A stretch of 29,790 nt of DNA from Thermodesulfobacteriota bacterium. GTDB lineage: Bacteria > Desulfobacterota > Syntrophia > Syntrophales > UBA5619. Below the pieces are notes generated by a model that ran no database searches, had not been told where the DNA came from, and saw only the letters and a program-made list of their open reading frames with translations. Numbering within the stretch: the stretch's first letter is position 1; the number at the start of each line of letters is the position of its first letter. The stretch spans positions 1 to 29,790 of the forward strand of contig JBFMBA010000047.1 of the NCBI GenBank assembly GCA_040755475.1, read 5' to 3'. Below are positions 1 to 29,790 of the stretch, in pieces. The position numbers were made by a program, and so were the translations under genes.

Positions 1-421
1 CGAATGCAAGGGCGAAATTGGCCAGCGGCACGGCCAGGGCAATCAGGACAATGACGCTGAACAGGCCGCCCACGGTCCCCGTGTAAAGCGAGATGCCCAG
101 CGCGACGCCGCTTCTTCCCTGCTTGTGGAGCTCGTACCCGTCCAGGACCGTCGCCGCCGATGCCGGGGCGCCCGGCGTCCGGATCAGGATCGCCGTGATG
201 GAGCTGCCGTACATGGCGCCGATGTAAACCCCCGCCAGCATCATCAGGGCGACGGAGGGCGCCATGGTGAAGGTCAGCGGGAGCAGCAGGGCCATGGCGA
301 TGGAGCCCGTGACCCCGGGGAGGGCGCCGCCCAGTATGCCCCACAGGACGCCGAACAGGATGAACAGCAGGCTCATCGGGGAAAAGGCAACGGATGCACC
401 CAGCATGAAATGATCGAGCAT
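1..421 (-). CDS. tctA: Tripartite tricarboxylate transporter large permease TctA (5' part; runs off window start)
   Basis: Not in the ORF track. Manual translation from ATG 421 (RBS GGAGGA upstream) gives MLDHFMLGASVAFSPMSLLFILFGVLWGILGGALPGVTGSIAMALLLPLT...GAMYGSSITAILIRTPGAPASAATVLDGYELHKQG, which carries the TctA motifs GALPG and PGxPASAATxLDG. Lies downstream of tctB/tctC. Confidence 0.93.
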   Translation of the reverse strand, partial: MLDHFMLGASVAFSPMSLLFILFGVLWGILGGALPGVTGSIAMALLLPLTFTMAPSVALMMLAGVYIGAMYGSSITAILIRTPGAPASAATVLDGYELHKQGRSGVALGISLYTGTVGGLFSVIVLIALAVPLANFALAF

Positions 422-437
422 GTCCTCCTCCTGTGGT

Positions 438-944
438 CTAGCTGAAAAAGATGCCCTTCGGCAGGCTGACGCCCAGCGCCGTGGCGAACAGGAGATACAA
501 CGCCGCCGTCAGGCCGACCGAGGCGGCAAGAGTATTCACCCACTTTTCGTATCCCAGCAGCCTGATCAGGAGGATCAGGAAAAGAGGCGTGCTGACGAGA
601 AACCCCAGGATGGTGAGCACCCCCACATACAGGAAAGACATGACGATGGTTCCGTACAGAAACCGGCCGGACACGTCATCGGCGCTGAAGGCGTCTTCCT
701 CCAGCCGTTCCGCACCCTGAACCACCGCCCCCCTCTTTTCTTTTCCGGGTTTGCCCCGGAAGAAGAAACCGGTGGAGATCAGCAGCAGCGACAAAAAGGC
801 GAGCGCGGCGGCAAGCAGCGAGGGGAAGAAGGCGGGCCCCAGGTTGTCGGTCTTGCTGGGCGGCGGAAATTCCCAAGTGGAGAAATAGTAAAAAGCGGAA
901 AAGGCGAGAAGAATGATCCCGATGATGCTGTTGCTCCAGTTCAT
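438..944 (-). CDS. tctB: TctB-family small membrane subunit
   Basis: 168 aa, about 4 hydrophobic segments, LGPAFFP motif and C-terminal LF...LGVSLPKG; sits between tctC and tctA. Confidence 0.88.
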   Translation of the reverse strand: MNWSNSIIGIILLAFSAFYYFSTWEFPPPSKTDNLGPAFFPSLLAAALAFLSLLLISTGFFFRGKPGKEKRGAVVQGAERLEEDAFSADDVSGRFLYGTIVMSFLYVGVLTILGFLVSTPLFLILLIRLLGYEKWVNTLAASVGLTAALYLLFATALGVSLPKGIFFS

Positions 945-964
945 AGACGTTCTCCCTGGTTCGG

Positions 965-1000
965 CGGACGGGGAGGGAATGCTGCTCCCTTCCCCGTCCG
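965..1000 (-). other. GC-rich stem-loop between tctC and tctB
   Basis: CGGACGGGGA-GGGA / TCCC-T-TCCCCGTCCG, about 14 bp with one bulge; no U-tract on the coding strand. Confidence 0.6.
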
Positions 1001-1013
1001 GGTTGCATCGCGC

Positions 1014-1994
1014 TTATTTCTTCTCCTTGTACTCCTTCAGAAGCCCTATCTCTTTCAGATAAGCGGTAAGACGCGAGTTTTCCTTCTCGACGTTGGCCGT
1101 ATACTCCTTGCTCCCCAGAAAAGAGGGGATCAGGTTGACCGATTCATAGTATTTCTTGTACTTGGCATCCTTGAGCACCTGCTGGATCTTCGTCTCCCAC
1201 CAGGTGAGCACCTCGGCGGGAAGTCCCTTGGGGCCCACGATGCCGCGAAACTTTTCCACCACCACATTCTGGCCCAGCTCCTTCATGGTGGGCACATCGG
1301 GGAGCATCTCCAGCCGTTTGTCCGTGAAACAGGCCAGTATCCTCACCTTCTTTCCCTCGACCTGGCCCATCACCTCGCCCGGCTCTCCCAGCCCCAGATC
1401 CACATGCCCGCCGAGAACGGCCACCAGCAGGTCCCCGCCCCCCTCGAAGGTCACGGGAACGACGTCGATCTTGGCCACCTTCTGGATCTGATGGCCGATC
1501 ATGTGCTCGATGGAACCGGGGGTAGCCCCGCCCCAGCGCTGCTTGCCGGGATTCTTCTTCGCATCGTCGATGATATCCTTCGCGCTCTTGAAGCGGCTGT
1601 CGTATTTCACGTAAAGGATCATCGGGTCGATAAAGACGCGGGACACGGCCGTCGTGTCGCGGTAGCTGCGGGCGGTCTTACCCAGGAGCGGGGTCACCAG
1701 GTAGGTGGGTGTGACCCCCAGGAGCGTGTGGCCGTCGGGTTTGGACGTCACGACCGCGTTGAGCGCGATTGCGCCGCCGCCTCCCGCCCGGTTCTCGACG
1801 ACGAGCGAAGCCCCGCCGAGGTAGGGCTCCATGTGCTTGGTCAGGTTGCGAAGAAAGATGTCTCCCCCCGCACCGGGGCTGGAGTGTGTGATCAGGACGA
1901 CCGGTTTCGTGGGATAGGCCGCCATCGCCATGCCCGTCATCAGCGCAAATGCCGTCAAGATGGAAATAAATAGAACGCGGTTCTTCTGCATCAT
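1014..1994 (-). CDS. tctC: TctC/Bug-family periplasmic substrate-binding protein
   Basis: YPTKPV..., PGAGGD, VENRAGGGG and VTFEGGG motifs; signal peptide ending AMA-A. Start moved to ATG 1994 because AAGGAGG is correctly spaced for it. Confidence 0.92.
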   Translation of the reverse strand: MMQKNRVLFISILTAFALMTGMAMAAYPTKPVVLITHSSPGAGGDIFLRNLTKHMEPYLGGASLVVENRAGGGGAIALNAVVTSKPDGHTLLGVTPTYLVTPLLGKTARSYRDTTAVSRVFIDPMILYVKYDSRFKSAKDIIDDAKKNPGKQRWGGATPGSIEHMIGHQIQKVAKIDVVPVTFEGGGDLLVAVLGGHVDLGLGEPGEVMGQVEGKKVRILACFTDKRLEMLPDVPTMKELGQNVVVEKFRGIVGPKGLPAEVLTWWETKIQQVLKDAKYKKYYESVNLIPSFLGSKEYTANVEKENSRLTAYLKEIGLLKEYKEKK

Positions 1995-2070
1995 GCCCAT
2001 TCCCTCCTTCTGTCGATGTGAGTCACCAGATCGGTAGAAAACCACCATGGCGCCAGATACCTTTCCGTTC

Positions 2071-2084
2071 TGTTTTCGAAAACA
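2071..2084. promoter_or_regulatory. Perfect 14-bp palindrome TGTTTTCGAAAACA upstream of tctC, possible TF site
   Basis: Exact inverted repeat in the 210-bp gap between the CoA transferase and tctC. Confidence 0.4.
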
Positions 2085-2204
2085 CCTCCCTTCCGGTCAC
2101 AAATCCCGATTTCAGTCACTCCGGGCACATTGCCCGAATCTTGCGTCTTGCCTTGGCGTTTCGGATACCCCGCGGCCCGCGGCGGGATCCCTCCTTCGAC
2201 GCCG

Positions 2205-3401
2205 TCAGATAATCTTCTTTTCCCTGTAATTGTCAATCGTTTCTTTCGAATATCCCAGCATACCCGAGAGAATGGCTTCCGAGTGTTCGCCCAGCAGCGG
2301 CGGGGGGGCGTAGACGGGCGCGTCGACCCCCGACATCCGGATCGGGTTTCCCACGTCCTTGAGTGTGCCCGTGTGCGGCGAGGAGATCTCCACGACCATG
2401 TTCCGGGAAAGAATCTGCGGGTCCGCGAAGACCTTGTCCAGGGTGTTGATGGGGCCGGCCGGCACCTCGGTGACATCGAACAGCGCCTGCCATTCGTCGG
2501 TCGTTTTCTGCAGAAACGCCTCCTCCAGCAGGGCGTCCAGTTCATCCCTGTTGGTGAGACGGTTCTGGCGGGAGTTGAAGCGCGGGTCGTCGGCCAGGCG
2601 GTCCAGTCCCAGCACATGGCAGAGGTTTCTCCAGAAATGGTCCATGAACGCCTCGATGACGATGTACGTGTCCTGGGTTTTATAGGCGCGCAGCGGCACG
2701 CTGCTCACGTGGGCGGTGCCCACGGGCTGCGGCACCTCGCCCGCGACGAAGTAGTATTTTGCCCGGTAGGTGTGGAGCGCGGCCATCACGTCGAGCATGG
2801 ATATGTCCACCACCCGCCCCTCCCCGGTCGCGACGCGCGACAGCAGGGCGGCCAGAATGCCCACGACGGCCTGTATCGAGGCGCCCAGATCGCCGTACGG
2901 GATCCCGCAGCGGGCCGGCGGCCGCTCCGGCTCGCCCGTGTAACTCATGACGCCCCCCACGGCCTGAATGATGATATCGTAGGCGGGCCGGTCGCGGTAA
3001 GGCCCGTCCAGGCCGTATCCCGTAATCGCCGCCCAGACGATCCCCGGATTGATCGCCTTGAGCGTCTCGTAACCGAGCCCCAGTTTTTCCATCGTCCCGG
3101 GGGCGAAATTGTTCACGACCACATCCGCCTTTTTTGTCAGCTTGTAGAAGATCTCCTTCCCTTCGGGCGATTTGAGATCCAGGGTGAGGCTCTTCTTATT
3201 GCGGTTGAGCGACAGGAAGTAGGCGCTCATTTTCTTCTCCCCGATGAAATGGGGCGGCATTCGACGCGTCTGATCCCCCACGTCGGGACGTTCTATCTTA
3301 ATGACCTCTGCGCCCAGATCACCGAGGATCTGGGTGCAGTAAGGCCCCGACATCACATGGGTCAAATCCAGCACCATGTACCCTTCCAGCGGCAAACCCA
3401 T
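2205..3401 (-). CDS. Family III CoA-transferase (CaiB/BaiF)
   Basis: LDLTHVMSGPYCTQILGDLGAEVIKIERP, NRNKKSLTLDLK, GYGLDGPY and YDIIIQAVGG motifs. AAGGAGGA lies 6 nt before ATG 3401. Confidence 0.93.
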   Translation of the reverse strand: MGLPLEGYMVLDLTHVMSGPYCTQILGDLGAEVIKIERPDVGDQTRRMPPHFIGEKKMSAYFLSLNRNKKSLTLDLKSPEGKEIFYKLTKKADVVVNNFAPGTMEKLGLGYETLKAINPGIVWAAITGYGLDGPYRDRPAYDIIIQAVGGVMSYTGEPERPPARCGIPYGDLGASIQAVVGILAALLSRVATGEGRVVDISMLDVMAALHTYRAKYYFVAGEVPQPVGTAHVSSVPLRAYKTQDTYIVIEAFMDHFWRNLCHVLGLDRLADDPRFNSRQNRLTNRDELDALLEEAFLQKTTDEWQALFDVTEVPAGPINTLDKVFADPQILSRNMVVEISSPHTGTLKDVGNPIRMSGVDAPVYAPPPLLGEHSEAILSGMLGYSKETIDNYREKKII

Positions 3402-3504
3402 ATTCATTCCTCCTTACATGACTCGCACCATATGTCTGTTTCAAGCGGGCGGCGCCGCAAAATTCAGAAGCCCTTGCCTTTGGCGGGGGATGGAGGGGTG
3501 GGGG

Positions 3505-3601
3505 CCCCAACGCACCCCGCCCGGGGGCAGGACTTCATCACCGCTCCCGGGCGCGCCAAAGTGAACGCGTCATGACCGGGGACGCGTCCCCAACGCCCCC
3601 C
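3505..3601. repeat. GC-rich palindromic intergenic units (GGGGACGCGTCCCC at 3578-3591; CCCCAACGCnCCCC twice)
   Basis: Perfect 14-bp palindrome; CCCCAACGCACCCC at 3505-3518 and CCCCAACGCCCCCC at 3588-3601. Confidence 0.5.
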
Positions 3602-3620
3602 CTTGGCCGGATCGGCCGTC

Positions 3621-5171
3621 TCACAGGGGCATGTTGGCATGTTTTCTCTCCACCCTGGCGACCCGTTTGTTCCTCAGGATCCGGAGCACGCTGATGATCT
3701 TGGACCGCGTTTCCCTGGGGTCGATGATGTCGTCCACATACATCTTCCGCGCCGATTCGAAGGGGCCGTCGAAAATGTCCCGGTACTCCTGGATCAACCG
3801 GCGGCGCGTCCCTTCGGGATCATCCGATTCCTCGATTTCCTGGCGGCAGATCACGTTCACGGCGCCCTCCGCGCCCATGACGGCCAGCTCCGCGCCGGGC
3901 CAGGCCAGAACGCAGTCGGTCCCCATGGGCTTGCTGCACATGGCCTGTTTCCCGCCGCCGTAGTCCTTGCGGCAGATGACCGTGATTTTCGGAACCGTGG
4001 CTTCCGCGTAGGCAAAAAGCATCTTGGCGCCGTGGCGGATGATCCCCTTGTATTCCTGGTCGACGCCGGGAAGGTAGCCCGGCACATCCACGAAGGTGAG
4101 GATGGGAATGTTGAAAGCGTCGCAGAAGCGGATGAACCGGGATCCCTTGTCCGATGCGTCCACATCGAGCGTCCCGCCCAGATGGGACGGCTGGTTGGCG
4201 ATCACTCCCACGCTCCGGCCGTCCATGCGGCCGAATCCCGTGAGGATGTTCCTGGCGAAACGGGCCTTTATTTCAAAAAAATGGCCCTCATCCAGGACAC
4301 AGTGCAGGATCTTCCTCATGTCATAGGCTTTCCTGGTGTCCGACGGCATGATGGAGAGCAGCGGCTCGCATCCCCTGCCCGGGTCATCCCGCGGATCGCA
4401 CCTCGGCGCGGACCCCTGACAGCTGTCCGGCAAATAGTCAAGAAGTTCCCTGACGAGGCGCAGGGCGTCCGCCTCGTCGGCGCCAACCATGTCGCACACC
4501 CCGCTCTTTTCGGCATGCACCCTGGATCCGCCGAGCGCTTCGACGGAGATGTCTTCATGGGTTACCGATTTGATCACGCCGGGTCCCGTGATGAAAAGCT
4601 GGCTCTTTTCCTTGACCATGACCACAAAATCCATGAGGGCCGAGCTGTAGGCGATGCCGCCGGCGCAGGTCCCCAGGATGACCGATATGGAAGGAATGAC
4701 GCCCGAGGCCTGGGTCAGCGCATAAAAAATGCTGTCGAAGCCCACGTTCTTGTTTCCCTCCTGGATGCGGGCGCCCACCGAATCCTGCAGGGCGATGAGC
4801 GGCACTTGCAGCTCACAGCACTTTTTGATGAGGTGGGTGATCTTGGCCGCCTGGACGTTTCCCAGCGACCCCCCCTGGACGGTCTTGTCGTGGGCGTACA
4901 GTCCGACCGTTCTGCCGGCCACCGTCGCAAAGCCGGTGACGACGCCGTCCCGCGGCATGTATGGGGGATCGGGCCCGAATTCGGCCGGCTGGGGGCCCGC
5001 GAAAGCGTACCATTCCACGAATGTGCCGGAATCCGCCAGCAGGGCGATCCGCTCGTCGCAGGTCAGGTAGCCTTTTTCCTTCAGCTTTCGGATTTTATCC
5101 CGGCCTCCGCCCAGCGCGGCCCTTTCCCTCAGATCATCCAGTTTCTTCAACGCCTGTTCCATGCCGTTCAT
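3621..5171 (-). CDS. Acyl-CoA carboxylase/decarboxylase carboxyltransferase subunit (PccB/MmdA-like)
   Basis: 516 aa from MNGMEQ; motifs DGVVTG, GGSLG, DSVGARIQEG, CAGGIAYS, GPGVI, ANQP, DVPGYLPG and RKDYGGG. The ORF-track extension to 5519 overlaps gntR and is spurious. Confidence 0.92.
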   Translation of the reverse strand: MNGMEQALKKLDDLRERAALGGGRDKIRKLKEKGYLTCDERIALLADSGTFVEWYAFAGPQPAEFGPDPPYMPRDGVVTGFATVAGRTVGLYAHDKTVQGGSLGNVQAAKITHLIKKCCELQVPLIALQDSVGARIQEGNKNVGFDSIFYALTQASGVIPSISVILGTCAGGIAYSSALMDFVVMVKEKSQLFITGPGVIKSVTHEDISVEALGGSRVHAEKSGVCDMVGADEADALRLVRELLDYLPDSCQGSAPRCDPRDDPGRGCEPLLSIMPSDTRKAYDMRKILHCVLDEGHFFEIKARFARNILTGFGRMDGRSVGVIANQPSHLGGTLDVDASDKGSRFIRFCDAFNIPILTFVDVPGYLPGVDQEYKGIIRHGAKMLFAYAEATVPKITVICRKDYGGGKQAMCSKPMGTDCVLAWPGAELAVMGAEGAVNVICRQEIEESDDPEGTRRRLIQEYRDIFDGPFESARKMYVDDIIDPRETRSKIISVLRILRNKRVARVERKHANMPL

Positions 5172-5185
5172 GATGACATCCTTTT

Positions 5186-5875
5186 TTACAGCGGGGTCTT
5201 CTTGGCCATGATGGCGCGCAGCAGGGCCTTCTTGGCTTCGAGCGTGTGATTTCTCATGACGGTGGCGGCCCTCCGGCAGTCCCTGGACTTGACCGCCTCC
5301 AGGATTTTCCTGTGTCTTTGCAGGGACAGGCGCAGTTGACCCGGAAGGGAGAGCGATATGCGCCTGAAGAGCGACATCTGCTTGCAGACCCCCTCGTAGA
5401 TGGACAGCAGGTGGGTATTGCCCGACACCTCGACGATGGCGGCGTGAAAGGCGATGTTGGCCCGGTAGTAGGCGTCCGTGTCCTCCGTCTCGACACAGGC
5501 GGCCATCTCCCGGATCCACCCGTCCAGGATGAGCAGGTGCGCCTCGCCGATCCGCTCGGCCGCCCGCTCGCCTGCGAGCACATCGAGCGCCGCACGAATG
5601 TCGTAAAGATCCTCTACGTCCCGGATCTGGAGTTCCCGGACAAACATGCCCCGGTTGGCGCGGATCTCCAGGATGCCGCTGCTGGCCAGCAGGCGCAGCG
5701 CCTCCCGGATGGGCGCCCGGCTGACGCCCAGGAGTTGGGAGAGCCGGCTTTCATTGATCCGTTCCCCGGGCTGGATCTTGCCGGCAAGGATCATCCCCTC
5801 GAGCTGCCGGAAGATGATCTCCACCAGGGACCGGTTCTGGAATGCCTGAATTTCATTCAGATCGAATTCGCCCAT
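5186..5875 (-). CDS. GntR-family regulator with FCD domain
   Basis: wHTH PGERINESRLSQLLGVSRAPIREAL; FCD segment NIAFHAAIVEVSGN...H..I..A. It ends 14 bp before the carboxyltransferase. Confidence 0.93.
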   Translation of the reverse strand: MGEFDLNEIQAFQNRSLVEIIFRQLEGMILAGKIQPGERINESRLSQLLGVSRAPIREALRLLASSGILEIRANRGMFVRELQIRDVEDLYDIRAALDVLAGERAAERIGEAHLLILDGWIREMAACVETEDTDAYYRANIAFHAAIVEVSGNTHLLSIYEGVCKQMSLFRRISLSLPGQLRLSLQRHRKILEAVKSRDCRRAATVMRNHTLEAKKALLRAIMAKKTPL

Positions 5876-5909
5876 GCGCCTGCCCGGATCAACCAGGGAA
5901 ATGTATTTC

Positions 5910-5931
5910 TGTAGTCTGTCGACAGACTACA
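5910..5931. promoter_or_regulatory. Perfect 22-bp palindrome TGTAGTCTGTCGACAGACTACA, probable GntR operator
   Basis: Exact inverted repeat 35 bp upstream of the gntR ATG, overlapping the predicted -10. Confidence 0.75.
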
Positions 5932-5952
5932 ATACTCCCTGCAGTCTGTCCA
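5924..5952 (-). promoter_or_regulatory. sigma70-type promoter for the gntR operon
   Basis: TGGACA-17 bp-TAGTCT on the minus strand. Confidence 0.6.
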
Positions 5953-5993
5953 GCATTATCTTGCCAGAGAGAAAAGACCAGAGAAAAAAGAGC

Positions 5994-6022
5994 TTGACAT
6001 ACGAGCCCCCCTCCCTCAAACT
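5994..6022 (+). promoter_or_regulatory. sigma70-type promoter for the TRAP operon
   Basis: TTGACA-17 bp-CAAACT (weak -10). Confidence 0.5.
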
Positions 6023-6086
6023 ACGCCCGCATCAGAGCAGGTCCTCATCCATCAAAGGCACAACACTGGTAACAAAAGGAGGGAGT

Positions 6087-7157
6087 ATGACGTTCCGAAC
6101 GCTGTTGAAAGTGCTCGTAGTCGTGGTTTTGGCCGCTCACGGTACTTCGGCCATGGCGCAGGAGGCCATCCGCCTGCGGATCGCTTCGGGTCATCCGCCT
6201 GCGAATACCTATGTCAGGCTGATGCAGGACTTCTTCGTGCCCGAGGTCACCAAGCGTGTCGCAGCCAAGACAAAATACAAGGTGGAATTCGTGGAAGGCT
6301 ACGGCGGCGCGATGGTGAAGGTCGCCGACACGCTTGAAGGCGTGCAGTCCGGCATCATCGACATCGGCGGCTACAACTTCGGCTTCGAACCGTCCAACCT
6401 GCCGCTGCACCCATTCCAGATCATGCTGCCCTTCGGCACCATGGATCCCGTCATGAGCCTGAAGATCGCACGCACCGTGTTCGACAAGGTGCCTTACCTG
6501 TCCAAAGTGCTGGAGGACAGGTTCAAGCAGAAGGTGATCGCGCTGATTGCCGACAACGGCTACAACCTCGGCACCAATTTCGAATGGAATTCCGTCAAGG
6601 ACCTCAAGGGTCAGAAGATCGCCGGCGCCGGCCTCAATCTGAAATGGCTGGAATTCGCCGGTGCGACGCCGGTGCAGTCCTCTCTCCCCGAGTCCTACAC
6701 CTCGATGAAGACCGGCGTCTACAACGGCTGGATCATGTTCCCGTCGGGCTGGGTCAACTTCAAACTCTACGAAGTCGGCAAATACTATACCGAGATCGGC
6801 TTCGGTGCGATCACCTGGCACGGTCTGACCATGAACCTGGACCGTTGGAACAAGCTGCCGAAGGACGTGCAGAACATCATCCTCGCAGTCGCCCGCGAAT
6901 ACGAACTGATGACCGGAACCGTGAACAAGGAGGACTACCCGAAGCAGCTCGCCGAGATCAAGGCAAAAGGCGGCATCGTGCGGGTGCTGCCTGAGAAGGT
7001 CCGTCTGGAATGGGCGCAGTCGCTCGCCAAGTGGCCGGCCCAGATCGCAAAGGAGCTTGATGCCAAGGGGCTGCCGGCAACGCAGGTACTGGAAACCACG
7101 CTGCAGGCCGCCGAGGACAACGGCTACAAATGGCCGGTACGCTACAAGGTCAAGTAG
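6087..7157 (+). CDS. dctP: TRAP transporter substrate-binding protein (DctP family)
   Basis: Signal peptide (AMA-Q), LRIASGHP, DLKGQKI and ESYTSMKTGVYNG motifs. RBS AAGGAGGG precedes ATG 6087. Confidence 0.9.
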   Translation: MTFRTLLKVLVVVVLAAHGTSAMAQEAIRLRIASGHPPANTYVRLMQDFFVPEVTKRVAAKTKYKVEFVEGYGGAMVKVADTLEGVQSGIIDIGGYNFGFEPSNLPLHPFQIMLPFGTMDPVMSLKIARTVFDKVPYLSKVLEDRFKQKVIALIADNGYNLGTNFEWNSVKDLKGQKIAGAGLNLKWLEFAGATPVQSSLPESYTSMKTGVYNGWIMFPSGWVNFKLYEVGKYYTEIGFGAITWHGLTMNLDRWNKLPKDVQNIILAVAREYELMTGTVNKEDYPKQLAEIKAKGGIVRVLPEKVRLEWAQSLAKWPAQIAKELDAKGLPATQVLETTLQAAEDNGYKWPVRYKVK

Positions 7158-7175
7158 CGGTGATGAGAAGCAGGC

Positions 7176-7207
7176 GGGCGGCCGGCGTCAACGGCCGCCC
7201 TATTTTT
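7176..7207 (+). terminator. Intrinsic terminator-like hairpin between dctP and dctQ
   Basis: GGGCGGCCG-(7 nt)-CGGCCGCCC followed by TATTTTT. Confidence 0.65.
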
Positions 7208-7230
7208 ATGTCGCGCAGTGAGGGTTGCCC

Positions 7231-7755
7231 ATGATTCAAAAGATCAATGCCTGGGTCGTGCGCATGCTGCTGCTCGCGGCGGCGGTGCTCATTCTCCTGA
7301 TCGCGTTCCTGGTCTGCGCCGACGTCATCGGACGAACCGTCTTCAACTCGCCGGTCAGGGGCACACCCGAGATCGTGTCGATGTCGATCGTGATCATCTG
7401 TTTCCTGCTTGCAGGCTACGCCGTGCACAGCAGAGGCATGATCTACACCAGCGTCCTGACGGGACATTTCGGAAATCGTGGCCACGCCTTCGGGCAACTG
7501 GCATCTGCCCTGCTCGGCATTCTGTTTTTCGGGCTGATCGTCTGGGGCAGCGCCGAGCCCACGCTGCATGCCATCGCCAGCGGCGAATACGAAGGCGAAG
7601 GCGCGCTGCGGGTGCCTGCATGGCCGGCGCGCGTCATCGTGCTGATCGGCTCGGCGCTCGTCGTCTTTACCTATCTGATAATCGGGACTGCCGCCGCCGG
7701 TCGGCTGGTGACCGGCCGGGCCGAACCCGATCCGCAGACGCAAACCCCTCTGTGA
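7231..7755 (+). CDS. dctQ: TRAP small permease (DctQ)
   Basis: About 4 TM segments, DVIGRTVFNSPVRGTPEI, and C-terminal VPAWPARV. Confidence 0.9.
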   Translation: MIQKINAWVVRMLLLAAAVLILLIAFLVCADVIGRTVFNSPVRGTPEIVSMSIVIICFLLAGYAVHSRGMIYTSVLTGHFGNRGHAFGQLASALLGILFFGLIVWGSAEPTLHAIASGEYEGEGALRVPAWPARVIVLIGSALVVFTYLIIGTAAAGRLVTGRAEPDPQTQTPL

Positions 7756-7767
7756 GAAGGCTGCCCC

Positions 7768-9108
7768 ATGCTCGGCCATTATGAAATGATCATTATCATC
7801 GCCGCGGTGCTCGCGCTGGTATTCGCCGGCGTGCACATCGCGATCGCGCTCGGCATCACGGCCGCCATCGGCATCTACCTCATGCAGGGCGACATGACCG
7901 TGGTGCGCACGTTCATCGCCAACACCGCCTATGAGGCGCTGAGGGACTATGTCTTCGCGGTCATCCCGCTGTTCATGCTGATGGGCGACCTGCTGGCCAA
8001 GTGCGGCGCCGCGCGCGACATCTATGCCCTGGCCAACCGGCTGAGCGGCTGGCTGCCGGCCCGGCTGGCCGTCGCGACCATTATCAGCAATGCGCTGTTC
8101 GGTTTCGTCACCGGCGTGAGCATCGCCTCGGCCGCCGCTTTTTCGCGCATCGCCTACCCGGAAATGCGCCGCTACGGCTACCGGCGCGATTTCGCGCTCG
8201 GCACGGTCGCCGGCAGCGCCTGCCTGGGCATGCTGATCCCGCCCTCGGTGCTGATGATCGTGTGGTGCATCCTGACCGAATTGTCGATCGGCAAGATGTT
8301 CCTCGCCGGTGTCATCCCGGGACTGGTCGCCGCCGGCGGCATGATCCTCTATGTGGTGATCGCGGCAATCCTGAAGCCCGAACTGGTCGGCGAAGGCCGC
8401 CTGAATCAGGCGCCCGGCACGGACAACACAGCCGACACGACCGACGAGGCCGGCCCGATCGGCGCCATGCTGTTCAGCACCCTGCTGGTGATCCTGCTGG
8501 TCGCCGGCGTCCTGGCGGCGATCTGGCTCGGCGTCTGCACGCCCACCGAAGGCGCCAGCGTGGGGGCGGTGGGCGCACTCATCCTGGCGGTCATCAAGGG
8601 CATCAAGCCGCGCGAAGTCTGGCATGTCATGCTCGACGTGGGCCGCACCTGCGGTCCGCTGCTGCTGCTTCTGTTCTGCGCGCAGCTCTATTCGCGCGTG
8701 CTGTCGATGACAGGATTTACCGAAGCCGCCAAGGCGGTGCTCTTGAGCACCGGCGCCGGCCCCTGGGGCATCCTCCTCATCATGGTCGGCATCTGGTTCG
8801 TGCTCGGCTGCCTGATCGACTCGATCTCCATCATCCTGCTCACGGTGCCGATCTTCGCACCCATCGCCGCCCATCTCGGATTCGATCCGCTCGCCTTCGC
8901 CATTATGGGGATCCTCGCCGTCGAAACCGGCCTGCTCACCCCGCCCTTCGGCATCCTGGTGTTCACGGTGAAGGCGGCAGCGCCCGACAAGAGCGTACAG
9001 CTGGCCGAGATTTTCCGGGGCGCGATTCCCTATTGGATCGTGCTGCTGGCGATCATCATTTTGCTGATGCTATTCCCGCAGTTTGCCACTTTTTTGCCAA
9101 GTCTTTAG
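7768..9108 (+). CDS. dctM: TRAP large permease (DctM)
   Basis: 446 aa, hydrophobic; AVIPLFMLMG, LGMLIPPS, TPTEGA and LLTPPFG motifs. Confidence 0.93.
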   Translation: MLGHYEMIIIIAAVLALVFAGVHIAIALGITAAIGIYLMQGDMTVVRTFIANTAYEALRDYVFAVIPLFMLMGDLLAKCGAARDIYALANRLSGWLPARLAVATIISNALFGFVTGVSIASAAAFSRIAYPEMRRYGYRRDFALGTVAGSACLGMLIPPSVLMIVWCILTELSIGKMFLAGVIPGLVAAGGMILYVVIAAILKPELVGEGRLNQAPGTDNTADTTDEAGPIGAMLFSTLLVILLVAGVLAAIWLGVCTPTEGASVGAVGALILAVIKGIKPREVWHVMLDVGRTCGPLLLLLFCAQLYSRVLSMTGFTEAAKAVLLSTGAGPWGILLIMVGIWFVLGCLIDSISIILLTVPIFAPIAAHLGFDPLAFAIMGILAVETGLLTPPFGILVFTVKAAAPDKSVQLAEIFRGAIPYWIVLLAIIILLMLFPQFATFLPSL

Positions 9109-9156
9109 TGTGATGTTGATCTACCGGACGCGGCGGCAACGCCGGGGAGGCAGGCT

Positions 9157-9864
9157 ATGAGCGGAGCGGCGCTTACCATCCTGGCCGCGGGAGCGACCGA
9201 GGCGGTCATCCGGGATGTGGCCGGAGCATTTGAAAGGAACAGCGGCCTGGAAGCCAGGCTGGCCTACGCGCCCGTGGGGGCGATCCGGGAGCGGATCTTC
9301 GCCGGTGAGCCGGCCGACCTGGCGATCGTCACGCCCGCAGTCATCGAAGAGCTGGGGGCCCGGGGGCTGGTGAGACCCGACACGGCTGTCCCGCTGGGCC
9401 ATGTGGGCGGCGGCATCGCCGTACGCAGAGGCGCCGCCCATCCTGCCGTCGAAACGCCCGAAGCGTTCAAAGCCGCGCTTCTGGCAGCGGAGGAGATCTA
9501 CCATGCCGATCCCCGGATCGGCACGGCCGGAGCCACTCTCCTGCGGGTGGCCGACGGGCTGGGCATCGGCGGCGAAGTGCGGAGGAAGGGGCGGACCGCC
9601 GGCGGCGGCAAGGCATCGATGGAGCGGATGGCCTTATCGACCGCCGTCGCCCTCGGCGTGACCCAGATCAGCGAGATCCTCGCCGTGAAGGAGGTCGACC
9701 TGGTCGGGCCCTATCCCGGCAGCCTGCAGTCCATGACTACCTACGCCGGAATCCTGCTCGAGAGCACCCTCCATCCGGAGGCGGCCCGGTCATTTCTGGC
9801 GTTCCTGTTGTCCCCGCCCGTCCGGGACCGGTTCGTACGGGGAGGGTTCGAACCGGTACCCTGA
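9157..9864 (+). CDS. ModA-like periplasmic-binding-fold protein, orphan, no signal peptide
   Basis: LTILAAGA, GEPADL, GIAVRRGA, ALLAA and LGVTQISEIL pattern of the ModA-like family. RBS GGAGG. No in-frame start codon between the dctM stop and 9157. Confidence 0.8.
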   Translation: MSGAALTILAAGATEAVIRDVAGAFERNSGLEARLAYAPVGAIRERIFAGEPADLAIVTPAVIEELGARGLVRPDTAVPLGHVGGGIAVRRGAAHPAVETPEAFKAALLAAEEIYHADPRIGTAGATLLRVADGLGIGGEVRRKGRTAGGGKASMERMALSTAVALGVTQISEILAVKEVDLVGPYPGSLQSMTTYAGILLESTLHPEAARSFLAFLLSPPVRDRFVRGGFEPVP

Positions 9865-9919
9865 AGGAAGGGGCCGGTCCCGACCGATGGCGGCCTTGCC
9901 CGCTGCCGATGCCAGGCGC

Positions 9920-10951
9920 CTACTCTTTGGGTCCGCCTTCACCCATCAGCCGGTCACCCGCATCATACCAGCGGCACTTGTCCCCATCGGCCCTCAGGCC
10001 GAACTCCTGTCCCGACAGGACGGGGCTGCCGGCGGGAACGGAAACACGGATCAGCCCGTCACCCAGCCTGGCCGTTATCTGCAGGCTTGCCCCGAGCATC
10101 TCGACGACGAGGGCCCGCGTCCTGAGCCCCGTGGCGTCGATCTGCAGATCCTCGGGGCGGATGCCCAGTTTCACCGCCCCGTCGGGCGGGCTCGCCCCGA
10201 GACCGGCAAAGAGCGCCGGATCGGAGACAAAATTCATGGGGGGCGTGCCGATGAATCCACCGACCATGACCGTCGCGGGGTACCGGTAGATCCTCTCCGG
10301 CCGGTCATACTGCTCGATCCCGCCCGAATGCATCACAGCGATCCGGTCGGCCAGGCTCAGCGCCTCGGTCTGGTCGTGCGTCACGTAGATCGTGGTGACC
10401 CCCCTTTCCTTCAGCAGCGCCTTGAGTTCGGACCGCATCTCCAGCCGCAGCAGTGCATCGAGATTCGACAGCGGCTCGTCCATGAGCAGGACGTCCGGCT
10501 CCACGGCCAGCGACCGCGCCACGGCCACCCGCTGCCGCTGACCGCCCGACAGCTGCCCCGGGTAGCGGTCCAGCAGGTTGCCGATCTGCATCATCTCGGC
10601 GGCGCTCTGAACCCTCTTTTCCGTGAGGTCGCCGGCAGCCTTTTTCATCCGGAGACCGAAGGCGATGTTTTCCCGGATCGTCATATGGGGGAAGACGGCG
10701 TAGTTCTGGAAGACCATGGCCAGGTTCCGCCGCTGCGGAGGCAGACGGTCCACCCGAGAGCCGCCGATGGACACGGAGCCGCCGTCGGCCGCCTCGAGCC
10801 CCGCGATGATCCGTAGCAGCGTCGTTTTCCCGCAACCCGAGGGGCCCAGAAGGACGCAGAGCTCGCGGTCCTTCACCTCCAGGGAGAGGGACCGGAGCAC
10901 CGGCTGCCCTTTGAACGCCTTTTGAATCGCCTCGACGCAGATGTCGCTCAT
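9920..10951 (-). CDS. CUT1 (MalK/UgpC-like) ABC ATPase
   Basis: Walker A GPSGCGKT, signature LSGGQRQR, Walker B LLMDEP, and VTHDQ. Confidence 0.95.
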   Translation of the reverse strand: MSDICVEAIQKAFKGQPVLRSLSLEVKDRELCVLLGPSGCGKTTLLRIIAGLEAADGGSVSIGGSRVDRLPPQRRNLAMVFQNYAVFPHMTIRENIAFGLRMKKAAGDLTEKRVQSAAEMMQIGNLLDRYPGQLSGGQRQRVAVARSLAVEPDVLLMDEPLSNLDALLRLEMRSELKALLKERGVTTIYVTHDQTEALSLADRIAVMHSGGIEQYDRPERIYRYPATVMVGGFIGTPPMNFVSDPALFAGLGASPPDGAVKLGIRPEDLQIDATGLRTRALVVEMLGASLQITARLGDGLIRVSVPAGSPVLSGQEFGLRADGDKCRWYDAGDRLMGEGGPKE

Positions 10952-11751
10952 TTATCCGAAATGCCCCACATGGAAAAGAGGTACTTGCGAACCGCAAAAA
11001 TGAAGACCAGCGAGGGGACGGTCAGGAAGAAACCGCCCGCCAGGCGGAAATGCAGGGGTGACTCCTCCAGGGACGCAAACAGAAAGGCCGTCAGGGTGCG
11101 CTGATTCAGGGTCAGGACGCTGGCGGCAAAAACCTCGTTCCAGGACACCACGAAGGCAAAGATCATCGTGGCGGCAAGGCCCGGCAGGGCCAGCGGCAGA
11201 ACGATCCGGGCAAAGGACCGGATCTTGCCGCACCCCAGCGTCCAGGACGCCTCCTCCAGCTCCCGGGGGATCCCCATGAAGAGGCTGGACGACACAAGGA
11301 TGGAAAAGGGGAGCGCCAGCGCGGTATGGACGAGGGCGACTCCCAGGTGCGTGTCGTAGAGGCCCACACTGATGAAACGGGTGACCAGGGGGAGCGACAG
11401 GATGGCCAGGGGAAAGGCACGCGTCATCACGATCAGCATCCGGAACAGGTTCTGTCCCTTGAAATGGAACCGGGCCAGGGAATACCCGGCAGGGGCGCCC
11501 AGGGCGATGGAAAAGACCATGGTGAGGGCCGCGACGATCGCGCTGTTGATCACCGCGTCCCAAACGCCCGCCACCTGAACGAAGAAGCGCAGCGTCTCCC
11601 AGGACAGTGCGGCCGGCAGCCAGGATTTTGGCCAGGCCAGCAGGTCCGCCTCGGGCGAGAGGGCGCTGACCGCGATCGCATAAACCGGCATGAGCCACAG
11701 CAGGGCGAGCGCGCTTGCCATCCAGAATTGACGCTCTGCGGAACGTTTCAT
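10948..11751 (-). CDS. Carbohydrate ABC permease (MalG-like)
   Basis: GYSLARFHF, EAA loop ELEEASWTLG, and SWNE motif. Confidence 0.93.
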   Translation of the reverse strand: MKRSAERQFWMASALALLWLMPVYAIAVSALSPEADLLAWPKSWLPAALSWETLRFFVQVAGVWDAVINSAIVAALTMVFSIALGAPAGYSLARFHFKGQNLFRMLIVMTRAFPLAILSLPLVTRFISVGLYDTHLGVALVHTALALPFSILVSSSLFMGIPRELEEASWTLGCGKIRSFARIVLPLALPGLAATMIFAFVVSWNEVFAASVLTLNQRTLTAFLFASLEESPLHFRLAGGFFLTVPSLVFIFAVRKYLFSMWGISDK

Positions 11752-12608
11752 GAGAGCGTCTCCCGGCGGACCCTCAGCGCCTTGAGGTAGACGAAGGTGG
11801 CGGCGATGGAGATCGTGAGAATGAAAAGGGCGTAGGCGGAGGCCACGTGGGTGTTCTGATAGGCGCCCTGCCAGTTGTACGCCTCCCCCACCAGCACCGG
11901 GAAATCACGCCCGGCCAGGGCATAGACCACGGCGAACACTTCGAAGGCGAGCACGGTGCGCAGGATCAGCGCCGACTGTACGGTGGGCTTGAGCAGCGGC
12001 AGCGTGACCCGGCGGAACTTCTGCCACGGCGAGGCCCCGAGGACCTCGGCCGCCTCGCCGTACTCCCGGGGGATGAGCTGCCAGCCCGCCACCACGATGA
12101 CCAGGACGATCGCCGTGGCGCGCCAGACCTCGGCAATGAATATGCACAGAAACAGCGCCAGGGGATGGCGGTAGCTGAGCCAGTTCACCGGCTGGTCCAC
12201 GATGCCGGCCATGTGCAGGATGGTGTTGAAATAGCCCCGGTCGCCCAGGATGCTCAGCCAGGCCAGACCCGCGGCCAGATCCGATATCCCCAGGGAAACG
12301 GTCCAGATGTACAGAAAAACCGAGCGCCCGCGGGGGATCCGGTCCAGCAGGGACGCCATGCCCAGGGCGAGCGCCAGCTGGACCGGAACGACGGCCGCCA
12401 CCAGCAGCAGCGTGTTCTTCAGGGAGACCGTAAAGTTGAGGTCGCCGATCATCTTGCGCAGATGCACGGCGGTCCAGCCCCGGCCGGGCTCGCGAAAGGC
12501 CATGAGCGCCGTTTCGGTGAGCGGCCACAGGAACAGCAGCGCCAGAAAAACCACGCTCGGCGCGATCAAGCCATAGGCAACCCATTCCGGACTTCGCCCG
12601 ACTTTCAC
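11748..12608 (-). CDS. Carbohydrate ABC permease (MalF-like)
   Basis: EAA loop EYGEAAEVLGASPWQKFRRVTLPLLKP. GTG 12608 is chosen for GGAG spacing (alternative GTG 12617). Confidence 0.9.
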   Translation of the reverse strand: MKVGRSPEWVAYGLIAPSVVFLALLFLWPLTETALMAFREPGRGWTAVHLRKMIGDLNFTVSLKNTLLLVAAVVPVQLALALGMASLLDRIPRGRSVFLYIWTVSLGISDLAAGLAWLSILGDRGYFNTILHMAGIVDQPVNWLSYRHPLALFLCIFIAEVWRATAIVLVIVVAGWQLIPREYGEAAEVLGASPWQKFRRVTLPLLKPTVQSALILRTVLAFEVFAVVYALAGRDFPVLVGEAYNWQGAYQNTHVASAYALFILTISIAATFVYLKALRVRRETLS

Positions 12609-12626
12609 GATTCTCACTCCGCAGCT

Positions 12627-13898
12627 TCACTCGACGGGGCAGGGCCGGCCGCCCGAGCTTTCATCGGGCGCCCAGCAGGGGGCGCCCGCCTCCCTCATCA
12701 CCTCCCGGAGCGCATCGGCCTGCCGGTTCAGCACGGCGGGGATCGGTTCATTGCGCACAATGATGCGCTGGAATGTATCGATGAACACCTTGTTGAACTC
12801 GCCGTTGCGTGCGCCCAGGCCGACGGGTATCTTGGCCGCCCTGCCGTCGCCGGCACCGAAGGTCTTTGAAACCGCATCGGCCGCGACACGGATGCCGGGG
12901 GAAAGCCGTCCCACATCCGCCCGGACTGCGGGGAAAAACCCCACTTCCCTCAGCGCCAGCGCCTGGATGTCGGGCCGTGTCAGGTGGTCGATCAGACGAA
13001 CCGCCGCGCCGCGATCGGGCGTGTTTTTCGGGATCGCCAGGCCCGCGAGGATCGGCATGTAGTAGCGGCCCTTCGGACCGGCGGGCACCGGAAAAGCGAC
13101 GAACTCCCCCGGCCTCTCCCTGAGCGCCGGCAGCAGGCGCGCCGTGTGGTCGAAGGCGATCCAGACATCGCCGGTTCTGAGAGGCTCTTCCATGAAGCTG
13201 TAGGCCGTCGAGCGCGAATTCGTGTATCGCCAGAGCTCTTTCAGATCGGTCCACAGCCGCTCGGCGTCAGGCGTCCTGAAGGTGCGCACCAGACCGCCCG
13301 TGTAGTCGGGATAGAGGTAGCCCTGAAAAAACCGGTGCAGCAAACCTTTGGGACCCGCCGGCAGGCCGAACTTCGCCGAACCGGTGGCCTGCCTGAGGTT
13401 CTTGGACCATTCAATCAGCTGAACCCAGGTGAGGCGATCGATATCGGCCCCTTTCGGCAGGTAGGGAAGGGCCTTTTTGTTCGCCACCATGATGTAGGTA
13501 TTGGTCAGGAAGGGAACGAACCGAAAGGCCCGGCCGCCCATTTTCGCCAGGGCCAGCGATCCGGCAGAAAACTCCCGGCTTGTCGACAGCTGTGCGATCA
13601 CGTCATCGACATCCGACAGCCCTCCAATGGCGTCCAGCGGCTCCAGTTCGCCCTCCAGCGCGATCGTGGCGTGCACCTCTCCCTTTGCCGCCGCCAGCTC
13701 CGCCTGCATTCGCGTCTGGTAGGTGTTCGGATCCTCGGGAATGAAACGGACCGGATCGGCGGCTCCCTTCAGAAGCACGGTGCGCATCTTCTGGGCCTCT
13801 TCGATGGGACGCAGCTGGGTCGATACGACGGTGGTCTGGGCCGCCGCACCGGCGGTCAGCAGGAACAGGAACGCCGCACCGAAAATAAAAGCTCTCAT
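12627..13898 (-). CDS. Carbohydrate ABC substrate-binding protein
   Basis: Signal peptide MRAFIFGAAFLFLLTAGAAA-Q, about 420 aa, AGLAIPKN motif; first gene of the CUT1 operon. Confidence 0.88.
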   Translation of the reverse strand: MRAFIFGAAFLFLLTAGAAAQTTVVSTQLRPIEEAQKMRTVLLKGAADPVRFIPEDPNTYQTRMQAELAAAKGEVHATIALEGELEPLDAIGGLSDVDDVIAQLSTSREFSAGSLALAKMGGRAFRFVPFLTNTYIMVANKKALPYLPKGADIDRLTWVQLIEWSKNLRQATGSAKFGLPAGPKGLLHRFFQGYLYPDYTGGLVRTFRTPDAERLWTDLKELWRYTNSRSTAYSFMEEPLRTGDVWIAFDHTARLLPALRERPGEFVAFPVPAGPKGRYYMPILAGLAIPKNTPDRGAAVRLIDHLTRPDIQALALREVGFFPAVRADVGRLSPGIRVAADAVSKTFGAGDGRAAKIPVGLGARNGEFNKVFIDTFQRIIVRNEPIPAVLNRQADALREVMREAGAPCWAPDESSGGRPCPVE

Positions 13899-14030
13899 GG
13901 GATGCCCCCGTTTTCCCGTACACATGAAAGAGGTGATCGCCTGTGAAATCTCTCGTCCCCGGCAGGCCGTCGGGGCGGCCTTCCCTCGCGGGCGCAGCGC
14001 CCGACCCGCAGCCGTCGGAATGACAGGCCC

Positions 14031-14059
14031 ACTATAGGAAAACGGCGTATCCTTGTCAA
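14031..14059 (-). promoter_or_regulatory. Near-consensus sigma70 promoter for the sugar ABC operon
   Basis: TTGACA-17 bp-TATAGT on the minus strand. Confidence 0.75.
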
Positions 14060-14084
14060 GGCGGTTTCGGGTGCAAAATTCTCC

Positions 14085-14113
14085 TTGACATGCCGGAACC
14101 CTTTACATATCGT
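14085..14113 (+). promoter_or_regulatory. sigma70 promoter for the NitT/TauT ABC operon
   Basis: TTGACA-17 bp-TATCGT. Confidence 0.7.
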
Positions 14114-14165
14114 CATTGCCGTTCACGCGTCAGTTCCAATCAATCAAAAAAAGGGAGGGCCGATC

Positions 14166-15170
14166 ATGAAGAGGATCCTGAATTCGGGTGTGGTGGGGTG
14201 TATGCTGGTCCTGGCTTTTTCCACAGGGGCTGTGGCAGAGACCAAGGAATTGCGTTTGGCCAAGCAGTACGGACTGGGCTACCTCCAGATGATCATCATG
14301 GAGGACCTGAAACTGGTGGAAAAGCACGCCAAGGCGGCGGGTCTGGGTGACATCAAGGTCTCCTGGTCCACGTTCCGGTCGAGCGACGTGATGAACGACG
14401 CCCTGATTTCGGGGAACCTCGATTTCGGCAGCCTCGGAACCAACGGCCTGGCCATCATCTGGGCCAAGACGAAGGGCACGCCCGTTGAGGTGAAAGGGGC
14501 CGCCGGGTTCAACCACCTCCACCTGGCACTGATCACCCGTGATCCCAAGGTGAAGTCCATCACCGATTACACGGAAAAGCACAAGATCGCGGTGCCGGCG
14601 GTGCGCGTTTCCAACCAGGCCCTCCTGCTCCAGATGGCGGCGGCCAAGCAGTTCGGAATGGCCAACTACACAAAACTGGACCCCCTCACCGTCTCCATGA
14701 CCCACCCCGACGCCATGACCGCCCTGCTCTCCGGGGCGGGGGAGATCACCAGCCACTTCGCTTCGGCCCCCTTTCTCCAGCGGGAGCTTGAAAAACCCGG
14801 CCTCCACCAGGTCATCAGCTCGCTGGATATCGTCGGCCCCATCAACTTCAACGTCGTGGCGACCACCACCAAATTCTACAACGCCAACCCCAAAGCCTAC
14901 GGCGCGTACCTGGCCGCCCTGCAGGAAGCCACGGACCTGATCAACAAGGACAAGCGGGCCGCGGCCGAGACATACATCCGGGTGACCAAGGACAAGAGCT
15001 CCGTCGATGCGATCCTGAAGATCATGACCGCGCCGGGCAACGAATACAATGTCGGCAGGACCCCCGATGGAGACATGCGGATCGTGGATTTCATGTACAG
15101 GATCGGCTCGATCAAGGTGAAGGCGGAATCCTTCAGCGACCTCCTCTTTCCCGGCCAGAAGGGAAAGTAG
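14166..15170 (+). CDS. NitT/TauT-family ABC substrate-binding protein
   Basis: Signal peptide (AVA-E), MNDALISGNLDF motif, RBS GGGAGG; followed by a TauB-like ATPase and TauC-like permease. Confidence 0.85.
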   Translation: MKRILNSGVVGCMLVLAFSTGAVAETKELRLAKQYGLGYLQMIIMEDLKLVEKHAKAAGLGDIKVSWSTFRSSDVMNDALISGNLDFGSLGTNGLAIIWAKTKGTPVEVKGAAGFNHLHLALITRDPKVKSITDYTEKHKIAVPAVRVSNQALLLQMAAAKQFGMANYTKLDPLTVSMTHPDAMTALLSGAGEITSHFASAPFLQRELEKPGLHQVISSLDIVGPINFNVVATTTKFYNANPKAYGAYLAALQEATDLINKDKRAAAETYIRVTKDKSSVDAILKIMTAPGNEYNVGRTPDGDMRIVDFMYRIGSIKVKAESFSDLLFPGQKGK

Positions 15171-15177
15171 GGAATCC

Positions 15178-15969
15178 ATGGACGTCGAATCAGACCGCGC
15201 GCCGCTGCTGGACGTGCAGGGCGTCACGCTCCAGTACCGAACGCGCGACCATGTGGTCACCGCCACCTACCGCGTCGACTTCCAGGTTCACCAGTCGGAT
15301 CGCTTCGTCCTGCTGGGACCCTCCGGATGCGGGAAGTCGACCCTGCTCAAGGCGGTGGGCGGGTTCCTGACCCCGGTCGAGGGCGAAATCCGCCTGCGGG
15401 GCGAGCCCATCCGGAAGCCCGGGCCCGACAGGATGATCGTCTTCCAGGAGTTCGATCAGCTTCTTCCCTGGAAGACGGTGAAGCAGAATGTGACCTTCGC
15501 CCTGCAGACCAGCGGCCTGCTGTCGGGCAGGGCGGCGGAGGAGCGCGCCCTGCAGTCCATCGACAAGGTGGGCCTCACCCGGTTCGCCCATGCCTATCCC
15601 CACACGCTTTCCGGCGGCATGAAGCAGCGCGTGGCCATTGCCAGGGCCATGGCCATGGAGCCGGCCATACTGCTCATGGACGAACCCTTCGCCGCCCTGG
15701 ATGCCCTGACCCGCCGCAAGATGCAGGACGAGCTTCTCCAGCTCTGGGACGATACGCGCTTCACCGTCCTTTTCGTCACCCATTCGATCCCCGAGGCGGT
15801 CATCATCGGCAACCGAATCCTGCTGCTGTCGCCACACCCCGGCCAGGTCAAGGCAGAGCTGAACAGCGTCCCCAGGAGGGAAGCCGACGCCCTGCGCCGC
15901 AAATCGCTGGAAGACCAGATCCACCAGATGCTCTTTTCGGATCAGGTGGAAGAGACGAAGGAGCCGTGA
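15178..15969 (+). CDS. NitT/TauT-family ABC ATPase
   Basis: GPSGCGKST, LLPWKTV, LSGGMKQR, LLMDEPFAALDA and FVTHS. Confidence 0.94.
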   Translation: MDVESDRAPLLDVQGVTLQYRTRDHVVTATYRVDFQVHQSDRFVLLGPSGCGKSTLLKAVGGFLTPVEGEIRLRGEPIRKPGPDRMIVFQEFDQLLPWKTVKQNVTFALQTSGLLSGRAAEERALQSIDKVGLTRFAHAYPHTLSGGMKQRVAIARAMAMEPAILLMDEPFAALDALTRRKMQDELLQLWDDTRFTVLFVTHSIPEAVIIGNRILLLSPHPGQVKAELNSVPRREADALRRKSLEDQIHQMLFSDQVEETKEP

Positions 15970-16859
15970 TGGGCCAGAGCAACGCTCCCGAGAAGATGAC
16001 CCTTCCCGATCGCCCGGACAGGCGCTTCCAGACCCTCCCGCCGGAGGCGCTGGGGGTGGTGGCCAAGCCTCTTTCCTTCAGCGAGAAAGCCTGGAACAAC
16101 GGCGCCCTGCGCAAGACCCTGCTGCTGATCCTTCTCGGCATGATCTGGGAAGGATACGCCCGGATCATCAACAACCCCCTGCTGGTTCCCACCTTCAGCT
16201 CAACGGTCTCGGCCTTCGCGGAGGGTTTTACCTCGGGCGTGCTGATCCAACGGGTGGCCTATTCGATCCGGGTGCTGCTCATGGGCTATGCAGCCGGCAT
16301 CGCCCTGGCGACGGTGCTTACCGCTTTCTCCGTCATCTCCCGGATTGGAACCGATCTGCTGGAGACGCTCAGCGCCATGTTCAACCCCCTGCCGGCCATT
16401 GCCCTCCTGCCCCTGGCGCTGCTCTGGTTCGGGTTGGGAAACCCGAGCCTGATGTTCGTCATGGTCCACTCGGTGCTCTGGCCGGTGGCGCTCAACACCC
16501 ACTCGGGCTTCAGGGCCGTCTCGAGCACCCTGCGCATGGTGGGGCAGAACTGCGGCCTGCACGGCCTGGGCTACGTCCTGCGGCTTCTGATACCGGCGGC
16601 TTTTCCGAGCATTCTGACCGGGCTCAAGATCGGGTGGGCCTTTGCGTGGCGCACCCTGATCGCCGCGGAGCTGGTGTTCGGCGTGAGCGCGGGGCAGGGT
16701 GGGCTGGGCTGGTTCATCTTTGAAAACAAGAACCAGCTCGAGATCCCGAGCGTCTTCGCGGGGCTGTTCTGCGTGATCCTCATCGGCCTGGCAGTGGAAA
16801 ACCTGATCTTCCGGAACATCGAACTTCGGACCGTCAGGCGGTGGGGGATGCAGGGGTGA
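15969..16859 (+). CDS. NitT/TauT-family ABC permease
   Basis: Starts at a TGATG overlap with the ATPase; PLPAIALLP, PAAFPSIL and AWRTLIAAEL motifs. Confidence 0.92.
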   Translation: MGQSNAPEKMTLPDRPDRRFQTLPPEALGVVAKPLSFSEKAWNNGALRKTLLLILLGMIWEGYARIINNPLLVPTFSSTVSAFAEGFTSGVLIQRVAYSIRVLLMGYAAGIALATVLTAFSVISRIGTDLLETLSAMFNPLPAIALLPLALLWFGLGNPSLMFVMVHSVLWPVALNTHSGFRAVSSTLRMVGQNCGLHGLGYVLRLLIPAAFPSILTGLKIGWAFAWRTLIAAELVFGVSAGQGGLGWFIFENKNQLEIPSVFAGLFCVILIGLAVENLIFRNIELRTVRRWGMQG

Positions 16860-16917
16860 CAGATGCCGGCGGCGGCCGGAGCGCCCCGCTGAAATTCCCT
16901 CGACAGGAGAAAACAGG

Positions 16918-18021
16918 ATGGAAAACCGGAGCGATTTTCGCATCGCCGTTTTACCCGGCGACGGCATCGGGCATGAGATCATGGATGCCGCCCTGGAGGT
17001 GCTGCGGACGCTGGAACGCAAAGCGGGCGGATTCCGGCTTTTCCCGGAGCTGCTGACGGGCGGCGCCGCCCATTACCGCCAGACCGGCATCGACATCACC
17101 GACGAGGCTTTCGAAAGCGCCCGCCGGGCCGACGCCATTCTCTTCGGCGCCATGGGGCTGCCCGATGTCCGCTTCCCCGACGGGACCGAAATCGCCCCCC
17201 ATCTGAGGATGCGCGTGGAGTTCGACCTCTTCGCGGGCGTCCGGCCCGTGAAGGCCTATCCCAACGTGCCGGGCCCGCTGGCCGACCCGCGCGCGGCGAA
17301 GATCGACCTGGTCATCCTGCGCGAATGCACCGAGGGGCTCTTTGCCTCGCGGGGAAAGGGCGAGGTGATCGACGACCGGGAGGCGAGGGAAACCCTGGTG
17401 CTGACCCGGTCCAACTGCGAGCGGTTTTTCGACTTCGGGTTCACTCTCGCCCGCCAGCGGAAGGAAAAAGGCGGCCGGGGCCGGGTGACCTGTGTCGACA
17501 AATCGAACGTGTTTCGCGCCTACGCCTTCTTCCGGAAGATCTTCACGGAGCGGGCCGGCCGCTTTCCCGACATTGCCGCGGGATACCACTACGTCGACGC
17601 CATGGCCCTGGACCTGGTGCGGAAACCCTGGGAGTTCGACGTCCTGGTCGCAGAAAACATGTTCGCCGACATCCTGTCCGACCTGGGCGGCGGGATCATC
17701 GGCGGGATGGGCATGGCGCCCTGCGCCGAAATCGGCGAGCATCACGGGCTGTTCCAGCCCTCCCACGGCAGCGCGCCGGACATCGCCGGAACCGGGCGGG
17801 CCAATCCGACGGCCATGATTCTGTCCGCGGCCATGATGCTCGACTGGCTGGGAAACCGCCACGGTACGGCGGCTCCGGTGGCCGCGGCCCGCCGGCTGGA
17901 GCGCGCCGTCGAGGAAGGCTATGCCTCCCGCGAAATCCGTCCCATGGAGTTCGGGGGACCCCACGGAACAAAGGAGGTGACCCGCGCCGTCTGCGAAAGG
18001 ATCGAGCGGGGGACGGAGTGA
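16918..18021 (+). CDS. Isocitrate/isopropylmalate/tartrate dehydrogenase-family enzyme (substrate uncertain)
   Basis: IAVLPGDGIG, VDKSNV, ENMFADILSD, HGSAPDIAG and ANPTAMILS motifs. Confidence 0.9.
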   Translation: MENRSDFRIAVLPGDGIGHEIMDAALEVLRTLERKAGGFRLFPELLTGGAAHYRQTGIDITDEAFESARRADAILFGAMGLPDVRFPDGTEIAPHLRMRVEFDLFAGVRPVKAYPNVPGPLADPRAAKIDLVILRECTEGLFASRGKGEVIDDREARETLVLTRSNCERFFDFGFTLARQRKEKGGRGRVTCVDKSNVFRAYAFFRKIFTERAGRFPDIAAGYHYVDAMALDLVRKPWEFDVLVAENMFADILSDLGGGIIGGMGMAPCAEIGEHHGLFQPSHGSAPDIAGTGRANPTAMILSAAMMLDWLGNRHGTAAPVAAARRLERAVEEGYASREIRPMEFGGPHGTKEVTRAVCERIERGTE

Positions 18022-18168
18022 AACAACGCACCCGGAGGGCCCGCTTTCCGAAACGGGAGTTCACCCCCTTCCGTCATCCCCTTGCCCTTCGCGCAGGGTG
18101 CTTCGTCCAAGGCGCCTCCCCTGCCGGTCAGGTTTCCTCGACGCGACAAACGGGACGCGAAAATATGA

Positions 18169-18197
18169 TTGACAGGCGGGGAAAAAGCTGTTAGGTG
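18169..18197 (+). promoter_or_regulatory. Probable trp operon promoter
   Basis: Perfect TTGACA at 18169; the 17-bp-spaced -10 (TAGGTG) is poor. Its position fits a transcript starting about 30 nt before the leader ATG. Confidence 0.45.
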
Positions 18198-18234
18198 TGA
18201 AGCCGCTTTTTTGCAAAGCCATGAAGGTGTGACA

Positions 18235-18300
18235 ATGCGCAGATCAGGAAACAGCTGGTGGTGGTGGAACAAAACAACGGGGAGGTTTGTCCGCTGCTGA
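18235..18300 (+). CDS. trpL: trp leader peptide MRRSGNSWWWWNKTTGRFVRC (21 aa)
   Basis: Four consecutive TGG codons (18256-18267), SD-like AAGGTG upstream, and terminators and trpE directly downstream. Confidence 0.92.
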   Translation: MRRSGNSWWWWNKTTGRFVRC

Positions 18301-18321
18301 CCAGATGACGCGATATCGATG

Positions 18322-18365
18322 AAAGCCGTGGGGACCTCTTCGGGACCCCACGGCTTTTTTGTTTT
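18322..18365 (+). terminator. Attenuator terminator T1
   Basis: AAAGCCGTGGGG (18322-33) / CCCCACGGCTTT (18346-57), inner cUUCGg loop, followed by TTTGTTTT. Confidence 0.9.
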
Positions 18366-18377
18366 CCCAGAGAAGCG

Positions 18378-18406
18378 AAAGGCCGTGATGATTCACGGCC
18401 TTTTTT
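18378..18406 (+). terminator. Second leader terminator T2
   Basis: AAAGGCCGTGA-TGAT-TCACGGCCTTT plus TTT; ends 31 nt before the trpE ATG. Confidence 0.85.
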
Positions 18407-18437
18407 CGTGGCAGCCATCACAAAAAAGGAAAGGCCC

Positions 18438-19922
18438 ATGCACACGCCAAACTTTGAAACGTTCGTCCGGCTGGCGAAGGAAGGCAACCTGATTCCCGTC
18501 TATCGGGAGATCCTCGCCGATACCGAAACACCCGTCACCGCCCTCATGAAACTGGCGGACCGCCCCCATCTGTTTCTGCTGGAGAGCGTGGAGGGAGGCG
18601 AGAAATGGGGGCGATACAGCTTCATCGGGGCGGACCTGTCGGCCATCTTCCGCGTACAGAACGGCGAGATCATCGTCGAGCGGGACGGCGGTGCCAGACG
18701 CCACCCCCATGGGGGCAATCCCCTGCGTTTTCTCAAAGAGCTGCTCGGCGAATACCGGCCGGTCCCCGTGGAGGGTCTGCCGAGGTTCTCCGGGGGCGCC
18801 GTGGGGTTTCTCGGTTATGACATGGTCCGGTATTTCGAAAAGCTCCCGAAAGCGGCTGCGGGAGCGCTTCCGACCGACGATGCGGTCTTCATGATCACCG
18901 ACTCGCTTGTGGTGTTCGACAACGTCCGGCACACGATCAAGATCGTCGCCTGCGCCGTCACCGATGACGAACAGGACCTGCGCACAGTCTACGAAAAGGC
19001 CCTCCGCCGCGTCGACGCCATGACCGATTTGCTCAAGGCGCCCCGTCCCGCGAAACCCGAGGCGTCCCGCCGGAGCGCGCCTCTGCCCTTCCGGCCCGAC
19101 ATGACTCCCGATGCTTTCAAATCGATGGTCGTCAGGGCCAAGGAGTACATCGCCGCGGGGGATATCATCCAGGCGGTCATCTCCCAGCGGTTTCAGCGGG
19201 ATAGCGAGGCTGACCCCGTGGATCTCTACCGGGCGCTTCGCCACGTCAACCCGTCGCCCTACATGTTTTTTCTGCGCCTTGGCGGAATGCATCTGATCGG
19301 CTCGTCGCCGGAGGTGATGGTCCGCCTCGAGGAGGGTATCGCGGAACTCAAACCCATCGCCGGGACGAGGCGGCGGGGCAGTAACGAACAGGAGGACCGG
19401 GCACTGGCCGACGAGCTCCTCCAGGACCCCAAGGAGCGGGCGGAGCACGTCATGCTCGTCGACCTGGGCCGGAACGATCTGGGGCGGATTGCCCGGATCG
19501 GAAGCGTCCAGGTGGGGCAGCTCATGGCCGTGGAGCGCTACTCCCACGTCATGCATCTGGTTTCGGACATCCGGGCGCAGATCGCACCGGGCAGGGACTG
19601 CTTCGACGTCCTCCGGGCCACCTTTCCCGCGGGGACCCTGTCGGGGGCGCCGAAAATCCGTGCGATGGAGATCATCGCCGAGCTGGAGCCCTCCCGGCGG
19701 GGGCCATACGGCGGCGCCGTGGGCTACTTCGGCTACGACGGCAACATGGATTTCTGCATCACGATCCGGACGATGCTGATCCGGGACGGGAAAATCTATC
19801 TCCAGGCCGGCGCGGGAATCGTGGCCGACTCCGACCCGGAGACGGAATACAGGGAAACGCTCGGCAAGGCAGAGGGGATGGTCCAGGCGGTCCGACTGGC
19901 GGAGAGCGGATTTGAACTTTGA
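18438..19922 (+). CDS. trpE: Anthranilate synthase component I
   Basis: LLES and NPSPYM (Trp feedback motifs), SSPE, PIAGTR, EHVMLVDLGRND and GTLSGAPK. RBS AAGGAAAGG precedes ATG 18438. Confidence 0.96.
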   Translation: MHTPNFETFVRLAKEGNLIPVYREILADTETPVTALMKLADRPHLFLLESVEGGEKWGRYSFIGADLSAIFRVQNGEIIVERDGGARRHPHGGNPLRFLKELLGEYRPVPVEGLPRFSGGAVGFLGYDMVRYFEKLPKAAAGALPTDDAVFMITDSLVVFDNVRHTIKIVACAVTDDEQDLRTVYEKALRRVDAMTDLLKAPRPAKPEASRRSAPLPFRPDMTPDAFKSMVVRAKEYIAAGDIIQAVISQRFQRDSEADPVDLYRALRHVNPSPYMFFLRLGGMHLIGSSPEVMVRLEEGIAELKPIAGTRRRGSNEQEDRALADELLQDPKERAEHVMLVDLGRNDLGRIARIGSVQVGQLMAVERYSHVMHLVSDIRAQIAPGRDCFDVLRATFPAGTLSGAPKIRAMEIIAELEPSRRGPYGGAVGYFGYDGNMDFCITIRTMLIRDGKIYLQAGAGIVADSDPETEYRETLGKAEGMVQAVRLAESGFEL

Positions 19923-19945
19923 CGGCGTTGCAACGTGCGCTTTAC

Positions 19946-20186
19946 AATCATGCTCCCTCCGCACGCTGGACCTTTTTCGACCCTGCACCTCCTCGCTTCG
20001 CTGAACGAAAAATGAGGGACAGGAAAATGAGGAACAGCTCCCTGGAAAATGAGGAACAGCTCCCTATTTTCAATAAAAAATAGGGAGCTGTCCCCATTTT
20101 CCGGGAAGGCGCCGCGCTGCGTGGGCAGGGGTCCCGAAAAATCTCCGATGCGTGCTCCCGGGAGATGATTTCCATGTCGCGCAAAG
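19946..20186 (-). repeat. Intergenic repeat copy A (arms 19946-20001 and 20133-20186), interrupted by a REP-like cluster
   Basis: The reverse complements of the arms match 21985-22040 (53/56) and 21915-21968 (45/54). Confidence 0.9.
20007..20102. repeat. REP-like cluster: exact 22-bp tandem duplication plus an inverted copy
   Basis: GGAAAATGAGGAACAGCTCCCT at 20022-43 and 20044-65; partial copy at 20007; inverted copy AAAATAGGGAGCTGTCCCCATTTTCC at 20077-20102. Confidence 0.88.
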
Positions 20187-20259
20187 AGGATGTAACCAGT
20201 CAACTCCCGCTCCCCTGGCGGGAGGGGAACAAGGAGTGGAAGATGAAAGGATTGCAGCG

Positions 20260-20844
20260 ATGATACTGATGATCGACAACTACGATTCGTTTACCTACAA
20301 CCTGGTCCAGTACCTGGGCCAGCTCGGGGAAGCGGTGTCCGTCCGCAGAAACGACGAGATCTCTCTCGTGGAGATCGAGGCGATGAAGCCCGAGGCGATC
20401 TTCCTCTCCCCCGGCCCGTGCTCGCCTGAGCAGGCAGGGATCACCGTCGACTCGGTCAGGATGTTCCACCCCCGTATCCCCATCATGGGGGTCTGCCTCG
20501 GCCATCAGGCCATCGCCAGCGCCTTCGGCGGCAGAATTGTGCGGGCGGGCAGGATCATGCACGGCAAGACCTCCCCTATTCTCCATGACGGGCAGACGAT
20601 CTTCGAGGGGATGGCCAGCCCCTTTCCCGCCGGCCGCTACCACTCGCTGCTCGTGGAGCGGGAAACCCTCCCGGCCTGCCTGGAGATCAGCGCCGAGACC
20701 CGGGAGGGAGAGATCATGGGGCTTCGGCACAAGAGATGGCCCGTGGAGGGTATCCAGTTTCACCCGGAATCGATCCTGACGCCGGGCGGAAAGCGGATCA
20801 TCCGAAATTTCCTCAAAATGCTCGATCGAAAAAGGAGGCATTGA
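20260..20844 (+). CDS. trpG: Anthranilate synthase component II (glutamine amidotransferase)
   Basis: MILMIDNYDSFTYNL, SPGP, GVCLGHQ and QFHPES (Cys-His-Glu triad). Confidence 0.96.
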   Translation: MILMIDNYDSFTYNLVQYLGQLGEAVSVRRNDEISLVEIEAMKPEAIFLSPGPCSPEQAGITVDSVRMFHPRIPIMGVCLGHQAIASAFGGRIVRAGRIMHGKTSPILHDGQTIFEGMASPFPAGRYHSLLVERETLPACLEISAETREGEIMGLRHKRWPVEGIQFHPESILTPGGKRIIRNFLKMLDRKRRH

Positions 20845-20846
20845 CC

Positions 20847-21860
20847 ATGATCAGAGAAGGGATCGCCAAGGCAGTCCGCGGGGAAAACCTGCGGGAGGGC
20901 GAGATGACGGCCATCATGACGGAGGTGATGGAGGGAGCGGCGACGCCCGCCCAGATGGCCTCCTTCATGACCGCGCTGCGGATGAAGGGAGAAACGGTGG
21001 AGGAGGTGACCGGAGCGGCCCGCGTGATGCGGCATATGGCGACCCGGATCGATGCGCGCGCGCCGGTCGTGGTGGATACCTGCGGCACGGGAGGGGACGG
21101 AAGCAACACCTTCAACGTCTCCACGACCACCGCCTTCGTGGTCGCCGCGGCCGGCCTGACGGTGGCCAAGCACGGCAACCGGTCCGTTTCCAGCGGCTGC
21201 GGGAGCGCTGATCTCCTCGAGGCCCTTGGCGTCAAAATCGACGCGGACCCGGAGATCATCGAGGAGTGCCTCCAGGAGGTCGGCATCGGCTTCCTTTTCG
21301 CCCCCCGGCTCCACGGGGCGATGAAGTACGCCATCGGTCCCCGCAGGGAGATCGGCATCCGGACCATCTTCAACATGCTGGGGCCGCTCACGAATCCCGC
21401 CGGGGCCACCTCCCAGCTCATCGGGGTATACGACCCGAAGCTCACCGAGATGTTCGCCGGCGTCCTCAAAAACCTGGGAACGAAGCGCGCCTTCATCGTC
21501 CACGGCGCCGACGGCCTTGACGAGGCCACCGTCACCGGCGAGACCCGGGTCTCCGAGCTGAAGGAGGGGCTGATCACGACCTACAACATCGATCCCCAGG
21601 AGCTTTTCGGTGAGACCTACCCCGCCCACGATCTCCGGGGAGGTGACGCCGAGACGAACGCCCGGATCACGACGGAGATCCTCAGCGGTGAACGGCACGG
21701 GGCCTGCAGGCAGATCGTCGTTCTCAATGCGGCGCTGGCCATCGTGGCGGGGGGAAAGGCCCCGACGATCCGGGAAGGGGCAGAAGCGGCGGCGGACTCG
21801 ATCGACAGCGGCGCCGCGCTCAAGAAGCTGCAGGCGCTGATAGAGCGGAGCAACAGTTGA
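20847..21860 (+). CDS. trpD: Anthranilate phosphoribosyltransferase
   Basis: DTCGTGGDG, NVST, AKHGNRSVSS, RTIFNMLGPLTNP and GLDE motifs. Confidence 0.96.
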   Translation: MIREGIAKAVRGENLREGEMTAIMTEVMEGAATPAQMASFMTALRMKGETVEEVTGAARVMRHMATRIDARAPVVVDTCGTGGDGSNTFNVSTTTAFVVAAAGLTVAKHGNRSVSSGCGSADLLEALGVKIDADPEIIEECLQEVGIGFLFAPRLHGAMKYAIGPRREIGIRTIFNMLGPLTNPAGATSQLIGVYDPKLTEMFAGVLKNLGTKRAFIVHGADGLDEATVTGETRVSELKEGLITTYNIDPQELFGETYPAHDLRGGDAETNARITTEILSGERHGACRQIVVLNAALAIVAGGKAPTIREGAEAAADSIDSGAALKKLQALIERSNS

Positions 21861-21914
21861 CTGGCGGCTCCGCACTTGTCTCTGCTCCCTGTTGCACGGA
21901 AGCTACAATGAAGC

Positions 21915-22040
21915 CTTTGCATCACTTGGAAATCGTGTCCCGGAAGCACGCAGTGGAGATTTTTCGGGGCCGCCTGGCTCCGCCGCGAAGCGGGGAGGTG
22001 CAGGGTGGAAAAAGGTCCAGCGTGCGGAGGGAGCCTGATT
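21915..22040 (+). repeat. Intergenic repeat copy B (intact, about 126 bp) between trpD and trpC
   Basis: Inverted homolog of the arms at 19946-20001 and 20133-20186; here the arms are only 16 bp apart. Confidence 0.9.
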
Positions 22041-22070
22041 TTCAACGCGCTCACAATTGAGGATCGTGAC

Positions 22071-22844
22071 TTGATATTGGACGACATCATCAACGTTAAG
22101 CGCCGCGAGGTGGCGGAAAGGAAAAGCAGGACCCCCCGAGCCGTCCTGGAGAGGACCCTTCAAGGAACACCGCCGGCCCGGGATTTCCGGCGGGCGCTGG
22201 AGGGCGGCTCCTGCGCCGTGATCGCCGAGGTGAAGCGGCGCTCCCCGTCCCGGGGAACGATCCGCGGGGATGTGAATGCCGCCCTGACCGCCGCGGAATA
22301 TGAACGCTACGGAGCGGCCGCCGTCTCCGTCCTCACGGACGGGGCCTTCTTCGGGGGAAGCGACGCCGACCTGGCCGCCGTCAAGGGCGCCGTCGCACTG
22401 CCGGTCCTCCGCAAGGAGTTCATCGTCGATCCCTGGCAGATCCTGGAGACACGGGCCATGGGCGCCGACGCACTGCTGCTCATCGCCGCCGTCCTGAGCG
22501 CGGGAGAGCTGCGGGACTACGGCAATCTCGCCGCATCGCTGGGCATGGCATCGCTCGTGGAGATCCATGACCGCAGGGAGCTGGAGATGGCCCTCGGCGC
22601 AGACGCCCGGATCATCGGGATCAACAACCGGGACCTCCGGACCTTCGTAACAGATGTGGAAACATCGCGGGTGCTCGCGCCCCTCGTCCCGGGGGATCGG
22701 ACCGTCGTCAGCGAAAGCGGAATCGACTCCCGGGCTCAGATCGAAACCCTCATGCAGGCCGGTGTCCGGGCCTTCCTGATCGGGGAGGCACTGGTCGCCG
22801 CCCCGGACCGAGGGGCGAAGATGCGGGAGCTGCTGGGACGATGA
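22071..22844 (+). CDS. trpC: Indole-3-glycerol phosphate synthase
   Basis: TTG start (MILDDII) after GAGGA; IAEVKRRSPSRG, VLRKEFI, GINNRDL and VSESG motifs. Confidence 0.95.
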   Translation: MILDDIINVKRREVAERKSRTPRAVLERTLQGTPPARDFRRALEGGSCAVIAEVKRRSPSRGTIRGDVNAALTAAEYERYGAAAVSVLTDGAFFGGSDADLAAVKGAVALPVLRKEFIVDPWQILETRAMGADALLLIAAVLSAGELRDYGNLAASLGMASLVEIHDRRELEMALGADARIIGINNRDLRTFVTDVETSRVLAPLVPGDRTVVSESGIDSRAQIETLMQAGVRAFLIGEALVAAPDRGAKMRELLGR

Positions 22845-23530
22845 AGGACTGCCGTACCGAAATCAAGATCTGCGGGATCACGCGCCTCGAGGACGCCCTT
22901 TGCGCAACCGAGTGCGGGGCGGACGCCCTCGGGTTCATCTTCCATCCCGCAAGCCCCCGCTGGATCACACCCGAGAAGGCAAGGGCCATCATCACGCGTC
23001 TACCCAGCGACGTGGCGACGGTCGGCGTTTTCGTGAACGGCGACGGGGAGATGGTGGAGCAGACCGCCGATGCGTGCGGCCTCGATCTGATCCAGTTGCA
23101 CGGCGACGAATCCCCCGCGTACTGCCGCCGGTTCCCGCCCGGGCGCATGATCAAGGCCGTCTCCCCCCCCACGCCAGGGGAGATTGCAGCGCTCAACGCC
23201 TACGAAGTGCGGGCCTTTCTGATCGACGCCCGGCAGACCGGCCGCTACGGGGGGACGGGGAAGCGGTCCGACTGGAACGTGGCGAAGGCCATTCGGGAGT
23301 CGCATCCATTGATCCTCGCCGGCGGCCTGAACGCGGAAAACATCGAGGCAGCCATCGCCGCCGTCGCCCCCCACGCCGTGGACATCAACAGCGGCTGCGA
23401 GCAGGCCCCGGGGATCAAGGATCACGACCGGATACGTCGGATCATAGGGATGATTCGGGGGAGCACCCAGGGGACGATCCGCCCGGGCGGCGCGCCCGGG
23501 GCGACACCCATCTTCGGAAAGGACGGATGA
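22841..23530 (+). CDS. trpF: Phosphoribosylanthranilate isomerase
   Basis: [19 protein letters not shown] and LAGGLN motifs; ATGA overlap with trpC. Confidence 0.95.
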
Positions 23531-23534
23531 ATCA

Positions 23535-24730
<1,196 letters not shown>

Positions 24731-24731
<1 letters not shown>

Positions 24732-25567
24732 TGGGACGGATCGAAGCAAGATTCAGGACGTTGAAACAAGAAGGGCGAAAGGCACTGGTCGTTTACCTGA
24801 CCGCGGGCGATCCCACGCTGCAAGCCACCGCAAGCCTGATCCCGGCGCTCGAGGCCGCGGGAGCGGACATCGTGGAGATCGGCGTCCCCTTCTCCGATCC
24901 GACGGCGGACGGTCCCGTCATCCAGGCCGCCTCCCAGCGCGCCCTCAGGGGAGGTACGACCCTGGAGAAGATCCTCGCGATGATCGCCTCCCTTCGCCGG
25001 ACATGCGGAATTCCGATCGTCCTTTTCGGCTACTACAACCCCTTGCTGGGCTACGGGACGCAGCGGTTTGCAGCCGATGCGGCGGCTTCCGGCGTGGACG
25101 GCATCCTTGTGGTCGACCTCCCCCCCGAAGAGTCGGACGAGCTTCGCCGCTGGACCGATCCGGCGGGACTGGCGTTTATCTCGCTCATCGCCCCGACGAC
25201 CGCTCCGAAAAGGGCCCGCAGGATTCTTCGGGGTGCGGCGGGATTCGTCTATTTCATCTCCGTCACGGGCGTCACCGGAACCGCTGCCCCGCGAATCGAG
25301 GAGATCGGACATGCCATCGGCAAATTCAGGCCGATGACGACCCTTCCCGTGGCCGTCGGCTTCGGTATCTCCACGCCGGCCCAGGCGGCGGCCATCGCCC
25401 CCCTGGCGGACGGCATCGTCGTCGGCAGCGCCCTGGTCCGCCTGATCGCCGAGACGGGGCAGCGCGGCGACCCCGTCCCTGCAGCCGCCGCCTTCACCGC
25501 GATGCTCCGTCGGGCCATCGACGGCGAGGTCGCCGACGGGCGGATGCGGCCCCCCCTCCCGGAATGA
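24731..25567 (+). CDS. trpA: Tryptophan synthase alpha chain
   Basis: TAATG overlap with trpB; EIGVPFSDPTADGPVIQ, GVTG and VGFGIS motifs. Confidence 0.97.
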
Positions 25568-25690
25568 CAGCGGCACCCCCCCGGCCGAAGGGCGTGGTTT
25601 GCGGGTGCGCTTCCGGTCGCGGAAGGTGGAAATTCCCTCGAACATCGGGCAGCCGGCCGTCATCACAGTGACGACGCAATGGAAAATGTG

Positions 25691-25719
25691 TTGATCGGGG
25701 TTGTCTGCTGTGTTATGGT
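25691..25719 (+). promoter_or_regulatory. sigma70 promoter with extended -10
   Basis: TTGATC-17 bp-TATGGT, with TGn directly before the -10; about 380 bp upstream of the GGDEF ATG. Confidence 0.6.
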
Positions 25720-25747
25720 TATAGCGGTTCTTTTACGGGGCTCGCCG

Positions 25748-25968
25748 CGGGGATCCCGACGCAAAACCGGGTTCCCGGATGAAAGGGCCCCTGTCGAAGG
25801 GCATCCTGTCCCGCTGGCCAGGCGGTTCTGCGGGATGCGCTGCCCAGGGCGCATCTAGGCGTGAGGCAAACAGGTGACCCGTTTTATAACGAACTACTGC
25901 TGCGTCGCGCAAATGGTACCGGCAGTCAAGCCCGGCACCTCGAGTCCTATGAGCGGGCGGGATCCCCG
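25748..25968 (+). ncRNA. Candidate structured RNA or long leader, family not identified
   Basis: Perfect 11-bp closing helix 25748-58/25958-68, second helix 25767-73/25929-35, internal hairpins, and a promoter just upstream. Confidence 0.35.
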
Positions 25969-26099
25969 GTCATGCCCGGATACGTCATCACTCCAAAGAA
26001 AAATAACAGGTCGTCCATCCCCCTTACCGTTGATCCGTGCGGCACGTCCGTTGAGCGGCAATTCATGCCGAACCCTTCCAACGACAGGAGAGAGGACCT

Positions 26100-26837
26100 A
26101 TGGAGAAGAAGAATAAAATCCTGGCGATCATTCAGAATTACGGGCTGATCATCATTTCCGCCGGTGTTGCGTTTGTTTACTGGCGCATCGAATCGCTCCA
26201 GCTCGGCGATACGCCCACGCTGTGGATCACCCTGATCCTTTTTTTCGGCTATGGGGCCTTCACCCAGTATTTCATCAATACCCACAAGCGGATGGCCGCC
26301 GAGATCCTGTCCCTCTCCATTACCGATCCTCTCACCGGGCTGTACAACCGCAGAGGATTCATGGCCCTTGCGGAGCAGCAGATCAGGATGGCCGAAAGGT
26401 CCAAGGAGGGACCGCTGCTCATGCTCATGTTCGCCGATCTGGATAAGATGAAATCAATCAATGACAATCTGGGTCACAAGAAGGGGGACAAGGCACTGGT
26501 CGAAGTGGCATCGATCCTCAAGAAGGCGTTCCGGGAATCGGATATCATCGCGCGGGTGGGGGGCGATGAATTTGCGGTACTGGGGACCATTGCCCAAAAC
26601 AGCGGCGTCCATCTGTTCGAAGACCGGCTGCAGCAGCAGATCGAACTCCACAATGCCCAGGAGCAAAGGGACTTCCTACTCTCCCTGAGCATCGGCAGCG
26701 CCTGCAAAGAACCGGAACACCTTCAATCGATCGATGATTTGATGTCTGCTGCCGACAAGAAGATGTACGAGCAAAAGCGCAGCAAGCTTCAGCAGGAACC
26801 CACGCAATTCCCGGCGGCGCAAGACTCCTTCGCCTGA
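26100..26837 (+). CDS. Membrane-anchored diguanylate cyclase (2 TM + GGDEF)
   Basis: TDPLTGLYNRR, DLDKMKSINDNLGHKKGD, RESD I-site and intact GGDEF. Confidence 0.92.
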   Translation: MEKKNKILAIIQNYGLIIISAGVAFVYWRIESLQLGDTPTLWITLILFFGYGAFTQYFINTHKRMAAEILSLSITDPLTGLYNRRGFMALAEQQIRMAERSKEGPLLMLMFADLDKMKSINDNLGHKKGDKALVEVASILKKAFRESDIIARVGGDEFAVLGTIAQNSGVHLFEDRLQQQIELHNAQEQRDFLLSLSIGSACKEPEHLQSIDDLMSAADKKMYEQKRSKLQQEPTQFPAAQDSFA

Positions 26838-26843
26838 TCGGAT

Positions 26844-26877
26844 CGGCGCAAAGGCCCCCTGTGGCCTCCGTTTTTTT
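26844..26877 (+). terminator. Probable terminator after the GGDEF gene
   Basis: AGGCC-(6)-GGCCT stem with a possible CGG/CCG base, then T7. Confidence 0.5.
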
Positions 26878-27010
26878 GATCGGCCGCGGTCCGCCTACCC
26901 GAGCGGTTCGATGGCCACGAAAGATCCCTCCCGTACGTCAATGGCTGATTGGCCGCAACGGGGCGGGAACCGGTCTCCGGGCTTCACAACCTCACCATCT
27001 TTCAGGAGGT

Positions 27011-27631
27011 TCAGCTTCGCCTTTTGACGCCATGGTCCGTCAGGAATTTTTCCAGGATCTCGTAGGGCTGCGCCCCGACCACGGACCAGCCGTCAACGAC
27101 GAAGGTCGGGATGGATGAGATTCCCAGCCGCGCGGCAAGTGCCCAATCGGCATCGACCGCCTCGCTGAAGGATCTCGTTTTCAGTATCTGTGCCGCCTCC
27201 TCTTCGGGAAGCCCCGCCGCCTTTGCCATCGCGATCAATTCACCGGGTTTGGCAATGTTGATCCCATCGACATAATAGGCCCGGAACACGATATGATGGA
27301 ATTGGTCCCCCCTCCCTTTGCTCTCCGCCCACTTGCCCAGTTCGGTGGCGAGCCGGCTGTTGTAGGTCATCGTCCGGTCACCCAGGGGGATTCCCAGCTC
27401 ATCGGCCGCCCGCCTCTGGCGGGCCTTCACCTCACCGGGATCCCGGTTCATCCCCGAATAGAGCACCTCCAGGGAGAGCCCCTCCTCGGGGGTGTCGGGG
27501 TGAAGGGGAAAGGCTTTCCACTGGATGTCCACATCGAAGTTCTTCCGCAGTTTTTCAATACGCCCGGTACTGAAGTAGCACCAGGGTCAGATGTAATCCG
27601 AAAAGACTTGAATCGTTTTTTTCGTCGTCAT
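27011..27631 (-). CDS. DsbA/FrnE-family oxidoreductase, probable selenoprotein (Sec15, UPWC motif)
   Basis: The GGAGG RBS and ATG 27631 give MTTKKTIQVFSDYI-TGA-PWCYFSTGRIEKL..., in frame with the ORF-track fragment 27011..27532. The TGA (27587-89) occupies the first Cys of the family SDxxCPWC motif. IPTF cis-Pro loop present. Confidence 0.88.
27554..27574 (-). promoter_or_regulatory. Bacterial SECIS-like hairpin
   Basis: UUCAGUAC-CGGGC-GUAUUGAA: 8-bp stem, loop starting 20 nt after the UGA, with G at the second loop position. Confidence 0.7.
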
Positions 27632-27773
27632 GTGATTCCTCCCTTCTTGCCCGGTTTCATTTTCATATGCCGTTACGGCACCGCCGCCCGCCCCGCCGAG
27701 CCGCAATCCGCCCGCCGGTCGTGCCCTTTTTCTACACGATTCTGAACAGGGATGCCAGCACGGCGCTTGTCCA

Positions 27774-28508
27774 TCATCCCGGGTGAAACACCAGTGAAAG
27801 AGCCCCTTCCGGACATCCGTCGGCGCAGGTGCCGCATAAAATGCACTCCCTGTGCTCGACCCTTTTTCTCTCGACCATCTCCTCCACAGGCAGGCTCATG
27901 GGGCAATGTTCGGTGCAGCGGCGGCAGTGGACGCATTTAGCCGAATCGGCCGCGAGCCGCAGCGAGGGCCATTTTACCCGGTTTCGTAGGAATCTGCCGA
28001 TCATCATGAAAGGCGCCATCCAGCACAGATGGTGGCAGAAGGACCTTCTCCCCGCCAAAAAACCGGGCAACACAATGAGCAGCAGCAGAACGGTGAGGTA
28101 GGTGACAAAGGACTGAAGATCGCCGATCGACAGGCCGTACGTCGTCCGGTAGAAGAAATCCACCTCCCGATACCCCCCGGAACCGGCTGCAAGCAGTGCG
28201 ATCGCTGTCACCCAGGGAACCCAGATGATCCATTTGACGAGGTCACCCCGGACAACCCTTTTGTTCCGGGCCAAAAACATGGCTTCCTGGCAGCCGGCGG
28301 CCGGACAGACCCACCCGCAATATGCGCGACCCAACACCAGGGCGCTGACAAACAGGCCCGTAAAAACGACAAAACTGCCGTTGATGACGCCTTCGGCGGA
28401 TGCCTCCAGAATGAGAACGGGGGACAGATAATAGAATACCGCCGGGAATAGGAAGAAAGAAAAAAGGATCAGGCCCTTGCGGACACGCTGTCTTGTTTGA
28501 ATCACCAT
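27774..28508 (-). CDS. Membrane-bound 4Fe-4S-binding protein (NapH/MauN-like)
   Basis: TM helices, CGWVCP and CHHLCW, then two CxxCxxCxxxCP ferredoxin motifs. Likely start ATG 28508 (the ORF-track start at 28649 overlaps a promoter). Confidence 0.85.
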   Translation of the reverse strand: MVIQTRQRVRKGLILFSFFLFPAVFYYLSPVLILEASAEGVINGSFVVFTGLFVSALVLGRAYCGWVCPAAGCQEAMFLARNKRVVRGDLVKWIIWVPWVTAIALLAAGSGGYREVDFFYRTTYGLSIGDLQSFVTYLTVLLLLIVLPGFLAGRRSFCHHLCWMAPFMMIGRFLRNRVKWPSLRLAADSAKCVHCRRCTEHCPMSLPVEEMVERKRVEHRECILCGTCADGCPEGALSLVFHPG

Positions 28509-28617
28509 ATCGGCCTTTGCTGCAAGGTGGTGTGGAGCCCATTGTACCAGAAGCGACCCGCTTCGCCCTAGCGGTTTTTTCCATCGACCGGCCCGGGTGT
28601 CAGTCCGGCCTATTTCA

Positions 28618-28646
28618 TTGACACAGGGCATGGCCGGGCGTATGTT
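28618..28646 (+). promoter_or_regulatory. sigma70 promoter for the protease gene
   Basis: TTGACA-17 bp-TATGTT. Confidence 0.7.
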
Positions 28647-28774
28647 CACGCCGGAGGGTGCTTGATGGCTGATCGCAGAGGGGCATAGGCGGCCGTGACC
28701 GCAGGAAGCCCTTCAAGGCGTCACCGAAAACCACCCTGGTTAGGAAACGTCACCGATTCGGAAAGGAGAGTTCT

Positions 28775-29790
28775 ATGCGAAAGGGATTCAGCTCTGTGCG
28801 TCAACATTTTTCACTCAGGAAGCAAGCGGTGCCCGTTCTGGTGGCCCTGATTCTGGCCGCCTCCGTTTTTGCGCTATTCACGACGGTCAGCGCCCAGATC
28901 GAAAGCCAGAAACGGCTGGAGGCGCTCTTTGCGGGCGTGAAAGGCTGCCCCGCGAATATCGAGCAGCGCAGTCCGGCCCGGGTGGTGCTGCAGTACATCG
29001 ATGGCGTGTTCCACAAATGGGAAGAATATGACCTCGGGGAGGGGGGGGAATTCTGCATCGTCCTGAAGAAACCGGAAGAGCGGACGCTGTCCGCCGGCGA
29101 GGCCAGGACGCTGCTCGAAAACTCGTCGCGATGGCGCGAGCAGGCGCCGCCTCCGGGCGTTTCGGAAATCCTCGACCCCGGCGATCCCCGTCTGCAGAGG
29201 AAGCCCGCAACGCCGAAGCTCCCCGACAATTTCCAGATCGACAAGGGCCCCGCCTCCCCCGAGCCGGACAAGCCCGCTCCACCCGCCTATCCGGGCAGGG
29301 GAAGCCGTTCAGGTGTCGACCCGGACCGGATCCCGCCGGCGAGCCCTGAAAGTGTCGTCGGAACCGACGACCGGACCCGCGTCACCAATACGGAAAGCTA
29401 TCCCTGGAACACCGTGGGCTATATCGGAGTCAGTTATCCATCTAATCGCAACTACCGCGGCTCGGGCGCCATTGTCACCCCCCACATGGTCCTCACCGCA
29501 GGCCATGTGATATACGACTGGAGCACCGAGGGTGGATACGCCAGCGAGCTGACCTTCTCCCCCGGTCAGCGGCAGCTCTCGCCGGGCGGCGCCGTCACGC
29601 GACCCTACGGCGAGTTCGGCGCCGCGTCCTGGCAGACCAACAACAACTACGTGGACGCGCTGAAGAATAACCCGTCGGCCCAGTTCAATTACGACTACGG
29701 CGCCGCTTTCTTCAACACCTCCTTCGCCAGTAGCGTGGGGCTAAGCACCTACATGCCGGTGGTCTTCAATCTCGCGCCCGATGCGATCAA
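28775..29790 (+). CDS. Secreted trypsin-fold serine protease, V8/Mpr glutamyl-endopeptidase-like (3' truncated by window)
   Basis: Not in the ORF track. Open from ATG 28775 (RBS AAGGAG) to the window end. Signal peptide (VSA-Q), long pro-region, E/SVVGTDDRTRVTNTESYPWNTVG, LTAGH and YDYG. The catalytic Ser lies beyond the window. Confidence 0.88.
   Translation, partial: MRKGFSSVRQHFSLRKQAVPVLVALILAASVFALFTTVSAQIESQKRLEALFAGVKGCPANIEQRSPARVVLQYIDGVFHKWEEYDLGEGGEFCIVLKKPEERTLSAGEARTLLENSSRWREQAPPPGVSEILDPGDPRLQRKPATPKLPDNFQIDKGPASPEPDKPAPPAYPGRGSRSGVDPDRIPPASPESVVGTDDRTRVTNTESYPWNTVGYIGVSYPSNRNYRGSGAIVTPHMVLTAGHVIYDWSTEGGYASELTFSPGQRQLSPGGAVTRPYGEFGAASWQTNNNYVDALKNNPSAQFNYDYGAAFFNTSFASSVGLSTYMPVVFNLAPDAI

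Follow-up and report, generated by a model that had tools for sequence, protein, structure and literature searches.

A leader-peptide trp attenuator with two serial terminators, conserved across Thermodesulfobacteriota and probably coupled by a chain of alternative RNA helices

The trpEGDCF operon of a Thermodesulfobacteriota bacterium belonging to the Syntrophales is preceded by an element that is almost certainly a tryptophan-sensing leader-peptide transcription attenuator. It consists of a short open reading frame (ORF) with a run of tryptophan codons, followed by two hairpins with U-tracts, the terminators T1 and T2, and is real, conserved and functionally coherent. Judging from the sequences compared, it is probable that both hairpins terminate transcription and that T2 is controlled through a relay, in which the 3' arm of T1, when displaced from its own hairpin, would capture the 5' arm of T2. 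The attenuator element is not peculiar to this genome, but is found phylum-wide, serving several operons. Leader-peptide attenuation is a textbook mechanism; to our knowledge, work on it has been confined almost entirely to the enterobacteria and a handful of other groups, in which each sensor has a single terminator.

The trpE leader and its alternative pairings

The window, meaning the whole 29,790-nucleotide stretch of DNA that was analysed, comes from a genome assembly (G000) that is 84% complete and divided into 459 contigs. It carries on its forward strand a trpE gene encoding anthranilate synthase component I (18438-19922; TIGR00564, 559 bits against a cut-off of 518), which is followed in the operon by trpG, trpD, trpC and trpF, all identified. 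The intergenic gap upstream of trpE is 416 bp long and is flanked on its other side by a gene of the isopropylmalate/isocitrate-dehydrogenase family (16918-18021). A putative -35 hexamer of the leader promoter, TTGACA (18169-18174, forward strand), can be read from the sequence of this gap, and 17 nt past it a candidate extended -10, TGt TAGGTG, would occupy 18189-18197 on the same strand. TTGACA recurs at the equivalent relative position both in relatives, where TTG-started frames read 'LT..', and in G204, a complete Syntrophales genome; in the relative at L211, TGc TAAAAG is spaced from the -35 exactly as in the window. A scan of the region for consensus promoters and terminators called neither a promoter nor T1 or T2, the loop and stem of T1 exceeding the limits of the scan, and the two terminators were therefore defined by folding.

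All further features of the leader lie on the forward strand. A Shine-Dalgarno sequence, GAAGGUG (18223-18229), is found 5 nt upstream of the ATG (18235) of a 21-codon, trpL-like ORF (18235-18300) encoding MRRSGNSWWWWNKTTGRFVRC and ending in a TGA stop codon at 18298-18300; homologous W-rich leaders with the ending ..EGFVRC/R are present in nearly all relatives. Its four tandem TGG codons (18256-18267), the sensor, form the core of segment 1 (18255-18272). Segment 2 (18278-18304) holds the leader stop codon, and is followed by T1 (18321-18358), of which the 5' arm and loop constitute segment 3 (18321-18342) and the 3' arm segment 4 (18343-18358). The U-tract of T1, U6 G U4 (18355-18365), is separated by a 17 nt spacer from the T2 region, where segments 5 and 6 make up a 9 bp core hairpin with a UGAU loop (18380-18401) and a U6 tract (18401-18406). 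The stems of both terminators have the core GCCGUG/CACGGC in common. The trpE start codon lies 31 nt past the T2 U-tract, such that T2 sits between the sole evident promoter and trpE; any expression of trpE must consequently bypass T2.

All five pairings of a six-segment chain are present, with comparable energies (z values were computed against dinucleotide shuffles). In one register, the Trp codons pair with 18284-18304 in a 1:2 hairpin (-21.6 kcal/mol), while T1 (3:4) has a folding energy of -27.6 kcal/mol (z -6.0) and T2 (5:6), with its flanks, one of -20.8 kcal/mol (z -6.8). In the other, 18278-18298 pairs with 18324-18342 in the 2:3 helix (-26.3 kcal/mol, z -2.0), and the 4:5 helix of 11 bp, two of them G-U, joins CACGGCUUUUU (18349-18359), comprising the base of the T1 3' arm and the U-tract, to GAAAGGCCGUG (18377-18387), comprising an A-tract and the T2 5' arm (-19.5 kcal/mol, z -5.0); the first five U of the T1 tail form the distal half of this helix. 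An earlier note on this DNA had described the leader with its WWWW run, T1, T2 and their shared core, all at coordinates that check out, but lacked the 1:2 hairpin. Its reading of the locus as a leader-peptide trp attenuator is supported: a W-codon-rich ORF stands ahead of a biosynthetic operon, T1 and T2 lie between this ORF and the first structural gene, and the 2:3 helix excludes a terminator while having an upstream strand, with the stop codon inside it, that a ribosome can cover. Folding 18275-18345 gives, as the state of minimum free energy, the antiterminator that the note had drawn by eye, and folding 18345-18392 likewise gives its proposed 11 bp helix.

The proposed mechanism runs along this chain. 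When charged tRNA-Trp is ample, the ribosome would reach the leader stop codon and cover segment 2, allowing T1 to form and terminate transcription; any polymerase leaking past T1 would then meet T2, which should be free to fold with segment 4 locked in T1. A ribosome stalled on the four Trp codons would instead cover segment 1, leaving segment 2 to pair with the 5' arm and loop of T1. The resulting 2:3 helix would prevent T1 and leave segment 4, that is the 3' arm and U-tract, single-stranded and able to pair with the A-tract and T2 5' arm before the T2 3' arm is made, whereupon T2 could not nucleate and polymerase would continue into trpE. As T2 is read approximately 45 nt after T1, the stall would have to persist until polymerase clears T2; were the ribosome to move on early, a late T1 could release segment 5 and T2 would terminate. 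A pair of terminators might thereby square basal termination and lengthen the decision window, and the tighter shut-off relative to the single-terminator E. coli design that the earlier note envisaged would be a possible outcome. Whether one stalled ribosome indeed governs two serial terminators, with T2 serving as a timed re-check, a kinetic proofreading of tRNA-Trp scarcity, and whether this is a general Thermodesulfobacteriota architecture for Trp, aromatic and branched-chain operons, we regard as an evenly balanced question. Sequence features, energies, conservation and covariation are computed here; the response to Trp and the blocking of T2 by 4:5 are what we infer.

Folding with ribosome masks, a check that the earlier note had suggested, gave the anticipated intermediates. 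The stalled ribosome was modelled by masking 18240-18277 and the ribosome at the stop codon by masking 18284-18313. With the Trp codons covered, the minimum-free-energy fold of a transcript ending at 18345 is 2:3, and that of transcripts ending at 18389 or 18395, in which segment 5 has emerged and segment 6 is unmade, combines 2:3 with 4:5 (-50.5 kcal/mol). At intermediate and full transcript lengths, T1 (and T2) are more stable than 2:3 plus 4:5, so that read-through, as in the classical attenuator, would have to rely on kinetic trapping. Under the stop-codon mask, T1 forms first and T2 next. According to the pair lists, 2:3 covers the 5' arm and loop of T1, and 4:5 covers the whole T2 5' arm bar one base, suggesting that neither terminator would keep a free nucleation site while its alternative helix stands.

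Distribution of the element within the phylum

The trpE gene is present in 258 of 339 Syntrophales genomes, and 128 upstream regions were read. A strict pattern of T1, U-run, spacer, T2 and U-run with a shared core was found in 88 of these, most of the others being variants of it. With a covariance model built on the leaders of 34 relatives, the window obtains 134.5 bits, the single match in this genome; the model also matches all 124 of the Syntrophales trpE upstream regions searched (63-144 bits), T2 having been lost in four. The score of the window, together with recurrence in more than 160 genomes, places the architecture far beyond chance. Among the TrpE matches listed, mostly from distant phyla, those of Geobacter, Binatia, Chloroflexota and others are preceded by different leaders.

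When 100 Syntrophales leaders are aligned, runs of W are kept in 99, with four consecutive TGG codons in 43, three in 50 and two in 6. The proportion of paired cells is 97.7% for the 1:2 helix, 97.8% for T1, which covaries in its upper stem, and 98.3% for the core of T2, or 94.7% in its A:U base. Covariation across related trpE leaders, which the earlier note had put forward as a check, was found both for 4:5, as set out below, and for 2:3, in which 81% of cells are paired and seven pairs have changed on both sides. Over 152 leaders, the median 2:3 duplex energy is -22.6 kcal/mol, against -12.8 kcal/mol for shuffled segment 2; leader by leader, the median z is -3.6, and z falls below -2 in 93%.

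Outside the Syntrophales, the covariance model has strong matches, of up to 133 bits, in other families of the phylum, which on inspection are two-hairpin leaders. Their downstream genes were named by eye from N-terminal sequences, family models having been used only for the ilvB and trp genes of the present genome. W-rich leaders precede trpE and a fused TrpE(G)-type gene, trpD, trpB2 and an aroF-type DAHP synthase; a Phe-rich leader is found before a class-I DAHP synthase, a Tyr/Phe-rich one before an aldolase-like ADH-synthase homologue, and a Val-rich one before ilvB. Two iorA-like leaders have a single hairpin only. The notion that the fixed Trp codons dictate the shared core along the chain (UGG to CCRC to GUGG and so on) is weakened by the similar cores of the Tyr/Phe- and Val-rich leaders.

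A second case within the same genome emerged from an unbiased scan of G000 for tandem terminators. On the minus strand of contig C83 (locus L262), a leader ORF encoding MIHQSQSYSRFLALGVVVLVGTGAAALRL is followed by T1 and T2 and then by ilvB (TIGR00118, 620 bits); its 4:5 helix is 12 bp long (-18.7 kcal/mol), and its T2 has an internal mismatch. Val-run leaders built to the plan of the trp leader were found at 30 Syntrophales ilvB loci.

Pairing between the two terminators

The 4:5 helix is the part of the proposal on which control of T2 depends. Its conservation equals that of T1 and T2 themselves, and it shows compensatory changes. Across the 100 Syntrophales leaders, its seven core pairs are 99.0% paired and its four U:A pairs 92.2%; the key pair is AU in 74, GU in 19, GC in 6 and broken in 1, the equivalent pair in T2 being broken in 4. 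In 44 phylum-level leaders, for which ten pairs were scored, 94.5% of cells are paired, compared to 90.9 +/- 0.5% after shuffling, a value that none of 500 shuffles reached; T1 and T2 are 95.4% and 95.6% paired in the same set, and sliding the 3' partner of 4:5 by one to three columns reduces pairing to 35-54%. Changes on both sides affect 6 of the 10 pairs (2.8 when shuffled; 2/500) and 24 cells (7.0 +/- 3.3 when shuffled; 0/500).

Since T1 and T2 share a core, complementarity between segments 4 and 5 is automatic, and the case for the relay rests on why the similarity is kept. This opens the way for an explanation that we consider unlikely, whereby T1 is the whole attenuator and T2 an unregulated back-up, or a leftover duplicate of T1 that scales expression down, with the 4:5 complementarity a by-product of one origin and GC-rich stems. 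In keeping with such a back-up, every odd segment can pair with every even one. Furthermore, T2 is absent or decayed in L137, L138, L170 and L175, meaning that single-terminator forms exist and that T2 is dispensable. A central C.A mismatch in 4:5 is also tolerated beside an intact T1 and T2 in L242, L251, L257 and L150; T2 alone underwent a G-C to A-U switch in the first three of these, and in L150 the change lies in segment 5 alone, disrupting both 4:5 and T2.

Against a passive T2 stand the excess of double changes over shuffles given above and the way in which the two stems evolve: the upper stem of T1 drifts freely through compensatory change, whereas the arms it has in common with T2 change only jointly with T2. 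For instance, a U-A to C-G switch is coordinated across all four arms in family f16, L252, L237 and L225, and one lineage has replaced G-C by A-U throughout the four arms, giving GGCCAUGG/CCAUGGCC in T1 and GGCUAUGG/CCAUAGCC in T2. Families f8, f16 and f20 have C in place of U in segment 5 at the U-A position of the core, and in each of them segment 4 has G. In some cases the coordinated switch from U-A to C-G occurs in a GC-rich lineage, whose base composition could by itself have driven the change in both hairpins, and the tolerance of G-U wobble for many changes costs covariation tests power.

In L177, L219, L254, L194 and this genome's own ilvB leader, 4:5 is perfect beside an imperfect terminator. 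In L177 (f20), segment 5 fits segment 4 perfectly while mismatching segment 6, which gives T2 a C.A mismatch; T1 there has a broken U-tract. In L194, segment 5 retains GGCCGUG despite a diverged segment 6, and T2 has been rebuilt with a longer base. Both are counter to what an unregulated duplicate would lead one to expect. Apart from T2's own 3' arm, segment 4 is the sole conserved partner of the T2 5' arm.

Duplex energies provide further evidence on the relay. In 149 distinct trp-type leaders, native 4:5 duplexes (-14.0 kcal/mol) are more stable than those with permuted partners (-13.4 +/- 0.12 kcal/mol), none of 1000 permutations attaining the native value; the gain is less than that of 3:4 and 5:6, each of which is about 3 kcal/mol better than permuted, and the 3:6 pairing, an unproposed control, had no excess stability in this test. 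As relatedness of sequences inflates such permutation tests, they are treated as supporting evidence only. The same comparison for 4:5 in the small set of 21 ilvB leaders was not significant (180/2000), and there 3:6 was about as stable as 4:5, which is what a by-product of similar stems would give. A genome-wide null built from tandem terminators did not discriminate on 4:5 energy, as the GC content of this genome is 62% and its random arm pairs already have a median energy of -11 kcal/mol.

Folding all 152 leaders under the ribosome mask, with the transcript cut before segment 6, put 4:5 in the minimum-free-energy fold of 85; T1 was more stable than 2:3 plus 4:5 in 59, in which the relay would need kinetic trapping, as 2:3 does in E. 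coli; this preference for T1 is again compatible with an unregulated T2. The helix by which the earlier note would have T2 disabled is supported by its conservation and covariation; thermodynamically, the relay state is optimal in no more than those 85 leaders. Logic argues for the relay with as much force as the statistics do. Every trpE transcript has to cross T2, a good terminator, and an unconditional strong terminator 31 nt before trpE would only waste transcripts, most of them in fact, yet T2 is kept phylum-wide. Judged by these comparisons, the proposed relay is plausible and well supported.

The quality of the two U-tracts bears on which hairpin terminates. In the his leader, chained antiterminator hairpins B:C and D:E block the E:F terminator (PMC4046918). 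The trp leader described here has an identical topology (A:B, C:D and E:F versus B:C and D:E), its three hairpins being replaced by two shifted ones, and shares with the his leader of Salmonella and E. coli a six-segment chain in which a stalled ribosome would start a two-step relay to the last hairpin (PMC4046918). By analogy, T2 could be the real attenuator and T1 mainly an anti-antiterminator like C:D, its U-run kept for pairing with the A-tract, so that the relay works with one terminator; we judge this quite improbable. It would account for the pairing of the first U's past T1 with the A-tract, seen in 92%, and for L177 and the phylum-level leaders L220, L227, L245 and L253, where the U-tract of T1 is broken and that of T2 is good. 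In these few members, which do fit a last hairpin acting as sole terminator, T2 is the only good terminator and the relay the only link from the Trp codons to it. Elsewhere, however, T1 has the hallmarks of a terminator in its own right. At least five U occur within the first six tail nucleotides of T1 in 96 of the 100 Syntrophales leaders; its tail is usually U6 G U4, exceeding the 3-6 nt A-tract to be paired; its hairpin is the stronger of the two (median -22.8 versus -18.0 kcal/mol for T2); and the lineages that lost T2 retain T1 and its U-tract. These features speak against a single working terminator.

The U-tract of T2 meets the same standard of at least five U in six in 95 of the 100 leaders, a feature that would be needless were T2 a stability hairpin. 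We think it very improbable that T2 acts post-transcriptionally, either as a hairpin protecting the 5' end of a processed trpE mRNA or as a translational element whose 3' arm masks the trpE ribosome-binding site. Such roles would suit the fairly fixed distance from T2 to the trpE start, 13-39 nt in most leaders, and the ability of GGCCUUUUUU in the window to pair with the trpE Shine-Dalgarno region. Yet relatives show no sequence conservation from T2 to the start codon, and insertions of 60-250 nt are tolerated there (L028, L022, L111, L125 and L196).

Relation to other attenuators and transcript data

The element resembles the trpL leader of E. coli and other enterobacteria (RF00513) in having an ORF with tandem Trp codons before trpE, in the competition of 1:2 and 3:4 with 2:3, and in the position of segment 2, which a ribosome at the stop codon covers. 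It differs in having four or three Trp codons, rather than the two of E. coli, and in the second terminator with its pairings 4:5 and 5:6. An Rfam cmscan of 17900-18700, with E values up to 10, gave no match to RF00513 (Trp_leader), all matches being far below gathering scores; the element is absent from Rfam and represents an unrecognised RNA family. Sinorhizobium meliloti has a leader-peptide trp attenuator before trpE(G), outside the enterobacteria, from which the terminated leader RNA rnTrpL is released, RNA and peptide both acting in trans; unlike the leader in the window, it has a single terminator (PMC6614838).

The earlier note had regarded the relay as undescribed. Its principle is already known from the his leader, in which only E:F is described as a terminator (PMC4046918); what is new is that the middle hairpin, T1, is itself a terminator, of canonical intrinsic type with a U6 tail. 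Among the papers searched, none describes a trp attenuator from Syntrophus or a delta-proteobacterium, or a leader-peptide attenuator with tandem terminators. An earlier description may exist in a 2010 survey by Lopatovskaya et al., which reportedly emphasises 'chains of RNA helices' in attenuators.

Two termination points in series can in principle sharpen or widen a response. Tandem riboswitches, tandem T-boxes and the tandem attenuators of Salmonella mgtCBR (PMC3641672) resemble the present element in placing two conditional termination points serially before one operon. They have a sensor for each terminator, in the form of two aptamers, two T-boxes or two leader ORFs, whereas here there is a single leader ORF as sensor, and T2 would be slaved to T1 by base pairing. 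The conserved, phylum-wide design would be one of two terminators under one sensor, connected by a chain of alternative helices. If this is true, RNA folding alone would multiply termination efficiencies, giving a wider dynamic range without a repressor, and would extend the period over which ribosome stalling is assessed. Nothing is overturned by the finding; the element would offer a compact natural part for synthetic regulators and an RNA family for genome annotation, marking Trp-controlled genes (trpD, trpB2, DAHP synthase and iorA-like) in poorly studied anaerobes.

Among the sequencing runs found to contain the window there were no RNA runs, only DNA metagenomes in which it has small shares. 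Transcripts could be followed in G204 (3,179,300 bp), which we take to be Syntrophus aciditrophicus SB and which carries a trp leader of the window's design (L211, 894-1058, minus strand). Contigs assembled from four RNA-seq runs, silent as to 3' ends and levels, span trpE, T2, T1 and the leader unbroken. They end at positions 1033-1095 of L211, 33-95 nt short of the predicted start, with a gap until 1228-1388, which fits transcription beginning just downstream of the predicted promoter and the leader being co-transcribed with trpE.

The ilvB leader and two-hairpin leaders elsewhere in the phylum

The genome that carries the window harbours a second attenuator with two terminators in series, located upstream of ilvB on the minus strand of locus L262 (contig C83:2110-4300). 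Within this locus, the leader ORF (1899-1988, minus) encodes a Val/Leu-rich peptide (..LALGVVVLVG..), and is followed by T1 (1851-1875, minus), T2 (1805-1834, minus) and ilvB itself (124-1779, minus). The 3' arm of T1 and the 5' arm of T2, the pairing proposed to disable the second terminator, can form a 12-bp helix in this leader, the plan of which is common to 30 Syntrophales ilvB loci.

Other families of the phylum likewise have two-hairpin leaders built to this plan, which encode W-rich, F-rich or Y/F-rich peptides and precede separate genes of the Trp and aromatic pathways. Named by eye from their N-terminal sequences, the downstream genes are putatively trpD (L224, L231, L234 and L240), trpB2 (L229, L238, L242, L251 and L233), DAHP synthase (L232, L235, L239 and L256), an aldolase-like ADH-synthase homologue (L243, L246, L249, L250 and L255) and a class-I DAHP synthase (L254).

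Leaders on other downstream genes

The leaders of five loci in genus g103 of family f55 (L214-L218) score 109-133 bits, nearly equal to the Syntrophales values, with covariance model R1, which was built on 34 Syntrophales trpE leaders. What follows is another kind of gene, putatively a fused anthranilate synthase of the TrpE(G) type, which starts 70-280 nt further downstream, with extra sequence between it and the leader.

Two further loci, L241 and L259, encode W-rich leader peptides (..NWWRWWW.. and ..FWWCWWWC.., respectively) followed by a single terminator. The N-terminus of the gene downstream resembles that of the indolepyruvate ferredoxin oxidoreductase alpha subunit, a putative assignment; these would be Trp-sensing leaders on a putative catabolic or salvage gene.

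Decay and insertion upstream of trpE

A decayed copy of the leader is found at L176 in genome G067, where a single Trp codon remains (..KYWQRH..); T1 has a weakened stem and a broken U-tract, and T2 is intact. This may represent an attenuator partway to loss. In several relatives, at L028, L022, L137, L138, L149, L194, L207 and L208, insertions of 60-250 nt separate the leader, ending in either T2 or T1, from trpE. Some contain GC-rich palindromes, of the type CCCCTCCC..GGGAGGGG, which are possibly small repeat elements.

In the window, at 18397-18436, the 3' arm and U-tract of T2 are able to pair with the Shine-Dalgarno region of trpE. The stretch from T2 to the start codon exhibits no conservation in the alignment of relatives, and this predicted pairing looks peculiar to the window.

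Long gaps and a possibly broken frame among the trp genes

In G010, a genome of the same genus, the trpE match (contig C43:60819-62294) falls into three pieces that overlap, and a TGA lies in frame; the gene may be frameshifted or broken, or the assembly may be in error. In the window, the intergenic gaps after trpE (19923-20260) and after trpD (about 21860-22070) are longer than is usual in an operon, and in the frame opening at 20152 the TrpG domain begins only at residue 37.

Follow-up and report, generated by a model that had tools for sequence, protein, structure and literature searches.

A putative UxxC selenoprotein of the DsbA/FrnE type in a Thermodesulfobacteriota genome, with a covarying hairpin downstream of its in-frame UGA

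A gene of 206 codons on the minus strand of the window (the whole 29,790-nt stretch of Thermodesulfobacteriota DNA that was analysed) very probably encodes a genuine selenocysteine-containing thiol-disulfide oxidoreductase with the active site U15-P-W-C18, an assessment that rests on comparative sequence evidence. The gene is a new member of the published DsbA-like selenoprotein family and not a new kind of system. We infer that selenocysteine (Sec) is actually inserted at UGA-15. In the mechanism that we propose, this codon would be recoded by SelB carrying Sec-tRNA(Sec), and SelB would be recruited by an in-frame SECIS consisting of an 8-bp stem that begins 12 nt after the UGA and a 5-nt loop of the form CG[G/U]GC. 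With the ribosome on the UGA, the mRNA channel would cover the first ~12 nt, and this hairpin (hairpin A) would then be the stable fold of the RNA that remains accessible. In the protein, the selenolate of U15 would attack substrate disulfides to give a selenenylsulfide that would be resolved by C18.

An in-frame TGA conserved between species

The reading frame and its landmarks are these:

27011..27631, minus strand: full coding sequence of the predicted FrnE/DsbA-like selenoprotein; translation with TGA as U gives 206 residues
27638..27643, minus strand: Shine-Dalgarno sequence GGGAGG, read from the sequence, six nt 5' of ATG 27631
27631-27629, minus strand: start codon ATG
27587..27589, minus strand: UGA codon 15, predicted to be read as selenocysteine, first position of the U-P-W-C redox motif
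27578..27580, minus strand: TGC for Cys18, the putative resolving cysteine of UxxC and the sole Cys in the protein
27011..27532, minus strand: the 173-aa ORF-track call from GTG 27532, an annotation artefact and not the product that the gene really makes

The first-pass annotation, which was made from the letters of the window, had claimed a strong ribosome-binding site and an ATG 99 nt 5' of the ORF-track start, followed by a TGA exactly at the position of the nucleophilic cysteine and an uninterrupted frame thereafter. Both start signals were located, at 27643-27638 and 27631, and translation from the ATG meets a single in-frame TGA, which is codon 15 and stands within SDYI-U-PWC. The translated start of the gene reads MTTKKTIQVFSDYI-[TGA]-PWCYFSTGRIEKL..., and after codon 15 the frame is open up to the terminal TGA at 27013-27011. 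Most orthologues have a Met start at the position equivalent to ATG 27631. The GTG at 27532 lies 99 nt 3' of this ATG, beyond the UxxC, and the 173-aa call is without the active site, as had been stated; it is also without strand beta-1 and the start of the UxxC helix of the DSBA domain.

When one genome per species was scanned, 80 loci were obtained and the motif region was present in 77 of them. TGA occupies the equivalent of codon 15 in 76 of these 77 species loci and TGG in one (L058). Both flanks of the codon are conserved across the 77 loci, in the motif FSDY[IV]-x-PWCYF, and so are the 14 residues before the TGA. The codon for Cys18 is invariant in the 76 Sec-form sequences (a codon alignment of 75 loci and the window). 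The host labels of the loci are Syntrophus/Syntrophaceae, other Desulfobacterota, Thermodesulfovibrionia/Nitrospiraceae and Candidatus Abyssobacteria. All five same-genus genomes that were tested have an orthologue with one TGA. An order-level sample of 80 other genomes gave 14 matches at E <= 1e-30, most of them with E below 1e-60, and 12 of the 14 have one in-frame TGA, including those of a more distant group at about 31% identity. The members of this distant DsbA-like group (G068, G076, G077, G037, G015, G023 and G065) have one in-frame TGA each, and the group may be a paralogous Sec-containing subfamily. With the same codon in the orthologues of 76 of 77 species and the protein conserved on both sides of it, sequence comparison confirms that the elements found at the TGA lie far beyond the reach of chance.

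Alternation between Cys and TGA at this site, which had been put forward as a check on the annotation, is seen: two loci (L100 and L112, 60-61% identity) are true Cys forms with TGC and stand beside the 76 TGA forms. The sole TGG (Trp) among the 77, at L058:1543-1545 (JAHJQU010000359.1), is in a locus that has kept the SECIS hairpin, at -5.7 kcal/mol. Retention of hairpin A there suggests that the TGG is either a recent inactivation from Sec to Trp or an assembly error.

These observations bear directly on the proposal that the TGA arose lately by nonsense mutation or reflects faulty sequencing, so that the locus would be a pseudogene or would make the 173-aa product alone. Such a proposal would accommodate the 173-aa ORF that standard ORF calling yields from GTG 27532, and also the tRNA-Sec that is missing from the assembly (see below), but it is extremely improbable in the face of a TGA that 76 of the 77 species loci share at this codon, with the 14 preceding residues conserved, FSDY[IV] included. 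The 173-aa product would be deprived of strand beta-1 and of the entire redox motif, and the TGA is followed by a hairpin that is conserved and covaries. The first-pass annotation had named uniform TGC or TGT in close relatives as the pattern that would point to such a mutation; TGA is found instead in five of five same-genus genomes. The comparative data thus effectively refute the proposal.

The predicted selenocysteine is missing from database records. Among the best 120 database relatives, taken as cluster representatives, 102 start after the motif, 14 have W at the site, four have C and none has U. The expectation that pipelines would truncate the protein was therefore borne out, 102 of the 120 being N-terminally short and none carrying U, and from the 102 short, 14 W and zero U entries it follows that pipelines still mis-call the family. 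For annotation, this means that the DsbA-like UxxC family is still routinely mis-called in MAGs of anaerobes. Two of the W entries, P0010 (locus L113) and P0007 (L114), could be compared with their loci, and the records were reproduced only with TGA translated as W. P0007 and P0010 are thus gene calls made under code 4 (TGA=W) from short contigs of metagenomes; the test of the W entries as artefacts rests on these two of the 14. The P0007 record also reads through a real TGA stop.

Two mutually exclusive hairpins after the UGA

The hairpin that we favour as the SECIS has the following parts, with positions relative to the UGA given by a plus sign:

27554..27574, minus strand: predicted SECIS hairpin (hairpin A, +13..+33), with an 8-bp stem, covariation and suppressed synonymous variation
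27574-27567 (+13..+20), minus strand: SECIS 5' arm, UUCAGUAC
27566-27562 (+21..+25), minus strand: SECIS apical loop, CGGGC
27561-27554 (+26..+33), minus strand: SECIS 3' arm, GUAUUGAA

An 8-bp hairpin with a CGGGC loop, starting 20 nt after the UGA, had been described in the first-pass annotation. The hairpin exists; its placement has to be corrected, because 12 nt separate the UGA from the stem, whose first position is +13, and it is the apical loop that starts after 20 nt (+21).

The stem of hairpin A covaries. Among 75 distinct sequences the pair +16/+30 is A-U in 63, G-C in nine, G-U in two and mismatched in one, and the pairs +17/+29, +18/+28 and +20/+26 also show double changes. In an alignment of 25 sequences chosen to span the variation, for which the full 75-sequence pair counts are the unbiased figures, compensatory changes occur in four of the eight pairs, and the covariation score and paired fraction were reached by none of 500 shuffles. 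When the partner columns are slid, pairing falls from 89.5% to 20-56%. Synonymous variation is suppressed exactly over the hairpin, in codons 20-26, as is evident from the codon use (TTC 75/76, ACC 71/75, GGG 51/52, CGT 71/71, ATT 61/69, GAA 48/54). Normalised codon entropy is 0.39 for codons 16-26 and 0.85 for the 116 scorable codons that remain in the gene (Mann-Whitney p = 2e-4). Loop position +23, the third in the CG[G/U]GC loop, alternates between G and U only. The hairpin is lost in the Cys forms, with -0.9 kcal/mol in L100 and +0.8 kcal/mol in L112, the two sequences that were readable.

The published bSECIS model describes a stem of 4-16 bp that carries a loop of 3-9 nt at a distance of 16-37 nt from the UGA (PMC13188914). 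It further has a G at one of the two leading loop positions, next to which comes G or U (G[G|U]), and a minimum free energy at or below -7.5 kcal/mol (PMC13188914). Hairpin A fits in loop (5 nt), stem (8 bp), spacing (20 nt) and the G[G/U] element. The annotation had placed its SECIS in the published spacing range, and this is upheld: the hairpin that it pointed out is the one that covaries, and its loop size, G[G/U] and 20-nt distance agree with the model (PMC13188914). In energy, hairpin A alone is slightly weaker than the cut-off, at -6.8 kcal/mol against -7.5; homologues average -6.2 kcal/mol and extend from -9.8 to -3.8 kcal/mol. When the RNA is folded from +12 on, so as to imitate a ribosome that has stopped at the UGA, hairpin A is the minimum, at -9.0 kcal/mol with an extra downstream helix. 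No Rfam family was found at gathering thresholds over the whole window, and a permissive Rfam scan of 27450-27650 gave chance matches of miRNA type only.

A second hairpin can form right after the UGA, with +2..+10 paired to +16..+24 (hairpin B), and after the UGA the two are mutually exclusive. It is very unlikely that hairpin B is the functional SECIS in place of hairpin A, even though folding of the naked 68-nt RNA gives it the lowest energy (-13.2 against -6.8 kcal/mol). Its covariation lies within that of shuffles (449/500 and 308/500), two of its pairs are mismatched in 27 of 75 and 35 of 75 sequences, and its loop, 10 nt away from the UGA, would fall short of the 16-37 nt that the model allows (PMC13188914). 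During decoding of the UGA the ribosome would enclose the 5' arm of hairpin B. This hairpin is also retained, at -13.3 and -13.5 kcal/mol, in the Cys forms, where a SECIS has no role to play, and since it stays in those forms hairpin B is a by-product of the coding sequence. Hairpin B was rejected as a SECIS on its lack of covariation and its persistence in the Cys forms L100 and L112. Between the two structures the comparative data decide for hairpin A, the one singled out at first reading, as the putative SECIS.

Covariation at hairpin A, its loss from the Cys forms and the suppression of synonymous change over it combine into an unusually clean comparative signal, which makes this locus a good training or benchmark case for the detection of bacterial SECIS elements.

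Selenocysteine machinery and the genetic code

The genome, a MAG that is 83.6% complete, comprises 3.2 Mb spread over 459 contigs. The first-pass annotation had proposed a search for the Sec machinery, and this was successful for the protein genes: selA (599 bits), selD (395 bits; G000:C240:315-1241, L018) and a split selB are present. The assembly yielded no tRNA-Sec, though eight of eight same-genus genomes have one. The N-terminus of SelB, MKHLVMGTAGHVDHGKT..., is encoded at the very end of contig C293 (G000:C293:15313-15483, L013), and a C-terminal part of 347 aa, matching model positions 287-581, opens contig C209 (G000:C209:3-1046, L015); the middle, about residues 58-286, is unassembled. 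The selD gene is itself a selenoprotein gene, with an in-frame TGA at the catalytic GAG-U-ACK.

A gene for tRNA-Sec was not found in the 459-contig assembly by Infernal, by ARAGORN or by blastn with the tRNA-Sec of the genus. Infernal returned just Ser and Leu tRNAs, slightly under the cut-off, from the organism's own genome, and ARAGORN listed 39 tRNAs over all 459 contigs, none of them for Sec. A tRNA-Sec of 94 nt, scoring 74-77 bits, is present in all eight of the same-genus genomes searched, and ARAGORN called four genes extracted from that genus as tRNA-SeC with a UCA anticodon. Ten relatives have a match above the cut-off, and in four of them no more than 300 nt separate the gene from a contig end; the Sec locus seems to be hard to assemble in this group. 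The missing tRNA-Sec most likely reflects incompleteness of the assembly and not absence of the gene, and it is weak counter-evidence because the genome is 83.6% complete and broken into 459 contigs, with the gene near a contig end in four of the 10 relatives.

TGA is the commonest stop in the genome, where 1295 of the 2102 ORFs with 300 codons or more have it as their stop, and it also terminates the selenoprotein gene itself. As TGA is the main stop codon, the organism does not use code 4 or code 25. A reading of UGA as Trp or Gly by the whole organism, named in the first-pass annotation as something that could overturn it, is thereby refuted. A changed genetic code with TGA as a sense codon was excluded as a candidate on these counts, the 1295 of 2102 long ORFs together with the gene's own stop.

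A broader form of the same idea is that UGA-15 is read as a standard amino acid (Trp, Gly or Cys) through a changed code or through near-cognate read-through. We regard this as highly improbable. The W at the site in 14 of the best 120 relatives would agree with it, but the readable W entries, P0010 and P0007, are code-4 calls on TGA. The real TGG in the orthologue L058 and the failure to find a tRNA-Sec in the assembly could likewise be cited for it; against them stand a genome in which TGA is the commonest stop and ends the gene in question, and in which no tRNA with a UCA anticodon was found other than the Sec type that is expected from relatives. The genome also has selA, selD and selB, with a Sec-UGA of its own at the canonical site of selD, and hairpin A is specific to the Sec forms.

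Fold, family and genomic setting

Pfam DSBA (PF01323) matches residues 6-197 of the translated protein over profile positions 1-190 of 191 (E 7e-30), with a score of 104.6 bits against a cut-off of 25.6. The match runs from end to end across the TGA, so the residues 5' of the TGA belong to the domain and are not a leader. The best sequence matches in the PDB are FrnE of D. radiodurans (5CNW and related entries, E 2.6e-18) and SCO1869 (3GL5). In the alignment with FrnE, sdiaCPWCyi stands above sdyiUPWCyf and U15 is opposite Cys22, the N-terminal Cys of CPWC, which agrees with the earlier claim that Sec replaces the first Cys of a CxxC. An AlphaFold2 model made with 20 homologues has a mean pLDDT of 92, with a strand at 5-11 and a helix at 16-31 that begins directly after U15, and in this model the predicted position of U15 is the canonical active-site position of the thioredoxin fold. 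Foldseek ranked the FrnE structures at the top (TM 0.85-0.87, with 0.87 for 5CNW/5COH), with SCO1869, YjbH, HCCA isomerases and DsbM below them. Within the DsbA family, we assign the protein to the FrnE branch (COG2761, PF01323).

No signal peptide or membrane helix was found ahead of strand 1: there is no hydrophobic leader and beta-1 begins at residue 5. The first-pass annotation had reached the same view from the sequence, and a cytoplasmic location of the UPWC protein is probable. The FrnE subfamily (cd03024) is recognised by C-P-(W/F)-C and the lack of a signal peptide, and the window protein has UPWC and no such peptide. A C-terminal CxxxxC regeneration motif, which occurs in many of the subfamily's proteins though not in every one, is absent; the protein ends in ...GVKRRS and C18 is its only Cys.

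COG2761 is the FrnE group. In D. radiodurans, FrnE acts in the cytoplasm as a disulfide reductase/isomerase and is induced by cadmium and oxidative stress (PMC8945050). Its C-terminal CxxxxC (residues 239-244) has been proposed to regenerate the active site (PMC8945050); such a tail is also absent from the FrnE proteins of S. roseofulvus and D. maricopensis (PMC8945050), and from these two cases it follows that the motif does not define the FrnE subfamily (cd03024). FrnE of Deinococcus radiodurans (DR_0659; PDB 5CNW, 5CO3, 5COH, 5CP1, 5XWH) is the best match to the window protein in both sequence and fold. The two share C/U-P-W-C at the N-terminus of helix 1, the lack of a signal peptide and a DsbA-type Trx fold with a helical insertion; they differ in that identity is about 26-29%, that Sec takes the place of Cys22 and that the window protein is without the C-terminal CxxxxC tail. 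Since the tail is lacking, the route of re-reduction must differ from that of DR_0659. By analogy with D. radiodurans FrnE we would predict disulfide reductase or isomerase chemistry. Periplasmic DsbA of the E. coli type, kappa-class GST and HCCA isomerase share PF01323 and the fold family with the window protein at TM values of 0.5-0.78, weaker than FrnE; classical DsbA, unlike the window protein, is exported and has CPHC, and the kappa GSTs and HCCA isomerases have no CxxC.

Description of the protein as a hidden selenoprotein overstated its novelty, as the DsbA-like UxxC family has been published (PMC1088965, PMC1794560, PMC13188914). In 2005 Zhang, Fomenko & Gladyshev described a DsbA-like protein (COG2761, UXXC) from Sargasso Sea data as a new family of selenoproteins, with a predicted SECIS (PMC1088965). 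Later lists of the family's hosts name Anaeromyxobacter, Desulfovibrio, Desulfotomaculum and the Olavius delta-1 symbiont (Zhang et al. 2006, PMC1794560; PMC1976440). A 2026 review has the entry 'DsbA-like protein form 1, PF01323, UxxC' (PMC13188914). The biology is thus already known, DsbA-like UxxC selenoproteins having been described in 2005 and being included in current reviews. The window protein has in common with this family PF01323, COG2761 and a UxxC with Sec in first position, a SECIS 3' of the UGA whose small apical loop contains a G, the existence of Cys homologues and an occurrence in anaerobic deltaproteobacterial lineages; with the family representatives AACY01178397 and NIP15863.1 the comparison is by description only. 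What sets the window clade apart from the family as described is that it spans Syntrophales, other Desulfobacterota, Thermodesulfovibrionia and Abyssobacteria, that Sec is nearly fixed in it (76/77) and that its SECIS is almost invariant in nucleotides.

It is possible, though on the present evidence doubtful, that this is a distinct FrnE-like clade and more than another DsbA-like copy, one in which Sec is essentially obligatory (76/77), the SECIS is frozen across phyla and CxxxxC is absent. If such a distinct clade does exist, its features taken together would suggest that strict anaerobes have a specific redox partner or substrate for it, and it might have been spread by horizontal transfer of a cassette made up of the gene and its SECIS.

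No conserved neighbours were detected when three window neighbours were compared by tblastn with 81 related loci and the flanking ORFs were clustered, with the exception of orf28775, which is common to the window and the closest relative, L020. Because the neighbours are not kept beside the orthologues, they give no operon clue to a partner, a substrate or a function. In the window, the gene on the upstream side (27774-28649, minus strand) encodes a membrane 4Fe-4S protein. Its product, of 291 aa, has a CGWVCP motif and a C-terminal 2x[4Fe-4S] ferredoxin domain (Fer4_5, Fer4_9) and is of the NapH/polyferredoxin type. On its other side the selenoprotein gene converges on a gene for a GGDEF diguanylate cyclase (26100-26837, plus strand). 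The convergent gap between the GGDEF gene and the selenoprotein stop is 173 nt long, and a terminator-like hairpin with a T-run lies in it after the GGDEF gene, at 26852-26876 (plus strand). Further away, the window holds part of a trp operon at 20736-25671 (plus strand), in which trpD, trpC and trpF were recognised by Pfam match; the ORFs 23535-24731 and 25003-25671 are also in this region.
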